The notes under the pieces are model-generated. The model was not told the origin of the DNA. It did not search any database and saw only the letters and a list, made by a program, of their open reading frames with translations. The translations under genes were made by a program, and so were the position numbers. Positions 1-64,000 of a stretch of DNA of 64,000 nucleotides are shown here, in pieces. Source of the DNA: a virus. Location of the stretch: positions 47,630 through 111,629 of IMG/VR virus record IMGVR_UViG_3300033233_000014, one strand, 5' to 3'. Every line of letters begins with the position of its first letter. Position 1 is the stretch's first letter.

Positions 1-1273
1 CGCCGTACTTGGCGAGCTTCTGGGCGTTCGTGAGCACCGTGTCCCGCGGGTTGAGCGTCGCCGTGTGCGGCACGGTGTCGAACGGGATGACCTCGGCCTC
101 GTGGTTCTTCCGCAGGATGGCCGACGCGATGAGCGCCGCCACGTCCACGCACCGCGCCACCGTCGTCGCCCCCACGCCCCGCGCGCCCGTGATCGGCGAG
201 GACATCGAGCCCGACACGTCGACGCAGACGTAGACCTTCCCCTCAAGCGCCGGCACGTTCTCCGTGGCGACCTCGAGCGCATCCTGCAGCGCCTCCGTGA
301 CCGCCTTCGGGATCCGCCCCTCGATGAACTGGCCCTTCGCGTCCCGCACCTGCCCCGTGGTCGCGAGATAGGAGACGAGCAACTGGTACGGGAACACCTT
401 GGCCTTCCGAATCGTCTCCGGGTCGCGGAGCTTCCCCGCGATCTCCGCGGTGAGCCCCTCGACCTCGAAGACGCCCTTGCGGGCGTAGTTGTTGAGGTTG
501 ATCCGGGTCTGGTGGAACCAGCCGCGCCGGGCCACCGCCACCCAATGCTCCCGGGTGAGCGGCAGGCTGGTCAGCATCTGCATCGGCACGTCCGGCGCGT
601 CCTTGCCCGCCGGATCCTTCTTGAACGCCTCGTACTCCCGGATGGCCGCTGGCAGCCGCGGATCGTCGCCCGCGACCTTCCCGATGAGCCAGCCGTAGAG
701 CGCCGTCGCCGCCTCGCCCATCGGCTTCGGCCGGGCCAACTTGATGATGTCCCCGAGCGACGGGTTGGTGCCCACGCTGTCCCGCAGGAGGACGTGGGGC
801 CGCCGGACTGCGAACCAGGCGTGGATGAGCCGCCGGACGACGCCCTTGAGCGCCCGGTGCTTGCCCATCTTGCCGCTTCGCAGGATCTGGACGACGTTGC
901 GGAGCATCTTCCCGTTCGTGACAACGTGCGGCCACGCCCGCTCGAACCACTTCGCGCCCTCCGCCCCCTGGTTGCGGAGCCACGCGAGCAGGACGGCCGG
1001 CATGTCCTTCATGAAGCCGCGCTGCCGGGCGTAGACCGCCACCTTGGCGACGAACTCGGGCGTCACGTCGACGTGCTTGAGCAGGATGAGGACGGTGTCG
1101 AGTTGCGCCTCGCCGCTGGCGTAGAACGCCTCGCCGAGGCAGCCCGTGGCCGCCAACTGGGCGAGCGCGTGCCGCGGGGTGAGCGTGTACGCCAGCCCGC
1201 CGGCCTCGTTGCGATCGGTCGTCTCGGGCGGGGTGGCCCCCCGCCGGGACTGGAACAGGGACTTGTTTGCCAT
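1..1273 (-). CDS. rsr: Ro60/Rsr-like TROVE-domain RNA-binding protein with vWA domain (3' end runs off window)
   Basis: Hand translation from ATG at 1273 (AAGGAGG SD): MANKSLFQS...NEAGGLAY...HALAQLAATGC...FMKDMPAVLLA...KVFPYQLL...YVCVDVSGSM (vWA MIDAS). Absent from the ORF track because it has no stop in the window. Confidence 0.92.
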   Translation of the reverse strand, partial: MANKSLFQSRRGATPPETTDRNEAGGLAYTLTPRHALAQLAATGCLGEAFYASGEAQLDTVLILLKHVDVTPEFVAKVAVYARQRGFMKDMPAVLLAWLRNQGAEGAKWFERAWPHVVTNGKMLRNVVQILRSGKMGKHRALKGVVRRLIHAWFAVRRPHVLLRDSVGTNPSLGDIIKLARPKPMGEAATALYGWLIGKVAGDDPRLPAAIREYEAFKKDPAGKDAPDVPMQMLTSLPLTREHWVAVARRGWFHQTRINLNNYARKGVFEVEGLTAEIAGKLRDPETIRKAKVFPYQLLVSYLATTGQVRDAKGQFIEGRIPKAVTEALQDALEVATENVPALEGKVYVCVDVSGSMSSPITGARGVGATTVARCVDVAALIASAILRKNHEAEVIPFDTVPHTATLNPRDTVLTNAQKLAKYG

Positions 1274-1354
1274 CGGTCTATCCTCCTTCTCTGGGATTTA
1301 CAGAAGTGTACACGAAGGGAAACACTCAATCCACTCGAAAGGTTCATCCGAATC

Positions 1355-1429
1355 TGGGGTGACCGGCGAGAGTCGCACTCGCGCGGCGAGAGTCACAGTC
1401 TCGTGCCCTACTGTTAGGCGACGGTCACC
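1355..1429 (-). tRNA. tRNA-His(GUG)
   Basis: CGAGA-CT GTG AC-TCTCG; 8-bp acceptor with G-1:C73; CCA encoded; T-loop TGCGACT. Confidence 0.9.
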
Positions 1430-1451
1430 ATCGTCGCGTCGATCCGCGGGC

Positions 1452-1526
1452 TGGAGCTGAAGGTGGGATTTGCACCCACATAGCCCGCCTTACGAGAGCG
1501 GTGCATCGCTGTTCTGCCACTTCAGC
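1452..1526 (-). tRNA. tRNA-Thr(CGU)
   Basis: CCGCT-CT CGT AA-GGCGG; CCA; T-loop TGCAAAT. Confidence 0.88.
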
Positions 1527-1529
1527 ATC

Positions 1530-1603
1530 TGGGGCCCAAGGGCGGGATCGCACCGCCGCTGGCGAGGTACAGGCTCGCCGTGCTGCTGCTACACCACTCG
1601 GGC
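1530..1603 (-). tRNA. tRNA-Thr(UGU), C33 variant
   Basis: GCGAG-CC TGT AC-CTCGC; CCA; T-loop TGCGATC. Confidence 0.8.
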
Positions 1604-1679
1604 TGGAGCCACCGGCGGGAATCGGACCCGCGACCTCCTCCTTACCAAGGAGGCGCTCTTCCATCTGAGCTACAGCGGC
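1604..1679 (-). tRNA. tRNA-Thr(GGU)
   Basis: CCTCC-TT GGT AA-GGAGG; CCA. Confidence 0.92.
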
Positions 1680-1753
1680 TGGCTGCCCCGGTACGATTCG
1701 AACGTACACGGCGAGGGTCAAAGCCTCGCGGCCTACCATTAGCCGACAGGGCA
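1680..1753 (-). tRNA. tRNA-Gln(UUG)
   Basis: CGAGG-CT TTG AC-CCTCG; U1:A72; CCA. Confidence 0.92.
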
Positions 1754-1780
1754 GAAGTCGCCGAAGACAGTCGGGCGCGC

Positions 1781-1846
1781 TGGACTGCGGGGTATCCCTC
1801 CCTCGACTCCCGCTTCTCGGCGGAAGCCGAGGTAGGGATCCCGCAG
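1781..1846 (-). ncRNA. CCA-terminated long hairpin RNA (candidate)
   Basis: CTGCGGG...CCCGCAG-T-CCA closing a nearly continuous rod. Confidence 0.5.
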
Positions 1847-1849
1847 ATC

Positions 1850-1924
1850 TGGAGCGGCCAGCGGGTTTCGCACCCGCGACTTCCAGGTTGGGAACCTGGC
1901 GCTCTACTACTGAGCTACGGCCGC
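1850..1924 (-). tRNA. tRNA-Gly(CCC)
   Basis: CCAGG-TT CCC AA-CCTGG; U73-CCA; T-loop TGCGAAA. Confidence 0.9.
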
Positions 1925-2106
1925 ATGCATGCGCCAGAGACAGCTGGCGCCCCCTGGCCCGCGTATCGCCGCAGCGCCAACGAGAGCCCCTCGTGAGCAC
2001 CGCTACGCATCACCGTCGTGCGTTGGCCCCGTGTGAATCTTGGATCGTGAAGTCGACGGCCGTCAGCGAACACTTGGGGGTTCCAAGGTTGCTGACCCCA
2101 CAGAAC

Positions 2107-2180
2107 TGGAGCGGGCCGCGAGAATCGAACTCGCGTCCTCGGGTTGGAGGCCCGACGCCTTGCCACTAGACGAGGCCCGC
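2107..2180 (-). tRNA. tRNA-Gly(UCC), C33 variant
   Basis: TCGGG-CC TCC AA-CCCGA; GCG acceptor start, U73-CCA. Confidence 0.88.
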
Positions 2181-2240
2181 ATCGTGCGCCGGCCTGCCTC
2201 AGCATGCCAGCGCCTCTCGAGACAGCGAGAGCCTGAAGAG

Positions 2241-2331
2241 CCGCCTCTCCCCCGACTGTTCTGCCGTTAAACTACTCGCGCGTCTACTGCACAGGGGAGG
2301 ATTCGAACCTCCATCTTTCTAAGGGGGACGG
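2241..2331 (-). ncRNA. circularly permuted tRNA-like RNA (YrlA-type effector domain)
   Basis: 5'-3' order: T arm GGAGG-TTCGAAT-CCTCC, loop-closed acceptor-like stem, D arm GTTT-AACGGCA-GAAC; ends pair CCGTC/GGCGG. Confidence 0.65.
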
Positions 2332-2335
2332 GATC

Positions 2336-2410
2336 TGGAGCGGGTAGTGGGTTTCGCACCCACGGCCTCCACCTTGGCAAAGTGGCGCTCTACTACTGAG
2401 CTACACCCGC
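2336..2410 (-). tRNA. tRNA-Gly(GCC)
   Basis: CCACT-TT GCC AA-GGTGG; CCA; T-loop TGCGAAA. Confidence 0.9.
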
Positions 2411-2417
2411 GATCTTC

Positions 2418-2503
2418 TGGCGGAGGGGCGGGGACTCGAACCCCGGACGGCGTGAGCCGCGCTCGCCTTCCAAGCGAGTTCCTCGTCCGGCCGGACCCCC
2501 TCC
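2418..2503 (-). tRNA. tRNA-Ser(GGA)
   Basis: CTCGC-TT GGA AG-GCGAG; long variable arm; G73-CCA; atypical D arm. Confidence 0.85.
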
Positions 2504-2645
2504 ACTCGACCAGGGACCGGAGTTCCGATGAAAGGAAGCCTGCCTCGGCTGGTCGAACCCGAGGCTTGCCCAGGCGTCGCGCCTGATCGGATTGTCGGGC
2601 ACTTCCGGCGCACCCGACGGCGGGCCGAAGGGAATGCCCGGCCGC

Positions 2646-2731
2646 TGGCGGAAGAGGAGGGAATCGAACCCCCACGGGAGTTACCCGGACGGTTTTCGGG
2701 ACCGTTGCGCTAGCCGTTACGCCACTCTTCC
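2646..2731 (-). tRNA. tRNA-Ser(CGA), C33 variant
   Basis: ACGGT-CC CGA AA-ACCGT; long variable arm; G73-CCA. Confidence 0.87.
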
Positions 2732-2735
2732 GAGG

Positions 2736-2811
2736 TGGTGGACCCGGCGGGAGTTGAACCCGCGATCTCCGGAATGCCATTCCGGCGTTCTTCCATCTGA
2801 ACTACGAGCCC
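2736..2811 (-). tRNA. tRNA-Ala(GGC)
   Basis: CCGGA-AT GGC AT-TCCGG; G3:U70; ACCA. Confidence 0.92.
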
Positions 2812-2887
2812 TGGTGGACCTGGCCGGACTCGAACCGGCGATCTCCGCGTTGCGAACGCGGCGCTCTTCCAACTGAGCTACAAGCCC
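2812..2887 (-). tRNA. tRNA-Ala(CGC)
   Basis: CCGCG-TT CGC AA-CGCGG; G3:U70; ACCA. Confidence 0.93.
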
Positions 2888-2890
2888 ATC

Positions 2891-2965
2891 TGGTGGACGC
2901 ACCCGGCTTTGCTCCGGGCACCCGACCGTGCAAGGGTCGTGTGATGCTGACTTCACCATGCGCCC
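2891..2965 (-). tRNA. tRNA-Ala(UGC)
   Basis: CGACC-CT TGC AC-GGTCG; G3:U70; divergent T-loop AGCAAAG. Confidence 0.85.
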
Positions 2966-2968
2966 AGC

Positions 2969-3052
2969 GGATGCGTGCTACCGTTACACCACAAGACCCG
3001 TGCTCCCGAAGGAGTCGAACTTCTTGGCGGGAGTCGAACCCGCACTTCATCC
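2969..3052 (-). ncRNA. circularly permuted tRNA-like RNA opened at the anticodon
   Basis: GGATG-AAGT-T arm GCGGG TTCGACT CCCGC-CAAGA...TCTTG-TG-D arm GTGT AACGGTA GCAC-G-CATCC. Confidence 0.7.
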
Positions 3053-3055
3053 TTG

Positions 3056-3130
3056 TGGAGATCCCGGCAGGACTTTCACCTGCGTCGTTCACCCTTTGCA
3101 GGGGTGCGCCTGATTCTCGGCCACGGGATC
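3056..3130 (-). tRNA. tRNA-Cys(GCA)
   Basis: CACCC-CT GCA AA-GGGTG; U73-CCA; T-loop TGAAAGT. Confidence 0.87.
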
Positions 3131-3134
3131 GTGC

Positions 3135-3208
3135 TGGCAGGAGCGCAGGGAGTTGAACCCTGGACCTCAGATTTGGAGGCTGAGATGTTTCCGTTACACC
3201 ACACTCCT
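3135..3208 (-). tRNA. tRNA-Trp(CCA)
   Basis: loop CT CCA AA; A1:U72, G73; one mismatch at 31:39. Confidence 0.85.
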
Positions 3209-3213
3209 TCTGC

Positions 3214-3289
3214 TGGCGACCTCGGCAGGACTCGAACCTGCAGCCTCCGGGGTAGAAACCCGGCGCCGTTCCTGTTCGGCTACGAGGCC
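3214..3289 (-). tRNA. tRNA-Arg(UCU)
   Basis: CCGGG-TT TCT AC-CCCGG; CCA. Confidence 0.88.
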
Positions 3290-3292
3290 ATC

Positions 3293-3377
3293 TGGTCTTC
3301 GGGGGGAGAGTCGAACTCCCACGGGTTTCCCCACTAGGTTCTGAGCCTAGCGCGACTGCCAGTTCCGCCACCCGAAG
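3293..3377 (-). tRNA. tRNA-Leu(CAG)
   Basis: CTAGG-CT CAG AA-CCTAG; long variable arm; ACCA. Confidence 0.9.
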
Positions 3378-3381
3378 ATGC

Positions 3382-3456
3382 TGGTACGGGCACGGGGTAT
3401 CGATCCCCGTTTCTCGCGCTGAAAACGCGATGTCTTAGCCAGTAGACGATGCCCGC
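3382..3456 (-). tRNA. tRNA-Glu(UUC)
   Basis: TCGCG-TT TTC AG-CGCGA; CCA. Confidence 0.87.
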
Positions 3457-3459
3457 ATC

Positions 3460-3542
3460 TGGTCCGCGCGGCAGGAGTCGAACCTGCACGCCGAAGCACC
3501 TGTTCTTGAGACAGGCGGGTCTGCCATTTCCCCCACGCGCGG
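3460..3542 (-). tRNA. tRNA-Leu(CAA)
   Basis: CCTGT-CT CAA GA-ACAGG; variable arm; ACCA. Confidence 0.9.
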
Positions 3543-3546
3543 ATGC

Positions 3547-3640
3547 TGGCGGAGAGGATGGGTGTCGAACCCACCGTCGCCGTTGAGGCGACCCTGGTTT
3601 AGCAAACCAGTCCAGCTAACCAACGATCTGGCTCCTCTCC
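3547..3640 (-). tRNA. tRNA-Ser(GCU)
   Basis: CTGGT-TT GCT AA-ACCAG; long variable arm; GCCA. Confidence 0.9.
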
Positions 3641-3643
3641 ATC

Positions 3644-3729
3644 TGGTGCGCGAGAGAGGACTCGAACCTCCATGCCTTTCGGCACAAGACCCTCAATCTT
3701 GCGTGTCTACCAAATTTCACCACTCGCGC
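3644..3729 (-). tRNA. tRNA-Leu(GAG)
   Basis: CAAGA-TT GAG GG-TCTTG; variable arm; ACCA. Confidence 0.93.
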
Positions 3730-3805
3730 TGGTCGGCCGAGGAGGGTTCGAACCTCCGACCTTCTGCGTGTAAGGCAGACGCGCTTCCGACTGTGCCACC
3801 GGCCG
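3730..3805 (-). tRNA. tRNA-Val(UAC)
   Basis: TCTGC-CT TAC AC-GCAGA; ACCA. Confidence 0.92.
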
Positions 3806-3813
3806 ATCTTCTC

Positions 3814-3887
3814 TGGCGGTGCGTACGGGAGTTGAACCCGTACTAGCAGATCGACAATCTGCCGTGCTGCCGCTACACCAACGCACC
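3814..3887 (-). tRNA. tRNA-Asp(GUC)
   Basis: GCAGA-TT GTC GA-TCTGC; GCCA. Confidence 0.9.
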
Positions 3888-3890
3888 CGC

Positions 3891-3965
3891 TGGTTGCCCC
3901 GCGAGGATTCGAACCTCAGATTTCCTGGTTCAGAGCCAGGCGTCCTACCGTTGGACGACAGGGCA
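3891..3965 (-). tRNA. tRNA-Gln(CUG)
   Basis: CCTGG-CT CTG AA-CCAGG; CCA. Confidence 0.93.
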
Positions 3966-3966
3966 G

Positions 3967-4039
3967 TTGGAGCGGCGGGAGTTGCACCCGCGTCTCGACT
4001 GTATAGGAGTCGCGCCTGAGACTACTCGGCCACGCTCCG
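3967..4039 (-). tRNA. tRNA-Ile(UAU), atypical (C33, C1/A72 mismatch, no encoded CCA)
   Basis: CGACT-CC TAT AC-AGTCG; acceptor GGAGCG/CGCTCC; T-loop TGCAACT. Confidence 0.72.
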
Positions 4040-4115
4040 TGGTCGTTCGGGAAGGAATCGAACCTTCCTGACCTACCTTATCAGGGTAGTGCCTGAACCA
4101 CTAGGCTACCGAACG
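4040..4115 (-). tRNA. tRNA-Ile(GAU)
   Basis: CTACC-CT GAT AA-GGTAG; ACCA. Confidence 0.92.
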
Positions 4116-4288
4116 AGAGCGACTCGGGCCGGCTTTGGCAGGCACTTGGGTAGCGCCGCACAGACCGGCGGGGTGAAACCCGGATCAGCGCCAGCAGAGC
4201 CGTACGGACGTGCCGCCGTTGATGCTGGACCACCACTCTACGATGAGGCTTCGGTCTGATGACCGCGCCTTCCCCTTCTCCGCGTCGC

Positions 4289-4365
4289 TGGTAGATCCGA
4301 TAGGACTTGAACCTATGGCCTCCTGCGTGTGAAGCAGGCGCTCTGCGCAACTGAGCTACGGATCT
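4289..4365 (-). tRNA. tRNA-Val(CAC)
   Basis: CCTGC-TT CAC AC-GCAGG; ACCA. Confidence 0.9.
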
Positions 4366-4368
4366 ATC

Positions 4369-4502
4369 GGTGACGACGCAAAGGATGTCGTTGCCGTCCG
4401 CACCGGATCGATGAAGCCGGCGTGTCGCTAGGCACCGGAGCAGGCGCACTGTCCATCTCCGGCCGAGTCTCTGCCGAGGCATCGTCCTCGTTCGTCGTCA
4501 CC
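4369..4502 (-). ncRNA. Y-RNA-like rod (candidate 4)
   Basis: perfect 10-bp terminal stem GGTGACGACG/CGTCGTCACC; GACGAACG fits the bacterial Y RNA GNCGAAN(0-1)G motif; opposite strand CTTTG. Confidence 0.55.
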
Positions 4503-4580
4503 TGGTCGGACTGGCCGGATTCGAACCGGCGGCCTCCTGAACCCCATTCAGGCGCGCTAGCCAGCCTGCGCTACAGCCCG
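4503..4580 (-). tRNA. tRNA-Pro(GGG)
   Basis: CCTGA-AT GGG GT-TCAGG; C1:G72; ACCA. Confidence 0.93.
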
Positions 4581-4583
4581 AGC

Positions 4584-4653
4584 GAGAACGGCCCGACAAG
4601 GGACGCCGAGAGTTCAGTTTAGATGTACTCCCAGCAGCATCCGGATCGTTCCC
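4584..4653 (-). ncRNA. minimal Y RNA (Ro-binding stem plus short loop)
   Basis: shares CGGATGCTGCTGGGAGTACA / CTCTCGGC..CTTGTCGG with two neighbours; termini pair. Confidence 0.7.
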
Positions 4654-4729
4654 TGGTCGCGCGGGTCGGGTTCGAACCGACACCCTTCGGCTCCCAAAGC
4701 CGACGCTCCACCGCTTGAGCTTCCGCACG
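4654..4729 (-). tRNA. tRNA-Pro(UGG)
   Basis: TCGGC-TT TGG GA-GCCGA; C1:G72; ACCA. Confidence 0.9.
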
Positions 4730-4732
4730 CAC

Positions 4733-4852
4733 ACGAGGCCCCGGACAAGAGAGTCGAGAGGAATGCCTTCCAGAGGTTGCCCTCTCAGGCGAGCCCTTGC
4801 GGGCTTCAAGATTTGAACTTGGTGTACTCCCAACAGCATCCCGATGCCTCGC
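4733..4852 (-). ncRNA. Y RNA with T-arm plus GNRA-hairpin effector domain
   Basis: same stem module (GGGATGCTGTTGGGAGTACA / CTCTCGACTCTCTTGTCCGG); internal CAAG-TTCAAAT-CTTG and two GCAA-capped hairpins. Confidence 0.7.
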
Positions 4853-4930
4853 TGGTCGGGCTAGCAGGATTTGAACCTGCGGTCTCTTGCTCCCGAAGCA
4901 AGCGCGTTGACCAGGCTACGCTACAGCCCG
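4853..4930 (-). tRNA. tRNA-Pro(CGG)
   Basis: CTTGC-TT CGG GA-GCAAG; ACCA. Confidence 0.93.
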
Positions 4931-4933
4931 AAT

Positions 4934-5085
4934 GAAGACGACCGACAAGAGAGCCGAGAGAACCGGGTTGCCCCGGAATCCTGGCGCTCTACCGTTGAGC
5001 TACCGCACGATCTATTCGCGCGAGTGAGGAGTCGAACCTCACGACCTCCAGGGCCATGTACTCCCAGCGGCATCCGGCCGCCTTC
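4934..5085 (-). ncRNA. yrlA: YrlA-type Y RNA (Ro-binding stem plus permuted tRNA-like domain)
   Basis: stem module GCCGGATGCCGCTGGGAG / CTCTCGGCTCTCTTGTCGGTC enclosing T arm GTGAGG TTCGACT CCTCAC, closed acceptor stem and D arm GCTC AACGGTA GAGC; Ro60 gene in the same unit. Confidence 0.85.
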
Positions 5086-5160
5086 TGGTGTTCCGGGCAG
5101 GAGTCGCACCTGCAGCCGTCTCGTTAGGACCGAGTCGCGCTTCTGTTGCGCCACCGGAAC
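5086..5160 (-). tRNA. tRNA-Arg(CCU)
   Basis: CTCG-GT CCT AA-CGAG; ACCA; T-loop TGCGACT. Confidence 0.8.
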
Positions 5161-5165
5161 ATTGC

Positions 5166-5243
5166 TGGTTGCGCGGGCGAGACTTGAACTCGCAGCCTTC
5201 GGCTTCGGAGGCCGACGCTCTATCCAAGTTGAGCTACCGCACA
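5166..5243 (-). tRNA. tRNA-Arg(CCG)
   Basis: TCGGC-CT CCG AA-GCCGA; ACCA. Confidence 0.92.
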
Positions 5244-5247
5244 GCAG

Positions 5248-5862
5248 TTACAGACCCGCGAGCATCGCGGGGGAAAAGACCGACTCAGACTTGACCTTCC
5301 GACGAACCACTCGGAAGCCCGCCTTGCGGGCCGCCCGATCCTTGCGGCAGTCGACTTCCCGCTGCCTCGGATCCTTGTGGTACGACCCGTCGAACTCCAC
5401 GATCACCTTCACGTCGAGAAGCGCGAGGTCGAAGACGAACGCCCCAATCTCGAACTCGAACTCGAACCGCCTTCCGGCCGCAACGAGCGTCTCCCGAAGC
5501 GCCGCGTACTTCCACTCCTCCCGGCGCTTGAGCGTCTCGGCCGGCGAGAAGAGGTTGTGTGCGTTCTCAAGCCCGGAGCGACGCGCAGCCTCGCGCCGCT
5601 CCTCGCTCACGCTCCCCTTGCTGGCACAAGCACGAGAGCAGAACCGCTTAGACCGACGGCGGGTGGACGTGCTGAACACGATTCCGCAGACCGGGCACGT
5701 CATCTCGAATGTCTTCGCCTTCTTCGGCGCGTTGCCCGCGACCGCTGTGCATGAGAGTCCGCAGAAGAACCGGCGGCCAAGCCTTCGGGCACGGTTGACT
5801 TCCCCGATCCGCTTCTCGACTTCCTTCCCACAGCGGGCGCACCGAACAATGGTAGTCGCCAC
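5248..5862 (-). CDS. DUF559/Vsr-like endonuclease with N-terminal zinc-ribbon repeats (putative free-standing homing endonuclease)
   Basis: CxxC...FCxxxC twice, then FDLA...IVEFDGSYH...DCRKD...GFRVVR; GTG start chosen downstream of the tmRNA. Confidence 0.8.
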   Translation of the reverse strand: MATTIVRCARCGKEVEKRIGEVNRARRLGRRFFCGLSCTAVAGNAPKKAKTFEMTCPVCGIVFSTSTRRRSKRFCSRACASKGSVSEERREAARRSGLENAHNLFSPAETLKRREEWKYAALRETLVAAGRRFEFEFEIGAFVFDLALLDVKVIVEFDGSYHKDPRQREVDCRKDRAARKAGFRVVRRKVKSESVFSPAMLAGL

Positions 5863-5914
5863 GCCCCCATCGTAGCCGCGATGTAGGCGTGGCGCAATAC
5901 CCGATGTAGGCGAT

Positions 5915-6287
5915 TGGAGGCGGCGAGATTTGCACTCGCGTCTCAAAGACCTTCGCCCGAAGCCTCTACGCGCGTGTCCCTGCTTCTCGTCTTTCCTCGG
6001 GCGCAGGACAGCCCATCGTCAGGCGTCTCTTGCCAAGCACCCAGTCTTTCCTGGGTGTCAGACCCTGGTGCCTTCCCTGCGCCGGGCCGTGCGCAAGGCG
6101 GGGTTGCTCGAGGTCGGCTAGGCCGCGAGCCGCAGGCCCCGAGCCGCGTGAGCGGCCCGGAAGTCCACGGTGGTCACCTTGAGGTGACTGGCTGATGAAT
6201 TGTGGTCCGCTTGTTGACGGGGCCTGCTGACCAACCCCGGCGCGCATCCCCGGACTCCGATCTCCGATCGAAAACTAGTTCGCCCCC
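5915..6287 (-). ncRNA. ssrA: tmRNA
   Basis: 5' GGGGGCGAA..TTCGA; 3' T arm plus CGCCTCC-A with G3:U70; internal frame ending ...RGLRLAA-TAG (6192-6118); 373 nt. Confidence 0.92.
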
Positions 6288-6291
6288 ATGC

Positions 6292-6367
6292 TGGTACTCC
6301 CGAGGGGATTCGAACCCCACGTTTCCACCGTGAGAGGGTGGCGTCCTGCCGGCTAGACGACGGGAGC
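6292..6367 (-). tRNA. tRNA-Glu(CUC)
   Basis: CCACC-CT CTC AC-GGTGG; CCA. Confidence 0.93.
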
Positions 6368-6466
6368 ATTGCGGCGAGGCGGCGCCGCGCCGGAGAGGGC
6401 CACGAGAGTTGCACCCGCGCGCCAGCAAGCATGGCATGCCTGCTGGCGTCATCTCTGATCCTTCCC

Positions 6467-6502
6467 TGGTGGATCCGGTGGGACTCGAACCCACGCGAAC
6501 CC
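6467..6502 (-). ncRNA. 36-nt tRNA minihelix with alanine identity (candidate)
   Basis: GGGTTCG-C-GTGGG-TTCGAGT-CCCAC-CGGATCC-ACCA: 7-bp acceptor with G3:U70, T arm, A73, CCA. Confidence 0.65.
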
Positions 6503-6508
6503 GTGTTA

Positions 6509-6584
6509 TGGTTGCCCGGGAGGGATTCGCACCCTCAGCCTCGTCCTTAAGAGGGACTTGCTCCGCTAGTTGAGCTACCGAGCA
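6509..6584 (-). tRNA. tRNA-Lys(CUU)
   Basis: GTCC-CT CTT AA-GGAC; ACCA; T-loop TGCGAAT. Confidence 0.87.
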
Positions 6585-6596
6585 TCTGAAAGTCTC

Positions 6597-6672
6597 TGGC
6601 TCCACGGGTAGGGCTCGAACCTACATCATCCTGGGTAACAGCCAGGCGCTCAGCCAGTTGAGCTACCGTGGA
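6597..6672 (-). tRNA. tRNA-Asn(GUU)
   Basis: CCTGG-CT GTT AC-CCAGG; GCCA. Confidence 0.93.
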
Positions 6673-6677
6673 CCGGA

Positions 6678-6752
6678 TGGTCACGCCGAGAGGAGTCGAA
6701 CCTCTTTGGCAGGATCCGTAGTCCTGTGCCTGATCCGATCGGCCACGGCGTG
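6678..6752 (-). tRNA. tRNA-Arg(ACG)
   Basis: CAGGA-CT ACG GA-TCCTG; ACCA. Confidence 0.92.
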
Positions 6753-6798
6753 AATGCAGACGCGGTGTTCGCGCACCGCGCCCACTCGAACGTCTCGT

Positions 6799-6814
6799 CG
6801 AACTGTCAGAGAAC
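6799..6814 (-). promoter_or_regulatory. boxA-like antitermination element
   Basis: GTTCTCTGACAGTTCG after a hairpin, just downstream of a promoter; near-copy at 7356-7371. Confidence 0.55.
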
Positions 6815-6859
6815 CTCGGTCAAGTCGCGCCTCGGCGCTCGACCACGCACGAAACCTGG

Positions 6860-6888
6860 ATTCTACCACATCAGCGAATCTTTGTCAA
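6860..6888 (-). promoter_or_regulatory. sigma70-type promoter of the tRNA array
   Basis: TTGACA-17 bp-TAGAAT with extended -10 TG. Confidence 0.85.
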
Positions 6889-6893
6889 GACGC

Positions 6894-6981
6894 TGGTGGG
6901 CCGTGGTGGAGTTGAACCACTTGCTCGCCGCTCCCCATATCAGAGCGACCGCTTTACAGGCGGCCGGGGAGAACACGTCCC
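6894..6981 (-). tRNA. tRNA-Tyr(GUA) lacking a canonical D arm
   Basis: GCCGC-CT GTA AA-GCGGT; T arm and ACCA normal; only about 10 nt between acceptor and anticodon stems; long variable region. Confidence 0.75.
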
Positions 6982-7054
6982 GGTGGGCCCGGAGGGAGTC
7001 GGACCCTCGCCTTCCGGTTAAAAGCCGGCTGCTCGGCCGCTGAGCTACGGACCC
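6982..7054 (-). tRNA. tRNA-Lys(UUU)
   Basis: CCGG-CT TTT AA-CCGG; ends ACC abutting tRNA-Tyr. Confidence 0.87.
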
Positions 7055-7124
7055 GCGTGGACTACGCGGCCCGTTTCGCCAGCGCGGCGCCGGCCCCGGT
7101 ATAGCCCACCGCCGCGGCGCGCCC

Positions 7125-7199
7125 TGGTTGCCGCGGCTGGGGTCGAACCAGCAGCCCCCCGCATGTCAAACGGGTGCTCTTCCGCTGAGCTACGCGACA
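7125..7199 (-). tRNA. tRNA-Val(GAC)
   Basis: CCCGT-TT GAC AT-GCGGG; ACCA. Confidence 0.9.
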
Positions 7200-7207
7200 C
7201 CCGATGC

Positions 7208-7282
7208 TGGTAGCGGGGGCGAGGATCGAACTCGCGAACTCCAGCTTATGAGGCTGGCATGATACCGCTTCACCACCCCGCG
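7208..7282 (-). tRNA. tRNA-Met(CAU), initiator-like acceptor
   Basis: CCAGC-CT CAT AA-GCTGG; CGCGGGG acceptor with C1/U72 mismatch. Confidence 0.88.
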
Positions 7283-7355
7283 ATAGGGACGTGCTCACGG
7301 CGCCGTGCAGGGGGTCGCCTTGCACGGGCGCCGTGGTCACGCCCACGGATCGACA

Positions 7356-7371
7356 CGAACTGTCAAGGAAC
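7356..7371 (-). promoter_or_regulatory. boxA-like antitermination element
   Basis: GTTCCTTGACAGTTCG after hairpin CGAGAG/CTCTCG, upstream of the first tRNA. Confidence 0.55.
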
Positions 7372-7491
7372 GCCGAGAGACTACCCGGGCTCTCGTCGCC
7401 AGGTTGCTGCGCGGAATCTTCGTCTGGCATCGCAGGGAGTGTAACACCTGCGCCGGCCGGAAGGTTCACGAAACTGGACGAAAGTGCCCGC

Positions 7492-7965
7492 TCACCCACA
7501 CCGGCTGTTCCGCGACTCCCCCAGCATCTCGAGCGCCAGATCCACCTGGGCCTCCGACCAGCGCCCCTCGCGTTCCCAGTTATCAAGCATGTTCCAAGCG
7601 ATCTGGCGGCGCCGGCCCCGCAGCCCCATCGCGGCGACCGTCAGGAGTTCGTAGATCATCACGGTGAAGTCGTCCACGAGCATGCGCTCGACGAGCACGC
7701 CGTCCGTGATCCGCCTCCGGAGTTGGATCTCGACCATCGGCGGCAGCACGAAGCCCCGCGCGATGTGCTCCCGGCAGAGGCGCACGAAGCCATCATCGTC
7801 GCCGATCGGCTCGCCCTGGAGCACCAGCGCACACTCGAGGCCCTGCAGGTGCTCCAGCAGCCCCGCGTGGCGCTCCCGCGCTTGGGCCACCCGCCCTTCG
7901 ACGCGCGCCTCGGCGTGGGCTTCGCGCCGGCGCCGCCGCATCCGAGGATCGGTGCGCGGATCCAT
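7492..7965 (-). CDS. hypothetical protein
   Basis: ORF with start overlapping the upstream stop; MDPRTDP... Confidence 0.65.
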   Translation of the reverse strand: MDPRTDPRMRRRRREAHAEARVEGRVAQARERHAGLLEHLQGLECALVLQGEPIGDDDGFVRLCREHIARGFVLPPMVEIQLRRRITDGVLVERMLVDDFTVMIYELLTVAAMGLRGRRRQIAWNMLDNWEREGRWSEAQVDLALEMLGESRNSRCG

Positions 7966-8174
7966 CAGGCCGCCACCGCGATCTCGGCGATGATCTTGTG
8001 GCACTTGACGCAGGCCACCCGCACGACGCCCTGCCCCACCACGTAGGACGCCTCGACGGCGGCCCGTGGATGGCAGCGCCCGTGGAAGAACATCTCGGGG
8101 TGGGCGTGTCCATCCGCACAGTCCAGGCACCCGCCGCCCATCGCCTTGTCGAGTTGCTTCTTGTTCAGCGCCAT
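7965..8174 (-). CDS. small Cys/His-rich hypothetical protein
   Basis: MALNKKQLD...CLDC...CVKC; coupled start/stop. Confidence 0.65.
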   Translation of the reverse strand: MALNKKQLDKAMGGGCLDCADGHAHPEMFFHGRCHPRAAVEASYVVGQGVVRVACVKCHKIIAEIAVAA

Positions 8175-8833
8175 CAGCGTCCTCCTCGCGCCAGCCTGTT
8201 CGGCACGATGGGCTGGTGCAGCCAATGTTCATCCGTCTGGACATGCTCCGCGCGCACGAACTTCGCCACCGATCGCTCGAAGTCCGCATCGGCGAACTCG
8301 TCGGACACGCGCACGACCACGCCCTCGATCTCGTCGCCGAAGGTCGGCCCCGCGCTCCGGATGAGGCCCGCGGTGAAGCGATCGACGGCTGCGCCGTCCG
8401 GCAGTTTGAACTGCGCCAGCGTCGGGACGACCTGCAAGTCGAGGCCGAGCGCGAGGCCGATGGTATCGGCCACACTCAGCCAGACGTGCCGCACCTCGTC
8501 CCGCGCCCCGAAGATGAGGAAGTAGGACGGGAGATCCCAGTACGCGATCGAGTGCCGCGCGTAGAGCCACTCCCCGAAGAGGGACACGCCGGCCGGGATC
8601 CGATGCCGAACTTCCGCCCACAGCGCCTTCGCCCGATTGAAGGAGGCATGCGTCGGCGGCCCCTCGTGCGACCGCGCGAAGATGCCCTCGCGCGTGAAGC
8701 AGCAGTTCGACCCGTCCATCTTCTCGGAGAAGTGGAGCAGCCGCCCCGCGAGGGCGCCCGCCGACTCGAGCCGGAGATCGTCCCGCGCCTCGGCGGGGCT
8801 CGACGGCAGATGCGCGATCCGCGGATACTTCAC
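8174..8833 (-). CDS. ATP-dependent RNA ligase, Rnl2-like family
   Basis: KYPRIAHLP N-terminus, motif I EKMDGSN, FGEW, EGVVVR, AKFV. Confidence 0.87.
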   Translation of the reverse strand: MKYPRIAHLPSSPAEARDDLRLESAGALAGRLLHFSEKMDGSNCCFTREGIFARSHEGPPTHASFNRAKALWAEVRHRIPAGVSLFGEWLYARHSIAYWDLPSYFLIFGARDEVRHVWLSVADTIGLALGLDLQVVPTLAQFKLPDGAAVDRFTAGLIRSAGPTFGDEIEGVVVRVSDEFADADFERSVAKFVRAEHVQTDEHWLHQPIVPNRLARGGR

Positions 8834-9015
8834 GCCGGCCCCGTCGGTTCCCAGACATCGGTGCGCGTCCCGTCCTGCTCGAGGTAGACCTCCTTCGTCG
8901 CCCCGCACCGGCAGGTGAAGAAGTAGTCACACGCCTGCGCGGCACCCTTCCCGTCCTCGTGCCACGCATGCGCGTGCGCCGGCTTCGGCAGGGGCTTCTT
9001 GGCCTTCGAGTTCAT
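8830..9015 (-). CDS. hypothetical protein
   Basis: short coupled ORF MNSKAKK... Confidence 0.55.
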   Translation of the reverse strand: MNSKAKKPLPKPAHAHAWHEDGKGAAQACDYFFTCRCGATKEVYLEQDGTRTDVWEPTGPA

Positions 9016-9431
9016 GCGCCCTCCTTGGCGAGCCGCACCAAGAGGCCGAAGACCGGCGTCTCGATGGGTAGCGGCTCGCCGGATATGTCGAGCCAGATCG
9101 TCGTCATCCCCGCGAACGGCGGCAACTTCGGCAGGCCGCTGCACAGATCCGACGCCACGATAACCAACCCCGGGCCCGGCGGCGCCCATCGCTGCAGGCG
9201 CTTGAACACGCAGCAGATGTCCGTGCCTCCGCCCCCGATGTTCTCCTTGAAGGGCCACCGGCCGGTGAACTCGGCCTCGATCTCGGCCCGCACCTCGGTA
9301 TCGAAGGCGTAGTAGTGCGCGCGGGTGAACCCGAGCGCCCGCGCGATCTCCTCGGCCTTGCGGATGCCCCGCTCCGCCAAGTCCGGCGGGATCGACCCCG
9401 ACACATCGAACGCGATCACGCACTTGCTCAT
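9012..9431 (-). CDS. stand-alone vWA-domain protein (DUF2201 C-terminal-like)
   Basis: FDVSGS, FDT, GGGGTD, ASD MIDAS-type motifs. Confidence 0.75.
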   Translation of the reverse strand: MSKCVIAFDVSGSIPPDLAERGIRKAEEIARALGFTRAHYYAFDTEVRAEIEAEFTGRWPFKENIGGGGTDICCVFKRLQRWAPPGPGLVIVASDLCSGLPKLPPFAGMTTIWLDISGEPLPIETPVFGLLVRLAKEGA

Positions 9432-9841
9432 GCCGTCCTCCGTGCCTTGCGCTCGCGTGACACCTTCCGCTCGAGGCTCTCCCGCAGCGCCCGCACCACC
9501 GCCCGCTTCTTCGCCGGCTCCTGCCACGTCCCGAACCACGCGGCATCCCGCTCGATCTTCTTGAGCGCCCGGACGGCCCGCGAGTAGAGCCGCTGCTCCT
9601 CGGCCTCGTAGTGCAGGCCGATGACGCCGCGCGTCTCCTGCCGCAGCCGCCTGGTGCCCTCGTACCCCGTCGCCGCATCGAGCACCTCGGCCGCCGCGAT
9701 GACCTCGACGTACTCGTAGTGGTTCAGCCCGGTGCCTGTCCGCAGCGCCTGCCGCACCTTCCTGGCGATCTCGCTCTGGACTCCGCCGAGCCAGTCGAGC
9801 GCCGTGTCGTCTTGGAACGGTTGATCTCCCCATGCACCCAT
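9428..9841 (-). CDS. DUF4259-like protein
   Basis: MGAWGxxxFxDDxALDW N-terminus. Confidence 0.75.
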   Translation of the reverse strand: MGAWGDQPFQDDTALDWLGGVQSEIARKVRQALRTGTGLNHYEYVEVIAAAEVLDAATGYEGTRRLRQETRGVIGLHYEAEEQRLYSRAVRALKKIERDAAWFGTWQEPAKKRAVVRALRESLERKVSRERKARRTA

Positions 9842-9851
9842 CGTCGTCCTC

Positions 9852-10094
9852 CTACTTCCGCCGCCCGCGGCAGCCCTCGCACGCCTCCGTGATGCCGAGA
9901 TCCGCGACCTCGGCCAGGAACGCCGCCACGTCCGCTGCGCTCAACCGCCGCACCTTCCGGCCCGAGATGTCGCGCCCTGTGTAGGTCGCCGACACCCCGG
10001 AGCACCGCCCGTGCAGGATGCGCCCATTGTCGCCCTCGTACAACGCCTCCGGCGCGAGCACCACCTTGTCCTCGGGCAGCACGCGAGGCTTCAC
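9852..10094 (-). CDS. hypothetical protein
   Basis: coupled ORF, GTG start. Confidence 0.55.
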   Translation of the reverse strand: MKPRVLPEDKVVLAPEALYEGDNGRILHGRCSGVSATYTGRDISGRKVRRLSAADVAAFLAEVADLGITEACEGCRGRRK

Positions 10095-10315
10095 GCCGCC
10101 CTCCGCGCCGCGCCCTGGATCTCGGCGACGTACACATCCCCGTACTCGCCATCCGGGCAGATCGGGGTGATGACGATGCAGAACCACCGGGCGTAGGGCT
10201 TGGCGTCGTCCACTTGGTACTTCTTGAGCACCCGCCACTCCCACGTCCCGTCCGCCGAACGCCAGACCTCGTAGGGCTGGTCCTTCGGCCGCGTCTTCCC
10301 GCACAGGTTCTTCAT
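10091..10315 (-). CDS. phage hypothetical protein
   Basis: AAGGAGG SD, directly after a promoter; WEWRVLKKYQ...YARWFC. Confidence 0.75.
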   Translation of the reverse strand: MKNLCGKTRPKDQPYEVWRSADGTWEWRVLKKYQVDDAKPYARWFCIVITPICPDGEYGDVYVAEIQGAARRAA

Positions 10316-10339
10316 TGGCTGTCCTCCTTGACTGCTGAG

Positions 10340-10368
10340 ATTGTACCCGATACACGATTCTTTGTCAA
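10340..10368 (-). promoter_or_regulatory. sigma70-type phage promoter
   Basis: TTGACA-17-TACAAT with ATCGGG before the -10. Confidence 0.85.
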
Positions 10369-10393
10369 GTCTGATTCTGGATTTCCGCCGGCC

Positions 10394-10897
10394 CTACGCC
10401 ACCGCCCGGACGAGTTCCGACCCGCGCTCGTTCCGCACGATCTCCCACCCGACGGGGACGCCGGCCTCCATCGCCAGGGCGAACCCCGGCTGCCACTCGG
10501 CATCGCCCCCGTCTGTCACCACGCAGAGCGCCTCCCCGAGGTGGTACTTGAGCGCCACGAGGCACGCCTGCACCACCACGTCGTAGGGCGCCCGCTCCGT
10601 CTTGCAGAAGGCGAAGCACCGACCGTCGCCGTGTCCCTGTTCCTGGCGGTACAGCGCCCGCGTCCGCAGGATTGCGTCGGCCTCCCGCTCGATCTCGAAG
10701 GGCTCACACCCCTGCTCCCCGTTGAACGCCACCCGCGTACCGTTGGCAACAGGCTTCCGCTGGTGGTCGTACTTCCCCACCAGCCGGATCCCGCGCGCTC
10801 GCGCTGCCGCGAAGACCTTGGCGCAGTCCGCCGCCGCCGCTCGGAACGCCCCCGCGTCGAGATCGGGCGTCCGGTACCAGTAGTTCGTGTAGCCCAT
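10394..10897 (-). CDS. conserved phage hypothetical protein
   Basis: MGYTNYW...FCKT..xPYD..V pattern. Confidence 0.72.
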   Translation of the reverse strand: MGYTNYWYRTPDLDAGAFRAAAADCAKVFAAARARGIRLVGKYDHQRKPVANGTRVAFNGEQGCEPFEIEREADAILRTRALYRQEQGHGDGRCFAFCKTERAPYDVVVQACLVALKYHLGEALCVVTDGGDAEWQPGFALAMEAGVPVGWEIVRNERGSELVRAVA

Positions 10898-11514
10898 TAG
10901 GCCACCTCCCGCGCGATCACGAACGGCCCCTTCGGGCCGACGCCCTGCGCCCCGGCGAACGTCGCCTGCAGCACACGCCAGAGCGCCGGGCGCTGCGCGC
11001 CCGGGATCAGGTTGACCTTCGCCTCGCCGTCCCACCGGCGCCCGGGGACGTTCCGCACCGCCGCCACGAACGCGGGGTTCCACGCCGTCCGCACCGCGAG
11101 CATCCCGTCGGGCCGCTCCTCGATCCGCACCGTGCAGAGCCGCTCCTGCACCACGTCGGCGAGCGCCGTGTACCCGAGGAGGCGAAGCCCGTGCGTCGCC
11201 GCAATCGCAAGCGGCAGCGCTTCCGTGCTGGCGAAGTGAACCAGCAGGTTCGCCGCCTTGCGCGAGTCGTTCGCCAGGATCGCGCACTCGACGCGCGAGG
11301 CGAACTCGACGACCTCGAGCGTGTTCTCGGCATTGATCAGCGCCTCGACCACCGGCCGCATCTGCGCCTCACTACAGGGGTAGGCGTCCTCGTACTGGTA
11401 CTTGCGGCGGCACACGGGGCCGATCCCGAACTCGATGCTCGTCGCATCGACCAGCGGACGCCCGCAGGCGCAGCAGGTTGAGGCCACCTTCGGCTGCCAC
11501 TTCGTCGTGTTCAT
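10897..11514 (-). CDS. DUF6011-like zinc finger plus HARP-like C-terminal domain
   Basis: CCACGRPLVDATSIEFGIGPVC; AWNPAFVAAVRNVPGRRWD. Confidence 0.72.
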   Translation of the reverse strand: MNTTKWQPKVASTCCACGRPLVDATSIEFGIGPVCRRKYQYEDAYPCSEAQMRPVVEALINAENTLEVVEFASRVECAILANDSRKAANLLVHFASTEALPLAIAATHGLRLLGYTALADVVQERLCTVRIEERPDGMLAVRTAWNPAFVAAVRNVPGRRWDGEAKVNLIPGAQRPALWRVLQATFAGAQGVGPKGPFVIAREVA

Positions 11515-11533
11515 GTTGTCCTCCATGTCCCAA

Positions 11534-11562
11534 ATCATACCCGATGCCTGTACTTTTGTCAA
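11534..11562 (-). promoter_or_regulatory. sigma70-type phage promoter
   Basis: TTGACA-17-TATGAT with ATCGGG. Confidence 0.85.
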
Positions 11563-11648
11563 GGTGGAATCCAGAAGAAAAGCCGCTGGCGAGCCGGAAC
11601 GTAAGTCCCGGCCCGTCAACGGCTTCTGTGGACGCTCTGGACGCTGCT

Positions 11649-12215
11649 CTACTCGCGCTTCGCGGGACGCTTCTTGCCGATGCCGTTCTTGCCGAAGCGC
11701 TCGCGGCGCTTGGCCCACGCCCGCTTCGCCGCATCGGCACGCTCCGCCTTCGTCCGCTTCGGCTCGGCCGGGCGCGCCTTCGGCCGCTCGGCCTTGGGCT
11801 TCTCGGCCTTCGCCTTCGCGGGCTTGGCGGGCGTCTTCGTCTTCATCGCCTTCACCTTCGCCTCCTTCACCGCGGCCTCCGCAGGGGCCGGGCTCTCGGG
11901 CGCGGCCGGCGCCGGTGTCTCCACCACCGTCTCGCCCGCCTTCGCCCCACCGTTCGCCTTCGCCACGCTCTCCTCCTTCGGCGCGATTCTCGCGTCGCGC
12001 CACGTCTTGCCGTTGAGTTCACGCACCCAACCCGCGCCGAGCCCGCACGCACAGGCGGGCCCGGTGTTCTTCTCGACCGCCTCCTTGACCGACATCTTCC
12101 ACCGCCGGAAGCCGTCCAGGTCGTAGACGCGATGCTGCCCGAGCGCGAAGCCGTGCATGTCCTGCACATGGAAGGTGCCGTCGGCCCCGCGTCGAACCTC
12201 GTGTGTCACGTTCAT
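11649..12215 (-). CDS. Lys/Ala/Pro-rich histone-H1-like protein
   Basis: PAKPAKAKAEKPK low-complexity tail; C-terminal AAKRAWAKRRE. Confidence 0.7.
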   Translation of the reverse strand: MNVTHEVRRGADGTFHVQDMHGFALGQHRVYDLDGFRRWKMSVKEAVEKNTGPACACGLGAGWVRELNGKTWRDARIAPKEESVAKANGGAKAGETVVETPAPAAPESPAPAEAAVKEAKVKAMKTKTPAKPAKAKAEKPKAERPKARPAEPKRTKAERADAAKRAWAKRRERFGKNGIGKKRPAKRE

Positions 12216-12457
12216 CGCGGCGCTCCTTCCGGCACAATCACCTCGGTGTCATGACGCAGATGGAACCGCGCGAGGGTGACATGCCGTCCCGTCGCGTTCG
12301 CGGCCTCCTGGGCGAAGCGCCGCAGGAGATCGAGGCGCGCCTTGTCCGCCGCCACGAGCGGCATCCAGCCCATGCTGGTGTGCCACGCGACGACGCCCTC
12401 CTCGCCATCGGCCTCGGTCGCCAGGAAGGCGAAGATCTCCTCGATGTGGAACGGCAC
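12212..12457 (-). CDS. hypothetical protein
   Basis: ORF ...IFAFLA...EGV...MPLVAAD; start uncertain. Confidence 0.6.
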   Translation of the reverse strand: MPFHIEEIFAFLATEADGEEGVVAWHTSMGWMPLVAADKARLDLLRRFAQEAANATGRHVTLARFHLRHDTEVIVPEGAPR

Positions 12458-12459
12458 CG

Positions 12460-12858
12460 CTACGACATCCTCGCTTCCGCCCGTGCCTCGGCCAGCGCCT
12501 CCCGACGCGCATCGGCATCGGTGAAGTCCGGCCGTCCCTTCGGACCGTCCCCACTCTTCGTGATCCAGCCTGCCGGCACACGCCAGATGCGGTAGGCGCC
12601 GAAGTCGACGGTGACGCGCTTCTGCCCCAGGTTGGTCACGCGCCCCGGCGTGCCCTTCGGCAGCCGCCGCTGGTCCGCCTGCGCCATCACCACGTTGTCG
12701 CCCTTCTTGAACGCCACCAGCGCGAGCCGGTCCCGCTGCGCGTGCCGCGCCTTCATCTCGTCCCACAGCGCCCGCGCCGCCTGCTCGATCTCCGCCTCGT
12801 CCGGACACTCCTGCGCCAGCCGCAGCACCTTCTCCGCCAACGTCAGTCTCGATCCCAT
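12460..12858 (-). CDS. hypothetical protein (SH3-like barrel likely)
   Basis: GGAGG SD; FKKGDNV...GRVTNLGQKRVTV...WRVP. Confidence 0.7.
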   Translation of the reverse strand: MGSRLTLAEKVLRLAQECPDEAEIEQAARALWDEMKARHAQRDRLALVAFKKGDNVVMAQADQRRLPKGTPGRVTNLGQKRVTVDFGAYRIWRVPAGWITKSGDGPKGRPDFTDADARREALAEARAEARMS

Positions 12859-12898
12859 CGCCGTCCTCCTTCCGTCGTCCCTATTGACGTTGACCCCT

Positions 12899-12927
12899 AT
12901 ATTACTACTTTCGTCAAGAGAAGTCAA
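12899..12927 (-). promoter_or_regulatory. sigma70-type promoter
   Basis: TTGACT-17-TAATAT. Confidence 0.7.
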
Positions 12928-12939
12928 GTCCACAAGCCC

Positions 12940-12960
12940 GACTGCAGACAGTCTGCAGTC
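12940..12960. promoter_or_regulatory. 21-bp palindrome (operator candidate)
   Basis: GACTGCAGAC-A-GTCTGCAGTC; recurs at 42229 and imperfectly at 44157. Confidence 0.6.
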
Positions 12961-15592
12961 ACGCCTCGTGGGCGAAGAGGGGGACGTTGCCGGCCAGACG
13001 GCGCCGCGCGATCTGGGCGTACTCGGGGTTCAACTCGGTGCCGATCGCGTTCCGGCCGAAGCAGTTGGCGACGAGCAACGTGGTGCCGCTGCCCGCGAAG
13101 GGATCGAGGACGGTGCAAGGCACCGGCTCATGCGGCCTCCACGTCGCGATCGGCTGTCCTTCCGGCGTGAACCCGCCGGTGTCGATCTCCTGCCCGCACT
13201 TGCACGTCGGTTCCCATCCCGCGTCCTGTCGACGGTAGGTGCCATCGTGCGACTTCGTAGCGATCGACGCCCCATACTTGAGATTGGCTTCCCGAGTGTT
13301 GGGATGCCGGCTCCAGTCCTTGCCGATCGTTCCGCCCGCCGCCACCACGACACGCCGCCACGGCGCCCCGCACTCCGGGCAGCAGCCATGCTCGCTCGAG
13401 CCCGCCTTCACGCACGGAATGACGAGCGCCTTGGGGAACGTGGCGAAATGGGCCTCGGGACAGGGCTCGGTGGCGATCTCCCAGACGGAGCGGATGTTGC
13501 GCCCTTGGAGCATGCGCTCGAGCGCCTCGGGATCGCCCCACATGCGATTCGGATTGGCGATCGCCTCTCGCCCGACCCGCACGGCGCCCTCGTGTCGGTA
13601 CTGCTTCCGCGGCGCGTCGCTCGAATCGCTGCGCTCGACCGGCGCCGTCTCCGTCACGCCCGGGAACATCTCGACTGTCGGGTTCTTGGGCTGCATCTCC
13701 GCCAGCCGAGCCGCCGCTGCCTCTGCGTCGCCCACCGACCGCTTCTGGCCGATGTGCGTCGCACCGCTCGACTTGAGCAGCGGATCCTCCGTCTCCTTGT
13801 GCTTCCCCCCGATCCGGTTCTTCTTCTCGATTACCTTCCGCAAGTCGCTCATGTTGGAGCGCAGCGGCTCCAACACGGCATGCCGATCGAAGAAGTACCG
13901 CTCGCTCTTGGCGAGTAGGAAGAGGAACTCGTGGCTCCGCGTCGGCCGATCCTCCACGCTCTCCGGCATGGGATTCGGCTTGGAGTTGTGCGTCAGCACG
14001 CCGGACGCAAGCGCGAAGACATGCGGCTCGTCTGCGACACCAAGATCCCACACCTCACGGCACCGCGCCTTCCGAATCTCGATGATCTCCCCCATGTCGC
14101 GATCGTTGTGGTGCCCGCTGCGCTCCGTGCGGATCTCGCCCTTGAAAGTCGAGCGGCGGCCGTTCTGGAACCGTGCCCACCCGGGGTTGAGCGTGAGTGT
14201 GTACCCGAGGCGGGCGCACGCAACACGAAGATCGCGCTCGAGGCTATAGTTCCGGCAGAAGCCAAGACGCCATCGCCGGTTCTTCGCGTCCCAATGCCCA
14301 TCGCCCTCAAGGTAGCCCAGGACGAACGCGGCGAGGAACCGATTCGAGTAGCGCCATACGACCGGCGCGAACGCCTTGTCGTGAGCGGTTCGGCCGGACA
14401 CGAGTTCATCAAGGATCGCGAACAACACGCGGCCGTAGACCCGGATGTTCATACAGTTCCCCGACACCGTCCGAGTAGCCGATCCGCCGTACTTTCGCGA
14501 AACACGCTGCACGCGCTCCCATCTCGCTTCTTCTTTCGCGTGGCCGGCAATCTGAATCGTGCTTCCGGCACGCGATCCCTCGGCGAGATAGAGGCCAGCG
14601 AACCATGCAGCGTCCTCGTCGAGCGCGCAGTCCCTTGGGTTCTCCGGTTCGGGCAGGGCAACACGGGAAAGCACGTCTCCGGGCCGCATTTCCGACGCCG
14701 CGAGAAGCCCACGCGCCGTAGGGAAACGGTGTGTCGTGGTGCAGGAGATCCTCTCGCCGCTCCGGAGGACGATTTCAACTTCGTTACCCGAGCGCGGTGA
14801 CATCGACATGCCGAGCAGCCGAGTCCACCGACTCCCGTTCCAGAGCTGCACCGACTCCGGCGCGAGACGGGCGAGATCCCTGACCATCGTGACCGTCTCG
14901 CCTTTCGCGGTTTTCGCGTAGACCCATGTCCCGCCGGAGAGGCACCACACGATGTCGGAACGCAGCCACCAGCCATCCTCCTGCAGCGCGAAGGCCACGC
15001 GCCAGGGCATGCCAATCAAGTCCTTCGTCTTGATCCCACCCCAGTCCCTCCGCCAGCGCGCATGCTTCTCCGGCGCCACCTGTTCCGGCCGCGGCGGCTC
15101 GTCCCCGCGCTCGGCCCGCAGCCCGGTGTACGTCCGCGCCCCGCCGTTCGAACAGAACGAGTCCCCGAGGTTGAGCCAGCAGGTGCCCTCGGGCCGCAGC
15201 ACGCGCCGGACGGCCCGGAAGACCTCGACGAGATGCTGGACGTAAAGAAATGGCGAAGGCTCGAGGCCGAGATTCCCCAGCCATGCCTCGCACTTCCGGC
15301 AGACGGCATCCTCGCGCCAGCGCGCCTTGCGGATGCGCTCGGCGTTCTCCGGCCCCGGCTCGTGGAACGCCTCGCCCGACGATCCCGCCCCGCCCCCACC
15401 CTCGACGTAGTACCGACTCTCCTGCCACTCATGCGCGCAGGCCGGATCGGAACCACCCCACACCTGGGGCTCCGTGTCGTAGCTTCTCAACCCAAAATAT
15501 GGAGGCGACGTCATCACGGTGTGGATCGAGTCGGCCGGCAACGTAGCGAGTTGCACCCGCACGTCGCCCTCAAGGATGCGCCACGTCGACAT
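12959..15592 (-). CDS. beta-class amino (N4-C/N6-A) DNA methyltransferase containing an intein
   Basis: TSPPY catalytic motif, HFATFP, DPFAGSGTT SAM motif. Confidence 0.92.
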   Translation of the reverse strand: MSTWRILEGDVRVQLATLPADSIHTVMTSPPYFGLRSYDTEPQVWGGSDPACAHEWQESRYYVEGGGGAGSSGEAFHEPGPENAERIRKARWREDAVCRKCEAWLGNLGLEPSPFLYVQHLVEVFRAVRRVLRPEGTCWLNLGDSFCSNGGARTYTGLRAERGDEPPRPEQVAPEKHARWRRDWGGIKTKDLIGMPWRVAFALQEDGWWLRSDIVWCLSGGTWVYAKTAKGETVTMVRDLARLAPESVQLWNGSRWTRLLGMSMSPRSGNEVEIVLRSGERISCTTTHRFPTARGLLAASEMRPGDVLSRVALPEPENPRDCALDEDAAWFAGLYLAEGSRAGSTIQIAGHAKEEARWERVQRVSRKYGGSATRTVSGNCMNIRVYGRVLFAILDELVSGRTAHDKAFAPVVWRYSNRFLAAFVLGYLEGDGHWDAKNRRWRLGFCRNYSLERDLRVACARLGYTLTLNPGWARFQNGRRSTFKGEIRTERSGHHNDRDMGEIIEIRKARCREVWDLGVADEPHVFALASGVLTHNSKPNPMPESVEDRPTRSHEFLFLLAKSERYFFDRHAVLEPLRSNMSDLRKVIEKKNRIGGKHKETEDPLLKSSGATHIGQKRSVGDAEAAAARLAEMQPKNPTVEMFPGVTETAPVERSDSSDAPRKQYRHEGAVRVGREAIANPNRMWGDPEALERMLQGRNIRSVWEIATEPCPEAHFATFPKALVIPCVKAGSSEHGCCPECGAPWRRVVVAAGGTIGKDWSRHPNTREANLKYGASIATKSHDGTYRRQDAGWEPTCKCGQEIDTGGFTPEGQPIATWRPHEPVPCTVLDPFAGSGTTLLVANCFGRNAIGTELNPEYAQIARRRLAGNVPLFAHEA
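13985..14944 (-). mobile_element. intein with LAGLIDADG homing endonuclease (320 aa)
   Basis: DIVW|CLSGGT...VWDLGV...LASGVLTHN|SKPNP; AWFAGLYLAEG and FVLGYLEGDG blocks. Confidence 0.92.
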
Positions 15593-15796
15593 CGCCGGCA
15601 GTCTAACTCGACTCGGCCGGCATTGCCGGCGGCGTCGTCTGCTTCGGTGCCTGCCACCGCTCGGGATCGACCGTCGCGCTGATCTCCCGGAACGCCCCGC
15701 AGTCCGGGCACCAGGCCGCCTCGGACGGCAGCAGCCGCTCGTCGGGACGGAGCACGCCGCCCCGGAGCATCACGGCCCGGCGATGGCGGCAGAGGC

Positions 15797-16207
15797 TCAG
15801 ATCGGCTCCCACCGGCGCGAGGCGAAGTCGTACTCGTAGCGTCGGGCCACCCACAGGGCCTTCGCCCATCGGCCGAGGAGCCGCTGCCACCACGGCATCC
15901 CTTCACGGAAGATCTTGACAGCCACGGCGTGGCCCCGCTCCGCCTGCTCGAGCGTCGGCCAACGCTTGCACCACCGTTCGCGGCCATCGGGGCCGAACAC
16001 CATCGTCTCGAAGAGGAGTGGCGGGCCACCGAAGAAGTTGTGATCCATCCCGAGGAACACCGTCGAGATGGTCACCCGCCAGAGGTGATCGAAGGCGATC
16101 CGGCGCCGCTCGCCGGCGTACTCGAACCACCGCGCCCACTCGAGCGTGTCCTTGACAGGCTGCGGGCGCCCCAGCGCGTCGAGGACGTAGAGATCGTCAC
16201 GCTCCAT
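15797..16207 (-). CDS. conserved phage hypothetical protein
   Basis: STVFLGMDH...PLLFETMVFG motif. Confidence 0.72.
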   Translation of the reverse strand: MERDDLYVLDALGRPQPVKDTLEWARWFEYAGERRRIAFDHLWRVTISTVFLGMDHNFFGGPPLLFETMVFGPDGRERWCKRWPTLEQAERGHAVAVKIFREGMPWWQRLLGRWAKALWVARRYEYDFASRRWEPI

Positions 16208-16517
16208 CGCGCTTCGCCTTCCGTCCCGCCGCCACGCCCGCCAAGAACGCCTCGCGCGGCGTCGGGTTGTTCCCGCGGCCGAAGCCCGCCCCGAAGACGG
16301 GATGGTTGCAGCCATCGAAGAGCGCAGCGAGGCGATCCCGCTCGGCCGCGCTGCAGTAGCCGAGGCCGTAGCCGATGTTCGCCTTCGCGTGCGGCGTGAT
16401 CTCCTCGTAGGCCATGAGGAACGCCCGCGCCTCTTCAGGAGTGCGGACATCTTGGATGGCCTGCATGGTCTCTCCCATCGTCTTGAGGATCCTCCCCTTC
16501 CAGATGAAGTCGCTCAT
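16197..16517 (-). CDS. hypothetical protein
   Basis: coupled ORF MSDFIWKG...ANIGY...HPVFG. Confidence 0.65.
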   Translation of the reverse strand: MSDFIWKGRILKTMGETMQAIQDVRTPEEARAFLMAYEEITPHAKANIGYGLGYCSAAERDRLAALFDGCNHPVFGAGFGRGNNPTPREAFLAGVAAGRKAKRDGA

Positions 16518-16780
16518 CGTCGTTCCTCTCCAATCGCCTGGAGGATTCCCTCCGCGATGGCCCTGAAGACCTGTCGGATGACCGTCGGCGTGTCCAACGT
16601 CGGCCCCACCGGCTCCGCCTTCACCCGCGGCCCGGTGCCCTTGCCCTTCCGGCCCGCGCTCAGCCTGGCCTTCCAGCACTCCCGGCAGACGCGCATGAGG
16701 CCCCACTTGTTCCGTGAGAAGTCCCCTGCCACCAGCGAGCGCTGGCAGCGCTTACAGCGGAACTTCTTGATGCGCCCCAC
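16514..16780 (-). CDS. small zinc-finger protein
   Basis: CKRC...CREC. Confidence 0.62.
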   Translation of the reverse strand: MGRIKKFRCKRCQRSLVAGDFSRNKWGLMRVCRECWKARLSAGRKGKGTGPRVKAEPVGPTLDTPTVIRQVFRAIAEGILQAIGEERR

Positions 16781-17679
16781 TACGCGCTCTCCCTCCGGAG
16801 CATCTTCCGCAGATCCTTCTGGTCATTCGGGTAGTTGTCGAGGTAGGGGAACGGCTCCGCCGGGTGCTCCTCCGTCCCCTGCCGACGCCAGGAGAGCCGC
16901 CGGGCCTCGACGCCCGCCTCGACGTAGAGCCACGTTCGGAAGAAGAGGAAGGCGACGTGGTCCATCGACCGCCGCTCGCCGCTCGTCCGGTAGGCGATGA
17001 GCTTCTCCCGCAGCGCGAGCGCCGGATCCCCGACGGACAGATCGGCGCCCGACGAGAGCCGGGCGAAGAGGCTGTCCGCGAGTTCGCGGTTCCGCTGCAC
17101 GAAGATGTAGTGGCAGAAGGACGCGAGGCTGATCGACGGCACGAGCCCCTTGAGGCTCTCCCCCATCGTGATGCTGTCGACGAGCCCCGGATTCTTACCG
17201 AGCAACTCGAGCAGGGTGCGCGCCGACGTCTTCGGGTTTCCCATGAAGAGTTGCTGGTTCCGGTACCTGTGGAACCACCGGATCGCCGCCTGCGCCGCCT
17301 TCGGATTCGAGATCGGCTGGCCGGTAGGCGACTTGATCTCGATTGCGTCGGCGACGCTCCGCGACAGCCGGTCCAGGTCGATGACCGGCAGCGCCTGATC
17401 GCGATTGGCGCCCTCGATCACGACCATCTGGATGGTCTTCTTGCACTCGATGACCGCCCACAGCCGGTGCTGGCCGTCGATCAGGAAGCCGTCCTCGTCG
17501 AGGATGATGGCGCACGCGGCCGTCACCCACTTCCCCTCGGCCATGCTCTTGGCGAGGAGGTGGACGTGCGCGTCCGACGTGTGTCGGTTCAGCACCTCCG
17601 GCTTCGCCTCGTTGAGCTTCTTCTCCGCCCAATGCGGACTGACTTCCTGAATCCACATCTTCAACCCGCTCTTGCCCAC
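16780..17679 (-). CDS. ParB/sulfiredoxin-like DGQHR-domain protein
   Basis: IILDEDGFLIDGQHRLWAV. Confidence 0.8.
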   Translation of the reverse strand: MGKSGLKMWIQEVSPHWAEKKLNEAKPEVLNRHTSDAHVHLLAKSMAEGKWVTAACAIILDEDGFLIDGQHRLWAVIECKKTIQMVVIEGANRDQALPVIDLDRLSRSVADAIEIKSPTGQPISNPKAAQAAIRWFHRYRNQQLFMGNPKTSARTLLELLGKNPGLVDSITMGESLKGLVPSISLASFCHYIFVQRNRELADSLFARLSSGADLSVGDPALALREKLIAYRTSGERRSMDHVAFLFFRTWLYVEAGVEARRLSWRRQGTEEHPAEPFPYLDNYPNDQKDLRKMLRRESA

Positions 17680-17680
17680 G

Positions 17681-18394
17681 CTAGCCCTCCTTCTTGGGCG
17701 GCAACAGGGCCGCCCCTTCTGCCGACAGTTCCCACACCTTGATCGTCATGCGCCCGCCCTTATCCAAAGCGCGAGCCGTCTCGATCTCCTGAACCAGCCC
17801 GGCCTTGCTCAAGTCCGTCACGAACGTGTCGATGGTGGTCAGCCGGTGATACGCCCCGCGCCGCTTCGTCTCCTCCACCAGTTCGTTCGTGCTCATGCGG
17901 CCCCCGCGCAGCGCGTCGAGCATGGCGCGATGCCAGACCGTCAACTTGAGCGGCCTTCCGCCCCGCCCCGTTCGATCCTTCTCCAAAGGCTTCCTGGCGG
18001 GCTTCTCCGCCGACGTCTTCTCCAGCACCGCCTTGATCGCCGCCTCGGCCTTGCGCTGCACCGTGAGCGCCCGCGCGATGGCCTCGTCCGCTCGGCGATG
18101 GATCTCGAGGATCGCCTGCGCGCAGGCTTCCATCCGCTCGCCGCCGAACGTGCCCGCGTGCTTGCCCGTGCGCGCGATCTCGAGGAGTTGCTCGGCTGCG
18201 ACATCCGCCCCGACGTTGATCGCGTCGTCCTCCGTCTTCATCTCGTGCGCCACGAGCCGCATGCGGAGTGCCTCGATGAGCCGCCAGCGCGCCTCGGCGT
18301 CGGCGTACTTCTGGGCCACCTCCGACGCGTGGTCGAAGATCAGCCGGTCGATGTCCTGCTCGATTTCCGACTTCGGGGATGCTTCGTCGGTCAC
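17681..18394 (-). CDS. hypothetical protein with C-terminal winged-HTH-like region
   Basis: MLDALRGGRMSTNEL...VTDLSKAGLV...WELS. Confidence 0.6.
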   Translation of the reverse strand: MTDEASPKSEIEQDIDRLIFDHASEVAQKYADAEARWRLIEALRMRLVAHEMKTEDDAINVGADVAAEQLLEIARTGKHAGTFGGERMEACAQAILEIHRRADEAIARALTVQRKAEAAIKAVLEKTSAEKPARKPLEKDRTGRGGRPLKLTVWHRAMLDALRGGRMSTNELVEETKRRGAYHRLTTIDTFVTDLSKAGLVQEIETARALDKGGRMTIKVWELSAEGAALLPPKKEG

Positions 18395-18996
18395 TTGCCT
18401 GCCTCCCCGACCGCCATCGCCGGCTCCCGCCACGGCAGCGTTCGGCTCTTGAGCAGCGGCCAGCCACCCTCGGGATCCTCGATCACCGGGCAGTACCGCC
18501 TGTTGCGCGCGAGGTGCGCCCACCGCGCCCCGTGCGGCACCGTGTAGCCCCAATAGGCGCGCTCCTGCAGGTTGCGCTCGACGCGCGCCAGCATCCGCTT
18601 CGCGCTGCGCGCATTGCCTTCCTCGATCGGGCGCAGCGTGACGTCGATGGGCTTGCCGTGGAGCGACGCCCAGGCGTGGTCAATCGGGATGAACGCCAGG
18701 CACTTGCCCTCGGCGTACTCGATCGGCAGCCCGCGCCCCTGCGCCACGTCGACCAGCCGGGTCGCGTTGAAGAAGCACTGCTTCACCTTGGGCATGAAGG
18801 GCAGCCGCCAGAACAGGGCGCACAGGATCTCCCGCTCTTCGTCCGTGAACGGATCAGCGGGGCACGGCGCACCGTGATGGAAGATCGCCTCGTCGTGGGT
18901 CGGAAAGATGAAGCCCTCGGGCCGGTGCAGGCGCTGGCCGAGCGTGACCATGCCCTCGAAGTACTGCCGCAGGAAGGCGAACCCGTCGGTGCTCAC
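18391..18996 (-). CDS. transglutaminase/papain-like fold protein (putative Cys-His-Asp triad)
   Basis: QCFFNA...YAEG...HAW...IDVT. Confidence 0.6.
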   Translation of the reverse strand: MSTDGFAFLRQYFEGMVTLGQRLHRPEGFIFPTHDEAIFHHGAPCPADPFTDEEREILCALFWRLPFMPKVKQCFFNATRLVDVAQGRGLPIEYAEGKCLAFIPIDHAWASLHGKPIDVTLRPIEEGNARSAKRMLARVERNLQERAYWGYTVPHGARWAHLARNRRYCPVIEDPEGGWPLLKSRTLPWREPAMAVGEAGK

Positions 18997-19406
18997 TTGC
19001 TCTCTCCGATGCACTTCCGGCAGGGGATCACTTCCATGTTGAAGACCTCGAAGCCCGTGTCCTGGCAGCGCTCGCACTTCGGCCGCTCGGCCTCCTTCTT
19101 CGCGCCCGGCTTCAGCGCCCCCGAGAGCCGCTGCGCCCGCTCCCGTTCGCTCCGGAGTTCCGTCTCGAGTTCCCCCACGCGCTGCCGAAGCCCGTGGATC
19201 TCCTCCTGCAGCGCGCTGCGAACGGTGCCCGTGGCCTCGTCGTGCTGCTGCGCCGCGCTGGTGAGGGCGCCCTCGATCATCTCGACCAGTTCCGCCGCCG
19301 TCGCACCGGAGACGGCGTCGGCCACCGTCTTCGGACGGTTGCGTCGCCACCGCGCGAGGATCTCGCGCGCCGTGCGCTGGTGCGGGGGAATCGGGGTCTC
19401 GTTCAC
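18993..19406 (-). CDS. coiled-coil plus zinc-finger hypothetical protein
   Basis: follows a promoter; CERC...CRKC. Confidence 0.65.
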   Translation of the reverse strand: MNETPIPPHQRTAREILARWRRNRPKTVADAVSGATAAELVEMIEGALTSAAQQHDEATGTVRSALQEEIHGLRQRVGELETELRSERERAQRLSGALKPGAKKEAERPKCERCQDTGFEVFNMEVIPCRKCIGESK

Positions 19407-19435
19407 CGGCCTCTACCTTCCTTCAGTCGCGCCGG

Positions 19436-19463
19436 AGTATACCGTAATGCTTATCTTTGTCAA
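19436..19463 (-). promoter_or_regulatory. sigma70-type promoter
   Basis: TTGACA-16-TATACT. Confidence 0.75.
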
Positions 19464-19771
19464 GTCTCAAATCGTCGGCACGAGATCGATCTCGACCTCG
19501 CGGCCGTCGATCTGAACGACCACCACCGTGCGTGCCACGTCGCCATCCCACCGCACGCGGAGCAGCCCGCGCACCCGGAGGGCCACGCCCTTCTGCACCG
19601 GCAAGTCCATCACCACCGCGTAACGCAGCGGCGGCACCCGCTGATCCTCCGGCTGCCGCCCCGGGATGTGCCGCCCGGACGGCGCCTCGGCGACGAGCGT
19701 GCCGTCCCGGCGCCGGCTCACCGAGAGCCGGAGCTGGATTGGCCCTCCGCGCTGACGCCCGTCGACCACCG

Positions 19772-20026
19772 CTATGCCTCCGCCGGAGTCATCCCCGGCT
19801 GTTCCATCTCCCGCACTTGCCGCTCGATTTCCTCGATCTGCTGCCGCGTCCCGTTCACCGCCGCCACGCCCGTGTTCACCGCCTGCTCGGCCGCCTCGGG
19901 CGTGGCGTACCCGCCGATGGCCCGCAGGCGCAGCACCGTGGCGAGGCACTCCCGATGCGCCGGGAGGTACTCGGCCACGCGCCGGGCCTGTTGCCGCAGT
20001 TCGATGATGAGTTCGTTCTGTGTCAT
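19772..20026 (-). CDS. hypothetical protein
   Basis: MTQNELIIEL...; GAGG SD. Confidence 0.6.
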   Translation of the reverse strand: MTQNELIIELRQQARRVAEYLPAHRECLATVLRLRAIGGYATPEAAEQAVNTGVAAVNGTRQQIEEIERQVREMEQPGMTPAEA

Positions 20027-20412
20027 GGTTGCCTCTGGTAAACCGCCACGTCCCGTCGTGGTTCGCTTTCTCTGCACCAACCCCATACTCTCCGCCCTCG
20101 CGGGCTTGTCGGCGTGGTTGGATTTGCGGCTCCTGCCGCTCTGACGCCGCGTTCTTCGGCCTTGCGGCCTACGGTATGTGCTGATCGGTCCCCGAGTCGA
20201 ACGGGTGTCCCCCATGCGGTGTTCCACGCGCCGCGTGCCTTCGGGTTGTCATCCCTCCGGCCCGCTGCGGGCGTTCGCCCGGCGTGACTGCGCCGGTGCC
20301 CGGCGGCTCCTGGCGGAACCGTTCTCCCCGGGCGTCCTCATGGTCGGGCTCAGCGGTGACGAACCGCCTGCCCCAGGGCGGGGTGCCAGCCCCCGACCGA
20401 CCCTGGTGGCCG

Positions 20413-20631
20413 CTACTCCTCGTTCGAGTCGAAGCAGCCGTAGTCCTCATCGGTGCCGAAGCCCGCGCTGGCGAGCGCCGAGGCCGCATCCCCGTCGAGG
20501 CTGTCGTCCATCTCGACCTCGACCTCGGCCGCCTCACGCGGATCGACATCCGCCTCGGCCAGCCGCTCGGCGTCCTCCAGCCAGGCCTGCCGCCGCACGT
20601 TCATCTCGCTCGGGCTCTTCGGGTCGTTCAT
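20413..20631 (-). CDS. small acidic phage protein
   Basis: DGDAASALASAGFGTDEDYG C-terminal motif; first gene after a promoter. Confidence 0.72.
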   Translation of the reverse strand: MNDPKSPSEMNVRRQAWLEDAERLAEADVDPREAAEVEVEMDDSLDGDAASALASAGFGTDEDYGCFDSNEE

Positions 20632-20669
20632 CGCCGTCCTCCTGCTTTCCGGTCTTCTTGACCTACCAA

Positions 20670-20698
20670 ATGATACCCGATGCACGTATCTTTGTCAA
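20670..20698 (-). promoter_or_regulatory. sigma70-type phage promoter
   Basis: TTGACA-17-TATCAT with ATCGGG. Confidence 0.82.
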
Positions 20699-20747
20699 GA
20701 GTGATTCCGCGGAAATCCTCGGATTCTCGAAACCCGGTTTCTGCGCG

Positions 20748-21110
20748 CTAGACGCGCTTCCTGGGCGGAATCGGGAACTTGGCGTTGACGTCCTTCTCGA
20801 CGTAGTCGCCCATCCGGTTCCGCACGAACTCGCGGGCGCCGTACCGCTCGGCCACCCAGGCGGTGACCTGAACCAGCACCAGCGGCTTGTTCTTCGGCAC
20901 CGGGTAGGTGACCGGGAACCACTTCATGAAGTTGTGGTGGTAGTGCGCGTCGGGATCGGTCTTGTATTCCACGCCGTCCTTGAAGCGCCCGACGAGGAAG
21001 CCCGCGCCGTGTCCGCCCCGCCCGCGATCCACACCGCGGTAGTAGATCGCGATGCGCTCGCCGCTTGCGGCCTTGCATTGATCGTAGGTGTTGATGATGT
21101 CCCGAGGCAC
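20748..21110 (-). CDS. hypothetical protein
   Basis: ORF with normal composition and SD. Confidence 0.65.
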   Translation of the reverse strand: MPRDIINTYDQCKAASGERIAIYYRGVDRGRGGHGAGFLVGRFKDGVEYKTDPDAHYHHNFMKWFPVTYPVPKNKPLVLVQVTAWVAERYGAREFVRNRMGDYVEKDVNAKFPIPPRKRV

Positions 21111-21112
21111 GA

Positions 21113-21373
21113 CTACGTCCTCCCCTCAATCCGGGCGAGCACGGCGCGAGCCTCGGCGATCGCCATGTCAGCCGAGTTGCAGTTCGTGGCGTCCGCCATC
21201 GCGTCGGTAGTGGACACCAGCCCCCGCAGCGCCGCGAGCAACTCCGGCGCCGCCGCGAACAGCCGTCCCGTCTCCGGCGCGAACCGCTCCTTGAAGGCGA
21301 GCGGGGGCGCACCCTCCATGTGCTGCACGATCTGCAGCGTGATCTCGTCGTAGGTGTAGGTGATCTCGGGCAT
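21113..21373 (-). CDS. phage hypothetical protein
   Basis: RLFAAAPELLAAL...ARAVLA motif. Confidence 0.68.
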   Translation of the reverse strand: MPEITYTYDEITLQIVQHMEGAPPLAFKERFAPETGRLFAAAPELLAALRGLVSTTDAMADATNCNSADMAIAEARAVLARIEGRT

Positions 21374-21375
21374 GG

Positions 21376-22563
21376 CTACTTCCCCTCCTCGAACACGCAC
21401 TCCCGAGCCCGCTTGTCGTCGCGCACGTCGTCGAGCATCGCCGGGTGCCGCAGGCTCCCGCCCGCCATCCGCCCGAAGTGGGCGATCTTCATCACCTTGC
21501 CCTTGTAGGTGGCGAAGTCCTGCGCGAACCGGCGGCTCCACTCGGCCGTCATCGCGCCGACCTGCACCAGCGGCTTCAGCACCCCGCCGACGTACTGCCC
21601 GCAGAGCACCGACTTCGCCATCGGCTCGGCGACCTTGTTCACGGCCCGGGAGATCGTGACCTCGAGGATCACCATGTCCTCCTCGAACCACTTCTTCGCC
21701 TTCATCCAATGGCCCGGCTTCGCACCGCCGCCGCCGTAGGCCCCGCCGTCCCGCCGCTTGAGCACCAGCCCCTCGTGCTCCGCCTTGAACCGGCGGACGA
21801 ACCCGTCCTCCCACCGCGGCACGAGGCGGAAGCGCGCCTGCGTCTTCGTGTCGAGCCCCGCGTGCCACCGCTCGAGTCGCGCCCGCCGCTCCGCATCGGC
21901 GAGGTGCGCGATGGGCTCGTGGTCGACTACCAGGAGGTCGAACACGTCGACCCACCCGTGCCCGAGTGCCGCCCGGCGCGCGATGGCGTGCTGCGTGCCG
22001 ATGCCCAGTTCCCCGACGATCAGGCAGCCCGCTGGCATCGGCCACGCCGCCAGTTCGTACTCCTTCTCCATCTGCGAGCGCGACCAGAAGCGGTTCTGCG
22101 GGCCGGTGAACACGGCGACCCACCAGCCGTCGAGTTTCGGCTCGGCGACGTGCTCGCCCTTCGCGTCGATCTCCGCGAGCGCCTCGAGGGCGCGCCCCGG
22201 CTCCTCGGCCGCCGCCTTGCCCCCGCAGCCCTGGTACCAGGCCTGCGCCTGGAAGGTGTCGGCCTGGAACCGCGTGGCCGCCACCCGGGCCGTCCCGAGG
22301 GCCGGCTTCCCGCCCGCCGGTTCGGGCTCGGGCGCCGGAGCCGGGGACGCCTTCGGCCGCTTGTTCGCGCCGTTCGTGGACGCAACCGGCGCCGGGGCCC
22401 CGTTGGCCCCGCGCCACTCCTTCAGGTGCTTGCACGTCTTCGGCGTCTCGTGGCTGTTCCGCCAGCCGGGGCAGGTGCAGTAGACCACCCCGTCGCCGCC
22501 CTGCACGATGTTGTAGGTCACGTCCGGATTCGACTTCGACCGCATTGTCGCGAGCACCGTCAT
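21376..22563 (-). CDS. ATP-dependent DNA ligase with N-terminal SWIM zinc finger
   Basis: CTCPGW...CKH; EPKLDG, VFDLL, EGLVLK, WMKAK, LRHP. Confidence 0.85.
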
Positions 22564-23093
22564 GCCACACCGACCTTTCCTGGTCCGTAGGACCACTCGA
22601 CGCCGCAGTCAAGGCAATAGTCGCCCCACCCGGGCTCGGCCGGATCGCCGCACTCGCGGCACGTCTCGATCAGCAGCGCCTCGACCTTGGCCTGTTTGTT
22701 CTTCTTGGCCTTCCGCTTCTCCCGCTTCTCCCACCGCTTCGCCGTCCGTGCCTGCTTCGCCTCGGCCGCGAGCCAGGCCTGGATCTCGGCATCGAGCGCC
22801 TGCAGATCGGCCTTCGTCGGCCCGCGCACCTTCCGCTCCCGCGCCGGCATCAGCGTCTTCTGATCCGACGGGCTGAGTTTGAGGCACCGGAAGCACATGA
22901 CCCGATTCTTGTCGACGATCAGGCGACACCGCTCGCAGCACGCCTTCTCGCACTCCCGGCAGCGCCGGAGCGTCTGGAACTCGAGGCTCGTCTTGCAAAG
23001 CCGGCAGCGATCCGGGCACTCCATTGCGCAGATCTCGGCCGCGTTCTGCTGCGCTTGGTAGAGCCGCGACGGCTGCTTGAGGCCGAAGGACAT
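22560..23093 (-). CDS. Cys-rich zinc-binding hypothetical protein
   Basis: multiple CxxC pairs. Confidence 0.62.
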
Positions 23094-23353
23094 TACCGCA
23101 CTCCCATCTCAGCGAGGCAGCAGTCGCAGCCCCCGCACCCGACCGGCCCCGCGCACATCTCCCGCTCCTCGGCGAGCAGCGCCTGCGCCTCGGCCTCCGC
23201 CTCACGCTCGGCCGCCCGCGCCTCATCGGCCGCGATCTCGGCCGCGAGACGCTCCGCTCGATCCGCGTCGATGGCGGCCTGCGCCGCCCGCGCCCCGAGC
23301 ATCTGCTCCCGCAGCATCCGCGTGATGAACTCGTCCACCACGCTCATCCCCAT
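23093..23353 (-). CDS. hypothetical protein
   Basis: first ORF after a promoter, GGAGG SD. Confidence 0.62.
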   Translation of the reverse strand: MGMSVVDEFITRMLREQMLGARAAQAAIDADRAERLAAEIAADEARAAEREAEAEAQALLAEEREMCAGPVGCGGCDCCLAEMGVR

Positions 23354-23383
23354 CGCCGTCCTCCCTTCATTCCTCATGCCCAG

Positions 23384-23412
23384 ATTGTACCCGATGCTTG
23401 TACTTTTGTCAA
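23384..23412 (-). promoter_or_regulatory. sigma70-type phage promoter
   Basis: TTGACA-17-TACAAT with ATCGGG. Confidence 0.85.
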
Positions 23413-23531
23413 GGGCCGCAACGAGATTCCATGCGCCACGGAATCCGTAGGGTGTCAATGGGTTACGAAAAGAGAGCGGCCCAGGGCCAGGCGGGAGGAG
23501 GACGGCCTGCCCGCGCTGGCCCCGGAACCGC

Positions 23532-23891
23532 TCAAAGTCCGCCCAGTCCCTCCTCGTCGGGGTTGAGCCCCAAATCGATCATCAACCGCCGCAGCGCCGT
23601 GCGCAGACTTGCCACTCCTGCGCCGAGTCCGTCGAGTCGCTGCTCCGTCTTCTCGCGGAACTCGCGCGCCGTTCGCTCCGCACCAGTCTCGCGCTCGCTC
23701 GCCGTCGCCGTCCGATCGCCACCCGACGGTGGTGCCGCGTGCGCTTCGGTGGCGTCCGGCCCGCATGCCACATGCGTCGCCGGCCGCCCCGGCGCCCAGA
23801 GAATCGGATCCCCCACTTCGATCGGATCGCTGCAGACGTCGCAGCGCCCCTCGAACTGCGCCGGGATCTCGCGGTACTCGCGGTCGCTCAC
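23532..23891 (-). CDS. hypothetical protein with zinc-ribbon N-terminus
   Basis: AQFEGRCDVC...IEVGD...HVAC. Confidence 0.65.
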   Translation of the reverse strand: MSDREYREIPAQFEGRCDVCSDPIEVGDPILWAPGRPATHVACGPDATEAHAAPPSGGDRTATASERETGAERTAREFREKTEQRLDGLGAGVASLRTALRRLMIDLGLNPDEEGLGGL

Positions 23892-24136
23892 GCGCGTGCC
23901 TCCTCGTCATCCCAGATACCCCGCACCCAGTCCAACGCCTCTTCGAAGGCGTGGCCGGGTTGTGTCTCCGACGCCTGCATCGCCTCGGCGCTCGCCCACA
24001 CGACTCGCCGGCCGCGGCAACGCGCACATTCGAAGTACGTCCGGCCCCAGCCTTCGCGCACAACACGCCAGCGGTGCCAGAGCCGGCACAGGAACGGCAG
24101 GGGGCCGCGGCAGATGGTGATTGTCGGGTTCTTCAT
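23888..24136 (-). CDS. hypothetical protein
   Basis: LCRLWHRW...CARC. Confidence 0.55.
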   Translation of the reverse strand: MKNPTITICRGPLPFLCRLWHRWRVVREGWGRTYFECARCRGRRVVWASAEAMQASETQPGHAFEEALDWVRGIWDDEEARA

Positions 24137-24285
24137 CGTGTTCCTCCGATCCATCGCGGCAGGCTGGACCTGAACCAGGCCCACCCCCCGGCCAGCGCCG
24201 TCGACCCGCCGATCGCCCAGAGGATCAGCACGTCGAACAGCCCGCCATCGAGCATTCAGCCCATCGGCAACGTCATCGTGTCCTC

Positions 24286-24813
24286 CTACCGCACCCGGAA
24301 CCCGCCGTACTCGGCCGCCTTGGCGAGCCAGTCGAGCCACTCGCCCCAGAATACGTTCGCCTCGGCCTCGGGCCAGTCCTGCTCCTTGACGATCCGCTCA
24401 CGCTTCGCCTTCGCCAGCGCCGCCCGGATCTCCTCGGGATGGACGAGCCAGTCGTCGTTGCTGCAGAACTTCCGAATCGGCATCCCCGTCACGGGCTCCG
24501 CCGCCCGGAAGTCGATCGGCGGGATGCCCTTCCCTGGCGTCGGCTCGACCTCGCGCAGATCGAGCATGCCCTGCACCTCCATCTCGGCCCGGAGTGACCG
24601 CATGCCCCAGACGTTCGCGCGGAAGTAGGCGCCGCACTTCTCGGCGCCCTTGATGTAGCGCCCGTAGAGTTCGCCCCCCCGCCCCACGAGTGCCTTCGCC
24701 TGTTCCGGCTCCGTCTTGTGCAGCCGATCCGCCTCCTCCCACAGCCGATCCGCCTCGGTGCTCAACTCCGCGAGGTTGCCCGGCGGCTGCTCCCAGTACA
24801 TGTCGTAGCCCAT
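24286..24813 (-). CDS. hypothetical protein
   Basis: MGYDMY...YFRANVWGM...KFCSND. Confidence 0.7.
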   Translation of the reverse strand: MGYDMYWEQPPGNLAELSTEADRLWEEADRLHKTEPEQAKALVGRGGELYGRYIKGAEKCGAYFRANVWGMRSLRAEMEVQGMLDLREVEPTPGKGIPPIDFRAAEPVTGMPIRKFCSNDDWLVHPEEIRAALAKAKRERIVKEQDWPEAEANVFWGEWLDWLAKAAEYGGFRVR

Positions 24814-25179
24814 CTACGCGATCTCCCTCTCCGAGAGCCGCTCCGACACCTTCGGCTGCGCCGTCTCCCCAAGGATGTGCTCGACGTCGATCACGGCGCC
24901 GCTCGGCAGCGCGTCCCAGTTGTCGTGGATGAAGCGATGCGCCGTCGGCATCGTGCGCCCGCCCCAGACCGCCGGATCGTGCTGCGCCTCGCACGTCACC
25001 AGCCGCATCAGGACGACGTACTCCCGCTGCTCGTCCCCGGAGAGCCCAAATCCGGCCCGCGCCAGGAGGTAGCGGTCGAGATCGCGCCCCGGGTCGAGAT
25101 CGTGCCCCGGCTCGAGCCGGACAGCGAGTGCCGGGATGAACGTCGCACGGTCGCGGATCTCGAAGGTCTTTGTCTCCAT
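24814..25179 (-). CDS. hypothetical protein
   Basis: FEIRDRATFIP...VIDVEHILGE. Confidence 0.7.
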   Translation of the reverse strand: METKTFEIRDRATFIPALAVRLEPGHDLDPGRDLDRYLLARAGFGLSGDEQREYVVLMRLVTCEAQHDPAVWGGRTMPTAHRFIHDNWDALPSGAVIDVEHILGETAQPKVSERLSEREIA

Positions 25180-25181
25180 GC

Positions 25182-25691
25182 CTACTGCCCCGGGAGCCCG
25201 GACTCCCCGCGCTCGTCCTTGTCCTCGATCACCTTCGGCCCCTCGGGCGTCAGCCCGAGCACCATGACGCCGCTGCGCCGCCCGAACGTCACGCGCTTCT
25301 GGGCCTTCATGTTCGGGAAGACGACTTCCTTGCCCTCGTCCGAGTACTCATCGCGCCGCACCTCGTCCCACGCGAGGTACTCGGCGACCGGCACCCACTT
25401 CCGGCCGAAATTCGACAGCCACGCCTTCCCCTCGTCGAAGGTGTAGGCGAAGTCCGTCGTCCGCGAGTCATCCCACGGCCACGGCCACCCGTGCTCGGGG
25501 AGCGTGGCATCCTCGCGCTTCGCCAGCATCTCGCCGACCGCGGTGCGGAACGCCCGCTCGTCGGTAGCCTGCATCACCGCCGGATGACTCTTGGTGAGTC
25601 CCCCGCCATCCGGGTAGCCGTCCCACGCCGTCGAGCCGAGCCACTCGATCTTCTTGCCCTTCCCGATGTAGTAGTCCGACCGCGTCCCCAT
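25182..25691 (-). CDS. conserved phage hypothetical protein
   Basis: MGTRSD...WDGYP. Confidence 0.72.
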   Translation of the reverse strand: MGTRSDYYIGKGKKIEWLGSTAWDGYPDGGGLTKSHPAVMQATDERAFRTAVGEMLAKREDATLPEHGWPWPWDDSRTTDFAYTFDEGKAWLSNFGRKWVPVAEYLAWDEVRRDEYSDEGKEVVFPNMKAQKRVTFGRRSGVMVLGLTPEGPKVIEDKDERGESGLPGQ

Positions 25692-25703
25692 GCCGTCCTC
25701 CTT

Positions 25704-25973
25704 CTACGCGCCTCGAAGCGCGTGGGTTGCCCACTTCACGATCTTCTCCCCGAACCGCTGGCAGATCTCCCGATAGCACGGATGGTTCAGCAGCCGCTGC
25801 GTCACCGTCCAGCGATCCGCAATCGGCATCCCCGACACTCGCTCGAGGTGCTGGCGCAGCGGGCGCAGCGCTAGCCGCATCGCCTTGTCGTCGCCCTTCG
25901 CCCGCTCCAGCGCCGTGACGGCCGTGCGGAGCATCGCGTCGAGCCCGCCCTTGGGTTCCGCCGGGCTAGTCAT
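25704..25973 (-). CDS. hypothetical protein
   Basis: coupled ORF. Confidence 0.55.
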   Translation of the reverse strand: MTSPAEPKGGLDAMLRTAVTALERAKGDDKAMRLALRPLRQHLERVSGMPIADRWTVTQRLLNHPCYREICQRFGEKIVKWATHALRGA

Positions 25974-26505
25974 AGACGATGCGCCCCGCCTTCGTCGTGA
26001 CGACGTTCTTCTTCACGACGATCTTCCCGACATCGCCCTGCTCCTCCCCCTCCCACGTCACCTCGCCGCTCAGGACGTAGTCCCACGGCTTGAGGAAGTG
26101 CGTGATCAGGTACTGGAGCCATTCGACGTAGGCGTAGAACTTCTCGCCCTCGTCCCAGACGATCGCGGTGCCCTCGGCGTTCGGCACCCATTGGCACCAG
26201 AGGCCGGGCTGCCCCTTCGGGGGCTCGTTGTGATCGCGGACAGAGGGATCCTCTCCCTGCCCGAAGTCCGGCGCCTCGACACGGCCCGTCTTCCGGTCGA
26301 GTCGCGCGCTCCCGACGTAGTAGCCGCCCTCGGTTCCGATCAGGAGTCCAGCATCCAGCCGGATCGGATCTTCAATGCGTGCCGCCTTCGCCGCGTCACG
26401 CTTCATGCGGCGCGTCTCGGCGAACGCCTGGAGGTAGCGCCGGTGCTTGGCTGCCAGCGGCTTGTTCAGCGCGAACTCGCCCGTGAAGTTGGTGGTGTAG
26501 CCCAT
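25966..26505 (-). CDS. conserved phage hypothetical protein
   Basis: MGYTTNFTG...PGLWCQW...EKFY..VEWLQYLI. Confidence 0.75.
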   Translation of the reverse strand: MGYTTNFTGEFALNKPLAAKHRRYLQAFAETRRMKRDAAKAARIEDPIRLDAGLLIGTEGGYYVGSARLDRKTGRVEAPDFGQGEDPSVRDHNEPPKGQPGLWCQWVPNAEGTAIVWDEGEKFYAYVEWLQYLITHFLKPWDYVLSGEVTWEGEEQGDVGKIVVKKNVVTTKAGRIVYD

Positions 26506-26533
26506 CGCTTCTCCTCCGCGCGCTCCGCGCGAG

Positions 26534-26755
26534 TTAGACCTCGAACTCGCGATCCGAGAGCATGATGATCGGGCCCGCGCCACGCGGCTCGGCGTCCGTC
26601 TGCCCCTGGACCGCCACGAGCGGACGATCCGTCACCTCGTCCCCATCGATCTCGGCCGTGAGCATGATCTGGGCCTGCTCGGGATCCGTGCAGCCCATCT
26701 CGCGCAGGTCGAGTTCGGCCCCCGCCAGCAGCACCCTGAGTCGTGCAAGAGTCAT
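26534..26755 (-). CDS. hypothetical protein
   Basis: TAATG-coupled ORF. Confidence 0.55.
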   Translation of the reverse strand: MTLARLRVLLAGAELDLREMGCTDPEQAQIMLTAEIDGDEVTDRPLVAVQGQTDAEPRGAGPIIMLSDREFEV

Positions 26756-27003
26756 TAGTTCGTTCCTCCCTTGAGGGCGCGGCGCATCACGCGCGCCCGC
26801 GCCTGGGCCTCGTGTCCCACCGAAAGCAGCGTGAGCAGGAGGCGCTTGAGCGCCCCACGCACCCGCTGCGGCTCCCCGCCATCGAGCGACAGGAACGTGA
26901 GCCCCTCGGGCGTCTCGGGGAAGTGGAGCACCGCCCCGTAGGGCGTCTCGATCCCGATCATCGGCCCCGCCGTCCGCGCCTGAGATTCGCTCGCCGTCTT
27001 CAT
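26755..27003 (-). CDS. hypothetical protein
   Basis: ATGA-coupled ORF. Confidence 0.55.
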   Translation of the reverse strand: MKTASESQARTAGPMIGIETPYGAVLHFPETPEGLTFLSLDGGEPQRVRGALKRLLLTLLSVGHEAQARARVMRRALKGGTN

Positions 27004-27206
27004 CGTCCGCCCTCCCATCCGATGTTCTTGCTGGCGCGAACATGCCCGCCCGGCCCGACCTCTTCGCGCTTCTTCATGACTTCGGCGTAGTAGGCACCAA
27101 CATCTCCCTGGAACCACGGCGAACCCGACGGCTCGTTGCGCCACCTCTCCAGCAGCGATTCGTAGTCGGCCTCGTCGATCCACGCCTTCATTTCAATCGG
27201 GATCAT
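27000..27206 (-). CDS. phage hypothetical protein
   Basis: WID.ADYESLL.RWR...FQG...SKNIGW; follows a promoter. Confidence 0.68.
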   Translation of the reverse strand: MIPIEMKAWIDEADYESLLERWRNEPSGSPWFQGDVGAYYAEVMKKREEVGPGGHVRASKNIGWEGGR

Positions 27207-27228
27207 GCCGTCCTCCTTCACGCCCAAG

Positions 27229-27257
27229 ATTGTACCCGATGCGTTGGCTTTTGTCAA
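27229..27257 (-). promoter_or_regulatory. sigma70-type phage promoter
   Basis: TTGACA-17-TACAAT with ATCGGG. Confidence 0.85.
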
Positions 27258-27652
27258 GCCGTCTTCTGCTCCTCGCGCTCCCGATCTGCCTGGGCGGCGA
27301 CGCACGCGCGCAGCCGCTGCGCGATGTACTTGGCCGCCTGTTGGGGCGTGCGGAAGAACTTCCGCGCGGCGTAGACCTCTTCCGAGGGCGCCCCGCCGTT
27401 CCCCCGGCACGAAGACCACCGCGGATCCTCGTAGACCACGATGTCGTCCGAGTTGCGATTCTCGGCGAAGGTGAAGGCCGGCACGCCGTCCCCGAAGACC
27501 GACAGCGTCAGCCCCTGCTCCCGCCCGTTCAAGTACGGGTAGATGTACCCATTGTTCATGCAGCCCGGCGATTGCCAGTCGCGCAGTTCGCGCCGCAGCG
27601 CCGTCGCCACCTGATCCGCCCGCCGCATTGACGTCGTCCGTTGGATTTGCAT
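27254..27652 (-). CDS. hypothetical protein
   Basis: NGREQG...FAENRNSDDIVVY; follows a promoter. Confidence 0.7.
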   Translation of the reverse strand: MQIQRTTSMRRADQVATALRRELRDWQSPGCMNNGYIYPYLNGREQGLTLSVFGDGVPAFTFAENRNSDDIVVYEDPRWSSCRGNGGAPSEEVYAARKFFRTPQQAAKYIAQRLRACVAAQADREREEQKTA

Positions 27653-27671
27653 GTCCGTCCTCCTACTTCAT

Positions 27672-27700
27672 ATCATACCCGATGTGGCTACTTTTGTCAA
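27672..27700 (-). promoter_or_regulatory. sigma70-type phage promoter
   Basis: TTGACA-17-TATGAT with ATCGGG. Confidence 0.85.
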
Positions 27701-27814
27701 GAATGAATCCGGAATGAATCTGGAGGCCAAGAATGGCGACAGGTGGGGGTGCGTGCATGGCCGCTTATGGCCCAGGCGTACCAAAGCGCCCCGGATCAGC
27801 GTCCCGGCGTCTCC

Positions 27815-28078
27815 CTACGCGCCCGGCTTCTTGTCCTGGGGATGCACCGCCCCAGGCTCCGGCACGTTGGTCTTGTCGAGCACCGGCGCTGCCTGCGCGT
27901 CCTTGAGCATGTTCTGCAGGCACTCCACCACCTCGTCCCGCGTGTCGCCCACCGCGCCGACGGGATCCTCGGTGATAGCCCACACCCGCCCCTGCGCGTC
28001 GAAGAACGCCTCGTGGATGCCGAACGCCTCGGTACCGTCCTGCTCCACCTGCCGCACGATTCGGTAGTTCCAGCCCAT
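27815..28078 (-). CDS. phage hypothetical protein
   Basis: WNYRIV...IHEAFFD. Confidence 0.7.
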   Translation of the reverse strand: MGWNYRIVRQVEQDGTEAFGIHEAFFDAQGRVWAITEDPVGAVGDTRDEVVECLQNMLKDAQAAPVLDKTNVPEPGAVHPQDKKPGA

Positions 28079-28087
28079 GCGAGCCTC

Positions 28088-28366
28088 CTAGACGAAGTCG
28101 ATCTCGATGCCTTCGGGAATCGGAAACTCGTGACCGCAGAAGCGGCCCGTCTGGTCGTTGTTGCGGCACTCGAGCCGCGGGTTCGTCCCGTCGTCGTAGC
28201 CCTCGCCCGTCTCGTAGCGGCCCGAGACGCGCAGCACGCCGTGCTCGTTGAAGCCCTCGACGTTCCGGTGGTTCACGATGTCCTCGATGTACCGGAACGC
28301 CTCGATGCCCCCGCACTCCGGGCACCGGATCTCGATCTTCGTGCCGCTCTGGGTGGTTCCCGTCAT
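28088..28366 (-). CDS. zinc-ribbon hypothetical protein
   Basis: CPECG...CGHEF. Confidence 0.65.
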   Translation of the reverse strand: MTGTTQSGTKIEIRCPECGGIEAFRYIEDIVNHRNVEGFNEHGVLRVSGRYETGEGYDDGTNPRLECRNNDQTGRFCGHEFPIPEGIEIDFV

Positions 28367-28656
28367 GGCGTCCCCTTCCGGCGCAGATGCGACACGCGCG
28401 GCCAGTAGAGCGTCGGCCGCCCGCGCGGGCTCTTCGGCGGCACCGCCACGAGGTAGCTCTCGTGCCTGCGGCTCATCCCGAACGCGGTCGTCCGAAGCGC
28501 GAAGTCCTCAAGATTCTTCCCCACGACGAGGAGCGCCCCCTCGACCGTCTGCTCGGGCGGCACCACCGCGAGCACCTGCCCCGTCTTTCGCGTGGAGTGG
28601 CTCGCCGACTGGCTCTCCCAGGCCACCCGCGCCCCGATCTCGAACGTCTCGCTCAT
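28363..28656 (-). CDS. phage hypothetical protein
   Basis: VAWESQS...RRHESYLV...LYWPRV. Confidence 0.68.
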   Translation of the reverse strand: MSETFEIGARVAWESQSASHSTRKTGQVLAVVPPEQTVEGALLVVGKNLEDFALRTTAFGMSRRHESYLVAVPPKSPRGRPTLYWPRVSHLRRKGTP

Positions 28657-29471
28657 CTACGGTCCCCTTTTTCAGCGACGATCACGTTCTTGTCGGCCAA
28701 GAACTCCGCGCCGCACGAACATACCCACTTGACGTCGACCCGCACTTTTCCGATTTGCTTCACCTCGATGCCCCCGCTCACATACTCGATTGCCACAACG
28801 CGCTCTTCCATGACCTGGAACGGCCCCGAGGTGTTCCCGCACTTGGGGCAGCACACCATCTCCTCAAACGCGGCGACGACGGGCGCCGGCGCCTTCTCCC
28901 TCACCTTCAGCGGCATCTGCGTCTCCGCGGTGAGGGCCTCAATCACCTCGTCCGACACCAGCCCCTTCTTCGAACTCCGATCGAGTTCGTCGAGGACGCT
29001 TCCGATGCTGTGCTGGGCCGCATCAAGACGCTGGAGCAGAACTGAAAACTCATCCCGAACTTCGGCCCCATACCTGGCGAGGAAATCCGGGAGGCCCACC
29101 AACCTCTTGTTGAGCGCGCCCGACGACTGCACCAGCGTGAACCCGTCCGTCGCCGCCGTCCAGGCCACCTTGAACAGCCGGAGCATGGTCCGGGCCTTCG
29201 CGCGCTCCAGATCCCCCGCCTCCCGGAGTTGCGTGATCTGCCGCCCCGCCTCCATCTTCTCCTTCTCCCAGACGGCTTCCCCGTTCTCGGCGCGTCGCCC
29301 GAGCCGCTCGATCTCCTGCCGCTGCGTCCGGATCTCCTGCACCAGGCCGAGAATGCCCGGCTTTGCCTCCTGCGCGAACTGCAGCACCGCGGGCGTGATG
29401 TCCGCGCGGGTCTTCACGGGCTCGGTGCGCCGCGCCAGTTCCGCGAGTTTGGCGATCTCCTTCTCGGTCAC
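28653..29471 (-). CDS. coiled-coil hypothetical protein with C-terminal zinc ribbon
   Basis: GTGA-coupled; CPKCG...CSCG. Confidence 0.62.
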   Translation of the reverse strand: MTEKEIAKLAELARRTEPVKTRADITPAVLQFAQEAKPGILGLVQEIRTQRQEIERLGRRAENGEAVWEKEKMEAGRQITQLREAGDLERAKARTMLRLFKVAWTAATDGFTLVQSSGALNKRLVGLPDFLARYGAEVRDEFSVLLQRLDAAQHSIGSVLDELDRSSKKGLVSDEVIEALTAETQMPLKVREKAPAPVVAAFEEMVCCPKCGNTSGPFQVMEERVVAIEYVSGGIEVKQIGKVRVDVKWVCSCGAEFLADKNVIVAEKGDRR

Positions 29472-29938
29472 GCGCCGCCCTCCGCCTCCGAGAAGTGATC
29501 CCCACACACCCGTTCGTAGCCGCCGTTCGCCGTCGGCCGCCCGCACGTCTCCATCCCATCACAGCCCTCGCGCTGGCACTTCCGCTCTGGAACCGGCTTC
29601 GGATCCGGCCATCCGAGTACGTCGAACGCGTGCTCGAGCGCCGAGAGGCCGCCGGTGAAGATGCGCGGCACGCCGTCGGCGGGCCCGGCCTCGTAGGCGA
29701 ACTGGTTCGTCATGTCCTCGAGGGCGTCCCGCATGTCGGCCAGCGCCGGGCCCACCGGCCCGAGGCTTCGGACGTAGGCCGCCAGTGACTCCAGTTCCAG
29801 CGCCGCGAACGCCTGCTCGCCCCCCGTCAGCTTCCCGGGCACCACCGGCGCGCGGCGCCATCCCTCGGCCCTCCGGTCGCACTCGGCCGCAATCTGCGCC
29901 CGCGCCGCCTCGATCACGGCCGTGATCTGGTCAGACAC
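29468..29938 (-). CDS. hypothetical protein
   Basis: TGGLSALEHAFDVLGW. Confidence 0.62.
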   Translation of the reverse strand: MSDQITAVIEAARAQIAAECDRRAEGWRRAPVVPGKLTGGEQAFAALELESLAAYVRSLGPVGPALADMRDALEDMTNQFAYEAGPADGVPRIFTGGLSALEHAFDVLGWPDPKPVPERKCQREGCDGMETCGRPTANGGYERVCGDHFSEAEGGA

Positions 29939-30179
29939 CGGCGGCTCCCTGCTGGCGCCGCGCGCTGCACTCGGCCATGTACGTGCCGATCCGCTTGCCC
30001 GCCCGCATCGTCTTCCGCAGCAGGTTGTCGTACTCGCGCCGCTCCGGCGTCCGCAGGCACGCCCGCGTGTAGGCGCGGAAGGCGCGCTGCGATTCCCGTC
30101 CGAGCGCCGCGAAACGCGCCTGCAGGCGCCGGATCGTGGCCCGCTCCCGCTTCGTGGACCCCAGGTTATCGGCCTCCAT
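29931..30179 (-). CDS. basic hypothetical protein
   Basis: ORF with GGAGG SD. Confidence 0.5.
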   Translation of the reverse strand: MEADNLGSTKRERATIRRLQARFAALGRESQRAFRAYTRACLRTPERREYDNLLRKTMRAGKRIGTYMAECSARRQQGAAGV

Positions 30180-30705
30180 GCGCCTCCCCCTCAACATGCG
30201 GGTACGACGCCGCCACCTTCCCGAACAGCGCGAGCGCGTCGATCACCGAGATCGTGTTCCGCAGCAGGCGCACGATGGCCGGCGGCATGGCGAAGCGCGT
30301 CTCGTTGATCCGCAGGCTCGCCTCGAGGCTCCCGTCCCGGTGGCGCAGCGTCGCCGCCTTCCAGTCGCAGAGCATCTCGAGGAGATCGAACAGGTTCATC
30401 CCCGCGATGCCGTCGGGGTGGTATTCAGGATGGTGGGAGTTGTGCGCGTAGTGGTGCGCGAGGGCCGGGCCCATCTCGCGCAGGCAGGCCCGGTACTCCT
30501 CGGAGCCGTAGGTGAGGGTCGCGAGCCGGGCGGTGAAGACCGCGTACATGGCGTCCTCGGGCGCCTCCAACTTCGACCGATCGTGCCCGTCCGCCCGCGC
30601 CGCGAGTTCGAGGATGCACCCGAGCAGGAGCGACCGGACGGTGAGGATGTGGCGCATCGTCTCGGCCGCGACGGTAGCGATCTCGGCCTGCGTCGGTTCA
30701 GACAT
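30166..30705 (-). CDS. DUF5662-like HD-superfamily protein
   Basis: H...HDRSK...HHYAHNSHHPE...EMLCDW. Confidence 0.8.
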   Translation of the reverse strand: MSEPTQAEIATVAAETMRHILTVRSLLLGCILELAARADGHDRSKLEAPEDAMYAVFTARLATLTYGSEEYRACLREMGPALAHHYAHNSHHPEYHPDGIAGMNLFDLLEMLCDWKAATLRHRDGSLEASLRINETRFAMPPAIVRLLRNTISVIDALALFGKVAASYPHVEGEAHGGR

Positions 30706-30729
30706 GGACGTTCTCCCGATGCGCGGGCA

Positions 30730-31062
30730 TCAGTTGGCCGAGGGCTTGGGCACCGGCTTCGGCGCCGGCCCGATCGGCTCCCACCAGCATTGACACCCGT
30801 AGATGATCGTCCGCCCGTTCTTCATCGGCGTGTCGAGCACGATCTTCGGATTCCCTCGGGACTCCTCGATCTCGGCACCCGGCGGGAACTTGCTGTGATC
30901 GGTGAGATCGGGCCAGTCTTCGGCGTCGTGTTCCGAGAGGAGCGTCCCCTCGGCGTCCACGACGTAGTAGACCGTGGCCTCACCGACGTAGGTGCCTTCG
31001 CCGAGCGGCGTCTTGCCGTCCCCCGCAAAGACCCGAACCCGCGTGCCTGATGCTCTCCGCAT
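30730..31062 (-). CDS. hypothetical protein (probably leaderless)
   Basis: NPKIVLD...IYGCQCWW; ATG about 8 nt after the -10. Confidence 0.65.
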   Translation of the reverse strand: MRRASGTRVRVFAGDGKTPLGEGTYVGEATVYYVVDAEGTLLSEHDAEDWPDLTDHSKFPPGAEIEESRGNPKIVLDTPMKNGRTIIYGCQCWWEPIGPAPKPVPKPSAN

Positions 31063-31070
31063 ATGCCCGT

Positions 31071-31098
31071 ATTGTACCTGAACGGCTACTTTTGTCAA
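31071..31098 (-). promoter_or_regulatory. sigma70-type promoter
   Basis: TTGACA-16-TACAAT. Confidence 0.78.
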
Positions 31099-31103
31099 CC
31101 GCT

Positions 31104-31730
31104 TTATCCCTGCAGCAGCCGATCCGGCAGCGCCAGGATCACGCCAGCGATGCGCCGGCCGATGACCGCCGAATCCATGTGACTCTGCGCCGCCGCCGGG
31201 GCATCCGGCTCCTTCTCGAGCGCGATCCGATCCTGGCTGTCGGCCCACGTCTCGGCGACCTTCGCGCACGCCTCACGCTCGTCGCGCACCGCCTGCTGCC
31301 TCTCCCGGGCCGCCACGCCTTTCGCCTTGGACAACTTCTCCTGGTGCTTCAGGAAGTCCTGCCGCAGCGTCTCGGTGTCCGCCCGGTACCGTTCCAACTC
31401 AGCCCGCGCGTCGGCCGACTCGACAGCGTGGTGCTTCGCCATCATGCCGCGCTCCTCGGCGATCCGCAGCGTGCTGTCCCGCGCGGACTCGGCTGCCAGG
31501 GCACGGGCGCGCCAGTCCACCGCCAACATGCAGCAGATCGACCCGGCCGTGGACCAGCAGATCCCGTCGTACCACTTCTGGACGCCCTGCCATTGATGGA
31601 GTTGCCCTGCCCCAGGTTCGGGGACGCCGTTCGGACACTCGGCGGCGAACCGCTCGCTGTCCCGCGCCGTGCTCTTCGGCCGATCGCAGATCGGGCACCG
31701 CTCTACCAGCTCCAGTTCACCCACGCGCAC
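31104..31730 (-). CDS. hypothetical protein (Cys module plus coiled coil)
   Basis: RCPICDR...AVDWRARA shared with 32001-32681. Confidence 0.62.
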   Translation of the reverse strand: MRVGELELVERCPICDRPKSTARDSERFAAECPNGVPEPGAGQLHQWQGVQKWYDGICWSTAGSICCMLAVDWRARALAAESARDSTLRIAEERGMMAKHHAVESADARAELERYRADTETLRQDFLKHQEKLSKAKGVAARERQQAVRDEREACAKVAETWADSQDRIALEKEPDAPAAAQSHMDSAVIGRRIAGVILALPDRLLQG

Positions 31731-32004
31731 CTCGTCGAGGAGTCAGCAGCGGCCCGAACAAGTCGAGCACCCGATCCGTCGCCGCCTGAAGGAGTGCCTC
31801 GTCCACCGTCTCCCCAAACAGCCCCGTCGCCACCAACGCCTGCAGATATTTCCACAGGGCGGGCGGGACGTACACGATCATCTTGCGCGCGAGTCCCGCG
31901 CCGCGCGCTTGGTGCGCCCAACAAGTCGTGGAACCCGGATGCGGCGCGTGCCGGCACCGCCGGCCGTCGAACTGCCGATGCGCGGTGCAGTAGACGCGAT
32001 TCAT
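31717..32004 (-). CDS. hypothetical protein
   Basis: ATGA-coupled ORF. Confidence 0.55.
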   Translation of the reverse strand: MNRVYCTAHRQFDGRRCRHAPHPGSTTCWAHQARGAGLARKMIVYVPPALWKYLQALVATGLFGETVDEALLQAATDRVLDLFGPLLTPRRGARG

Positions 32005-32681
32005 GGCTTCGCGGCGAGCGCCAAACGCAAGACTTCGATACGATTCGTCTCGATCATGGTGAAGTTGCCGCGGCTCCGGCTGTCCGCGTTGCCTTCGAGG
32101 TCGGCGAGGACGCACTCGATGGCCGTTCGGAAGCAGTCCCGCTCGCCGAGCATCGGCGCCACGTCGCGGTGCAGCAGGCGCGCGTACCGCTCGGGCAGCC
32201 CGAAGTAGTCCGGGTTCGCGAGCATCTCCTCAAGCGCCTTCGCGCCCCGCAGGTACTCCAACTCGTCAGAGTCGTCCGCGATCTTCCAGAGTGCTTGATC
32301 CTTGGCAACCTGCGTGGCGAGTCGGTCCCGCTCCGCCTCCGCGGTGGCGAGGCGGTCGAGGACAGCACAGATCGCCAACCGAGTGCGAACCAACAGTTCT
32401 TCTGGCGCCATGAACGCATTGGCTTTCACGTTGAGCACGATGCTGATGTCAACCGTGAAGTTTGTGAGGCGCGTCAGTTCCTTCTCGGCCTGCCGCGCCC
32501 GTGCCTGCCAGTCCACGGCGCGCTTGTCGCACTCGGCCGCCCAACGAGGCACGAACTCGCCAGTCCCTTCATGGGCGCTGTACCGATGGCACTCCGCCGC
32601 GATGTGCTCGTCGCTGATGTGCCACGGCGGGCGCGAGCAGATCAGCCGATCACAGATCTGACAGCGGGCGGGCTCACTCAC
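32001..32681 (-). CDS. hypothetical protein (Cys module plus coiled coil)
   Basis: RCQICDR...AVDWQARA. Confidence 0.62.
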   Translation of the reverse strand: MSEPARCQICDRLICSRPPWHISDEHIAAECHRYSAHEGTGEFVPRWAAECDKRAVDWQARARQAEKELTRLTNFTVDISIVLNVKANAFMAPEELLVRTRLAICAVLDRLATAEAERDRLATQVAKDQALWKIADDSDELEYLRGAKALEEMLANPDYFGLPERYARLLHRDVAPMLGERDCFRTAIECVLADLEGNADSRSRGNFTMIETNRIEVLRLALAAKP

Positions 32682-33114
32682 GCTGGGCCTCCTTCGGCGG
32701 CGCCGCCAGGAAGCCCGTCCCGCCGCAGACGTCGCATCGCACGGGCCTCTGGTTCTCGTAGCGGACGACGCCATCGCCGCACGCCTCGCAGTTCCACAGG
32801 CGCTTGCCGTTCCACCCGATCGGCACGCCGGGGATGTCGTTCAGCGGGCGCTGCTGGACGTAGTAGGGCACCTTGACGGAACCCGTCGCCACCTCGAGGC
32901 CGCCCGCGAACCCGCCGCACGCCTGCGCCGGCTTCCGCAGCGCCGGATCGAGCCCCTCCTTCACCCGGAGGCGCTCGTTGCCGTCCCCATCGAAGCACAT
33001 GCCGAACATCGCGGAGTGGCCCGCGTTGAAGTGCATGAGGGCGAGGAAGCCCTCGAGGCGCCGCATGATCCCCGCCGGCGCGGTGATGGTGAATGTCTTG
33101 ATCTCGTCGGCCAT
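32674..33114 (-). CDS. hypothetical protein with DnaJ-like zinc motif
   Basis: CEACGDG...CDVCGGTG. Confidence 0.65.
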   Translation of the reverse strand: MADEIKTFTITAPAGIMRRLEGFLALMHFNAGHSAMFGMCFDGDGNERLRVKEGLDPALRKPAQACGGFAGGLEVATGSVKVPYYVQQRPLNDIPGVPIGWNGKRLWNCEACGDGVVRYENQRPVRCDVCGGTGFLAAPPKEAQRE

Positions 33115-33117
33115 GTG

Positions 33118-33732
33118 CTACTCCTCTTCCTTCTCGAGTTCAGGCAGGCTTGCAAGGGTCGGGCGCGTCTTCCCTGCCTCCCACGACTTCGGCGCGTGCT
33201 TCTCGATCCAGTCGTTCACGATCTTCTCGATCTCCTGCGGGGGCGCATCGAAATCGCTGACATCGGCATCCTCGTACAAGCAACCCGCCAGGAAGTCCCA
33301 CACGTCGAACGCCGGCAGGCCAACCCGCTGGCAGATCACGAGGCGCAGATCCGCGACCGCGACTTCCTCGTCGGCGCAGTAGTCGAGCAACTCGTCCTCG
33401 TCCATGAAGTAGCGGTCGTCGTCGAACAGGACGAGCGGTGTCTCGCCGTCCCACTCGGCCTCGGGGATCGCCGCGTACCTGGTGGCTTCCTTCTTCTCGA
33501 GGCAGGGCGCGCAACAGGTGTAGGGCTTCAGGCGGCGTCCGGTGCAGCCCTCCTCCCCACACGGAAGATCCGTCGCGCAGCAGTAGCGCGCCACCTCCTC
33601 GTCGGTCACGCTGCCGACGAACACGCGGTTGCACGCCAGGCACGCCCAGCCCTGCATGGTGCCCTTCGGCGTGATGAGCGTCGCGGGCCCCGCGTTGTCC
33701 TCGTAGCGCACCACGGGCGGACTCGTGTTCAT
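33118..33732 (-). CDS. acidic Cys-rich hypothetical protein
   Basis: ARYCCAT...DRYF.DEDEL. Confidence 0.68.
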   Translation of the reverse strand: MNTSPPVVRYEDNAGPATLITPKGTMQGWACLACNRVFVGSVTDEEVARYCCATDLPCGEEGCTGRRLKPYTCCAPCLEKKEATRYAAIPEAEWDGETPLVLFDDDRYFMDEDELLDYCADEEVAVADLRLVICQRVGLPAFDVWDFLAGCLYEDADVSDFDAPPQEIEKIVNDWIEKHAPKSWEAGKTRPTLASLPELEKEEE

Positions 33733-34265
33733 GCTCGCTCCTTCACGTCGCCCCACCCGAACAGCCCCGACGGCAACACGCCCTCGGGGACGACGAACAG
33801 GTGGCGCGTGTTCTCCTCGTTCACCAGTTCCGCGGACGGCGGGAAGACCTCGACCATGCGGACATCTGGCCCCACCACCAGGTTCTTGATCGCGTAGAGC
33901 AGATCCCACCCGCACTCGATGGGCCGCCGATCGCGAGCCCGGATCTTCAAGTGGACGCCGTCGAACTCGGTGTCGTACTGCCGGATCATCCCGCATTTCC
34001 GGCAGCGCTCTTCGGGGAAACTCCCCACAAGATGCGGCGGGGACATCGCCACCACGAACTCATGCGCGCACGGGGGATCCTGGTCCAGTTGGGACAGGAG
34101 CCACGAGATGACGTGCTGCTGTTCCTGATCCATCACCGCCCACGGCAGATCCAACCTCAACCGAACTGCCTTCGCTTCCAGCGAGTTCTCGTGCAGTAGC
34201 CGCCCGCTCGTTCGGAGCTTTCGATAGTCCCGGAGGAAGTCCAGGAACGCCTCGGCCTCGATCAT
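33729..34265 (-). CDS. conserved phage hypothetical protein
   Basis: WDLLYAIKN...VEVFPP..ELVN...RHLF. Confidence 0.68.
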   Translation of the reverse strand: MIEAEAFLDFLRDYRKLRTSGRLLHENSLEAKAVRLRLDLPWAVMDQEQQHVISWLLSQLDQDPPCAHEFVVAMSPPHLVGSFPEERCRKCGMIRQYDTEFDGVHLKIRARDRRPIECGWDLLYAIKNLVVGPDVRMVEVFPPSAELVNEENTRHLFVVPEGVLPSGLFGWGDVKERA

Positions 34266-34705
34266 GCCTGCTCCGAATCCTGGCAGTCGTGCGCCGTCGC
34301 CTTCCAGCACCCGTGCCGGCAGAACTTCGGGAGATCGTGCTCCGCGCACACGTCCCCGGTGAGGCGGCAGCCGACGCGGTTCAAGCCGCGCTTGCGCTTT
34401 CCGTCCGTTGGGGCGAGCGCGACATTGACGATGCCGACGATGATCCGCTGCGCCTCGGTGACCGTGAGCACACCAACCTCGCCGAGCACGCCGCGCACCT
34501 TGCGCAGCGCCTTCCGCAGCGTCCGCGCCTCCGCCACCGACCCAGCGCCCTCGGCCTCGAGCAACTGGACGTAGGCGGCCACGCAGTTCTGGCCGTCTCC
34601 GCAGGCCAGGCTGTGCTGCCGGCTGCCGTGTAGGCACGGCACGTCGCCCTTCCGCGCCCACGCGCGGTCTTTGTCCGTCAGCGGCCCGAACTTCGGATCA
34701 CTCAC
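34262..34705 (-). CDS. hypothetical protein with C-terminal Cys/His module
   Basis: GCRLTGDVCAEHD..CRHGC. Confidence 0.62.
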   Translation of the reverse strand: MSDPKFGPLTDKDRAWARKGDVPCLHGSRQHSLACGDGQNCVAAYVQLLEAEGAGSVAEARTLRKALRKVRGVLGEVGVLTVTEAQRIIVGIVNVALAPTDGKRKRGLNRVGCRLTGDVCAEHDLPKFCRHGCWKATAHDCQDSEQA

Positions 34706-35577
34706 GCCCCGCCCCCGTCACCCTTGGGATCTTTCGATCCGAGAATATCTAGAACGCGATCCGCCGCCAGGCGAATCTTCTCTTGATCGGCAAACGCCGC
34801 CTGCTGAAGGCGTATTTCCGCTGACTCCATCTCCTCCCGTGCCCCATCGCCGTGAAGGAATCGCAGGGCCGCCACCGCTAGCCCATTAGTCGCGTCCCAT
34901 GTCCGCTCGGAGACGGACACCATTCCGCCGTTGATCCACGCCAACAGCGCACGTCGGTCGCAGATCAACTTTCCGCACACCTCGCGGTGGGGCAACTCCC
35001 TCATGATCCGCTCCGCCTCGATCAAGTTGACTTTGATCGCTACGGCCACGTCTTCCGAGTCGCAGATGTCCGGAATCACGATTCCCCGCATCGAATGACC
35101 CGCGCTGGGCCCTTGAAGTCCCTTCGGCAGTTCGGACTCGATGTCCTTCAACGCCATTCGCACATCGTTCAGAACTATCATCGTCGGGGCGAGAGACAGA
35201 CGAAGCCGAACCGCCCGCAAGAGGTACCGTACAATCCGGTCAGGCTGGAGGTTCTCTTTCACATGCTCCAGCACAGCCAAAATGTCTCGCGGAACCGGCC
35301 CAGGAATGCGGTACTGATCACGCTGCTCAAACTCCTCCACGGCCACCCGCAGTTCGTTCTCGTAGTGCTCCTTCGCCGATTCCTCACTCTGCTCGTTGTC
35401 GCTCTCGGAAGCGAAGCCAGGTTCCCCATCCAGGAAGGCAAGAAAGTCGGTTGCCGCCTGCGCGATCTGCGCGAGAGCAGGGATCTCCGAGATCAGCGCC
35501 GCCACCATGTCGGGAGGCACCGAATCGCCAGCCGCGTACCGCGCTGCATCCTTACGGATGTCTTCAACGTCGCTCAC
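34702..35577 (-). CDS. hypothetical protein, possible excisionase-type HTH; lower GC
   Basis: EDVAVAIKV...ELPHREVCGK...RRALLAWI. Confidence 0.62.
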   Translation of the reverse strand: MSDVEDIRKDAARYAAGDSVPPDMVAALISEIPALAQIAQAATDFLAFLDGEPGFASESDNEQSEESAKEHYENELRVAVEEFEQRDQYRIPGPVPRDILAVLEHVKENLQPDRIVRYLLRAVRLRLSLAPTMIVLNDVRMALKDIESELPKGLQGPSAGHSMRGIVIPDICDSEDVAVAIKVNLIEAERIMRELPHREVCGKLICDRRALLAWINGGMVSVSERTWDATNGLAVAALRFLHGDGAREEMESAEIRLQQAAFADQEKIRLAADRVLDILGSKDPKGDGGGA

Positions 35578-35927
35578 GCGCCCTCCTGATTCCGCCGAAG
35601 GCGGACGAAGTAGGCAACACTTATTTCGTGCGCTGCCGCCGCCAGACGGGACGGGTGGGCGGAAGCCAGCGCCGCCTCGGCCTCGACTCGCGCGGCCTCC
35701 TCGGCACCCGGCGACACCGGGCCATACTTCGCCACCACGGCGCGGAGAGAGTCCATGCCATCTCGAAGCCGATCCTCGGCCGCCTCCCGCCGTTCGGCCA
35801 TCTTCTCATGATTGTGGATGCTGCACCGGCCACCAGGGATTGCCGGCCGGAGACACCGGCGCTCAGGCCCGGCCGGGGTGAGTATCTTCTCTACGCATCT
35901 CCCAGGGATCTGCCACCGCTCGCTCAT
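35574..35927 (-). CDS. hypothetical protein
   Basis: ATGA-coupled ORF. Confidence 0.55.
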   Translation of the reverse strand: MSERWQIPGRCVEKILTPAGPERRCLRPAIPGGRCSIHNHEKMAERREAAEDRLRDGMDSLRAVVAKYGPVSPGAEEAARVEAEAALASAHPSRLAAAAHEISVAYFVRLRRNQEGA

Positions 35928-36154
35928 CGCACCACGCCCCGACGCTCCTGGCGTCGCGGCTTCGGCGGCCGTCCCTTCGGCTTGTGCGCCGGGATCTTGT
36001 GCCCCAGTACCTGCGTCGGCCCGCCGCAGCACTCGGTGATGGTTCGGCCCGTGAGCCGCCGCCCGCACACCGGGCAGCGCACCTTCCGGGCGCGGCCATC
36101 GACATGATCGGCCCACGTGCCGCCGCCCGCACAGTAGCCGGCCTGCAGGCTCAC
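35924..36154 (-). CDS. small zinc-finger protein
   Basis: CPVCGR...IPAHK. Confidence 0.5.
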   Translation of the reverse strand: MSLQAGYCAGGGTWADHVDGRARKVRCPVCGRRLTGRTITECCGGPTQVLGHKIPAHKPKGRPPKPRRQERRGVVR

Positions 36155-36462
36155 GGCGTCTCTCCGACGCACCCGTGGGGCTTCGCCTCGTCGCACCCGT
36201 GGCGGCACACCAGGGGGGAGTCGTGCTCCATGCACACGTCGCCCGTCGGGCGGCACCCCTTGAGATTCGGCCCGCGCCGACGCTTCGGCTTCTCTACGCA
36301 CCGCGCGTGTGCCTCGATGAACCCGCCGAGAATCTTCACCAGCCCCCGCCCGTCGACGGGCACCTCGACGCGCAGCTTCTTCCCGCAGCGCCGGCACACC
36401 GCGCCGACGTTCGGCTCGGCCGCGGGATCCACCATCACCCAGTCAACGTGCGCGGTGTTCAT
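36151..36462 (-). CDS. hypothetical protein with C-terminal Cys/His module
   Basis: GCRPTGDVCMEHD..CRHGC. Confidence 0.65.
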   Translation of the reverse strand: MNTAHVDWVMVDPAAEPNVGAVCRRCGKKLRVEVPVDGRGLVKILGGFIEAHARCVEKPKRRRGPNLKGCRPTGDVCMEHDSPLVCRHGCDEAKPHGCVGETP

Positions 36463-36796
36463 GCGATCCTACTGGCCGCCGCAGGAATGCCTGAAGCCGC
36501 CGTCGCACGTCTGGCGGCAAGACATACTTCGGCCGCTGCGCGATCAGGATCAGCGTCCCGAGGAGGAAGTTCCAGTCCTGCTCGCGGAACGTGATCGTGA
36601 CGACGGTCTGTCGCTTCGCCCGAGACGTGGGGGCGGGCCGGGAGTCGACCCACAGGCGCAGGCTCAGGAGTGCGTTCACCTGGGCTGCGACCCGGAGCGC
36701 GGACTTCCCCTCATCGCGCGCCGCGTAGGCGTCCCGGTCCGCCCCGAAGGCGGCGATCCGCCGGTCGATCTCGGCGAGCAGGGTGGCGAGGGTCAT
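36443..36796 (-). CDS. hypothetical protein
   Basis: ATGA-coupled ORF. Confidence 0.5.
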   Translation of the reverse strand: MTLATLLAEIDRRIAAFGADRDAYAARDEGKSALRVAAQVNALLSLRLWVDSRPAPTSRAKRQTVVTITFREQDWNFLLGTLILIAQRPKYVLPPDVRRRLQAFLRRPVGSHEHRAR

Positions 36797-37122
36797 GGCT
36801 TGGTCCCCCCGAAGAAGTACCGCCGGAGGCGCATCGTCCACGGCAGCGGCAGCCGACGGATCGAGAGCATGACGAAGCCCTCGGGGACGCCGTGCTTCGG
36901 CGCCCGAAGGATATGCGTCACGCGGACTGACAGGTGGCGGCCGGTGAAGCGTCCGTCGGGCGGGCCGCCCTTCGGGCCCAGTTCCGGCGGGATGAACTCG
37001 TCCAGACACAGTTCGTCCCCGACCTCGAAACCGCGGTCGTCCCGCCGCCACTCGGCGGTCTTCGTCCCGGCGCACACCGCCTCGAAGGCGTCGGGCCAGC
37101 ACTTCAGCAGATGGAGGCTCAC
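36793..37122 (-). CDS. ASCH/PUA-like DUF3850 protein
   Basis: HLLKCWP..FEAV..GTKTAEWRRDDRGFEVGD. Confidence 0.8.
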   Translation of the reverse strand: MSLHLLKCWPDAFEAVCAGTKTAEWRRDDRGFEVGDELCLDEFIPPELGPKGGPPDGRFTGRHLSVRVTHILRAPKHGVPEGFVMLSIRRLPLPWTMRLRRYFFGGTKP

Positions 37123-37457
37123 GCGCCACCCCCGAGGTGACCGCCGCGCTGCACCGTCAGCAACTCTGGAGTCCGCACCGTCCACATGCGGATCGCCTTC
37201 CCCGCCCGCACCAGCGCCCGCAGCCGGTGCTGCCCGTCGAGCACGTATCCCTCCGGCGTCAACTGGATGGTGCCGACGCCCGCCACCCAGCGCCCGGCCC
37301 GCATCGCGGCGGCGAAGTGCGACACGAGGTGCGGCGCTGGATTCCGCATCATCCCTCGCGGCGTGCGCTCCAGCGCCTTCCGGGCATTCGTCGGCGTCCA
37401 GCGCACGATCCTGCGCTGGATCGGGGACTTCCGCGGCACCGCGCGCGACCCCGTCAT
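37119..37457 (-). CDS. short ParB-like DGQHR protein
   Basis: EGYVLDGQHRLRALV; paralog of the N-terminus of 16780-17679. Confidence 0.7.
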   Translation of the reverse strand: MTGSRAVPRKSPIQRRIVRWTPTNARKALERTPRGMMRNPAPHLVSHFAAAMRAGRWVAGVGTIQLTPEGYVLDGQHRLRALVRAGKAIRMWTVRTPELLTVQRGGHLGGGA

Positions 37458-37684
37458 CGGCCCACTCCCGTCTCTTCGCGCCGCGGCGTCTTCCCCTCCT
37501 TCGCGCAGAGCCGCAGGAGTTCCACCCGCACGTCCGCCCCCGCCCGATCGAGATCCACCAGGACGATCTCGTCGGCCGCCGCGATCAGGCTCGCGAAGCG
37601 CGAAGGGCACGGCCTGCCAATGACGTTCGTCGGAGGGCAGACGGCCCGCGGATCGAGGAACTCGGCGTACAGAATGGCCTTCAT
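37454..37684 (-). CDS. hypothetical protein
   Basis: ATGA-coupled ORF. Confidence 0.5.
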   Translation of the reverse strand: MKAILYAEFLDPRAVCPPTNVIGRPCPSRFASLIAAADEIVLVDLDRAGADVRVELLRLCAKEGKTPRREETGVGR

Positions 37685-38034
37685 GCCGACCCGCCCGTCA
37701 GCGCCGCGATGTCCTCGTCGGTGAGCCCTGCCGCCGTCGCCTTCCGAAGCGCCGCCCGGCGCTGGCCGATCCGGAGTTCCGCCGCCTCGTCCTCCCGCGT
37801 CGGCTCGATGATGACCACCGGCCCGACCCAGCCCCCATCCTTCGCCCTGATCACCCACTCCAGCGTCACCCGCGCGTCGGTGCCCTGCACCCCGGCGCCA
37901 CGCGCCAACCGGCGTGCCGTCCCTTCGCTGCGGCAGACGAACCGCGGCTGCTCCGTGCCCCGGCCCTCGGTCAGGTCGGTGTTGACCCACACGACCCAGG
38001 CTTCCTGCTGCACTCCCGTCCGCGGCGTCTCCAT
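37681..38034 (-). CDS. conserved phage hypothetical protein
   Basis: NTDLTEGRG...ARRLARGAGVQG...GLTDEDI. Confidence 0.72.
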   Translation of the reverse strand: METPRTGVQQEAWVVWVNTDLTEGRGTEQPRFVCRSEGTARRLARGAGVQGTDARVTLEWVIRAKDGGWVGPVVIIEPTREDEAAELRIGQRRAALRKATAAGLTDEDIAALTGGSA

Positions 38035-38055
38035 TGTCCGTCCTCCTGCGCGCCA

Positions 38056-38084
38056 ATCATACCCCGGCCGATGATATTTGTCAA
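38056..38084 (-). promoter_or_regulatory. sigma70-type promoter
   Basis: TTGACA-17-TATGAT. Confidence 0.8.
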
Positions 38085-38127
38085 GTCGTCTTCGGCCGGA
38101 TTCCGTCACCCGCAGACGGTCTGCGGA

Positions 38128-38727
38128 TCACGCCTTCGGAGGTTTTTCCTGCTTCGCCTCAATCTCACGCCACCCCAGCGAGATCGACACCCGATGACGC
38201 GGCGTCGTGAGGCCGTGGCTCACATTCACCAGGAACTCCTCGAGCATCTTCCGCGCCGCCTCCGGCCCGCCGACCTCCAAGAGTCCGTGGAGCACAGCCC
38301 CCAGCATGTGGAACGCGACCCGACTGAATGCCCCCGCCCGCTTCTCTCCAGTCGGCAATACCTGCTCGATGATATCGATCGCCTGCGCTGACGCCTTCCG
38401 CGCCACCCCATCTACCGACAGTCGCGCCCGCGGACTCCGCTCTCGTCCCTTCGGTGAAATCTTCGCCGGCTTCTCTTGCTGCTTCTTCCACATTCGGTGC
38501 CCCGCGATCACCGCGCGAAGCAGCATGCTCTTTGGGTACTGCGGCACGATTCCGTTCTCATGAAGAGAATCCCATTCGCACAGCAGCCGCCCAACGCCGC
38601 GCCGCGCTTCCGCATGCTCCATCTGCGCCGCGAGCGACACCGCCACCGCCGCCAATACCGCCTTCGGAATCTCATGGTAGAGCGGCCCGAGTTCCTCGAC
38701 ATAGTCGTTGTGGTAGAGCGTGCTCAT
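38128..38727 (-). CDS. hypothetical protein
   Basis: AGGAGG SD; PKAVLAAVA...EWDSLHENGIVPQ. Confidence 0.68.
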   Translation of the reverse strand: MSTLYHNDYVEELGPLYHEIPKAVLAAVAVSLAAQMEHAEARRGVGRLLCEWDSLHENGIVPQYPKSMLLRAVIAGHRMWKKQQEKPAKISPKGRERSPRARLSVDGVARKASAQAIDIIEQVLPTGEKRAGAFSRVAFHMLGAVLHGLLEVGGPEAARKMLEEFLVNVSHGLTTPRHRVSISLGWREIEAKQEKPPKA

Positions 38728-38743
38728 TCAGTCCTCCTACGCT

Positions 38744-39178
38744 TTACGATTTCGTCTCGTTTTTCTCAAGATCTGACTTCAGCGCTTGCACGACCGCCGC
38801 CCGGAACTCGTTTCCGAAGTGCTCCACCAATGGCAGCGCCAGCGGATTTTTCTCGGTCCCCAGCGCCCGCTCCATGTTCGCGGCGAGCGCCTTGGCATAC
38901 TGCATAGCGCTGTTGAAGTAGCCCATCCAGAACAGGATGCGCTGCTGCTTCGTCATGCGCTCCCACAGCCCCGCAGCCTGCCGCCGGAGTTGTCCGAGAG
39001 GCGCCTGCATCCGGACTTCATTTCGCTCACGCAGCGCCACAAGATCGAGGCCGAAGTCGTCGCCGTCCCGCGGCTGAAAGAATCTCGGATCATCGAGCAA
39101 CGCCGTCCGGTACATCTGCTCGATCTGGTACTTCCCGGGGTTCGGTTCCGTGGGGTACACCTGTGACCAGATCGGCAT
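38744..39178 (-). CDS. hypothetical protein
   Basis: first ORF after a promoter. Confidence 0.65.
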   Translation of the reverse strand: MPIWSQVYPTEPNPGKYQIEQMYRTALLDDPRFFQPRDGDDFGLDLVALRERNEVRMQAPLGQLRRQAAGLWERMTKQQRILFWMGYFNSAMQYAKALAANMERALGTEKNPLALPLVEHFGNEFRAAVVQALKSDLEKNETKS

Positions 39179-39199
39179 CGTTCTCCTCGTTCGCGAGAA

Positions 39200-39228
39200 A
39201 TCTTACCCGATTTGAGATTTTCTGTCAA
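39200..39228 (-). promoter_or_regulatory. sigma70-type phage promoter
   Basis: TTGACA-17-TAAGAT with ATCGGG. Confidence 0.8.
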
Positions 39229-39722
39229 GCCACCGGAGGATCGTTCACAAGCAGTTCCCGCTCGATCGCCACCCGCACATGCTCGACGTGCGCCCCGATG
39301 AGATGGCCCTGCGTGATGCCGCGCAGGATGTTTCGACCCAACCGCTGCCAGCGCTGCAGTTGCTCGACTGGGCTCCGCCGCGTCCGCATGTGCGCCGGCC
39401 CCGATCCCATCACATGGATCCACGCCCACCGCCCCGCCCGCGTCCGCCGCCGCTGCTCCTTCGGCAGCCGATGGATGCGGTCATCCCGCAGCAGTTCCGT
39501 GACGCGCGCCCCGATGCTCTGGTGTTTCCCCTCAAGCGCATCCTCGATCTCCTCGACGGTCACCCCGCGCGATCCCGCCGCCAGGATCTCCCCGAACACC
39601 GCCTCTTTCTGCGCCTGCCGGATCTCTGGAGATAGGCTCTGAAACGCCTCCCGGCTGTTCAGATCTCCGCCGTGGTAGCGCCGCGTCGGATCCCGCGCAT
39701 CCTCTTCCGGCGGCCGGCTCAT
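39225..39722 (-). CDS. winged-HTH DNA-binding protein
   Basis: GVTVEEIE..L...HQSIGARVTEL...RRTRAGR. Confidence 0.7.
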   Translation of the reverse strand: MSRPPEEDARDPTRRYHGGDLNSREAFQSLSPEIRQAQKEAVFGEILAAGSRGVTVEEIEDALEGKHQSIGARVTELLRDDRIHRLPKEQRRRTRAGRWAWIHVMGSGPAHMRTRRSPVEQLQRWQRLGRNILRGITQGHLIGAHVEHVRVAIERELLVNDPPVA

Positions 39723-40066
39723 GCCCCACTCCCGTTTTCCGCCACAGCGAAGCCGGCATCGAGCAGCACCTGCCGCACCTCGGCGACGCACCGCTGGCCC
39801 GCGTCCCCGTGACAGGCATACACGCTCAGGGCCACGCCCCGCACCTCAAAGTCGTACGGCGCGGGCACGCTGCTCCCCTTCGGGAGTCCGACGACGTACA
39901 GCCACCCCGGCCCTGCCTGGGGCCGCACGATCAGGATATCGACCTCGTCGTCGAGATCCCCGGCCGCGTCGTCCTCGTCGACCGGGCCGACCCGGCGAAC
40001 TGTCCGCACCGCCGCGCAGCGCTTCAGCAGCGCCTTCACGTCGGCCGTGCGCCAGCGCGCCGTCAT
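39719..40066 (-). CDS. hypothetical protein
   Basis: coupled ORF. Confidence 0.5.
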   Translation of the reverse strand: MTARWRTADVKALLKRCAAVRTVRRVGPVDEDDAAGDLDDEVDILIVRPQAGPGWLYVVGLPKGSSVPAPYDFEVRGVALSVYACHGDAGQRCVAEVRQVLLDAGFAVAENGSGA

Positions 40067-40347
40067 CGCCGTTCCTTTCCCCGCCGCAGGACGCACTCGC
40101 CGTGCTCCTCAAGATCCCGGTGGATCACCGAGAGCAGGTTCGCCGCACCCTCGAGCCGCGCCGCCGTCTCCCGCGCCGACGCCACCGAGTGCCGGAAGTC
40201 CGCACTCACCTTCGGCCGCCGTCCGGGCCGCAGGCTACGCCGCAGCGACCGCCACAACTCCCGGTACCCGTCCTCCACCGCGTCGATCAGCGTGATCTGC
40301 TGGAGCAACACCGCCGGGTCGACCGGATGCGCCTTAGCCTTCCCCAT
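40063..40347 (-). CDS. hypothetical protein
   Basis: GGAGG SD. Confidence 0.55.
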   Translation of the reverse strand: MGKAKAHPVDPAVLLQQITLIDAVEDGYRELWRSLRRSLRPGRRPKVSADFRHSVASARETAARLEGAANLLSVIHRDLEEHGECVLRRGKERR

Positions 40348-40627
40348 AGATCCTCCGCACGACCGTCTCGGTCGGTTCGTTGAGTCGCGCGAGCAGCACC
40401 TCAAGGACCGCCGCGCCTCCTGACGTCATCCGCCCCGCCGCCACGTCCGCAGCCATCGCCGCCCGCTGCGCCGCCACGAAGGCCCGCGCTTGGCTGTCGA
40501 TGCGCCGCGCGGCAGCGATGGCGCGCTCTCGCAGGCGGCGCTCGACCCACCGGAGCGTCCCCCACATGGCGAGGCAGGCGACGGCGAAGCCGGCCCACCA
40601 CATCAGGCGCGCCTCATAGGAGTCCAT
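40334..40627 (-). CDS. membrane-anchored hypothetical protein
   Basis: N-terminal hydrophobic helix. Confidence 0.55.
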   Translation of the reverse strand: MDSYEARLMWWAGFAVACLAMWGTLRWVERRLRERAIAAARRIDSQARAFVAAQRAAMAADVAAGRMTSGGAAVLEVLLARLNEPTETVVRRIYGEG

Positions 40628-40833
40628 CGTCCGCCAGATAGATCACGGGCATGCCTGCAATCCCCGCACTCACACGGCGGGATCCCGAACCCGAACCGCT
40701 CGTAGAGGCCGCCGGTTTCCAGCCACGCCGTATGGACCGCGTCTCTCTCCACCCGCCGCGCCCACCGTTGGGTTCCCGGGCCGATGGCCCAGCACATCCC
40801 GATCACCCCCACGACGATCAGCACGTAGATCAC
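40603..40833 (-). CDS. membrane-anchored hypothetical protein
   Basis: N-terminal hydrophobic helix. Confidence 0.5.
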   Translation of the reverse strand: MIYVLIVVGVIGMCWAIGPGTQRWARRVERDAVHTAWLETGGLYERFGFGIPPCECGDCRHARDLSGGRWTPMRRA

Positions 40834-41444
40834 TTGCCGCCCTCCTTTGGCTCAGCCGGCGCGAGGGCGGCATCCAGGTCCGTCAGCGTGACTGCGAGCA
40901 TCGGCCACTTCGGGCTCTTGGCGCCGCGGAGACGAGTCGTCACCCGCCGCACCTTCTCCACAAGCCGCTCGACGGTCCCGGCGAGGCGGCCGACCTCGGC
41001 CTCGGCCTGCTGCAGGCGCGGCACGATCTGCCGCACGCAGTCCACGGTGCCCTTATGCACCATCGGGTCGAACACGGGGCGCAGCGCCTTGTCGATATCG
41101 CACAGCGAAAGTCCGTAGCCGGCGGACAGCGTCCCCGTGAACTCCGCGCGGGTCTGCGCCGCGTCCCGCGCACCCTCGGCCGTGATGAGGACGCGCTCGC
41201 TATCGCGCATCAGGCGGTAGACGCACTCCGGGCACATCCACGCCGGGGACGCGCTCGTCCGGCTGCTCCAGACCATCCGCCGCCCGCAGTCCGTGCAGCA
41301 GGCGTAGGGGCCGGCGTGCTCGGGTGTGGCGCCGATCAGGCCGTCCCGCTCGGCCGTCACCGCCGCCAGCGCCTCTCGCGCCGCCGCGAGTTCGTGGGCG
41401 AGCCGGCGCTCGACGGATCTCCCTCCTGGGGCCGGCGGCTTCAT
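40830..41444 (-). CDS. hypothetical protein (coiled coil, zinc finger)
   Basis: CTDCG...CPEC. Confidence 0.55.
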   Translation of the reverse strand: MKPPAPGGRSVERRLAHELAAAREALAAVTAERDGLIGATPEHAGPYACCTDCGRRMVWSSRTSASPAWMCPECVYRLMRDSERVLITAEGARDAAQTRAEFTGTLSAGYGLSLCDIDKALRPVFDPMVHKGTVDCVRQIVPRLQQAEAEVGRLAGTVERLVEKVRRVTTRLRGAKSPKWPMLAVTLTDLDAALAPAEPKEGGK

Positions 41445-41824
41445 CGCGGCCCCGCGTCCAGCGGCGGATGCGCCTGCACATCCTCGGCGTGGGCGGCCAC
41501 GACATGCTGCCGCAGCGCGGCCTGCAGCGGCGCGAAGAGGGCGTGCTCGATGGCCGCGCACTCCGTGCTGCTCACGTCGATGCTGACCGCCTCGTCCTCG
41601 GCCGCGTTCTGGAGCGCCTCGTCGAGGTGCAGCCAGTTGAGCACGGCCTGCGTCAGGTCCACCGGCACCAGCCGGCAGGTGACGACGGTGCGCTCGGGGT
41701 ACGCGCGGCGCGCCACGGCCAACGCCGCCTCGCGGCTGGGGTAGCCGCCGTCGAACAGCCCGCCGTCGTAGCCGTCCTCTTCCCCGGCCGCCCGGCTCTC
41801 CGCCCAGCCGTAGGTGTCGCTCAT
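41441..41824 (-). CDS. hypothetical protein
   Basis: ATGA-coupled ORF. Confidence 0.58.
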   Translation of the reverse strand: MSDTYGWAESRAAGEEDGYDGGLFDGGYPSREAALAVARRAYPERTVVTCRLVPVDLTQAVLNWLHLDEALQNAAEDEAVSIDVSSTECAAIEHALFAPLQAALRQHVVAAHAEDVQAHPPLDAGPR

Positions 41825-42150
41825 CGCGTTCTCCGCCCGATCTGCGTCGCCACGATGAACCGCTGGATCCGCCCCGTCCGATCGTCGATGACGGCGACGA
41901 CCGGGCCCCCGCCGCGCACATCGATCCCGAAGATCCCGTTCAGGAGGCCCAGCCACGAAAGCCGATAAGGGCCGTCCGGCCCGCGCCCCCACACTTGGAT
42001 CGTCGGGTGCCGCGCCAGCGTCTTGTTGCAGGCCACGCGGCGCGCCCAGAGCCGCTGGATCGCCGCGCGATCAGCCCGGAGCGCCTGGTTCAACACCCAC
42101 ACCGCGTCCCGCGGCGTCACCGTCCAGCCCTTCGCCTCGCGCTGGGTCAT
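41821..42150 (-). CDS. phage hypothetical protein
   Basis: RVACNKTLARHPTIQV...LGLLNGIFG. Confidence 0.68.
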   Translation of the reverse strand: MTQREAKGWTVTPRDAVWVLNQALRADRAAIQRLWARRVACNKTLARHPTIQVWGRGPDGPYRLSWLGLLNGIFGIDVRGGGPVVAVIDDRTGRIQRFIVATQIGRRTR

Positions 42151-42158
42151 CGGGCCGC

Positions 42159-42187
42159 ATTGTCCCCTGCGCATTTACTTTTGTCAA
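42159..42187 (-). promoter_or_regulatory. sigma70-type promoter (weaker -10)
   Basis: TTGACA-17-GACAAT. Confidence 0.6.
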
Positions 42188-42228
42188 GTCGGATTCCCGA
42201 GGGATAACAATGCCATTGATATGCCCCT

Positions 42229-42249
42229 GACTGCAGACCGTCTGCAGTC
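42229..42249. promoter_or_regulatory. 21-bp palindrome (operator candidate)
   Basis: GACTGCAGAC-C-GTCTGCAGTC. Confidence 0.6.
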
Positions 42250-42253
42250 CGCC

Positions 42254-42520
42254 CTACGCCCCATCCCGCGCCTCGGCACAGAACGCCAAGAACTCCCGCG
42301 TCGGCAGCGCCGCGATCTCGGGGAAGCCCCGCGCCGCGATCCCCCGCCGCAGGATCCCAAGGCCCCGGAGAAACTCCGCCTGCACCGCCGCCGGCGTCTC
42401 CTCGATCCCGTGCGCCCGCAGCCATCCTGCCGTCCGCTGCGCCCATGCCTCGGTGACGAACGCCTGATCGTCGTCCCGGTCCATCTCGTGGTCCATCCCG
42501 CGGTCCATCTCACGGCCCAT
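42254..42520 (-). CDS. hypothetical protein
   Basis: GGAGGTG SD. Confidence 0.55.
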   Translation of the reverse strand: MGREMDRGMDHEMDRDDDQAFVTEAWAQRTAGWLRAHGIEETPAAVQAEFLRGLGILRRGIAARGFPEIAALPTREFLAFCAEARDGA

Positions 42521-42599
42521 CAGGCACCTCCCCTACCCTAAGACGTCCCAGCCGTGACACCCGAGACACCATGACCGACCCATCCCCTCGGCGGCGCTG

Positions 42600-43080
42600 G
42601 GTATTTTTTCCGGCGTCGTGAACCCATGCCCTGCCCATGTGCCCGGGCACGCGCCGGGTGTATTTTTTTCCGGCGCCACGAGCCCATGACGGTCGTGTTC
42701 CCCCCAGGAATTCCTTCGGTGGATTCCCTCGGGATTGTTCGTGGAAAACTGCCCACTCGTGCGACCCTCTCGCGCCTGGCACCTCTGCACGCACCCCCCA
42801 CAGAAGGGTTATTCATCTCCGGCACGGGCCGTCCCAGACTCGGCGTCTCTCTCCCAACCAAGCCCACCCCCAGGCTAGACATCCACATCCAGGGACTAGA
42901 CATCCCCCATCCGAGAACGCTTCCAGACTAGACCCACCCCCCCCTCGACCAAGCGCACTCCCAGACTAGGCACCCCCCATCCGAGAACGCCCTTCCAAGA
43001 GAGTAGGGCTTTTGGGCTCGGCCAGGCTCGACCCCGGGGTTCTTTTGCGGTCCCCCCCACTCCCCCCTACCCCCTACCCC
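42600..43080. repeat. noncoding direct-repeat cluster with G-tract motif
   Basis: GTATTTTTT(T)CCGGCG x2, CCCCCATCCGAGAACGC x2 (42904, 42974), four CTAG units, C-run tract 43052-43080. Confidence 0.7.
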
Positions 43081-43765
43081 GCCTCGGCAGGCACGGCTTG
43101 TTGCAGGCGAGGCCGGCGCTGGGATGCCCCAGGCGCCGGCTACCCGGGCCGTGGTGCCGCGCCAGGCCGTGGCCGGGGCCGGAAGTGCCTGCGCCTGTCC
43201 GATGGCCCGTAGCGAGGCGCTAGCGCGTCACGATAACCCTCCCAGGCCCGTCCCTCACCCGCGCACCCGTGTCGCGCACCCATCACGAGCCCATGACCCA
43301 TGCGGGCCCATCACGGCGCTCGAGCCGTGCTCGCGGCGCCCATGCCGACCCACGATCGCCGTGCTGAACTTCTTCCGCCGCGGCGCGCCCGGGGGCTGAA
43401 GTTGTTCAGCGGCGGGTGCCGCAGGCCACCATCGCCTGGGCCATACGCCAGGCGCACGCACCCCGGCCTGTACGGCAACTGCCGTATTGGGCCAGGCAAG
43501 TGCCAGGCGCTAGCGCCGTCGGCACTCGTCGAACTCTCGCACGCACCCCGGGCTGTGTCGGCGAAGAGTGTCTCGCCGAGTTGCAGGACTCTCGACGAGT
43601 GCTGCCGCCGTAACTCTCGGAACTCTCGGCCCCCGCTGATCCCGCCGAGTTCGGCCTGGTGCGCCTCTCGGCATCCACACTGGGCGCATGCACCCCGTAG
43701 TGTGCGAGTATTCGGCTGGGTTCCCGCCTGGCCTGTGCTCCACGACGCCAGGCGCGTCACCCGCC

Positions 43766-44026
43766 CTATGCATCCGGCGGCGCGCCGATGAAATCGGCCT
43801 GGCCGAACGTGTCGCTCGCGCGCTTGCGTGCCCGCTGCACCGCCTCCATCACCGCGCGGCGCAACTCCGCCGTCTGCCCCTTCGCCACCGCGTCCCGCAC
43901 CGCCTCCTGCGTCACCGAGAGATCAAGCGCCCGGTGCTCGTAGCGATCCCGCGCCCCGCACCACACGAACCCGCCCTCGCCCGTAAGCCAGGCGTGCCAC
44001 TCGAGCCGCCGATCCGCGTCGGTCAT
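43766..44026 (-). CDS. hypothetical protein
   Basis: ORF with GAGG SD. Confidence 0.5.
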   Translation of the reverse strand: MTDADRRLEWHAWLTGEGGFVWCGARDRYEHRALDLSVTQEAVRDAVAKGQTAELRRAVMEAVQRARKRASDTFGQADFIGAPPDA

Positions 44027-44454
44027 GCGCGCCGCCTCTCCATCGCCTCAGCCATCACGCCGTGCTCGCGATTGTTCCCCGTGAAACGTTTTCCGTAACT
44101 GGGCATGGCCCTTGGTGATACCTCGCATAAGAGAGACGGCCCGAGGATGGGAGGGTGACTGCAGACACTTGCAGTCGATCGCGTAGGGCTCGGTGGCGCG
44201 CCGAAGGCGTGTGGCTGCTGGGCCTTGCGTCGAAGCATGCGTGCCTAGCCTTCGTCGACTCCCGTGTGCGGCGTGTCGGTGCGGAGGCGTGCGGGCCTCT
44301 CGCCGACCCCCATTCCATGTCGCCCCGGTGCGCCCGAGGCCGGGAACGACCCCGTTCTGAACCCTGCTGGGCCTCTGCTGCGTCTCTACACAGGCCGGAA
44401 GGGGGACGTTTTTCACGCGCCTGAGTCCGAACGGAACGAGAACACTTGCGCCGA

Positions 44455-44724
44455 TCATGCGCCACGCCTCGGGGGGTGTGGGCCGTAGTGCTCGCCGTGG
44501 ATCCGCACGGAGACGACGTGCGTCTCGCCCGGCGTGCCGCGCCAATGCACCGCCCAGTAGGGTGTCCCGCCTGCCTCGATGCGCTCGACGTGGCGGCGCA
44601 CGGCCAGGGCTGCCGCGCCGGGCGTCTCATGCCACTCGGCGGGCGTGCCATCGGGAAGCCTGTCGCCCGGGGCACAGGTGCAGGGGACGCAGATGAGATC
44701 GGCGGCGGACAAGCGCCGGGACAC
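44455..44724 (-). CDS. hypothetical protein
   Basis: ORF after the upstream stop. Confidence 0.45.
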   Translation of the reverse strand: MSRRLSAADLICVPCTCAPGDRLPDGTPAEWHETPGAAALAVRRHVERIEAGGTPYWAVHWRGTPGETHVVSVRIHGEHYGPHPPRRGA

Positions 44725-44725
44725 C

Positions 44726-45184
44726 TCATGCCCGCAGGAACGAGAGATCGACGGTGTCGTGCCCCGCCGGCTCCCGCGCCGGCGACGCCATGAGCCGCTC
44801 GGCCATATGGAGGTTGGCCGGGCAGATGCGCAGTTCGGCGAAGTGGACGGTGGCGGGGAATGTCTCCGTGAGGAACTCGCCCAGCGGTTCGCCGAAGCGA
44901 TTCGTCCACGAGAGGTTGTGCTTGAACACGCAGGGCGAGCAGACTTGGTGCCACCCGCTGCAGCAGGTGCAGCGCCGCAGGCCGTAGGGCCAGCGCTGGC
45001 CGTAGGGCCAGCGCTCGCCCCGGTGGTAGCGGAGATCGGCCTGGCAGCACTCGCAGCGGCGCACCACGTCGGCGGCGTAGGCGTAGCCTGGCGGCCGGGC
45101 GGGTGGAGGAGGCAGCGGCCGGGTGTTCCAGACCCGGCGCGCCACGATCAGCGCCTCCCGTTGCAGATCGTCGAGGGACGGCAT
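44726..45184 (-). CDS. Cys-rich hypothetical protein
   Basis: CECC...CTCC...CSPC. Confidence 0.5.
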   Translation of the reverse strand: MPSLDDLQREALIVARRVWNTRPLPPPPARPPGYAYAADVVRRCECCQADLRYHRGERWPYGQRWPYGLRRCTCCSGWHQVCSPCVFKHNLSWTNRFGEPLGEFLTETFPATVHFAELRICPANLHMAERLMASPAREPAGHDTVDLSFLRA

Positions 45185-45189
45185 CGACG

Positions 45190-45528
45190 TCAGTTCGCCT
45201 CGGCCTCGTCGGCCCAGGCCCCGGCCAGGGCGGCGGCAAGCGTCTCCTGCGCCGCCGCCCGGATCTCGTCTGGCGGCGCGTCGAGGATCTGGAGGCTGAT
45301 CGTGGCGTCCCAATCCCGGGGCTCCCAGCCGGGGAAGTGCAGGCGGGCGCTCACCAGGAGGTTGCCGTCCCGCGCTGCGAAGCCGACGGCCTGGACGGCG
45401 CCCCGCGCCTCTGTCATCGCCGCCTCGAGGCCCGCGCAGGCGCCCGCCACGAAGGCGTCGAGCCGCGCCTTGTCCTGCGGGAGCATGATCCAGGAGTCGA
45501 GAATCGTGACGATCATCGGCCGCGTCAC
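45190..45528 (-). CDS. hypothetical protein
   Basis: GTGA-coupled ORF. Confidence 0.55.
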   Translation of the reverse strand: MTRPMIVTILDSWIMLPQDKARLDAFVAGACAGLEAAMTEARGAVQAVGFAARDGNLLVSARLHFPGWEPRDWDATISLQILDAPPDEIRAAAQETLAAALAGAWADEAEAN

Positions 45529-45893
45529 GCCCCCGCCTTCGCCTTCGCCTTCGCCTCCCACTCCGCGACCTCCTCCCGAGTCTTCTCCATGACGCCGACG
45601 AGCCCCTCCTCCTCGATGATGTAGTCGTCCCCGAAGATCATGGCCCATTGCGCCCTGCGGTGCACCGACGGCAGGTCGAGTGTGACCATGAACTTCCGCC
45701 GCCCCGCCTTGCCGATATCGTCGACGCCGTTGTCGTAGAACCGGATGACTGGGAGATCCAGCCCGCCGCGCTGCCGTTCAACGGCCGCCGCCACCTTGGC
45801 GAGCATGCCCGCCTGCTCAGGCGTCAGCGAGGCAAACCACGCCGCGTCCATGTCTACTCGCATCGTGCCACTCCTGCCCTGATGGGCGATCAT
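45525..45893 (-). CDS. hypothetical protein
   Basis: ATGA-coupled ORF. Confidence 0.58.
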   Translation of the reverse strand: MIAHQGRSGTMRVDMDAAWFASLTPEQAGMLAKVAAAVERQRGGLDLPVIRFYDNGVDDIGKAGRRKFMVTLDLPSVHRRAQWAMIFGDDYIIEEEGLVGVMEKTREEVAEWEAKAKAKAGA

Positions 45894-46210
45894 TCGTCCC
45901 GAAAGTCCTCGAGCGTCTCGGCGGCGAAGTCGTCCATCGCCTGCTCGCAGCCCCCGCAGCGCCCGCCTTTCGACAGCGGGCCGTTCACCAGGCTGCAGTT
46001 CACGCACACGCCGTCCCGATCCGCTCGCTGCCACGCCGTGAGGAACTCCTCGATGTCGGCGAGGACCATCCGCCCCTCCTCGGCCGCCTGCGCGTTGACG
46101 CTGAACTGGAACGTCTTGCCCTGCCAGCACCACGACCGCCCGCCGAACGCGTCGGGGGCGACGAGGGTGAAGCCGTGCGCGAGGAACCAGGCGGCGTCGA
46201 GGGCGCTCAC
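45890..46210 (-). CDS. hypothetical protein
   Basis: GTGA-coupled; CVNC...CGGC. Confidence 0.55.
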   Translation of the reverse strand: MSALDAAWFLAHGFTLVAPDAFGGRSWCWQGKTFQFSVNAQAAEEGRMVLADIEEFLTAWQRADRDGVCVNCSLVNGPLSKGGRCGGCEQAMDDFAAETLEDFRDE

Positions 46211-46449
46211 TCGGCCCCCATCAGGACGCTGGCGACGCGCTCCTCGTCCGACTTGGTCATCGGTGGCTGGGGGCGACGGGGGAACACCGGATCGACCGAG
46301 ACGGCGGTGTCGGAGCGGCACGGGCCGGCGTATGGCGGGGCGTCGACGGCCTCCACACGGACGTGCAGTCGCACGGTTCGCCCGCACAAGATCCGCAGCC
46401 GGTCGCGCCAGGCGAAGTGGATCTCGACCTTGGTGAAGAACGTCTCCAT
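46207..46449 (-). CDS. hypothetical protein
   Basis: AGGAGG SD; WRDRLRIL. Confidence 0.6.
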   Translation of the reverse strand: METFFTKVEIHFAWRDRLRILCGRTVRLHVRVEAVDAPPYAGPCRSDTAVSVDPVFPRRPQPPMTKSDEERVASVLMGAE

Positions 46450-46485
46450 TAGGAACTTCCTCCTACACGACGAGGTCGAGGGCGC

Positions 46486-46716
46486 TCATGTTCTCTTCGC
46501 GCGCCGATCTGCGAGTTTCTTCTTGGCGAGAGCGATGCGCTGGCATCTCGCGCAGGAGATCTTTCCTGCTTCCACAAGCAATCGGTGGGTCGCGTTGTGT
46601 GGGTCAAGGAGCCAGAAAAACGTCCTCTCGAACGCCGTAAGTTTGGCGCCCTTCCTCGCCGGCCTGACCGTCGTTCCCCAGTCCCTGACGATCTCCTCAC
46701 GCCGCGCCTTCGGCAT
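46486..46716 (-). CDS. basic hypothetical protein
   Basis: ORF. Confidence 0.45.
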   Translation of the reverse strand: MPKARREEIVRDWGTTVRPARKGAKLTAFERTFFWLLDPHNATHRLLVEAGKISCARCQRIALAKKKLADRRAKRT

Positions 46717-46909
46717 GCCAGGTATGTTACCGCATGCTCACTTCTTTGTCATGCCTCATCCGCGCGGCCACCCCAGACAGGCGAGCGCGACCGCGGCGAT
46801 CCCGAGGCCGATGACGATCAGGCACCGCAGTCCCCGGCGCCTGGCCCGCCGGCGCTCTCCGGCCCGGATCTCGGCGATCCACGTGGGATCCCAGATCGCA
46901 CACCCCCAC

Positions 46910-47263
46910 TCAGGCGAGTGCCCACCAGGCGATCTTGCACGCCCCGTGCAGCGCCTGGTCGACGTGGATGCCGAACCAGCCCTCACACTTCGAGAAGTCA
47001 ATCACCCAGTGCGCCGCCGTCTCGGCGAGCCCCAGCCAGACGTTGCCGGTGATGGCAGCAACGGCCGCGCCGTGGATCACCGCGTGGGCGGTGAGGAAGT
47101 ACGGCCACACGCGCTGCAGCGTCTGGCCGGGCGGGAGCGAGGCCGGATCGATCACCCGGTGCCGGTTCTTGCCCTTCGCCATGTCGGGCGACTGCGCCCA
47201 GAAGTCGGCGATGCAGTGGCCGACGATCAACCACCAGAGCCGCTCGAGGCTGGTCAGGATCAT
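46910..47263 (-). CDS. DUF3307 family membrane protein
   Basis: GHCIADFWAQ...AHAVIH...HWVID..K...DQALH. Confidence 0.8.
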   Translation of the reverse strand: MILTSLERLWWLIVGHCIADFWAQSPDMAKGKNRHRVIDPASLPPGQTLQRVWPYFLTAHAVIHGAAVAAITGNVWLGLAETAAHWVIDFSKCEGWFGIHVDQALHGACKIAWWALA

Positions 47264-47628
47264 GCGGGCGGTGCCTCCGGCGCCGGAACGATCGGCGTCT
47301 CCTCCGGCATCTTGGGCACGAAGCCCTTCGGCCGCAAGAACGACACCGAGATCGGCGCACCGTCCTCGGCCAACGTCACGTAGATGAACTCGTGCGGGTG
47401 CGGCTTCACGACCTTGTTCGCCACCAGCCCTCGCCGCAGATGCACCCAGACTTGCTCCACGCCGTCGACGCTGTCCGTGACCTCGACCGTGGGCGGCGAG
47501 AACTCGACGTAGACGGGCGCGACGTTCGGCCCGCCGTTCGTCCCGTTGGGCGTCATCCCGGGAGAGGCTGGGGAGATGCCCGAGGGAGGCTCGGGAGATG
47601 CGCCCGGGATGTCGGGAGACTCGCTCAC
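47260..47628 (-). CDS. hypothetical protein
   Basis: GTGA-coupled ORF. Confidence 0.5.
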   Translation of the reverse strand: MSESPDIPGASPEPPSGISPASPGMTPNGTNGGPNVAPVYVEFSPPTVEVTDSVDGVEQVWVHLRRGLVANKVVKPHPHEFIYVTLAEDGAPISVSFLRPKGFVPKMPEETPIVPAPEAPPA

Positions 47629-47850
47629 GGGAAGTCGATCTCCTGCCCGTCGGCCGTGTGGACGCGGATGAAGTACATGGCCGCGTCCTCGCGCAGCAGG
47701 ATCTCGACGTGCGCCTCGATGCCGATGCCCCGCAGCCTGGCGCGGATCGCCGGGACCAGGTCCGGCCCCGGCGATTCGCACACGAACACCTGCAGCGCCG
47801 CGGCCACCCGCTCTTCCGTGTCCTGCCAGTCGGGCTCCTCGCCGATGGGA

Positions 47851-48099
47851 CTACCCGCCTCCGGCCGGCGGGCGCGTCCACACGACGCCGAACGGGTTCT
47901 GGTCGAAGTCGATGGACTGACGGAACCCGACCGCCGACGCCGTGGCCGCGAGGTCCACTGGGCACAGGCAGTCGCCATCGCCGAGCGCCGGCATCCCGGT
48001 GGCGAACACGAGGCGCTCGCGCCCGCCGACGAGCGCGGCCAGTTCGCCGACCGTCTCGGCGATCTCGCCCGTCGGGTTCACGAGTACCTCGACGCACAC
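47851..48099 (-). CDS. hypothetical protein
   Basis: CLCPVDLAATA. Confidence 0.55.
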   Translation of the reverse strand: MCVEVLVNPTGEIAETVGELAALVGGRERLVFATGMPALGDGDCLCPVDLAATASAVGFRQSIDFDQNPFGVVWTRPPAGGG

Positions 48100-48100
48100 G

Positions 48101-48322
48101 TCAGGCTTCCCCCACGACGCCCATCTCGCCGAGCGCCCAAGTGATCTGGTGCGTCAGGAGATGGTCAAGGCCGAGCGCGTTCGCGATCTCCTCGCCGTCC
48201 ACGCCGGGGTGATCGTGGATGCGGCGGAACACCTGCGCTGCGTCCTCGAGCGTGCCCGCCCGCAGCGTGGTCGCGCGCTCCCACGCTGGAGCAGACGGCG
48301 CCAGGTTTGTCGTCTCGGTCAC
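48101..48322 (-). CDS. small HTH-like protein
   Basis: IHDHPGVDGEEIANALGL. Confidence 0.5.
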   Translation of the reverse strand: MTETTNLAPSAPAWERATTLRAGTLEDAAQVFRRIHDHPGVDGEEIANALGLDHLLTHQITWALGEMGVVGEA

Positions 48323-48570
48323 TTGCTCTCCTTGCACTCGGCGACCCGCAGGGCTTCCGCGACGAAGTTCCGGGCTGCCACCGGCCCGTCGAGCGCGAAC
48401 ATCTGGATGGCCTCGGCACTCACGCACACGCCGGTACGCGCGTGACGGTAGACCATCGCCTCCGTCTCCCACGCGAAGCCCGCCTCTCCGACGAGCCAGT
48501 CGTGGATCGCGCGAATCGCCGGAAGCGCTTCGGACGAATCGGGGTAGAACATAGGGATGTCGTCGGTCAC
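48319..48570 (-). CDS. hypothetical protein
   Basis: GTGA-coupled ORF. Confidence 0.5.
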   Translation of the reverse strand: MTDDIPMFYPDSSEALPAIRAIHDWLVGEAGFAWETEAMVYRHARTGVCVSAEAIQMFALDGPVAARNFVAEALRVAECKESK

Positions 48571-48842
48571 TTGCCCCCCTTGATCTTGATGGCGTCGTGC
48601 CACGCCTCGCCGCCGCCGAGCATGAGGAAGGGCGTCATCGCCATCGTCACGAGCGCCGTGGGCACGAGCATCTCCGTCCAGATGTAGACGAGGGCCGCCG
48701 CGATCGGGAAGGCCGACGCGATCCACGCGCACCGCACCTTGTTGGAGCGGTACCAGACCTTGCGCCCGAGGATCTGGCCGCACGTCGGGCACGAGCCTGT
48801 CGCCTCGACTGCCTGCCGCAGCGCCGTGCCCCCGTCACTCAT
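48567..48842 (-). CDS. membrane protein, 2 TM
   Basis: two hydrophobic segments. Confidence 0.55.
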   Translation of the reverse strand: MSDGGTALRQAVEATGSCPTCGQILGRKVWYRSNKVRCAWIASAFPIAAALVYIWTEMLVPTALVTMAMTPFLMLGGGEAWHDAIKIKGGK

Positions 48843-49041
48843 CGTCGTTCGTCTCCTGGCGCTCGTCCTCGGGCCACGTCACCTGGGCCTCGCCGTTGTT
48901 GGGCCGGTGTGCCGCGTGCGGGCCGTCGTGCCCCGCCGGCTTCTCGCACTCGATGGTACACGTCTCGCCGTCGGATCCTTCAAGATAGAGGTGCGCGCCG
49001 CAGAGGATCGGGCTCACGTCCGCCCCCTTCAGCACGGTCAC
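48835..49041 (-). CDS. hypothetical protein
   Basis: CEKPAGHDGPH motif. Confidence 0.55.
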   Translation of the reverse strand: MTVLKGADVSPILCGAHLYLEGSDGETCTIECEKPAGHDGPHAAHRPNNGEAQVTWPEDERQETNDDE

Positions 49042-49289
49042 CCCTTGGCCTGCACCCCGTGCCGCGCCAGCACGTCGCGGAACTGGTCACGGATCTCTTG
49101 GAAGCAGCGCGGCGGCTTGACCTGCACGCGACTGGCAAGATCCTGCACCAGCGCCGACGCGAGGGCGTGGCCGTCCGCCGTGCCGCCGTCCACGCGGAAG
49201 CCCGGGCCCTGGGTGATCCGGGTGTGGCCGTCCCCGCAGAGGACGATGCCCTGCACGAACGGCCCGACGGCAGACCGTCTGCCTTTCAC
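49038..49289 (-). CDS. hypothetical protein
   Basis: GTGA-coupled ORF. Confidence 0.45.
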   Translation of the reverse strand: MKGRRSAVGPFVQGIVLCGDGHTRITQGPGFRVDGGTADGHALASALVQDLASRVQVKPPRCFQEIRDQFRDVLARHGVQAKG

Positions 49290-49819
49290 GCCGGGTTGTC
49301 CGCCTCGAGGCGCTCGATCAGCGCGTCCTTCGTGCCGTACTTCGCCAGCCCGCGCTTTACACACGCCGCCTGCAGTTCGGCCTTGCTCATCGCCCCGTAG
49401 TCCGGCTTCGCCGTCTTGGCCTTCTTGCCCGCACGATCATCGAGGAACTTCTCGGCCTTCTCCACCGACTTCGGCGTCAGTTGCCCGCCCGAGGCGACGA
49501 ACACGGCGGGCGTCGGCGCCACCGACACGGACATCGGCAGCGGCTTCGCCGTCTCGCGCAGCGCCTCGGCCGGGTCGAACTCGGCCTTCGTCGTCACGCT
49601 GAACCGTCCGCCGACGGAGGCGAGCGTGGCCGCAAACAGCGCGGCCTGCGCATTCGTGAGGCCCTCGATGGTGATGCTGCTCACCTGCGACAGGCTCTGG
49701 TTCTGGATCATGACCTTCGCCCGCTCGAACGTCGCCTTGTCGGCGACGCGCAGCGCGCCCAGCACAACCCGATCGGCATCCACGGTGGGCGGCGAGATTG
49801 TGACCGTCAGGCGCGACAT
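49286..49819 (-). CDS. SAP-domain DNA-binding protein
   Basis: C-terminal YGAMSKAELQAACVKRGLAKYGTKDALIERL. Confidence 0.78.
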   Translation of the reverse strand: MSRLTVTISPPTVDADRVVLGALRVADKATFERAKVMIQNQSLSQVSSITIEGLTNAQAALFAATLASVGGRFSVTTKAEFDPAEALRETAKPLPMSVSVAPTPAVFVASGGQLTPKSVEKAEKFLDDRAGKKAKTAKPDYGAMSKAELQAACVKRGLAKYGTKDALIERLEADNPA

Positions 49820-52497
49820 GCGGCCTCCTTGTCGTCGAGCGACACCACCAGCGGCGTGTGATCCCGGTGCCGCGCGTCGCCCGGCGCGGAGATCTTCGTG
49901 CCCTGCTTCCCCCACCACGGGAGGATCACCAGGCTCTTCTCGGGCGGGGTGGACGGCTCGTCGGGCGTCTTCGGCCACGCCGGCTCGCCCCGCTCGGGCA
50001 CGAATCCGATGCCGAATCCCGCGCCAGGCGATGCCTCGGGCTTCTCGGACGACGGCTCGGGCAGGCGCTCCGTCGTCTCCCCCATGCGCTTCATCTGCGC
50101 TGCCGCGTCTCGCACCTGGCGCGTGGCGTTTGCCAGGTGCTCCATCGCGGTGCCGGCCGCCGCGACCGCCCCGGCGAGGTTCTTCTCCCCGATCTGCCGA
50201 CGCGCTCGCGCCAGGAGCAGCGCCGACTCGGACATCTGCGCCTGCGCCTGGCGGTGTCCATCCTCGTCGAGCACGCCCTCGGCCGCGGCCGTCGCCACTG
50301 CACTCGCCGTCGCCGCGTGCGCCTGCACGCCCTCGTGCAGATGCCGCGCGAGATCGATGGCCGCCAGGCGCTGGGCGAAGCCACCCTTCGCCGCCTGGAG
50401 CGCCCGCTCGGCCGACGTGAGTTCATCCGCGACGTCGCTGATCTTCCACTTGGCGTTCTCCGCCAGGTCGTCCGCCCGCCCGGCGCGCTCCTGCATATCC
50501 TCGACGAGTTTGGCGGCGGCCTCGGCCCGATCCCGGGCGGCCTCGGCGACCATCGCCGCGGCGCGGGCCAACTTCACTTCGCCATGCTCGGCCGCCTGCT
50601 TGGCCTGCGCCGCCGCCATCTTGGCCGCCTCGGCGTGCTGCCGCGCGCCCGGCGCCTTCAGCGCCGCTTGCGCTGCATCCTCCGCCCACTCCTGGGCTAC
50701 CTGCGCCTCGCGCTGCGCCCATTCGGCCGGCGTCAACGGAGTCTTCGGCGCCTTGGGCTTCGCGCGCTCGCGCGTCTCCCATGCCTTCTTCGCGCGCTCG
50801 CTGGCCTCCTCGGGCGTGAGCGCCTTCTCGGCGAGCCAGCGCTCGATGGCCGGCTCGCGCACGCCCGGCGCCTTCACGCCTGGCGCCGCCGCTCCAGGCG
50901 CCGCCACGGCCGGCGGTGGGGCGCGCCGCTTCTGGATTTCGCCCCAGACGCCAGGCAGGGCCTTCTGCTGCTCGGCCGACCGCTCGAGTTTGTCGAGGAA
51001 GCGATCCCACATGCCCTGCACCGTGCGCAGTGCCTGGGTGAGCCCGGCGCCGGCTGCGCCGACGCGTCCCGTGTCCATGCGCCCGCTCTTGTCCCGCGCC
51101 TTCGCGGCCTCGGCGAGATCCTTGCGGCGCTTCTTGATGTCGCGCTGCACGCTGTTGAGTTGCTTCTGGAAGTCCTGGTAGTGCTGGCGCGAGGCGAGCG
51201 TCCCCAGCAGCGAGCCCGCGGGCTTGATCAGCCCCAACTCCAGGATGCGCCGCTCGATCTGGGCCGAGGTCACGAGCGCCTGGTCCTCGGCGATGCTCTG
51301 GAGTTGCTGCTCGAGCGCGGGCACCGCCTTCGCCTGCTTCGGATCCTTCTGCGCCGCCGCCACCGCCTGCGCCTGCGTCGTCACCCGTTCGCTGCTCTGG
51401 ATGGCCGGCGCCACGCCCCGCACCGGCGCCGTGGTGAACGGCCGCCCCGTGGCCTTGGCCGCGTGCGACCGTGCCGCCGCTGCCGCGGCGTAGGCGTAGG
51501 CGCGGTCGTTCTGGGCGCCCGCGTAGTCGCCGTCCTTCGCCCGCTGTTCCGCCCGATCCGCCACCCGCGCCGATTCCTCCGCCCACTCGGTCGCCTGGGG
51601 CGACTTCGCCGCCCCGGCCGCCGCCGCGGCTTCCCGGGCGGCCTGCTGCGCGTCGGTGACGAACTGGGCCATGTCCGCCTGCCGCTGCTTGGGGGCGAGC
51701 GCCTCGACGCGCGCCGCCTCTTCCTGTTCCCCGTCCACCTCAGCCTCCGGCGGCTCGGTGGCGATCTCCTCTTCCCCTTCCGGCGGCTCCTGCGCCCGTG
51801 CGCCCCGCTGACGCGACTCCCACGCCTTCTTGCTGCGCTCGGAGAGTTCCGCGGTCGTCAGCGCGTCCTTCTCCATCGCGGCGGCGACGATGGCCTTCGC
51901 GCGCTCGGCGGCCGACTCGACGGCCGCCTTCGGGTACGGCACTTCGGGCACCTGCTGCAGGATCGTCTGCATCGCCCCGACGAAGGTATCCCGCGCCTCG
52001 GGTGTGGCTCCCGCATCCAGGGCATCGGCCGCCTGCCGAGCGGCAATCCCCTCGGCCGCGTGCCCTGCGCGCGTCAACCGATCCGCCGCCCGTCGCGCCA
52101 GCACGACGGCATCCCGCACCGGGCCGGCTCGCGCCAACCGCCTGGCGTTCTCCACCATGAAGAGCGCCAGGTTCGCCTGGCGCCCGCGCTTCTCCCACGC
52201 CAGCCGGGCCGCCTCCTGCCGCTTCGGATCCTTCGGCTCGCTGGCCTTGTGGAGGCACGCCTCGCACGTCGGGTGCGAGCCATCCGCCGGCTGGTGGGCC
52301 AGCGTCGGCCCGTGCGTCGCGCACTTCACCCAGTCGTGGCCGTTCGCACAGCGCTGGTGCTGGGTGCCGCACCGGCACGACACCGTCGCATCCCCGCCAC
52401 AGGACGGGCACGTCGCGTTCTTCGCCGCTTCCGGCGGCTTCGCACCCCCTGCGGCCCTGCCGAATCGCCGGAGGTCGTCGTAGGTGATGAACGGCAC
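49807..52497 (-). CDS. large Ala-rich helical protein, putative internal virion polyprotein (3 AW-motif copies)
   Basis: 896-aa ORF; N-terminal Cys/His finger; RLAWEKR, KKAWESR, KKAWETR. Confidence 0.75.
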   Translation of the reverse strand: MPFITYDDLRRFGRAAGGAKPPEAAKNATCPSCGGDATVSCRCGTQHQRCANGHDWVKCATHGPTLAHQPADGSHPTCEACLHKASEPKDPKRQEAARLAWEKRGRQANLALFMVENARRLARAGPVRDAVVLARRAADRLTRAGHAAEGIAARQAADALDAGATPEARDTFVGAMQTILQQVPEVPYPKAAVESAAERAKAIVAAAMEKDALTTAELSERSKKAWESRQRGARAQEPPEGEEEIATEPPEAEVDGEQEEAARVEALAPKQRQADMAQFVTDAQQAAREAAAAAGAAKSPQATEWAEESARVADRAEQRAKDGDYAGAQNDRAYAYAAAAAARSHAAKATGRPFTTAPVRGVAPAIQSSERVTTQAQAVAAAQKDPKQAKAVPALEQQLQSIAEDQALVTSAQIERRILELGLIKPAGSLLGTLASRQHYQDFQKQLNSVQRDIKKRRKDLAEAAKARDKSGRMDTGRVGAAGAGLTQALRTVQGMWDRFLDKLERSAEQQKALPGVWGEIQKRRAPPPAVAAPGAAAPGVKAPGVREPAIERWLAEKALTPEEASERAKKAWETRERAKPKAPKTPLTPAEWAQREAQVAQEWAEDAAQAALKAPGARQHAEAAKMAAAQAKQAAEHGEVKLARAAAMVAEAARDRAEAAAKLVEDMQERAGRADDLAENAKWKISDVADELTSAERALQAAKGGFAQRLAAIDLARHLHEGVQAHAATASAVATAAAEGVLDEDGHRQAQAQMSESALLLARARRQIGEKNLAGAVAAAGTAMEHLANATRQVRDAAAQMKRMGETTERLPEPSSEKPEASPGAGFGIGFVPERGEPAWPKTPDEPSTPPEKSLVILPWWGKQGTKISAPGDARHRDHTPLVVSLDDKEAACRA

Positions 52498-52512
52498 CGG
52501 GCGCCTCCCGCG

Positions 52513-52716
52513 CTACTTCTTCTCGTCAGCCGGTGCCGCCGGCGGCGTGGCCGTCGCGGGCGTAGCCGGCGCCTCAGCCGTGGTGGGCGTCGCCGGCTTC
52601 GCCGGGGTGCCGCCCCCGAACACGCCGGTGGCGTAGGCCACGACCGCCGCGATCACCGCGGCCAGCAGCCCGAGCCAGGTCTTCTTGTCCTTCAGCAGCG
52701 CGACGATCTTGTCCAT
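52513..52716 (-). CDS. small membrane protein (holin-like)
   Basis: KKTW plus one TM helix, Pro/Ala tail; AAGGAG SD. Confidence 0.6.
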   Translation of the reverse strand: MDKIVALLKDKKTWLGLLAAVIAAVVAYATGVFGGGTPAKPATPTTAEAPATPATATPPAAPADEKK

Positions 52717-52734
52717 CGGGAATCTCCTTGGCCG

Positions 52735-53949
52735 CTAGAACGGCCGATGTGTGGGCGGACTCGGCGCGGCGAGCACCGAGTGCGGCCGGGCCCAGCGCGG
52801 CGAGAGGATGTCGCTGAGTTCGATGGGCTCCTCGCTCTTGCCGACCTGGGCCTTGCCCTCGGAATTCAGCAGCGCCCCGCGATGCCAGAACAGCCGGGCC
52901 GCGTCCAGCATGCCATACGCGTTGAACGTCGTGCCACGCGTGAACGCCTTCTCCCAGTCGGTGATCGCGTTCGCCATGTTGATCATGCGGCGCAGGTGCT
53001 GGCGATGGCCTTCGTCCTGCCCGCGGGCATCGATGTCGGCATTCCGCTTGCCCCGTTCGTCCTCGGCGCGTTCTTCGTTCTTGACTCGGCGATTCCGATC
53101 AAGGTAGGCCACATTCTTCGTCAGGTTGATCTCCGCATCGGTCGCCACCACGCGCCCGGCGACGGTCTTGAGCGGCGTGTCCCGCGACGCGCCGACGAGC
53201 GCCGCGAGGCCGTCATCGTGCCACGCGAATTCCCCGCCCGCCTTCGCCTTCTCCCGCAACTGGTCGCGCGGGGACAACTTGGCGTAGGCCGCGGCGTCGT
53301 CAATCTTCACTTCGGGCTTGGGCTTCTCGGCCGGCTTCTTCTCGGGCTCCTCTCCGAGATCGGGCCGCATGTAGACGCCTGGCGCACCATGCCGCCGCGA
53401 CTCCCACGCCAACTTCGACCGCCGATGCGCCGCGCTCGGCGAGATGGCCTTGTCGAGCGACCGCTCGAAGTGGCCGACTACCGCATCGGCGAGATTGTCT
53501 TGGATGGACACGAGTTCATCCGCACCATAGAGATCGGTAATGTCGCGCCCATCGGCATCGGTGATGCTCAACACGGAGGCGGACGGGTTCGATCCCGGTT
53601 CGTCCCGCGTCTGTCGCTCGCCGGGCTCGAACTCGTACTCGATGCGCACGAGCGGCTCGCCCTCGTCGACGCTCTCGGGCGTCTCGGCGTAATACACGCC
53701 CTCTCCGCCGCGCCGCGACGGCCACTTGTCCTTCGCGTCCTTCAAATCGAAGCCCTTGATCGGCGGGCGCTTCTCGGTCGGAGTACGCGGCTCGTCCGGC
53801 ATCCTCCTCGACCCACGCGCCTCGGCTTCCCGCCGCTCGGCGCCAGAGCGTTCGCGCTTCTGCCACGCCCGCTTCGCGCCCCCAGACGTGCCGATCTTCG
53901 TCAGCACGTCACCAACGAGCGTCGCCGCCAGTTCGCGCATCGTGCTCAC
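52735..53949 (-). CDS. putative internal virion protein (2 AW-motif copies)
   Basis: KRAWQKR, KLAWESR. Confidence 0.72.
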   Translation of the reverse strand: MSTMRELAATLVGDVLTKIGTSGGAKRAWQKRERSGAERREAEARGSRRMPDEPRTPTEKRPPIKGFDLKDAKDKWPSRRGGEGVYYAETPESVDEGEPLVRIEYEFEPGERQTRDEPGSNPSASVLSITDADGRDITDLYGADELVSIQDNLADAVVGHFERSLDKAISPSAAHRRSKLAWESRRHGAPGVYMRPDLGEEPEKKPAEKPKPEVKIDDAAAYAKLSPRDQLREKAKAGGEFAWHDDGLAALVGASRDTPLKTVAGRVVATDAEINLTKNVAYLDRNRRVKNEERAEDERGKRNADIDARGQDEGHRQHLRRMINMANAITDWEKAFTRGTTFNAYGMLDAARLFWHRGALLNSEGKAQVGKSEEPIELSDILSPRWARPHSVLAAPSPPTHRPF

Positions 53950-55232
53950 GCCGCCGCTCCCGCCGGCACCATGCCCGGCATCGCCGCGCCCTCTTCCTCC
54001 TCGTGGATCGCCGCGAGGATCTTCCCGAAGTCCTCGGCCGGCATGCGCTGCATCCGCACCTTGGCCTGCTGGAACGCCTGCGGCGTCGGGTAGTTCTGCG
54101 GGTTCATGTTGGTGAGGAAGTCGCGCTTGAGTTGGTCGATGGTCCGGCCCTTGCCCCGCTGGCCCAGCGTCGTCTTGAAGCCCGCCATCTCCTCCACGTC
54201 CTCCGACTGATTCGTGAGGCCGTGGCGCGCCATGATGCTCTGGACCTTCCGGGTGGACGCCTGATCGACCGTCGCCCGGACGTGCGGCGTCGTCGGGGCT
54301 CCCGCCGGTGCGCCTGCCGGCGCCGCCTCCGGCTGTTCCTCTGGGGCGGCCGGCATCGCCGGCGGGGCTGCCGCGGCCGGCGGAGCCATCGGCGCCTCGG
54401 CCGGCATCTCCGGCATCTCGGCGCCCGGGGCCTCAGCCGGTGCCGCGCCCGACGGTGCGCCCGGCACGGCCCGTTCTCCGGCCCGACGCCGCGTCTCCCA
54501 CGCCTGCTGCGCCCGCGCGGACGCCGCGCTCGGGTCGATCTTGGACATCACATCGCCGACGATGGCCGCCACGAGCGCCGCCGCCGCGGTCCGAATGCCG
54601 CCCATCGGGACGATGTTCACCTTCCCTACGGGCGCCGCCGGCATCGCCGGCTTGGCCGCCGGTGGCGCCTGGTGGGGCTGCTTCCACGGCGGCGGCTTCG
54701 GGGCCGGAGGCGCCTGCTCGGCCTCGGGCTGCGCGTACTCGCCCGGCGGGCGCGAATCGAAACCTTCGGGCCCGCCCAGATGGCCCGGCACCGTCATGTC
54801 GTAGGCGGCCTTCTCCGATGCCTTCTTGAGATGCGCCCGCGCGTTCTTGCGGCACATCGAGAAGGCGATCGCTACGGCCTGCTTCTGTTCCTTGCCCTCG
54901 CGGATCAGGAGCGGGATCTTCGCCGACACACAGCGCCGGATGGCCGCCGAGTCCTGCGCCTTCTCGAGTTCGGTGGTGCAGGCGCGCAGGATCGTGGTGA
55001 GTTCGGGACAGGTGTCGCACTCCACGCGGTCGCCAAAGACGATCGCCCGCTCGAGCACCTGTTGGAACTCGGCGAGCAGCGCCGTCTCCTCGGCCGGGCT
55101 CAGCTCGGCATCCAGCGGCTCGAGCGCCTTCTCGACCCGCGCCGACGGCAGCACCGGCGGCACGTAGCCCGACGGCGCGGTCAACGTCTTGGCGAACAGG
55201 CCGCTGGTCGTCTCGCTGGCGAAGTTGCGCAT
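53946..55232 (-). CDS. putative head-associated protein (AW motif)
   Basis: CVSAKIPLLIREGKEQKQAVAIAFSMC, a motif type seen in phage head-module proteins; QQAWETR; several xEKA sites. Confidence 0.72.
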   Translation of the reverse strand: MRNFASETTSGLFAKTLTAPSGYVPPVLPSARVEKALEPLDAELSPAEETALLAEFQQVLERAIVFGDRVECDTCPELTTILRACTTELEKAQDSAAIRRCVSAKIPLLIREGKEQKQAVAIAFSMCRKNARAHLKKASEKAAYDMTVPGHLGGPEGFDSRPPGEYAQPEAEQAPPAPKPPPWKQPHQAPPAAKPAMPAAPVGKVNIVPMGGIRTAAAALVAAIVGDVMSKIDPSAASARAQQAWETRRRAGERAVPGAPSGAAPAEAPGAEMPEMPAEAPMAPPAAAAPPAMPAAPEEQPEAAPAGAPAGAPTTPHVRATVDQASTRKVQSIMARHGLTNQSEDVEEMAGFKTTLGQRGKGRTIDQLKRDFLTNMNPQNYPTPQAFQQAKVRMQRMPAEDFGKILAAIHEEEEGAAMPGMVPAGAAA

Positions 55233-55278
55233 GCCGCCTCCCCGTGGCCCGGCATCCTATCCATTCCCCGGGATGTTG

Positions 55279-56007
55279 TCAGCGCTTTGTCGGCTCGGTG
55301 CCTGGCTCCGTGCGCTCATGAACGGCCTGGGAGTAGTTCCCCAGGGCATCGTCGAGCGCAGTGCGCGCTTCGTGCAGCGTCTCGACGGCCGCCTCGATCT
55401 TCTCGCCGGCGTTCTGCACGTCCTCCCAATTCGGATTCCCGCCCGGGGAGGAATCGAGTCGCGCCGGGCCCGGCTTGAGCAGATCCCGCACCTGGGGCAA
55501 CTTCATCGTCACGGCATTCAGCCGTTCCAGCGCCTGCTTCGTGGCGTCCGTCCGGAACTGCTCCGGCAGCGCCTCTCCGAGTTGCCGGTACGCCTTGGCC
55601 GCGTCCTCCACCTTCTCGGATGCCTCGCGGAAGTTCTCGATCGCGCTGGCGTACTGGCGCTCGTCGACGACGTAGGTGCCCTCGAGGCGATCCGTCCGCA
55701 GGGCATCTCCCAGATCGCTCTCGCCCGCCGTGCGCGCCGCATCGGCGTCCTCCGCCTGCTCATCCCCGAGATCCAGGCGATTGCTCAACTCGGTGAGATG
55801 CGCCCGCGTCATCGGCGCCGACGGCGTCTCGGGCTTCGCCCGTTCCCGCTTCTGCCACGCCTTCTTCGCCCGTTCCGAGGCCGACTCGGGGGAGATGGTC
55901 TTCTCCACGACCGCCGCGAGGATCTCCTCGGGGTCGACCGGCGTCACCGGCCCGCGCAGCGCCTTCTCGAGCACGCCGCCAAACTGCACGCTCGCGGGAA
56001 TGCGCAT
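55279..56007 (-). CDS. putative internal virion protein (AW motif)
   Basis: GGAGG SD; VEKTISPESASERAKKAWQKR. Confidence 0.72.
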   Translation of the reverse strand: MRIPASVQFGGVLEKALRGPVTPVDPEEILAAVVEKTISPESASERAKKAWQKRERAKPETPSAPMTRAHLTELSNRLDLGDEQAEDADAARTAGESDLGDALRTDRLEGTYVVDERQYASAIENFREASEKVEDAAKAYRQLGEALPEQFRTDATKQALERLNAVTMKLPQVRDLLKPGPARLDSSPGGNPNWEDVQNAGEKIEAAVETLHEARTALDDALGNYSQAVHERTEPGTEPTKR

Positions 56008-56009
56008 GG

Positions 56010-56342
56010 CTAGTCCTCCACGGGTTCGGCCCGCGTATAGGTGCCGCGCGCATGTTGCGCCAGCAGCATCACGAGGAACCGCTTGCCGTCTTCCGGCATC
56101 ACCGGCGAAAGCCGATCGGTCTTGTTCTCCGGCGTCTGGAAATCGACGTCGTACTCCGCCCCGATGTCGTTGAGCAACGGCAGATCGTTGCGGTGCGGGC
56201 GGAGGCCGTGCTGCTTCCACTCGTGGAACTTCTCCCGATCACCGCTGATCATCTTGGCCGCGCCGTCCTGCAGGCGGATCTCGGTGACCGTCCGCTCCTT
56301 CTCACCATCCGTCGTCACAATTCGCACGCCGCGGAGTGCCAT
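56010..56342 (-). CDS. hypothetical protein
   Basis: ORF directly downstream of the kinase gene. Confidence 0.65.
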   Translation of the reverse strand: MALRGVRIVTTDGEKERTVTEIRLQDGAAKMISGDREKFHEWKQHGLRPHRNDLPLLNDIGAEYDVDFQTPENKTDRLSPVMPEDGKRFLVMLLAQHARGTYTRAEPVED

Positions 56343-56345
56343 CGC

Positions 56346-57731
56346 TTACCTCTTCGCCTCGAGATCGGCCGCCCGGCCGAGGACGCGGTAGTATCCGCCA
56401 TCCGGCCAGGCGCCCGCCCTGGCGTAGTGCTGGAGTGCGCGGAGACGATATCCCGCGCTCCGCGCGTCCCGTTTCTCGAATCCCTGCTCGGTCATGATGG
56501 CCTCGACCCGTTCGGGGGTGAGCGAGAGGATCTCTTCCTGCACCGGCTCCGGGATCTTGCGCCCCCGGAGGTAGTCGAGCGGATCGTTCCGAAACTCATC
56601 GACCTCCATGTCCCGCGGGAACGCGAGGCCATTATCGATGGCGTACCACCGGCCATCGTCCCCTCGCCGGAGGTTATGCCCATGCCGATCGGTGTTGGCG
56701 GTGATGAGGTCGAGCGCCACGATGCGATGCTTGTCCTCGTGGTGCCGCTCTGCCTCAAGGACGTTGGAGGGGATCTCGTCAGGATCGCGGCCCTTCACGA
56801 ATGCCATGACGTGCCCTTCGCCGGAACTCACCTTCTCGCTGAGTTTGAACCGCCCGGCCAGCCCTCCGGCGCCTTGGAGCTGCTCGCGGCGCGCCTGGAG
56901 AAGACGCTCGTCTTTGCCGTAGTCGACAACCTCGACCGGCGGCACCACGTCGAACCCGGCCGTCGCGCTGATCTGGAAGGCCGCCATCTCGCGCCGCGCC
57001 TCGGGCGGATCCTTGGATAGCGTGGGGCGGAGGGGTCTCCCACCGCGGTCTTCGTAGAACGCGAGTCCCGTCTCCTGCGTCGGCTTGAAGATCCCCCGCG
57101 TTCCGTCGGCGAATTTGACGATGTACACCTGGCCGACGTTCTGCTTCCCGCTGAGGCGCTTCAGGCTGCTGATCTTGCTGTTGTCCGCATGCGCGCTCCG
57201 AATCGTGTCCCGGTTCTGCTCTACGGCCTTCTGCGGGTTGCGCAGCGGCTTCTCCGCCAACGGCTTCGAAGGTTCTCGCTTGGGTTCCGGCTTGGGTTCC
57301 GGCTTCGGTTCCGCCTTGGGGGGCTCGGGCGGCGCCGGCTTCGCCGACGGGGGCTTGGGCGGAGGCGCCGGCGCAGCTTTCGGCGCGGGGGCCGCCTTCG
57401 GAGCCGCCAGCGCCGGCTTCGGGGGCGGGACGGGATGCCCGGCCTCCAGCGCCTGGCGCCGCAGGCTTGCCTCTTCGAAGACCTGATCGGCCTGGTGCTG
57501 GCGGTTCCCGGCCTCCACGAAGCGCTTCTTCCGTCGTAGCGCCACCGCCTCCTGCGCCAGCCCCTCGGCGAACACCCGCTGCCGCTTCTCCCACGCCTTG
57601 AAGCCGGCCGCGACCCGCACCGGATCCTTGCCGGCCGTGGTCTTCTCCACGATATCCGGTGCTCGCACCGGCGCTCGCTCGAGCGCGGCGAGGAACCCGC
57701 CCCGGAAGCCCTCGCTCAACGTGGTGCGCAT
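56346..57731 (-). CDS. PI3K/PI4K/HipA-like kinase domain protein with AW-motif leader
   Basis: GIFKP, REMAAF, VVPP, LDLITANTDRHGHN (catalytic loop), AIDNGLAFP. Confidence 0.85.
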   Translation of the reverse strand: MRTTLSEGFRGGFLAALERAPVRAPDIVEKTTAGKDPVRVAAGFKAWEKRQRVFAEGLAQEAVALRRKKRFVEAGNRQHQADQVFEEASLRRQALEAGHPVPPPKPALAAPKAAPAPKAAPAPPPKPPSAKPAPPEPPKAEPKPEPKPEPKREPSKPLAEKPLRNPQKAVEQNRDTIRSAHADNSKISSLKRLSGKQNVGQVYIVKFADGTRGIFKPTQETGLAFYEDRGGRPLRPTLSKDPPEARREMAAFQISATAGFDVVPPVEVVDYGKDERLLQARREQLQGAGGLAGRFKLSEKVSSGEGHVMAFVKGRDPDEIPSNVLEAERHHEDKHRIVALDLITANTDRHGHNLRRGDDGRWYAIDNGLAFPRDMEVDEFRNDPLDYLRGRKIPEPVQEEILSLTPERVEAIMTEQGFEKRDARSAGYRLRALQHYARAGAWPDGGYYRVLGRAADLEAKR

Positions 57732-58030
57732 CAGCCTCCGACGATCTCGGACATCTGGCCCGGCATCTCGGTCACGATCTCCGGGCCGTCTCCCGCGCGC
57801 CGCGCCTGGATCAGCTTCCAGAGATCGCCCTTGCTGCCGTCCTTGCGGAAGCGGAGCCGGATGATCGTGTTGCACGCCTCGTTCGGGCAGCCGTAGTAGA
57901 CGTGGACGACCTCGATGACGGCGCCTTCCATCGACAACTCGTGGAAGGGCCCGGTGTCGGTGAACGCCTTCACCATCTTGCGCCCGCACATCGGGCAGAG
58001 CATGCGCTTCTTGGCGATGTGGATGGCCAC
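57731..58030 (-). CDS. zinc-ribbon protein
   Basis: CPMCG...CPNEAC. Confidence 0.65.
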   Translation of the reverse strand: MAIHIAKKRMLCPMCGRKMVKAFTDTGPFHELSMEGAVIEVVHVYYGCPNEACNTIIRLRFRKDGSKGDLWKLIQARRAGDGPEIVTEMPGQMSEIVGG

Positions 58031-58092
58031 GACGTTCCGAGTCTACCCCGCCACTCCGGACGAGGACAACTTTTCCTGTGCCTCCGGCGTCT

Positions 58093-58446
58093 TCACGGCT
58101 GGACCGAGGACTCGTGGATCTCGGAATCGCCTTCGGGGCGCACGGTGATGTCGAAGTTGATCCTGGAGGGGAGGCTCCGCAGGCGCAAGTGCAGGTTGCC
58201 GTCGATGAACTCCGGTCCCCACATCATGATGTGTATCGCCTTGTGCTCGATGAGTTCTTTCGTCAGCCGACATACCGTCCCTGCCGGATCCACCGACGTC
58301 TCGAACATCGCGTCCGGCGCGAAGGCCGTCTCCAAGACGGCGATGAAGTCCTGCGGCGCGGTGAGCACACGCGGCAGGTTGCCCCAGCGCTGCTGCGGCT
58401 GTTTCAGCCTCGGAACGATTCCCGGGCTGCTCGCGGGATGTCTCAT
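58093..58446 (-). CDS. hypothetical protein
   Basis: ATGA-coupled ORF. Confidence 0.55.
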   Translation of the reverse strand: MRHPASSPGIVPRLKQPQQRWGNLPRVLTAPQDFIAVLETAFAPDAMFETSVDPAGTVCRLTKELIEHKAIHIMMWGPEFIDGNLHLRLRSLPSRINFDITVRPEGDSEIHESSVQP

Positions 58447-59186
58447 GCCCGAGGAGCGGCCTCGTCCGCCAGCCTCCGAGACTCCCGGAACCCGCCCTCG
58501 GCCTCGAACTGCTCGGCCAGTTGCACGAGGAACGTGAGGAACGGCTCTTGCCGCAGCGCCCCCCACTCAGGCGTCCGGGGCAACAGGCGCAGCACGCGCT
58601 CCCGAATGTCGCCCTTTCGCTGGGCCTCCAAGCACGCCTGGTGGGCGTACTCCTCGCCGCAGTTGAACACGAAGGGCATGCCCGGCCCGTCCCCGGGCTT
58701 CTCGCCACAGAGTCGGCACACGCCTTCCTTCCGGGCGGCCTGCACCTTGGGCGTCGGATTCGCCGGATCCGGCGTGATCCAGGTGCCTGGCGTGGCGAGC
58801 AGCGCGAGGACGCCGTGGATCGAGACGCCGACGACCCCGCCGGTGCTCCCATCCTCACACGCCTCCCAGTACAGGGTGATGAGGTGGTTCTTCCACTCGG
58901 CGATCCGCGAGGTGTTCTTCCAGAACACCTCGAGCATGTCGCCTTCCTCGTTGAAGAACACGCCGGGGCTGAACGGCTCGCGCGGCAACTTGTCGAGTTC
59001 GGCCAGGAGCACGTCGAGCGAGGCGTTGGCGGGCAACTTCCGCCGGAGCATCTCCCGCTCGAAGCCCTCCACCAACTGGCTCGCCGCGATGGCCTCGCGC
59101 GTCTTGCGCTGCGCCACTTCCCGGGCCAGCGCGAGCGTCGTCTCGAGTGCCTTCGCCGGGATCGTCTCTAGATCCTGGACACTCAT
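58443..59186 (-). CDS. hypothetical protein
   Basis: ATGA-coupled; CRLCG...AHQAC. Confidence 0.65.
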   Translation of the reverse strand: MSVQDLETIPAKALETTLALAREVAQRKTREAIAASQLVEGFEREMLRRKLPANASLDVLLAELDKLPREPFSPGVFFNEEGDMLEVFWKNTSRIAEWKNHLITLYWEACEDGSTGGVVGVSIHGVLALLATPGTWITPDPANPTPKVQAARKEGVCRLCGEKPGDGPGMPFVFNCGEEYAHQACLEAQRKGDIRERVLRLLPRTPEWGALRQEPFLTFLVQLAEQFEAEGGFRESRRLADEAAPRA

Positions 59187-59680
59187 GCCGGCGCGCCCTC
59201 CACCGGCGGCGTGCTCGCCACCACCGGCGGCGGGGATGTTACCTCTGCGGCCGGGGCCGGCGCCGCTGCTTTCGCCGCCGCCTCCTTCGCCGCTTCCTGC
59301 TTCTTCAACTCGTTCGACGACGCCTGGAGTTCCTCCATGATCTGCTTCGCCCGCTCCGTGACTTCCGCCCGGTTGATGAGCCCCTTGCGCTCCAGCACGT
59401 CGAGCAGCGCCGCGAACATGACGTGGACGGAGTTGATCTCGTGCTGGTGCGCTGCGAGGTGCCGGCTCACGCTCTGGGTGAGCCCCGCGGCGACTGCCTG
59501 CTGGACCTGGGTGGCCAGGGCCTGCGCCACCGCGTTGATCTCGGTCCGCGCCACGGATGTCGCCAACCTTCCGTAGTCGTCCCGCGTCATGATCGTCGGC
59601 CGCCGTCCCCCGAGGACGTCGATCGGCTCGAACAGCGGCGGCCGAGACTGCGGCCTCACACTAGGCTTCGGCGGTTCCAT
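59183..59680 (-). CDS. hypothetical protein
   Basis: ALLDVLERKGLINRAEV. Confidence 0.62.
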   Translation of the reverse strand: MEPPKPSVRPQSRPPLFEPIDVLGGRRPTIMTRDDYGRLATSVARTEINAVAQALATQVQQAVAAGLTQSVSRHLAAHQHEINSVHVMFAALLDVLERKGLINRAEVTERAKQIMEELQASSNELKKQEAAKEAAAKAAAPAPAAEVTSPPPVVASTPPVEGAPA

Positions 59681-61058
59681 AGCGTTGCTCCTCTGCCCAC
59701 CCGCCCCACTTGTAAAGCCCCTCGACCTGGGCCAGCGTCTTCGCCATCGCCGAGTCGAACCCGAGGCTGGCGATCGTGCGCGTGACCGCATCCGTGATGT
59801 CCACCGGCTCGAGGATGAGCTGCCGGCCCTTGCCGCGCCCGCGCTCGACAGCCAGCGCCATCGCGTAGTTGACCGCCTCGACGACGTGCGCCCCGCTCGC
59901 CCGCGCCTTCGCCAACTCGTGCGCCGCCCGTTGCAACTGCTGCGGATCGCCGGCGTAGGACACGTTGCGCTTCGCCAGCGTCCGGCGGAGCAGGTCGAAC
60001 GCCTGCTGGGGCGCCGGCGGGCCCAGGAGCAACTTCACGTCGAAGCGTCCGGGGCGCTGGGTGAGGGCGCTGTCCAGCACTTCGGCGTAGTTCGATGAGA
60101 GGATCGTGATCACACCCTTGTTGCTCTCGACCCCGTCGAGCAGGTTGAGCAGATCGCCCAGCAGGGGATGGAACTGGCCGAGCCGCCGATCCAGGCCGAA
60201 CACGTCGGCGTCCTCGAGCAGCACGACGGTGGGGGCGATCTCGCGGGCGAAGTCGTAGATGTGCTGGAAGCCCATCTCGATCACCTGCGCCGGCGAGCAC
60301 CAGATGAAGGCGCAGTCGAGCTTCTTCGCCAGCACCTTCATCGACATCGACTTCCCGGTGCCCGGCGGGCCCGCCAGGATGATGCCGCGCTTGTTCGGGA
60401 TGCCGAAGCGCTCGTACTCCGCCGCGTGCTCGACCATCTGCGCGACGTTGCGGAACAGTTCCCGCTTGAGATCGTCCGGGAGAATCAAGTCCTCCTCGGT
60501 CACGTCGTCGAGTTTCAAGAACCGGCCGGTGATGTCGATCTTGGCCTTCTTGAAGAAGTTGTGGGTGGCGATCCAGTCGTCGACCGCCTTGAAGAACGCC
60601 TCGACCGCGGGCTGCTGATCAACCCGCGCGGTGACGTTCACCACCATGTGCCGCATCGCCGGGGACACCGAGAGCAGGAAGCGCTGGGGCTCGCCCTTCT
60701 CGGTGTAGCGCAGGACCGCGGAGGCATCGAAGAGCACCGAGCGCTCCTGCGTGGGGCTCACCGGGACGACGCTGAACTTGGGCGGGATCTCGTGGTGGTG
60801 GTAGTCGTCGCTGAAGACCCGCTCCCGGACGTACGACGGGGGCTTCCCGCCTCCCGCGGGCAGCGTCAACTCCTCGAAGGCCACGCCCCACAGCGGCCAG
60901 CGCCAGAACGGGACGTGCTTCTCGAACGTGCGGTGCTGGTCCAGTTTGTCGCCCAGGATCTCGCGGGCGATCGCGAAGTTCAGCCGGAGGGGACTGAAGG
61001 CGTCCCGCAGACCGGCGAAGTACTTCTCGGGGGCGAGAGGCGGAACCGGATCGCTCAC
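59661..61058 (-). CDS. classical-clade AAA+ ATPase (CDC48/FtsH/BCS1-like, single domain)
   Basis: RGIILAGPPGTGKS, LLEDAD, LLNLLDG, LDSAL.QRPGRFD. Confidence 0.92.
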   Translation of the reverse strand: MSDPVPPLAPEKYFAGLRDAFSPLRLNFAIAREILGDKLDQHRTFEKHVPFWRWPLWGVAFEELTLPAGGGKPPSYVRERVFSDDYHHHEIPPKFSVVPVSPTQERSVLFDASAVLRYTEKGEPQRFLLSVSPAMRHMVVNVTARVDQQPAVEAFFKAVDDWIATHNFFKKAKIDITGRFLKLDDVTEEDLILPDDLKRELFRNVAQMVEHAAEYERFGIPNKRGIILAGPPGTGKSMSMKVLAKKLDCAFIWCSPAQVIEMGFQHIYDFAREIAPTVVLLEDADVFGLDRRLGQFHPLLGDLLNLLDGVESNKGVITILSSNYAEVLDSALTQRPGRFDVKLLLGPPAPQQAFDLLRRTLAKRNVSYAGDPQQLQRAAHELAKARASGAHVVEAVNYAMALAVERGRGKGRQLILEPVDITDAVTRTIASLGFDSAMAKTLAQVEGLYKWGGWAEEQRYGTAEA

Positions 61059-62245
61059 GCGGATCTCCGGCTCTTCGCCGCCTGCATCGCCACCTCAGAG
61101 GGCATCTGGCGTGAGCCCAACTCCGGGAACTCCTCCTCCAGCGACTGCGAGAAGATCTGCAGCGCCCGGGAGATGGCGCCCGAGAGCGCGATGCGCTCGT
61201 CCTGCACCATGTAGCCCGCCCCGAAGATCCGATCGGCGGCGAGCGTGAATCCCATGTGGATGGTGCTCACCAGGAACTGGCCGACGGTGGTCTGCCCTGG
61301 CGTGAGTGCCGGCGCGCCACCCGTCATGCCGCCCGGCTGTCCCGGCTGCGCCTGCTGCCCAGGCTGCGCCGGCTGGCCCGGCATCCCCGGCCGCGCCCCG
61401 GGTTGCACCGGCGGACGCATCGGCGCGCCTCCCGTCGGCGGCTGCGCCTCCACCGCGGCGCGCGGCGGCGTCGCCACCGTGCCCATCATCGGCTCCTCGG
61501 GCGCCACTTCCCCCTGCCGCGGCGTCAGGCGGCGCATCGGCGGCCCGTTCTTCGGCATGCCCGACTTCGGCAGGGGCCGACGGGGCGGCATTGGTGCCGC
61601 CGGTGCCTCTTCCCCTGGCGGGGCCTCTTCGTCCGGCGCCTCTTCCGCCGGCGGCTCCTCGGCCGGCTTCTGCTCGATCTCCGCCGACTCCACCGGCGGC
61701 ATCGGGGGCGCCACGCCCTCCTCCGGCGGCGCTTCGGGCGCTTCCTCGGGCGGCGCCTCTTCCGGCGGGGCCTCTTCGGGCGCCTCCGCCTCGTCCGGCA
61801 TGGCCGCCACTTCCTCCTCGACCTCGGCGAGCGTCCGCGACCCGTAGTCGCTCCCCTCGGGTTCGGCGGCCGGCGCGCCCGGCTTGGCGGCGCCCGGCTT
61901 CGGCGGGAACGGCGAGGCTCCGGCCTTCGGCGGTCCCCCGGGCTTCGGCGGCCCACTCGGCTTCGGCGGTCCGCCGAACGGCGCGCCGGGCTTCGCCGTG
62001 CCCGGCTTCGCCGCCGCGGGCTTCGGCGGGAACGGCGACGGCTTCTTCTTACCCGCGTCGCCGTTGTCGTCCTCCCCGTTGTCGTCGCCGTTCTCCTCGG
62101 CCTCGGCCTTCGGCTTGGGCTTCGGCGGGGACGGCGGCCATGCCTTCTCGATCAGGCCAAGCGCCTGCTCCTGATCGGTCGGATGCGAGCCCTGGCGCAG
62201 ATGCCCGAAGAGACTCTTGGAGAGCAGCGAGAGATCTTCGCTCAT
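61055..62245 (-). CDS. Pro/Glu-rich low-complexity protein with folded C-terminus
   Basis: LLSKS, LIEKA; PEEAP and GQP repeats; IHMGFTLAADRIFGAGY. Confidence 0.72.
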   Translation of the reverse strand: MSEDLSLLSKSLFGHLRQGSHPTDQEQALGLIEKAWPPSPPKPKPKAEAEENGDDNGEDDNGDAGKKKPSPFPPKPAAAKPGTAKPGAPFGGPPKPSGPPKPGGPPKAGASPFPPKPGAAKPGAPAAEPEGSDYGSRTLAEVEEEVAAMPDEAEAPEEAPPEEAPPEEAPEAPPEEGVAPPMPPVESAEIEQKPAEEPPAEEAPDEEAPPGEEAPAAPMPPRRPLPKSGMPKNGPPMRRLTPRQGEVAPEEPMMGTVATPPRAAVEAQPPTGGAPMRPPVQPGARPGMPGQPAQPGQQAQPGQPGGMTGGAPALTPGQTTVGQFLVSTIHMGFTLAADRIFGAGYMVQDERIALSGAISRALQIFSQSLEEEFPELGSRQMPSEVAMQAAKSRRSA

Positions 62246-62254
62246 GATGTCCTC

Positions 62255-62806
62255 CTACGGTTGATGCGCCGCACACCCGGCGAGGCCTTCCCAGTCATCC
62301 CCGAGCCGCATGAGCGCCGCAGGATCGATGTGCATCGATCCAGCAGCCCACGTCGGCGTGTTGAGCGTGTTTCCCACGGCGCGCATCTCGTCGATCTCGA
62401 TCCGCCCGCTCGTCTGCGCCGGCGGCGACACCCAGACTGGCTGATGCGGCTGCCAGGAATGGCGGAGTGGCATCTTCTTCTCGATGATTTCCCCCTGCCC
62501 ACTCGGCAGGACGAACGCCGGGCGCGCCGCCAGTTCCCGGTTCCGGCGCTCCATCTCGAAAAGCAGGCCGCAGATCGTCTCGAACATCTCGACGACCGTC
62601 GCCTTGTCCTTGCTGTCCAGGATCCCGAGCCAGCAGGCCCGGCAGACGATCTGCAGGACCGAGTCGCCGACCTTGCGCTCGGCTTCCACGTCCGGCGCCT
62701 TGTCGGCCTCGCTGAGTTGGTTGCCCAGCGCCAACTCCTTGACGTTGACGAGCGGACGCATCTCGAACTCCGCCCGCTGGTTGCCGCACAGCACACATCG
62801 CTTCAT
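62255..62806 (-). CDS. zinc-finger hypothetical protein
   Basis: CVLC...CRAC. Confidence 0.6.
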   Translation of the reverse strand: MKRCVLCGNQRAEFEMRPLVNVKELALGNQLSEADKAPDVEAERKVGDSVLQIVCRACWLGILDSKDKATVVEMFETICGLLFEMERRNRELAARPAFVLPSGQGEIIEKKMPLRHSWQPHQPVWVSPPAQTSGRIEIDEMRAVGNTLNTPTWAAGSMHIDPAALMRLGDDWEGLAGCAAHQP

Positions 62807-62865
62807 GGAGCGCACATCCTACCCGGCACAGCCAGGTTCGCCACTACTTGCCCGACTCCTGCCGT

Positions 62866-63237
62866 TCACGCGCACGGCTGACCGGGAGACACCTTCATCG
62901 CCCGCGACCGCAGCACCTGCACATGCTCGATCAGGCCCGATGCCGAGGCGTGTTGCAGCAGCTCCCGCGCGAGCCCACGGAGACTCCTGAGTTCCCAGAG
63001 CGCTCGGGTCATCTGATCATGGGTGGCCGGCGCGAGCATGTCCTTCGCCCGCCTCACCGCCAGATCCAGACGGCTGAGTTCCTCGTCGCTCAGGAAGCCC
63101 TTCTCCTCGTAATTCTCCTCGCCCATGTGCATCTCCTTCTGGGTCGGAATGAACCGACACCGCGGATCTACCGAATGCTCTGCCGAGATCGCGGAAATCG
63201 AGTGGAACTCGAGATCGTCGATCACTCTGACGAACAT
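62866..63237 (-). CDS. hypothetical protein
   Basis: ORF; start uncertain. Confidence 0.5.
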   Translation of the reverse strand: MFVRVIDDLEFHSISAISAEHSVDPRCRFIPTQKEMHMGEENYEEKGFLSDEELSRLDLAVRRAKDMLAPATHDQMTRALWELRSLRGLARELLQHASASGLIEHVQVLRSRAMKVSPGQPCA

Positions 63238-63238
63238 G

Positions 63239-63514
63239 CTACCCCCACTTCGTGCCCGAGATCCGCTCGCCAAGCAGCGCCGCCCGCACGACCTCGAGCG
63301 CCGCCTCGAGCTTCTCGCGCACGGCCGTCCGCGTCACCGTGTGGTAGGTATCCCACGTCGCCTTGCGCTTGCTCTCGGGGATGACCACCGCCTCTTTCCA
63401 CGAGACGATGAAGCCGCCGTCGACCTTCGTGATCTCGACGGACTTCCCGCCCGTCCGGCCGCCGAGATCCTCGGCGGCATCCATGCGAGTCACATCAGGT
63501 TCTTCGCCGCTCAT
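63239..63514 (-). CDS. hypothetical protein
   Basis: SVEITKVDGGFIVSW. Confidence 0.6.
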   Translation of the reverse strand: MSGEEPDVTRMDAAEDLGGRTGGKSVEITKVDGGFIVSWKEAVVIPESKRKATWDTYHTVTRTAVREKLEAALEVVRAALLGERISGTKWG

Positions 63515-63516
63515 GT

Positions 63517-64000
63517 TCAGGCTCCTGCCGGCTGTCGCACAGCCTTCTTGCCCACGTACTTTTCCCACCTCGCCACAGCCACATCCACCCACTTCGGTTC
63601 GATCTCGATGCCGAAGCAGCGCCGTCCCTGCCGCTCGGCAGCGAGCAGCGTCGTGCCCGAGCCCAGGAACGGGTCGTAGACCGCGTCCGCCTTGCCCCCG
63701 TGATTCCGAATCGGCCGCTCCATGCACTCGATGGGCTTCTGGGTGGCGTGCGGCGTGGCATCCTCGCCCGAGCGCCCGTAGGCATCCTTCGGCGGCGTGA
63801 TTTCCCACGTCGTGCTCTGCCGCCGATCCCCACCCCACCGGGACGGCTTGCCCTTCCGCACCGCGTACCACGCCGGCTCGTGCTGCCAATGGTAGGCACC
63901 GCGCGAGAACGTCGGCGAGGGCTTGCACCACACGATCTGCGCCCGGATCTCGAACTCGACCTCGTGCAGGCCCGCCGCCACGATCCACGAGCACAGGCTC
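63517..64000 (-). CDS. beta-class amino DNA methyltransferase (5' part outside window)
   Basis: QIVWCK, HEP, HATQKP, DPFLGSGTT, GIEIEP. Confidence 0.88.
   Translation of the reverse strand, partial: SLCSWIVAAGLHEVEFEIRAQIVWCKPSPTFSRGAYHWQHEPAWYAVRKGKPSRWGGDRRQSTTWEITPPKDAYGRSGEDATPHATQKPIECMERPIRNHGGKADAVYDPFLGSGTTLLAAERQGRRCFGIEIEPKWVDVAVARWEKYVGKKAVRQPAGA

What the first reader, a model, noticed from the sequence alone, without database searches (positions are those of the whole stretch)
1355..6584. Co-varying non-canonical elbow (A18/G55) in ten tRNAs and the tmRNA
Seen: His, Thr(CGU), Thr(UGU), Gly(CCC), Gly(GCC), Ala(UGC), Cys, Ile(UAU), Arg(CCU), Lys(CUU) and the tmRNA have G at T-loop position 55 (e.g. 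UGCGAAA). Every one lacks the D-loop GG and has A at the G18 position (AG, or AU in Cys). In Cys the second pair also appears to switch (U19 with A56). tRNAs with U55 or C55 mostly keep GG; Val(CAC) and the D-armless Tyr are exceptions. Known: G18-Psi55 and G19-C56 are near-invariant, and the elbow is read by TruB/TrmA, RNase P, T-boxes and the ribosome. Inference: systematic, compensated remodelling across unrelated isoacceptors points to selection, e.g. escape from an elbow-reading host nuclease or independence from modification.
Basis: partly seen in the sequence, partly recalled or inferred. Interest (0 to 1): 0.8.

Follow-up and report, generated by a model that had tools for sequence, protein, structure and literature searches.

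The report
Phage tRNAs with rewired A18/G55 elbow
About a third of this uncultured phage's 42 tRNA genes, and its tmRNA, build the corner of the L-shaped molecule from a matched A18/G55 pair instead of the near-universal G18/U55; they look like working tRNAs built on a widespread alternative design that I could not find described in print.

Summary
All ten listed tRNAs and the real tmRNA (window 5914-6287, minus strand) have G at T-loop position 55 and A at D-loop position 18. No other tRNA in the array has either. Two more cases (Met CAU, Phe GAA) lie just upstream of the window. In this genome the split is 11/0/0/29 (Fisher p = 4e-10). Rfam's covariance model places the A and the G in the G18 and U55 columns.

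The swap is neither local nor phage-specific. A D-arm plus T-loop pattern finds at least 119 viral contigs and at least 120 cellular contigs (both scans capped). Among unselected tRNAs on viral contigs the split is 60/3/9/773 (odds ratio about 1700). The only tRNA-Phe of a SAR11 genome has this elbow, so it works in translation. Streptomycetaceae keep it in tandem tRNA-Gly(UCC) genes.

The T-loop becomes UGCRA. This is the generic UGNRA T-loop of riboswitches, which takes an intercalating adenosine bonded to the G.

My reading is a functional alternative elbow that removes U55, and with it the pseudouridine-55 site and the U54-U55 site cut by published T-loop nucleases. Escape from a nuclease is plausible and testable, but nothing here shows it.

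This scan has noted the same swap on other DNA many times. I found no paper describing it.

The parts
1355..7282 (-). Co-oriented array of 40 tRNA genes plus tmRNA; 10 tRNAs and the tmRNA carry the A18/G55 elbow
   Evidence: ARAGORN; Rfam RF00005 and RF00023
1355..1428 (-). tRNA-His(GUG), D-loop AACAGUA, T-loop UGCGACU (A18/G55)
   Evidence: CM alignment (53.2 bits)
1452..1526 (-). tRNA-Thr(CGU), D-loop GAACAGCGA, T-loop UGCAAAU (A18/G55)
   Evidence: (51.7 bits)
1530..1603 (-). tRNA-Thr(UGU), D-loop AGCAGCA, T-loop UGCGAUC (A18/G55)
   Evidence: (44.9 bits)
1850..1924 (-). tRNA-Gly(CCC), D-loop AGUAGUA, T-loop UGCGAAA (A18/G55)
   Evidence: (65.5 bits)
2336..2410 (-). tRNA-Gly(GCC), D-loop AGUAGUA, T-loop UGCGAAA (A18/G55); paralogue of Gly(CCC) at 83% identity; 5' 27 nt identical to the Streptomyces G55-type tRNA-Gly(UCC)
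2891..2965 (-). tRNA-Ala(UGC), G3:U70 kept, D-loop AGUCAGCA, T-loop AGCAAAG (A18/G55, also A54)
   Evidence: (41.5 bits)
3056..3130 (-). tRNA-Cys(GCA), D-loop GAGAAUCA, T-loop UGAAAGU (G55 and A56; probably A18-U19)
   Evidence: (46.2 bits, D-loop alignment ambiguous); same combination in L241
3966..4039 (-). tRNA-Ile(UAU), D-loop GAGUAGUCUCA, T-loop UGCAACU (A18/G55); no complete encoded CCA
   Evidence: Rfam 48.3 bits
5086..5160 (-). tRNA-Arg(CCU), D-loop AACAGAA, T-loop UGCGACU (A18/G55)
   Evidence: Rfam 51.7 bits
5914..6287 (-). tmRNA with the same swap (5' ..CUAGUUUUCGA.., T-loop UGCAAAU); tag frame ends ..RGLRLAA*
   Evidence: Rfam RF00023 66.1 bits with alignment; tag translation
6509..6584 (-). 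tRNA-Lys(CUU), D-loop AACUAGCG, T-loop UGCGAAU (A18/G55)
   Evidence: Rfam 54 bits
1604..1679 (-). tRNA-Thr(GGU) with C55 (UCCGAUU) and GG kept: a second way of lacking U55
6982..7054 (-). tRNA-Lys(UUU) with C55 (UCCGACU) and GG kept
6402..6418 (-). G55-type T-arm hairpin (GCGGG UGCAACU CUCGU) inside an unannotated RNA-like stretch between tRNA-Glu(CUC) and the Ala minihelix
   Evidence: hairpin scan; sequence

Best explanation
These are working tRNAs, and a working tmRNA, built on an alternative elbow. In the standard elbow, G18 slides between T-loop bases 57 and 58 and bonds to pseudouridine 55. Here A18 takes that place and G55 is its partner. The outer G19-C56 pair is kept; this is the flat face read by RNase P, the ribosome and T-boxes. 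In Cys it is probably swapped to U19-A56.

The T-loop becomes UGCRA. That is the generic UGNRA T-loop of riboswitches, in which an intercalated adenosine makes two hydrogen bonds to the sugar edge of the G at loop position 2. The L-shape is therefore kept by a known RNA motif.

Consequences that follow from the sequence:
- There is no U55, so no pseudouridine 55 and no TruB site.
- There is no G18, so no Gm18 site.
- There is no U54-U55-C56 string.

Shown here: the strict covariation, its wide occurrence, and its conservation in chromosomal core tRNAs.

Inferred: the hydrogen-bond geometry, the normal function of these particular phage tRNAs, and any selective advantage.
For: - Covariation in this genome is 11/0/0/29, p = 4e-10.
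- CM-based numbering agrees.
- Unselected tRNAs on viral contigs split 60/3/9/773, odds ratio about 1700, p = 4e-78.
- With identity-independent numbering (7-nt D-loops only, 273 tRNAs), 18x55 reads G/U 204, A/G 50, G/C 7, G/G 5, U/U 4, C/G 2, A/U 1.
- Pattern scans of viral contigs give A18+G55 in at least 119 contigs (capped), A18+U55 in 109 and G18+G55 in 14.
- The G55 tRNAs have intact stems and good CM scores. All but Ile UAU encode CCA.
- They cover 12 different anticodons. None duplicates a U55 gene of this phage except CAU.
- They are not close paralogues, except Gly CCC and Gly GCC.
- In SAR11 HIMB1412 (32 tRNAs) the only tRNA-Phe is A18/G55, and Val GAC is A18/G55 as well. The Phe gene is kept, with compensatory stem changes, in 30 of 81 Pelagibacteraceae genomes searched.
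- Streptomycetaceae keep a G55-type tRNA-Gly(UCC) in 39 of 81 genomes.
- Structural precedent: the UGNRA T-loop with an intercalating A bonded to the sugar edge of G2. In a selection experiment the only active variant without that A used a tRNA-like UUAAA loop (bioRxiv 10.1101/2022.12.26.521914).
Against: - There is no experimental data on these RNAs, no structure of an A18/G55 tRNA, and no expression data.
- The best-studied natural G55 tRNAs, the staphylococcal non-proteogenic tRNA-Gly, do not bind ribosomes (PMC7826273). They lack the A18-G19 dinucleotide and have other deviations.
- The 18-55 pair is reported to matter for translocation (Pan et al. 2006, seen only as a reference in PMC4810234).
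- Ala UGC (A54) and Phe (C54) deviate further from the motif.
- The hydrogen-bond scheme is taken over from riboswitch T-loops, not observed in a tRNA.
Confidence: 0.8

Rival explanations
1. Anti-defence adaptation. The swap was selected because it removes the U54-U55 site that T-loop-cutting nucleases need, so the phage's own tRNAs and tmRNA survive when host tRNAs are cut. The A18 change restores the fold.
For: - CbCash, a CRISPR-associated Schlafen nuclease, cuts tRNA just 5' of U55. Single changes of U54 or U55 abolish cutting, and the authors state that whether phage tRNAs are targeted is open (PMC13462974).
- CdiA-CT E479 cuts between the conserved T and pseudouridine of the T-loop (PMC9086364).
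- Some phage contigs have nearly complete G55 sets: L105 18/18 and L043 14/15.
- The tmRNA carries the swap too.
- Two more tRNAs here lack U55 in another way, through C55.
- Phage tRNAs are known to escape anticodon nucleases through loop changes (PMC10264068, listed).
Against: - Only 12 of 42 tRNAs here are changed, and ten amino acids have no G55 tRNA.
- The same elbow is kept in chromosomal core tRNAs of free-living bacteria.
- Five cultured phages with large arrays have none.
- The host and its defences are unknown.
- No cleavage test exists for any G55 tRNA.
Confidence: 0.2
2. Near-neutral alternative fold. A18/G55 is simply a second stable solution that fast-evolving accessory tRNAs reach through the tolerated A18/U55 intermediate. 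It then persists and spreads by duplication and gene transfer, with no specific benefit.
For: - The A18/U55 single-change form is common (109 viral contigs, at least 56 distinct tRNAs), while G18/G55 is rare (14 contigs).
- Arrays are mixed within one phage.
- The state occurs in at least 16 class I amino-acid families and in Leu and Tyr.
- In 49 of 122 cases the nearest relative of a G55 tRNA is a U55 tRNA.
- The elbow is present in core tRNAs of two bacterial families.
Against: - Whole sets converted in some phages, and the parallel change in the tmRNA, suggest a directional pressure.
- The rarity of G55 in sampled cultured phages (0 of about 103) shows it is not freely drifting everywhere.
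Confidence: 0.35
3. Independence from host tRNA modification. The elbow is stable without pseudouridine 55, m5U54 or Gm18, which helps tRNAs made in bulk late in infection.
For: - G55 cannot be isomerised by TruB and A18 cannot become Gm18. This follows from the chemistry of those enzymes as reviewed in PMC7912444.
- UGNRA loops with an intercalated A fold without modification in riboswitches.
Against: - Most tRNAs of the same phage keep U55.
- There is no measurement of stability.
- Unmodified canonical tRNAs are generally functional in vitro (own knowledge).
Confidence: 0.15
4. Non-translational tRNAs. Like the staphylococcal cell-wall tRNA-Gly, the G55 genes supply amino acids to something other than the ribosome, or serve the neighbouring Ro60/Y-RNA system.
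For: - Staphylococcal non-proteogenic tRNA-Gly have UGC or UGU T-loops and avoid EF-Tu and the ribosome (PMC7826273).
- Streptomyces has tandem G55-type tRNA-Gly(UCC) with a bulged T stem beside one canonical copy.
- The five tRNAs flanking the phage Ro60 gene are all G55.
Against: - Twelve different anticodons are involved, with regular T stems.
- These are the phage's only genes for those anticodons.
- The sole tRNA-Phe of SAR11 has this elbow.
- A Ro60 homologue lies near G55 tRNAs in only 6 of 120 cellular loci and 0 of 119 viral loci.
Confidence: 0.05
5. Pseudogenes or a numbering artefact.
For: Ala UGC was missed by Rfam's fast filters in the whole-window scan. Ile UAU lacks an encoded CCA.
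Against: - CM alignment confirms the columns.
- Stems are intact, and identity elements are kept where checked (G3:U70 in Ala).
- The covariation is strict in hundreds of unrelated genes.
Confidence: 0.01

Closest known systems
Canonical bacterial and phage elongator tRNAs (Rfam RF00005), elbow G18-pseudouridine 55 / G19-C56 / T54-A58
   Same: Same cloverleaf, lengths and encoded CCA. G19-C56 is kept, U54 and A58 are mostly kept, and CM scores are well above threshold.
   Different: Position 18 is A and position 55 is G, so the T-loop reads UGCRA instead of UUCRA. There is no pseudouridine-55 site and no Gm18 site.
Generic T-loop motif of FMN and cobalamin riboswitches and other RNAs (consensus UGNRA or YGNRA with an intercalated adenosine; bioRxiv 10.1101/2022.12.26.521914)
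   Same: Loop sequence U-G-N-R-A, with an adenosine from a partner loop placed where it can intercalate between loop positions 4 and 5 and bond to G2.
   Different: Here the motif sits in a tRNA, with the third loop base still making the G19-C56 tertiary pair. No structure shows the contacts in this setting.
Staphylococcal non-proteogenic tRNA-Gly (NP1-3; S. epidermidis Ia/Ib; PMC7826273)
   Same: Natural tRNAs with a UGC or UGU T-loop and no pseudouridine.
   Different: Those are Gly(UCC) only. They lack the A18-G19 dinucleotide, have T-stem pairs that weaken EF-Tu binding, and do not serve the ribosome. Here twelve anticodons with regular stems are involved.
Phage tRNAs that escape anticodon nucleases by anticodon-loop changes (PMC10264068)
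   Same: Phage-encoded tRNAs that differ from host-type tRNAs at a site a nuclease could read.
   Different: The change here is in the elbow, not the anticodon loop. No nuclease has been tied to it.
Bacterial tmRNA (Rfam RF00023)
   Same: Full-length match, tRNA-like domain, and a tag frame ending in LAA.
   Different: The tRNA-like domain carries the same A/G swap (UAG for UGG; UGCAA for UUCGA). CCA is not encoded.

Membership tests
tRNA (Rfam RF00005) | Cloverleaf scoring above the curated threshold (29 bits) | tested here: met
   All ten window genes score 41.5-65.5 bits. Met CAU scores 50 bits and Phe GAA 56.4 bits.
tRNA (Rfam RF00005) | Acceptor end and identity elements fit for use (CCA; G3:U70 in Ala) | tested here: met
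   CCA is encoded in 11 of 12 genes; Ile UAU lacks it. Ala UGC has G3:U70.
Canonical tRNA elbow | G18 with U55 (pseudouridine 55) | tested here: not met
   A18 with G55 in all 12 genes and in the tmRNA.
Canonical tRNA elbow | G19-C56 Watson-Crick tertiary pair | tested here: met
   G19 and C56 are present in 11 of 12 genes. Cys has A56 with a U available at 19.
Canonical tRNA elbow | U54-A58 reverse Hoogsteen pair | tested here: inconclusive
   U54 and A58 are present in 10 of 12 genes and in the tmRNA. Ala UGC has A54 and Phe has C54. Pairing geometry cannot be tested with these tools.
Generic UGNRA T-loop with intercalated adenosine | Loop sequence Y-G-N-R-A | tested here: met
   11 of 12 tRNAs and the tmRNA fit; Ala reads AGCAA. 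Across 148 G55 loops: U54 84%, C56 93%, R57 99%, A58 91%.
Generic UGNRA T-loop with intercalated adenosine | Adenosine intercalated between loop positions 4 and 5 and bonded to the sugar edge of G2 | not testable with these tools
   Only the strict A18/G55 covariation supports it. No 3D method for RNA was available.
Staphylococcal-type non-proteogenic tRNA-Gly | Restricted to Gly(UCC), beside a canonical proteogenic copy | tested here: not met
   Twelve anticodons are involved and none is Gly(UCC). No canonical duplicate exists in the phage except for CAU.
tmRNA (Rfam RF00023) | Full-length model match and a tag frame with a C-terminal degron | tested here: met
   66.1 bits against a 47-bit threshold, model positions 1-374. 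The tag frame ends ..RGLRLAA*.

The most novel reading that the evidence does not exclude
The A18/G55 elbow is a counter-defence device. It makes phage tRNAs and the phage tmRNA immune to immune nucleases that cut the universal U54-U55 site of the T-loop (Cash-type Schlafen nucleases, E479-type toxins). The compensating A18 keeps them usable by the ribosome. The canonical-elbow tRNA mimics in the same array stay readable as host-type tRNA.
Probability: 0.2. Interest if true: 0.85.

Novelty: new variant of a known kind. Interest (0 to 1): 0.62.

Why it matters
G18-pseudouridine 55 is taught as a near-invariant contact of all tRNAs. TruB, TrmH, RNase Z, CCA-adding enzymes and the ribosome work on or near it.

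A strictly compensated A18/G55 replacement occurs in hundreds of phage tRNAs, in a phage tmRNA, and in the only tRNA-Phe of SAR11. That points to a second natural design of the tRNA corner, one that borrows the riboswitch-type T-loop.

It offers three things:
- a natural test set for asking what pseudouridine 55 and the 18-55 contact are for;
- ready-made candidates for tRNAs resistant to the recently described T-loop nucleases of CRISPR type III systems, a question those authors leave open;
- a warning for tRNA annotation and for modification mapping that assumes U55.

Tried and rejected
- **Close relatives of the phage.** Megablast of the array against cultured phages found nothing. Distant blastn gave only single-tRNA matches. 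Protein-seeded searches of viral contigs with the Ro60 homologue and with the frame at 7492-8475 found no relative. PHROGs named almost none of ten large frames. Orthologue-by-orthologue comparison was therefore not possible.
- **Cultured phages.** The arrays of Mycobacterium phage I3, Phaeobacter MD18, Rhodobacter RcXuper and virus Rctr197k, and the two tRNAs in the stretch of Agrobacterium phage Atu_ph07 that I fetched, contain no G55. I dropped the idea that the swap is general to large phage arrays.
- **Recent switches.** A search for same-anticodon pairs that differ in elbow state at 88% or higher core identity gave only 3 pairs. The number of independent switches cannot be counted from these data.
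- **General link to Ro60.** A homologue lies near G55 tRNAs in 6 of 120 cellular loci and 0 of 119 viral loci. Rejected as a general rule.
- **ARAGORN's permuted tmRNA at 2108-2828.** Rejected as an artefact that overlaps six tRNAs.
- **Literature.** Four searches for A18/G55, G55 T-loops and phage tRNA elbows found no description of the covariation.
- **tmRNA pattern scan.** I did not scan for swapped tmRNAs in viral contigs, because a pattern with only 13-14 fixed bases would return mostly chance hits.

Full report
**What the window is.** The window is the last 64 kb of a 111,629-base uncultured virus record (IMG/VR, CheckV completeness 73%). No close relative exists among cultured phages. 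The minus strand of window 1355-7282 carries 40 tRNA genes. A genuine tmRNA lies at 5914-6287 (Rfam 66 bits, full length). ARAGORN's 'permuted tmRNA' at 2108-2828 overlaps six tRNAs and is an artefact.

- Each of them has AG (Cys: AU) where GG normally stands.
- Every tRNA with U55 or C55 keeps GG, except Val CAC and the aberrant Tyr.
- The tmRNA reads CUAGUUUUCGA against the consensus cuGGaUUCGA, and its T-loop is UGCAAAU.
- Its tag frame ends ..RGLRLAA*, a normal degron ending.
- Two more cases lie just upstream of the window, beyond a Ro60 gene: Met CAU and Phe GAA.
- That makes 12 of 42 tRNAs plus the tmRNA.
- On the ARAGORN set the table is 11/0/0/29, Fisher p = 4e-10.

**The numbering is not the cause.** It does not. 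Rfam's covariance model aligns the A to the G18 column and the G to the U55 column. Only the Cys D-loop is ambiguous (posterior about 0.5). Its proposed U19-A56 switch is supported indirectly, because a Lys UUU tRNA on viral locus L241 has the same A18-U19 / G55-A56 combination. That contig also shows A19-U56, U19-A56 and C19-G56.

**These are not decaying copies or recent duplicates.**
- The G55 genes score 41-65 bits and have intact stems.
- All but Ile UAU encode CCA, and Ala keeps G3:U70.
- They cover twelve anticodons. The phage has no U55 gene for any of them except CAU.
- Apart from Gly CCC and Gly GCC (83% identical), each G55 tRNA is no more like another G55 tRNA (53-68%) than like a U55 tRNA (53-72%).

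**The swap is general.** I scanned 2.9 million viral contigs with one D-arm context joined to a T-loop.

| Combination | Viral contigs |
|---|---|
| A18 + U55 | 109 |
| G18 + G55 | 14 |

- To avoid selection bias I looked at the other tRNAs on the fetched contigs. They split 60 (A18/G55), 3 (A18 without G55), 9 (G55 without A18) and 773 (neither). The odds ratio is about 1700 and p = 4e-78.
- Numbering that ignores base identity (7-nt D-loops only, 273 distinct tRNAs) gives G/U 204, A/G 50, G/C 7, G/G 5, U/U 4, C/G 2 and A/U 1.
- Some contigs are mixed like this phage: 9/20, 7/22 and 10/34. Others are almost wholly converted (14/15 and 18/18), including class II Leu and Tyr.
- The state occurs in at least 16 class I amino-acid families.
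- Five cultured phages with large arrays have none, so it is lineage-dependent.
- The commonness of A18/U55 and the rarity of G18/G55 suggest that A18 comes first.

**It is not phage-specific, and it works in translation.**
- The main groups are tRNA-Phe(GAA) of Pelagibacteraceae, tRNA-Gly(UCC) of Streptomyces, tRNA-Thr(GGU) of CPR bacteria, and accessory tRNA arrays in several MAGs.
- In SAR11 HIMB1412, with 32 tRNAs, the only tRNA-Phe is A18/G55. Val GAC is A18/G55 as well.
- The Phe gene is kept, with compensatory changes in the anticodon and T stems, in 30 of 81 Pelagibacteraceae genomes searched. Many of those genomes are incomplete.
- Streptomycetaceae keep a G55-type tRNA-Gly(UCC) in 39 of 81 genomes. 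It often stands in tandem, next to one canonical Gly(UCC) elsewhere in the genome.

**How it probably works.**
- Outside tRNA, T-loops have the consensus UGNRA. They take an intercalated adenosine between loop positions 4 and 5, and that adenosine makes two hydrogen bonds to the sugar edge of the G at position 2.
- In a selection experiment the only active variant without that adenosine used a tRNA-like UUAAA loop (bioRxiv 10.1101/2022.12.26.521914).
- The G55 loops collected here read U54 (84%), G55, C56 (93%), R57, A58 (91%). This is the same motif.
- So A18/G55 is the general T-loop lock placed in a tRNA, with the outer 19-56 pair untouched.
- This step is inferred from covariation and precedent, not seen in a structure.

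**Why it is there remains open.**
- The change removes U55 and the U54-U55-C56 string.
- CbCash cuts just 5' of U55 and is blocked by single changes of U54 or U55. Its authors say that whether phage tRNAs are targeted is unknown (PMC13462974).
- CdiA-CT E479 cuts between the conserved T and pseudouridine of the T-loop (PMC9086364).
- Against it here: only 12 of 42 tRNAs are changed, ten amino acids have no G55 tRNA, and free-living bacteria keep the same elbow in core genes.
- A near-neutral alternative fold and independence from modification are live rivals.
- A non-ribosomal role, as for the staphylococcal cell-wall tRNA-Gly with UGC loops (PMC7826273), is unlikely for twelve anticodons with regular T stems.

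**Context in the array.**
- The tRNA-mimic parts of the Y-RNA-like elements and the Ala minihelix mostly keep UUCGA: 5 of 7 T-arm hairpins outside tRNA genes.
- The five tRNAs flanking the Ro60 gene are all G55.
- A general Ro60 link did not hold in my loci.

**Earlier notes of this scan.** After I had finished my own tests I looked up the scan's earlier notes. They report the same A18/G55 swap in many other phage and bacterial accessory arrays, and likewise found no paper on it. My results agree with them. They add four things: the SAR11 and Streptomycetaceae core-gene cases, the counts of single-change forms, the structural precedent, and the second T-loop nuclease.

**Verdict.** The feature is real and statistically overwhelming. 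It is most likely a functional alternative tRNA elbow, a new variant of a known kind. Its selective reason is unresolved.

Noticed in passing
window 2-1273 (-), continuing upstream to L001 9191-10903 (-); L001 8429-8564 (-): A 570-aa Ro60/Rsr-like protein (weak TROVE and Ro60 vWA hits) lies directly downstream of the array. It is followed by a YrlA-like Y RNA (Rfam 45 bits, below the 69-bit threshold) whose tRNA-like T-loop is canonical UUCGAUU.
   Followed up: partly
L283, L292, L399-L406 (Streptomyces chromosomes): Streptomycetaceae carry 1-4 tandem G55-type tRNA-Gly(UCC) genes (A18/G55). By my hand pairing their T stem has a bulged base. One canonical tRNA-Gly(UCC) lies elsewhere in the genome. 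This mirrors the staphylococcal proteogenic and non-proteogenic split, and Streptomyces cell walls have a glycine bridge, so these are candidate cell-wall tRNAs (inference).
   Followed up: partly
L305 and L369-L398 (Pelagibacter HIMB1412): The sole tRNA-Phe(GAA) (D-loop AGGAGUA, T-loop UGCGAAU) and tRNA-Val(GAC) (AAUAGUA, AGCGUAA) of a 32-tRNA SAR11 genome use the A18/G55 elbow.
   Followed up: yes
L364 (phage I3 Gly GCC and Asp), SAR11 Val GAC, L043, L068: T-loops of the form A-N-C-G-U-A-A (AUCGUAA, AGCGUAA, AGCGUUA) suggest a second swap, A54-U58 in place of U54-A58. It occurs with either elbow type.
   Followed up: no
window 1604-1679 and 6982-7054 (-): Thr GGU and Lys UUU have C55 with G18-G19 kept. 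The same G18/C55 combination recurs on other viral contigs: 13 of 845 non-seed tRNAs and 7 of 273.
   Followed up: partly
window 6368-6466 (-): An unannotated structured-looking stretch lies between tRNA-Glu(CUC) and the Ala minihelix. It contains a G55-type T-arm hairpin (6402-6418).
   Followed up: no
window 2975-3044 (-): A fragmentary YrlA-like permuted tRNA mimic (Rfam 18 bits, E = 0.17) with a canonical UUCGA T-loop and a GG D-loop lies between Ala UGC and Cys, both of which are G55 tRNAs.
   Followed up: partly
L241 (IMG/VR contig, GC 60%): One phage contig shows all four Watson-Crick forms of the 19-56 pair (G-C, A-U, U-A, C-G) beside A18/G55 tRNAs. It also encodes a Ro60 homologue (tblastn 6e-13).
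   Followed up: partly
window 12959-15592 (-): An 877-aa DNA methylase frame is interrupted by an intein-like insert. The hits to the intein splicing and LAGLIDADG families are both below Pfam's cut-off.
   Followed up: no
window 5914-5920 (-): The tmRNA gene does not encode CCA after its discriminator base, whereas nearly all tRNAs of the array do.
   Followed up: no
window 4289-4365 (-): Val CAC has U55-C56 but only a single G in its D-loop (AGUUGCGCA). It therefore lacks either G18 or G19 without any visible compensation.
   Followed up: no

What the first reader, a model, noticed from the sequence alone, without database searches (positions are those of the whole stretch)
4584..5085. Three paralogous Y RNAs with one Ro-binding stem and three different effector domains, alternating with the three tRNA-Pro genes
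Seen: 4934-5085, 4733-4852 and 4584-4653 all carry 5' GGAUGCYGYUGGGAGUACA and 3' CUCUCGRC...CUUGUC inside paired termini, and each begins at the nucleotide after a tRNA CCA. Their interiors differ: a full permuted tRNA (T arm, closed acceptor, D arm, as in YrlA); a T arm plus two GCAA-capped hairpins with no D arm; and a bare 13-nt loop. Known: Y RNAs are modular tethers made of a Ro-binding stem and an effector domain. Inference: one Ro60 is programmed with interchangeable RNA adaptors, and the minimal one may act as a gate or competitor. I do not know of a described graded series like this.
Basis: partly seen in the sequence, partly recalled or inferred. Interest (0 to 1): 0.92.

Follow-up and report, generated by a model that had tools for sequence, protein, structure and literature searches.

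The report
Phage Y RNAs inside tRNA operon
Three small RNA genes wedged between tRNA genes of an uncultured phage are real relatives of bacterial Y RNAs, the partner RNAs of the ring protein Ro60. The phage encodes its own Ro60 next door and has five such RNAs, and this many-RNA layout is common beside related Ro60 genes.

Summary
The three spacers 4931-5085, 4730-4852 and 4581-4653 (minus strand) each start right after an encoded tRNA CCA. They share one two-helix closing module and enclose three different interiors: a permuted tRNA, a T arm plus two GCAA hairpins, and a bare loop.

The Y RNA reading is supported.
- A full-length Ro60 gene lies 3.3-3.8 kb downstream on the same strand (window <1-1273).
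- The shared module aligns end to end with the closing stems of Rfam YrlA.
- A covariance model of the module finds 82 copies beside Ro60 genes in 18 related viral contigs plus this phage, and 278 copies in 80 bacterial Ro60 loci. All lie on the Ro60 strand, and covariation is strong.

Two corrections:
- The phage has five such RNAs, not three. Two more lie just downstream of Ro60, outside the window.
- A series of short, middle and tRNA-like forms is not peculiar to this phage. It is usual for this Ro60 clade.

What is less described is that the genes are embedded in a tRNA operon, so tRNA processing would set their ends. Hairpin-only forms are also abundant.

Ro60 binding, expression and distinct effector roles are untested. 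This scan has noted similar phage Ro60/RNA arrays on other DNA.

The parts
4931..5085 (-). Y RNA 1 (long form). It has the outer stem, the AUGCC / UCUCUUGU internal loop, helix GCUGGGAG/CUCUCGGC and UACAU. Its interior is a permuted tRNA-like domain (T arm, 7-bp closed acceptor-like stem, D arm) plus a GCAA hairpin.
   Evidence: Fold. Rfam YrlA 31.2 bits, E 1.6e-4, below the gathering score of 69. Model R2 29.1 bits, E 1.6e-4.
4730..4852 (-). Y RNA 2 (middle form). It has the same closing module. Its interior is a T-loop hairpin (CAAG-UUCAAAU-CUUG) and two GCAA-capped hairpins, with no D arm.
   Evidence: Fold. R2 36.4 bits, E 2.8e-6. No Rfam match.
4581..4653 (-). Y RNA 3 (minimal form). It has the closing module capped by a 13-nt loop.
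   Evidence: Fold. R2 55.7 bits, E 7e-11.
1..1273 (-). Ro60 (Rsr) gene, N-terminal 424 codons. The 570-aa ORF runs on to 439 bases before the window's first base (G000:C1:47190-48902).
   Evidence: Full-length match to D. radiodurans Rsr 2NVO at E 4e-21 and to phiLo Ro60 9L5Y at 1.4e-7. Pfam vWA_Ro60 53 bits. PHROG 850 at 1e-40. 50-66% identity to thousands of annotated Ro60 proteins.
5086..5160 (-). tRNA-Arg(CCU). Its encoded CCA abuts the first base of Y RNA 1.
4853..4930 (-). tRNA-Pro(CGG). Its 5' end would define the 3' end of Y RNA 1, and its CCA abuts Y RNA 2.
4654..4729 (-). tRNA-Pro(UGG), between Y RNA 2 and Y RNA 3.
4503..4580 (-). tRNA-Pro(GGG), directly after Y RNA 3.
1355..7282 (-). 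Co-oriented array of 40 tRNA genes and a tmRNA (5914-6287) in which the three Y RNA genes sit.
6860..6888 (-). Promoter-like site (TTGACA, 17 nt, TG-TAGAAT; 11 of 12 matches) inside the array, upstream of the Y RNAs and Ro60.
   Evidence: This is a consensus match only.
8174..8908 (-). RNA ligase gene upstream of the array (context for an RNA repair and quality-control island).
   Evidence: Pfam RNA_ligase PF09414, E 3e-25.

Best explanation
The three elements are genes for YrlA-type Y RNAs, the small RNAs that dock on the ring protein Ro60. They belong to a set of five in this phage.

Shown by computation:
- All five share one closing module. It consists of a terminal stem ending in CG(G), a 5-nt AUGCN strand facing a 7-8-nt strand that ends in CUUG, a second helix with a conserved G.U pair, and then UACAU.
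- The module is homologous to the Ro60-binding end of YrlA.
- It is conserved with compensatory changes in hundreds of copies that always lie beside a Ro60 gene and on its strand.

Inferred:
- The RNAs are transcribed as part of the tRNA operon.
- RNase P cutting at the 5' end of the next tRNA makes their 3' ends, leaving 3 nt. 3' maturation of the preceding CCA-encoding tRNA makes their 5' ends.
- The phage Ro60 binds the shared module.
- The distal parts differ in what they recruit. The permuted-tRNA heads (Y1 and the second downstream copy) would engage tRNA-recognising factors or PNPase, as proposed for YrlA and Yrn1. The hairpin-only form can only occupy or gate Ro60.
- Together with 40+ tRNAs, a tmRNA and an RNA ligase, the particle probably serves RNA quality control or turnover during infection.
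For: - Ro60 gene on the same strand, 3.3-3.8 kb downstream. This fits the published rule of within 4 kb and on the same strand (PMC4201824).
- Rfam YrlA aligns end to end to the downstream long copy at 45.1 bits, E 4e-9 for that stretch. It puts CCGGAUGC...UAC and CCCUUGUCGG on the YrlA stem 1 / loop / stem 2 columns with high posterior probability. It hits Y1 at 31.2 bits.
- Model R2 with filters off, over the window, the 8 kb before it and the Mx1 locus, finds only the five copies here and two in Myxococcus phage Mx1. The next hit has E 0.41.
- 82 of 82 viral hits and 278 of 278 bacterial hits lie on the Ro60 strand.
- Covariation: 84.6% of cells paired against 58.5% in shuffles and 32-48% when partners are slid. 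All 17 pairs show double changes.
- Starting from the RNA pattern alone, 16 IMG/VR contigs were R2-positive. 11 of the 15 tested carry Ro60, while none of the 64 R2-negative pattern hits does within the fetched stretch.
- In the phages with tRNA arrays the RNAs abut tRNA ends within a few nucleotides.
Against: - No expression or binding data exist. No RNA run holds the stretch.
- The Rfam YrlA gathering score (69 bits) is not reached by any copy, and Y2 and Y3 match no Rfam family.
- The published 5' motif GNCGAAN0-1G reads CGGAUG here (A to G), although the closing pair is kept as G.U.
- The covariation alignments were fitted to the model, which favours the structure.
- One complete 198-kb phage genome has an R2-positive short RNA but no detected Ro60 relative.
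- Different roles for the different interiors rest on analogy only.
Confidence: 0.8

Rival explanations
1. The RNAs are real Ro60 ligands, but the paralogues are largely redundant. The interiors are stability or folding modules that drift freely, and copy number serves dosage rather than a set of different adaptors.
For: Interiors vary widely in length and sequence among 82 viral copies, with no obvious one-to-one orthology. Many loci carry several short copies in a row. Deleting the T arm of D. radiodurans Yrn1 did not change complex assembly (PMC4201824).
Against: The size distribution is bimodal (37 copies of 85 nt or less, 34 of more than 115 nt). Long forms keep tRNA T and D motifs across distant loci, and Chen et al. 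report that these are nearly invariant in YrlA. This phage keeps two long, two middle and one minimal form.
Confidence: 0.3
2. The elements act without Ro60. For example they could be tRNA mimics that soak up host tRNA-modifying or tRNA-cleaving enzymes, or direct PNPase ligands.
For: Y1 and the downstream long copy carry tRNA-like T, acceptor and D parts. phiLo Yrl RNAs bind PNPase on their own in EMSA (PMC12135203). One complete phage has a short copy without a detected Ro60.
Against: The part that is conserved and shared by all copies is the YrlA closing module, not the tRNA-like part. 45% of viral copies have no tRNA-like part at all. Linkage to Ro60 is near-universal.
Confidence: 0.1
3. 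They are only structured spacers or processing signals of the tRNA precursor and are degraded after tRNA release.
For: They fill tRNA-tRNA spacers exactly. Other spacers in the array also fold (for example 4366-4502).
Against: The same module occurs in tandem with no tRNA nearby in several viral loci (L009, L011, L013, L014, L016). In the bacterial loci it lies in tandem directly after rsr. It is homologous to YrlA.
Confidence: 0.04

Closest known systems
YrlA and YrlB of Salmonella Typhimurium and Mycobacterium smegmatis (Chen et al. 2013/2014, PMC4201824; Rfam RF02553; YrlA structure, bioRxiv 10.1101/312249)
   Same: They have a terminal stem carrying the Ro60 site and the conserved UA kink nucleotides (UACAU here). 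YrlA carries a permuted tRNA-like head (T arm, closed acceptor stem, D arm). A second, shorter Y RNA has at most a T arm. They are encoded beside rsr on its strand. In M. smegmatis both come from one precursor, and RNase P cuts YrlA, which like Y1 has a 7-bp acceptor-like stem.
   Different: There are five genes here, not two. Three sit between tRNA genes 3.3-3.8 kb upstream of Ro60, so tRNA processing would set their ends. The motif reads CGGAUG rather than CGAAUG. One member is a bare hairpin. Scores are below the Rfam threshold.
Thermus phage phiLo Ro60 with Yrl1 and Yrl2 (NAR 2025, PMC12135203)
   Same: A phage-encoded Ro60 with more than one phage-encoded Y-like RNA upstream of the gene. 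Binding to Ro60 and a ternary complex with host PNPase were shown there.
   Different: phiLo has two RNAs, and I saw no tRNA array mentioned for it. Its Ro60 is only distantly related (E 1.4e-7).
Mycobacteriophage and Streptomyces phage YrlA RNAs (Chen et al. 2014)
   Same: Phage Ro60 with a YrlA-type RNA nearby. Rfam YrlA gives sub-threshold hits upstream of Ro60 in Bxz1, and directly after a tRNA-Ile in Streptomyces phage WhereRU.
   Different: The closing module of this clade is distinct in sequence. Model R2 finds nothing in those two loci.
Deinococcus radiodurans Yrn1 and the Rsr-Y RNA-PNPase complex (RYPER)
   Same: A modular tether: the stem binds Rsr and the distal part binds an effector. 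Y RNA can also gate Rsr.
   Different: Chen et al. judge it a separate lineage of Y RNA with a metazoan-like helix.

Membership tests
YrlA (Rfam RF02553) | Score at or above the curated gathering score (69 bits) | tested here: not met
   Y1 31.2 bits. The downstream long copy 45.1 bits. Y2 and Y3 have no match.
YrlA (Chen et al. 2014 criteria) | Encoded within about 4 kb of a Ro60 gene on the same strand | tested here: met
   Ro60 starts at window 1273 (minus). Y3 ends at 4581 and Y1 starts at 5085. All lie on the minus strand.
YrlA (Chen et al. 2014 criteria) | GNCGAAN0-1G motif near the 5' end | tested here: inconclusive
   The motif reads (G)CCGGAUG, CGGGAUG and CCGGAUG here, with the first A replaced by G. 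The pair it forms with the U after CUUG is kept as G.U. Most homologues read CGAAUG: this pair is A-U in 66 copies, G.U in 5 and G-C in 7.
YrlA (Chen et al. 2014 criteria) | tRNA-like domain: T arm, closed acceptor-like stem, D arm | tested here: met
   Met for Y1 and for the downstream long copy. Not met for Y2 (T-loop hairpin only) or Y3 (none). Those two resemble the YrlB kind, for which no model exists.
Y RNA (general) | 5' and 3' ends pair into a long stem that holds the Ro60 site; the structure is conserved | tested here: met
   Folds. Covariation over 82 homologues: 84.6% paired against 58.5% shuffled, with 17 of 17 pairs showing double changes.
Y RNA (general) | Bound by Ro60 in vivo or in vitro | not testable with these tools
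   No RNA or binding data. No RNA run holds the stretch.
Ro60 / Rsr protein | TROVE (HEAT-repeat ring) domain followed by a Ro60-type vWA domain, about 500-570 aa | tested here: met
   vWA_Ro60 scores 53.2 bits against a cut-off of 27.7. Pfam TROVE scores only 18.8 against 23. However, residues 17-530 align to Rsr 2NVO residues 24-533 at E 4e-21, and relatives at 50-57% identity carry PF05731.

The most novel reading that the evidence does not exclude
Ro60 in this clade, phage and bacterial, works with a whole panel of 3-9 adaptor RNAs. They share one docking handle and carry different heads: a permuted tRNA, a T arm only, GNRA hairpins, or nothing. Each would direct or block the ring for a different job.

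In tRNA-rich phages the panel is built into the tRNA operon, so it is made and trimmed together with the phage tRNAs. There it would police or recycle tRNAs damaged by host anticodon nucleases, alongside the phage RNA ligase and tmRNA.
Probability: 0.25. Interest if true: 0.8.

Novelty: new variant of a known kind. Interest (0 to 1): 0.55.

Why it matters
What the distal domains of bacterial Y RNAs do is an open question. The papers I could read describe only one or two Y RNAs per organism.

This locus and its relatives give a natural series: one Ro60 and one constant handle, with heads running from a full tRNA mimic to none. Copy numbers reach 9 per viral locus in these searches.

Myxococcus phage Mx1 is a cultured relative with two model-positive copies and a tractable host. 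That makes head-specific partners, gating by head-less RNAs, and maturation by RNase P directly testable.

It also adds Ro60/Y RNA particles to the set of RNA-care functions (tRNAs, tmRNA, RNA ligase) that large phages carry.

Tried and rejected
- The exact 19-mer in IMG/VR gave only one hit, a chance match inside a coding region with no tRNAs.
- The search for related loci with the single Ro60 protein found nothing. An alignment of seven Ro60s was needed.
- Pfam TROVE on the whole contig gave no hit at the default threshold. The gene was found only at a relaxed threshold.
- MAFFT misaligned the 3' halves of the RNAs, so models were built iteratively.
- Model R2 finds nothing in mycobacteriophage Bxz1 or Streptomyces phage WhereRU.
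- No RNA holder was listed for the stretch. Laying contigs of three sediment runs gave no informative variation in the RNAs.
- I tested whether Y1's tRNA-like halves derive from the neighbouring tRNA-Pro genes. The best matches tie among Pro(UGG), Gly(CCC) and Arg(CCG), so this is not supported.
- The terminator scan cannot see long-range stems and gave nothing useful.
- The reviews PMC10870794 and PMC6047535 are not held, and the supplementary tables of Chen et al. 2014 are not held. I therefore cannot exclude that larger Y RNA sets are mentioned there.

Full report
**1. What is there**

The window is the last 64 kb of a 111.6-kb IMG/VR viral contig with 67.8% G+C, estimated 73% complete. Positions 1355-7282 hold 40 tRNA genes and a tmRNA (5914-6287), all on the minus strand.

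Three spacers hold the reported elements: 4931-5085, 4730-4852 and 4581-4653. They lie between tRNA-Arg(CCU), tRNA-Pro(CGG), tRNA-Pro(UGG) and tRNA-Pro(GGG). Each upstream tRNA ends in an encoded CCA, and the next base begins the element. Each element ends 3 nt before the next tRNA.

The shared 19-mer occurs three times against 0.03 expected. All three fold into the same closing module:
- a terminal stem of different sequence in each copy;
- AUGCN facing a 7-8-nt strand that ends in CUUG;
- a helix GYUGGGAG/CUCUCGRC, in which the Y and R positions change together;
- then UACA.

**2. The Ro60 gene**

Pfam TROVE at the default threshold found nothing in the contig. At a relaxed threshold it pointed to a 570-codon ORF at G000:C1:47190-48902 on the minus strand. 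This is window <1-1273, about 80 nt downstream of the last tRNA of the array.

The evidence that this is Ro60:
- It aligns over its whole length to D. radiodurans Rsr (2NVO, E 4e-21) and to the Thermus phage phiLo Ro60.
- It passes Pfam vWA_Ro60.
- It matches PHROG 850 at 1e-40.
- It is 50-66% identical to thousands of proteins annotated as Ro60.

The three RNAs lie 3.3-3.8 kb upstream on the same strand. This fits the rule that Chen et al. used to call YrlA genes (PMC4201824).

**3. Homology of the shared module**

Rfam YrlA hits the long element at 31.2 bits. I fetched that DNA (L022 = G000:C1:40000-48000) and confirmed both:
- L022:6587-6676(-), middle-sized, with a GCAA hairpin.
- L022:6430-6566(-), with a full T / acceptor-like / D domain.

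These correspond to window positions -1043 to -954 and -1200 to -1064.

For the second copy, Rfam YrlA aligns end to end at 45.1 bits. CCGGAUGC...UAC and CCCUUGUCGG fall on YrlA stem 1, the AUGCu loop, stem 2, CUA and the cUuGucG strand. The module shared by all five RNAs is therefore the Ro60-binding end of YrlA.

One difference stands out. The published GNCGAAN0-1G motif reads CGGAUG here, and the closing A-U pair becomes G.U. No copy reaches Rfam's gathering score of 69 bits.

**4. Relatives and covariation**

The nearest cultured relative by Ro60 is Myxococcus phage Mx1 at 43% identity. An alignment of seven Ro60s retrieved 18 IMG/VR loci with Ro60 at 39-48% identity.

A simple descriptor search already showed several copies of the module per locus, mostly reading CGAAUGC...UACAU...CUUGUCG. 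I then built a covariance model from seven short copies (R1). It found 48 copies. I rebuilt the model from those as R2.

Results with R2:
- It finds 82 copies at E of 0.05 or less, in Mx1 and 16 of the 18 IMG/VR loci besides this phage. All are on the Ro60 strand.
- With filters off over the window, L022 and the Mx1 locus, it finds only the five copies here and two in Mx1. The next hit has E 0.41.
- On the 82-row alignment, 84.6% of cells pair. Shuffled partners give 58.5% and slid partners give 32-48%. All 17 pairs show changes on both sides (for the first round).

The alignment is fitted to the model, which favours the structure, but the margin is large.

One pair in helix 2 is G.U in 54 of 81 copies, next to nearly invariant G-C and A-U pairs. 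UACA is present in 80 of 82 copies. These features look like recognition elements.

**5. The series is a family trait**

Among the 82 viral copies:
- 37 are 85 nt or shorter, and almost all of these are hairpin-only.
- 11 are 86-115 nt.
- 34 are longer. By crude motif matching, 16 of these have both T and D motifs and 11 have a T motif only.

Loci hold up to 9 copies. In phages with tRNA arrays (this one, Mx1, L006, L007, L010, L015, L017, L018) the RNAs abut tRNA ends within a few nucleotides. In others they stand in tandem without tRNAs. In Mx1 the long copy also lies between tRNA-Pro(UGG) and tRNA-Pro(GGG).

In 80 bacterial loci (Acidobacteriota, Massilia, Rhizobiales, Myxococcota and others; Ro60 at 47-53% identity), R2 finds 278 copies. 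All are on the Ro60 strand, and most lie in tandem directly after the gene, up to seven per locus.

Starting from the RNA pattern alone gives the same link. Of 80 pattern-matching IMG/VR stretches, 16 are R2-positive. 11 of the 15 tested contigs carry Ro60. Of the four without it, three are fragments estimated 6-17% complete and one is a complete 198-kb genome. None of the 64 R2-negative stretches shows Ro60.

**6. Mechanism**

Shown by computation: homology to YrlA, linkage to Ro60 on the same strand, a conserved structure, and exact abutment to tRNA ends.

Inferred:
- The RNAs are co-transcribed with the tRNAs. A strong promoter-like site lies at 6860-6888 on the minus strand.
- They are released by RNase P and by tRNA 3' maturation.
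- The phage Ro60 docks on the shared module.
- The heads do different jobs.

Published analogies:
- Y RNAs tether Rsr to PNPase and can gate the ring (PMC4201824; bioRxiv 10.1101/312249).
- M. smegmatis YrlA and YrlB come from one precursor, and RNase P cuts that YrlA, which has a 7-bp acceptor-like stem as Y1 does.
- phiLo Ro60 binds two phage RNAs and forms a complex with host PNPase.

A head-less RNA can only occupy Ro60, so a gate or competitor role is the simplest reading. It is untested.

The surroundings fit a role in RNA care during infection. An RNA ligase lies at 8174-8908, and the array holds the tmRNA and more than 40 tRNAs.

**7. Novelty**

Already published: phage Ro60 genes with Y RNAs, the modular stem-plus-effector design, and pairs made of a tRNA-like and a shorter Y RNA.

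Not found in the papers I could search or read:
- Y RNA genes embedded in tRNA operons with ends set at tRNA boundaries.
- Sets of five to nine per genome.
- Hairpin-only members as the commonest form.

Two key reviews and the supplementary tables of Chen et al. were not available. Other agents of this scan have reported similar handle-sharing RNA arrays beside phage Ro60-like genes on other DNA. I did not test those.

**Verdict**

The finding is real and well read. The copy count is understated (five, not three), and the uniqueness of the series is overstated. It is a new variant of a known kind.

Noticed in passing
L022:6587-6676(-) and L022:6430-6566(-), i.e. G000:C1:46586-46675 and 46429-46565, 954-1200 bases before the window start: These are the fourth and fifth Y RNAs, downstream of Ro60. 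Unlike the three in the tRNA spacers, each terminal stem is followed by a run of 5-6 U (CCCCUACUUUUUUG, UCCGAUCUUUUUGG). Their 3' ends may therefore be made by termination rather than by RNase P.
   Followed up: partly
L022:7130-7185(-), directly after the Ro60 stop, and ORF L022:6664-7116(-): A sequence that repeats the first 14 nt of the fourth Y RNA (GUAGGGGCCGGAUG) and then forms a simple hairpin. It is followed by a 150-aa ORF with CxxC...HNH-like motifs but no Pfam hit. It may be a Y RNA 5' part duplicated or displaced by insertion of a homing endonuclease gene.
   Followed up: no
window 5248-5946 (-): A 232-aa ORF with a DUF559 (Vsr-like endonuclease) domain sits inside the tRNA array, between tRNA-Arg(CCG) and the tmRNA.
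   Followed up: no
window 4366-4502 (-): A 137-nt spacer between tRNA-Val(CAC) and tRNA-Pro(GGG) is closed by a 10-bp terminal stem (GGUGACGACG/CGUCGUCACC). Model R2 and Rfam do not match it. It may be another structured RNA.
   Followed up: no
window 2108-2828 (-); L022:6494-6578; L022:6350-6421: ARAGORN artefacts. It reports a false permuted tmRNA across several tRNAs. It calls a 'tRNA-???' inside the tRNA-like head of the fifth Y RNA. It misses a tRNA with a GAA anticodon loop that Rfam finds at L022:6350-6421.
   Followed up: partly
L176:3355-3424 (contig of 197,921 bases with direct terminal repeats, 100% complete): A short Y RNA of this family (R2 50.5 bits) lies in a complete phage genome in which no relative of this Ro60 was detected. 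The phage may use the host's Ro60, or may have a very divergent one.
   Followed up: no
L025-L104 (80 bacterial loci): Tandem arrays of up to seven R2-positive Y RNAs lie directly downstream of rsr in Acidobacteriota, Massilia, Rhizobiales, Myxococcota and others. There are 278 copies, all on the rsr strand.
   Followed up: partly
window 5003-5024 (-) within Y RNA 1: The 5' strand of the 7-bp acceptor-like stem (CGUGCGG) is identical to that of the neighbouring tRNA-Pro(UGG). However, the tRNA-like halves match Pro(UGG), Gly(CCC) and Arg(CCG) equally well.
   Followed up: yes
L003:461-532 (+) in Myxococcus phage Mx1: A 72-nt spacer between tRNA-Pro(GGG) and tRNA-Ile folds as a long hairpin with AAUGC...GUACAC but lacks the CUUG strand. 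R2 does not call it. It may be a divergent minimal Y RNA.
   Followed up: no

Follow-up and report, generated by a model that had tools for sequence, protein, structure and literature searches.

We report that the minus strand of this phage DNA encodes, within a dense array of tRNA genes, a free-standing 36-nt hairpin built like the alanine minihelices made in the laboratory, and that this minihelix is probably the internally deleted remnant of a tRNA-Lys(CUU) gene that has no selected role. Comparison with relatives establishes its homology to tRNA-Lys, the conserved gene order around it, the end points of the deletion and the derived state of G3, the base that completes its alanine-type acceptor end.

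A 36-nt hairpin within a phage tRNA array

The window, by which we mean the whole 64,000-nt stretch that was analysed, forms the right-hand end of an IMG/VR virus record of 111.6 kb with a G+C content of 67.8%. Judged by the tail sheath, baseplate, portal and terminase proteins encoded in the record, the source is a tailed phage with a contractile tail, and the sequencing runs that carry the minihelix stretch are labelled sediment metagenomes, with no RNA run among those listed. The minus strand carries 42 tRNA genes by ARAGORN, of which one is doubtful (anticodon CGGG, 46494-46578). Nearly all tRNAs of the array encode their CCA and the spacing between units is mostly 0-6 nt, with six tRNA pairs abutting without any spacer. 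The features in and around the minihelix, from upstream to downstream on the minus strand, are listed below; L388 is a related contig described in the next section.

6860-6888, minus strand: promoter-like site, sigma-70-like (TTGACA, 17 nt, TG-TAGAAT; 11/12), a consensus match only
6597-6672, minus strand: tRNA-Asn(GUU), the upstream synteny anchor (ARAGORN, Rfam; 73/76 identical to L388:2196-2271)
6509-6584, minus strand: tRNA-Lys(CUU) "B", the putative replacement gene (ARAGORN; Rfam tRNA, 54 bits; cloverleaf fold)
6503-6508, minus strand: 6-nt spacer UAACAC, from the CCA of tRNA-Lys(CUU)B to G1 of the minihelix (sequence)
6496-6502, minus strand: 5' acceptor strand of the minihelix (sequence and fold)
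6495, minus strand: linker C48 of the minihelix (sequence and fold)
6478-6494, minus strand: T stem and loop of the minihelix (sequence and fold)
6471-6477, minus strand: 3' acceptor strand of the minihelix (sequence and fold)
6467-6470, minus strand: ACCA end of the minihelix (sequence and fold)
6391-6466, minus strand: 76-nt tRNA-like element, its first base directly after the minihelix CCA (folds, z -2.4)
6292-6367, minus strand: tRNA-Glu(CUC), the downstream synteny anchor (ARAGORN, Rfam; homolog L388:2036-2112)
5914-6287, minus strand: tmRNA (ssrA), full model, 4 nt past tRNA-Glu(CUC) (Rfam RF00023, 66.1 bits; gathering score 47)

The minihelix is the minus strand of window 6467-6502 (36 nt; reverse complement, GGGTTCGCGTGGGTTCGAGTCCCACCGGATCCACCA) and reads, as RNA, GGGUUCG-C-GUGGG-UUCGAGU-CCCAC-CGGAUCC-ACCA. 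A first-pass annotation, made from the letters of the window, had described a 36-nt hairpin with a 7-bp acceptor-type stem stacked on a T arm, and this was borne out by RNAfold, which returned (((((((.(((((.......)))))))))))).... for the 36-mer at -19.1 kcal/mol, a structure that accounts for 96% of the ensemble. The z-score against shuffles is -2.6, with 3 of 200 shuffles equally stable, and the identical structure is found when a 141-nt context is folded. The acceptor-type pairs are G1:C72, G2:C71, G3:U70, U4:A69, U5:G68, C6:G67 and G7:C66, followed by A73 and CCA, and the overall layout is a 7-bp stem, one unpaired C, a 5-bp stem, a canonical 7-nt T loop and a free ACCA. The D arm and anticodon arm are absent, and the minihelix is called neither by ARAGORN nor by the Rfam tRNA model. 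Its AlaRS identity elements, given earlier as G1:C72, G2:C71, G3:U70 and A73, are all present in both sequence and fold. The location assigned to it also holds, as ARAGORN places a tRNA-Lys(CUU) gene at 6509-6584, with the minihelix 6 nt past its CCA, and the distance to the tmRNA, put at about 180 nt, is 179 nt from the 3' end of the minihelix to the 5' end of the tmRNA.

The pattern of GGG, T loop and CCACCA at the spacing of the minihelix occurs once in the window, against 0.00 expected from shuffles, and the minihelix is therefore tRNA-derived and not a chance hairpin. Two Logan contigs from separate studies span it without differences, one of 532 nt in run X1 (depth 266) and one of 151 nt in run X2, which rules out an assembly artefact. 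In run X1 its genotype is the dominant variant, at a depth of ~286 compared with 52-72 for relatives.

A full-length tRNA-Lys(CUU) at the corresponding site in relatives

Scanning metagenomes with the 3' part of the hairpin recovered L388, a 2,789-nt contig that is a close relative of the array. Block identities between L388 and the window range from 77 to 100%, with 100% over 4239-4365 and 98.7% over 4850-5161, and the gene order Lys(UUU)-Asn-Lys(CUU)-Glu(CUC)-tmRNA-...-Arg-Arg-Pro-Pro-Pro-Val is common to both. In L388, the site between tRNA-Asn and tRNA-Glu(CUC) is occupied by one full-length tRNA-Lys(CUU) (2116-2191, minus strand), a perfect cloverleaf that scores 65.3 bits. Without its nt 8-47, this gene matches the minihelix at 34 of 36 positions, and the linker C of the minihelix is its C48. 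The two differences, from L388 to the minihelix, are A3 to G, which creates G3:U70, and C59 to G in the T loop. With position 3 written as R, the deletion junction reads GGRTTCG-C-GTGGGTTC.

Further relatives agree with this picture. Record 17 of run X3, a 444-nt Logan contig known from its read layout, has a tRNA-Asn with 1 difference, then 51 unaligned letters, and then a homolog of the window from 6495 down to 6289. The alignment breaks exactly at the linker C, and 51 is the sum of the 4-nt spacer of L388 and 47 nt of a full-length tRNA, a layout that fits a full-length tRNA-Lys at the minihelix site. A full-length tRNA-Lys(CUU) with A3 is also present in the more distant array L387, where its 3' part agrees with the minihelix at 28 of 29 positions. 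The 3' 29 nt of the minihelix recur without a difference in ordinary tRNA-Lys genes of four unrelated contigs (L408, L340, L321 and L317). For the T arm plus 3' strand (28 nt), all seven exact matches listed are tRNA-Lys genes, four of which also match the linker C (29 nt). The truncated form is absent from the relatives read, and the upstream tRNA-Asn(GUU) has 1-7 differences in contigs of runs X1, X2, X3 and X7.

Before the L388 sequence was available, ancestry from tRNA-Ala had been suggested by the phage's own tRNA-Ala(GGC), which is the closest full tRNA within the phage (27/33 identity, with two compensatory pair differences), and the tRNA-Ala(GGC) of L351 is closer still, at 30/33. This idea was dropped on the L388 sequence: its tRNA-Lys(CUU) is closer than either, at 31/33 without and 34/36 with CCA, and is syntenic, and the seven exact matches just described are all to tRNA-Lys. 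The tRNA-like domain of tmRNA was another candidate source, as many tmRNA 3' ends fit a relaxed version of the 3' pattern, but the sole match to the tmRNA model RF00023 is the gene at 5914-6287, with nothing at 6368-6508 even at E<=1. We rejected a tmRNA tRNA-like domain or a two-piece tmRNA at the minihelix on this ground, and consider descent from a tRNA-Ala paralog or from the tmRNA domain to be very improbable.

It had also been anticipated that homologs might expose the hairpin as a leftover tRNA 3' half, an att-like scar. A leftover tRNA it is, but the description as a 3' half fails, since the hairpin still has the original 5' acceptor strand, now next to C48. A duplicated host tRNA 3' half left by integration would account for a 3' 29 nt identical to bacterial-type tRNA-Lys 3' ends; the locus, however, lies within the tRNA array of a contractile-tail phage, and the orthologous site in relatives is a whole tRNA gene rather than an attachment site. 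Such an origin seems to us close to excluded.

By comparison with relatives, the minihelix originated by deletion of nt 8-47 from a tRNA-Lys(CUU) gene, and it has no disruptive substitutions, both of its differences from L388 keeping the structure. The intact structure fits a recent deletion or continued constraint alike; because other blocks are 98.7-100% identical to L388, a recent deletion accounts for it equally well. The tRNA-Lys(CUU)B gene upstream has an acceptor stem (U1:A72) and T arm (UGCGAAU loop) unrelated to those of the minihelix, and is missing from L388 and, judged by read layout, from X3 record 17. The spacer UAACAC is likewise without counterpart in L388, in which the spacer before the Lys gene is CGCU. 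With this different tRNA-Lys(CUU) only 6 nt upstream, the old copy, LysA, would have been redundant and free to decay.

We propose the following history. An ancestral array Asn-Lys(CUU)A-Glu(CUC) would have acquired the tRNA-like element behind LysA, giving the state seen in X3, and Lys(CUU)B would then have arrived in front of LysA in this phage lineage. LysA would have lost nt 8-47, and with them its D and anticodon arms plus most of its variable loop, so that its 5' acceptor strand came to be followed by C48 and then by the T arm, the 3' acceptor strand, A73 and CCA, all left intact. At some point A3 would have changed to G, turning the ancestral A3:U70 into G3:U70. The relative order of LysB arrival, the nt 8-47 deletion and the A3 to G change is one that we infer, and is not fixed by the comparison. 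As G1:C72, G2:C71 and A73 were inherited from the acceptor end of tRNA-Lys, the alanine identity set required only a single transition.

Neighboring elements, transcription and processing

In the 76-nt tRNA-like element that abuts the minihelix, the acceptor-like stem is imperfect and includes a G3.U pair, a 13-bp hairpin stands where the anticodon arm would be expected, and the T arm is 6 bp long with the loop UGCAACU; the element does not encode a CCA. It has no Rfam match, and no homolog was found in any of the loci compared. It is missing from L388, where 3 nt part Lys and Glu, and is retained in X3 record 17 by length and alignment in the read layout. Further downstream, tRNA-Glu and tmRNA together are 89% identical to L388:1660-2112, and the L388 tmRNA match scores 51 bits.

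Several other elements of the array are also non-standard. The tmRNA 3' end (5914-5920, minus strand) is CGCCUCC plus discriminator A, followed by AUC, such that CCA is not encoded, unlike in almost all array tRNAs. An ORF for a DUF559 protein (Vsr-like endonuclease; 5248-5946, minus strand) lies between tmRNA and tRNA-Arg(CCG), with its start overlapping the tmRNA 3' end; it is ~86% identical in the X3 relative, and at this place L388 has an unrelated insert of 726 nt, compared with 670 nt here. This ORF looks like a mobile endonuclease cassette. Directly past the last tRNA is a Ro60/TROVE ortholog of 570 aa (window 1-1273, minus strand, continuing to genome 47190; L120:7190-8902), the best homologs of which are metagenomic proteins at 55-66% identity and bacterial ones at ~52%, for example from Pyrinomonadaceae. 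A weak YrlA-like match (31 bits, below the gathering score) is located between two tRNAs at 4954-5064. The 97-nt tRNA-Tyr called by ARAGORN overlaps tRNA-Lys(UUU) (window 6894-7054, minus strand), and even at E<=1 the segment 6894-6981 has no match to the Rfam tRNA model; this tRNA-Tyr gene seems non-canonical. The tRNA-Lys(UUU) itself ends in ACC followed by G, an incomplete CCA. A permuted "tmRNA*" called by ARAGORN (2108-2828, minus strand) is a false positive: it runs across six tRNA genes and is not supported by Rfam.

The promoter-like site is ~360 nt upstream of the minihelix, and was the one site found in a consensus scan for which 0.1 were expected; no terminator-like site was found in window 5800-7500. 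Together, these observations make it likely that Arg(ACG)-Asn-Lys(CUU)B-minihelix-tRNA-like element-Glu(CUC)-tmRNA form a transcription unit. We also note that the promoter-like site sits inside the array, in a 141-nt gap between tRNA-Tyr and tRNA-Arg(ACG), so the array may comprise more than one transcription unit.

The minihelix would accordingly be co-transcribed with its neighbors. RNase P accepts minihelices, which are among its classical substrates, and its excision of the 36-nt RNA is plausible: it would probably cut at G1 of the minihelix and again where the next tRNA-like element begins, and the two cuts would leave a 36-nt RNA ending in CCA, as at the six abutting tRNA pairs. The remnant is probably still transcribed and excised.

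Cleavage by RNase P could also be the reason for retention, if the hairpin were a processing element at which the cut clears the trailer 3' of tRNA-Lys(CUU)B and which sets that tRNA apart from the poorly tRNA-like element downstream. The tight array, in which most units are 0-6 nt apart, is compatible with such a role. However, L388 has no such element and gets by with spacers of 3-4 nt, an RNase P cut further down, at the tRNA-like element or tRNA-Glu, would do the same job, and conservation offers no evidence for it. We regard a processing function as improbable.

Searches for the same architecture

The first-pass annotation had suggested searching tRNA arrays for the same 7+5 bp architecture with covariation, and the scans listed here yielded no second case. 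For exact and relaxed patterns in IMG/VR, the matches listed were all 3' portions of ordinary tRNAs or tmRNAs, with 7/7 plus 5/5 pairing in none of the 115 and 119 listed. A hairpin scanner looking for a 7-bp and a 5-bp stem, joined by a linker of 0-2 nt and closed by a T-loop-like loop, found no other perfect 7+5 bp hairpin with an NCCA end in ~3.3 Mb of tRNA-rich viral and metagenomic loci, which took in the arrays of the capsid relatives G004, G005 and G009. The deletion-junction pattern was not found among the matches listed from 185,579 bacterial and archaeal genomes, nor was a second truncated instance found among those listed from the metagenome scan, and a 31-mer of the tRNA-Asn had no match in genome contigs. 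Neither the matches listed from IMG/VR, metagenomes and genomes nor the 3.3 Mb of loci contained a truncated architecture conserved with covariation across diverged relatives. These pattern scans indicate that the architecture is rare, not that it is absent elsewhere.

Searches for the surrounding array gave similar results. Ro60-based searching for syntenic arrays returned 18 viral loci, at most 48% identical, with no comparable array; the DUF559 protein and a tRNA-Asn 25-mer identified no close relative among the matches listed in IMG/VR; and blastn against GenBank phages gave only short tRNA-level matches.

Potential for alanine charging

According to a review of alanylation (PMC9976931), G3.U70 governs the reaction and A3-U70 abolishes it, and the set for bacterial AlaRS is listed there as A73, G2:C71 and G4:C69. 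The minihelix has A73 and G2:C71, whereas its 4:69 pair is U:A and not G:C. Its acceptor stem (GGGUUCG/CGGAUCC) plus A73 is identical to that of real tRNA-Ala genes, namely Ala(GGC) in L351 and Ala(UGC) in L371, and because the same acceptor stem and A73 are in use in tRNA-Ala genes of other arrays, charging by a bacterial AlaRS is plausible if the RNA is released. Under the history proposed above, AlaRS could then charge the 36-nt RNA as a by-product rather than a selected function. That the RNA is both made and alanylated, with no selected role at all, we hold as a real but tentative possibility.

The hairpin had originally been taken for a purpose-built natural minihelix that could serve as a decoy, an alanine donor or a rescue RNA. 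This is unsupported, given that relatives hold a full-length tRNA-Lys(CUU) and that G3:U70 arose by one transition. A milder version is that the remnant was exapted, with the A3 to G change selected after the deletion and the product acting as a decoy for acceptor-end toxins, as a sponge for AlaRS or EF-Tu, or as an alanine donor. Many of the features described above are consistent with this: the AlaRS determinants G1:C72, G2:C71, G3:U70 and A73 form a full set, which includes the pair that governs alanylation and is disabled by A3-U70 (PMC9976931); the acceptor stem is that of the L351 Ala-GGC and L371 Ala-UGC genes; there is no decay, as stems are perfect, the T loop is canonical, CCA is kept and both differences from L388 preserve structure; and the deletion is unusually clean, in that the arms it took out are precisely the two absent from a minihelix. 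The next tRNA-like unit follows at a 0-nt junction like that of the six real tRNA pairs, there is a strong promoter-like site upstream, the neighborhood is rich in tRNA mimics and has a Ro60 gene and a tmRNA, and the genotype dominates in run X1. In addition, the only stem change makes the main AlaRS determinant, for which we roughly estimate a ~3% chance with two random substitutions, a figure whose weight is inflated because the case was chosen for its G3:U70. On the other hand, there is one genotype only among the matches listed and the closest relatives carry full-length tRNA-Lys, no Fem-type transferase or other partner protein was identified, and all determinants besides G3 are inherited from tRNA-Lys. 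Exaptation of this kind is therefore unlikely in our judgement, and slightly less likely still is its more detailed form, in which two RNase P cuts would yield a stable 36-nt RNA that is charged with alanine via the derived G3:U70 and is useful to the phage, for example as a toxin decoy or an AlaRS/EF-Tu sponge.

Discussion

By descent, as judged from sequence, the minihelix belongs with the partial, non-canonical tRNA genes (fragments and pseudogenes) of prokaryotic and phage genomes, as outlined by van der Gulik et al. (2023, RNA Biol; PMC9897764). As in the cases sketched there, it is a non-decoding leftover, here with a full-length ortholog in relatives and a redundant gene of the same anticodon nearby. 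In the broad terms of that account such genes are usually terminal fragments, whereas the minihelix is an internal deletion, in which both acceptor strands and the T arm are kept as a perfect hairpin.

In form, its nearest counterpart is the synthetic minihelix-Ala (Francklyn and Schimmel, 1989, Nature 337:478, as summarized in PMC9976931), with which, on the features summarized there, it shares an acceptor stem stacked on a T arm, G3:U70, A73, G2:C71, G1:C72 and a 3' CCA, at a length of 36 compared with 35 nt. The phage hairpin is instead genome-encoded, has an extra bulged C48 between the helices, and has U4:A69 and U5:G68 where E. coli has G4:C69 and G5:C68. It also differs in descending from tRNA-Lys, and its alanine charging is predicted only.

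The tRNA-like domain of tmRNA (RF00023) also combines an alanine-type acceptor stem with G3:U70 and a T arm, and has no anticodon, and the true tmRNA of this phage is only 179 nt away. The minihelix, however, is without a D-loop analogue, an mRNA-like part, pseudoknots or an Rfam match, and both its sequence and its synteny lead to tRNA-Lys. A further type of tRNA mimic is relevant here: Chen and colleagues are said to have described, in 2014, YrlA-type bacterial Y RNAs with a tRNA-like module. The likeness to these lies in tRNA mimicry beside a Ro60 gene, as the phage has both a Ro60 ortholog and, elsewhere in the array, a weak YrlA-like match; but no Ro-binding stem surrounds the minihelix, its fold is not of the permuted tRNA-like type, and its position has no Rfam match.

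Arrays turn over fast in this phage group: the tRNA set differs in G001, a relative whose capsid protein is 85% identical. Five further relatives with a capsid-like protein 80% identical (G002, G006, G007, G008 and G010; L132, L133, L146, L134 and L150, respectively) have 0-1 tRNA gene, and the contigs of some of these extend 25-38 kb upstream of the capsid gene, which is the array position here. By these gene contents, the whole tRNA array is an accessory module in the phage group. Identity to L388 is mosaic, with the blocks of 100% (4239-4365) and 98.7% (4850-5161) accompanied by 77% for tRNA-Arg(CCG) and 89% for tRNA-Glu plus tmRNA. The position of tRNA-Arg(ACG) differs between L388 and the window, and L388-type contigs are present in the same runs, X1 and X2. 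Mosaic identity and the displaced tRNA-Arg(ACG) suggest frequent recombination among co-occurring phages.

Read as a remnant, the minihelix would be an ordinary product of the fast turnover of phage tRNA arrays, in which a gene is replaced and the old copy then decays. It also carries a caution, that most of a neat set of "identity elements" on a hairpin can have come down from another tRNA. In a full-length tRNA-Lys, the A3 to G change would be expected to put alanine at lysine codons; it is therefore possible that the deletion got rid of a tRNA made harmful by mischarging, or that the mutation was harmless only once the deletion had occurred. In either case, one deletion and one transition would have turned a lysine tRNA gene into a laboratory-like alanine minihelix, in an array that also holds a tmRNA, Ro60 and tRNA mimics. 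Should the RNA turn out to be produced and alanylated during infection, it would be the first natural Ala-minihelix documented for a virus.
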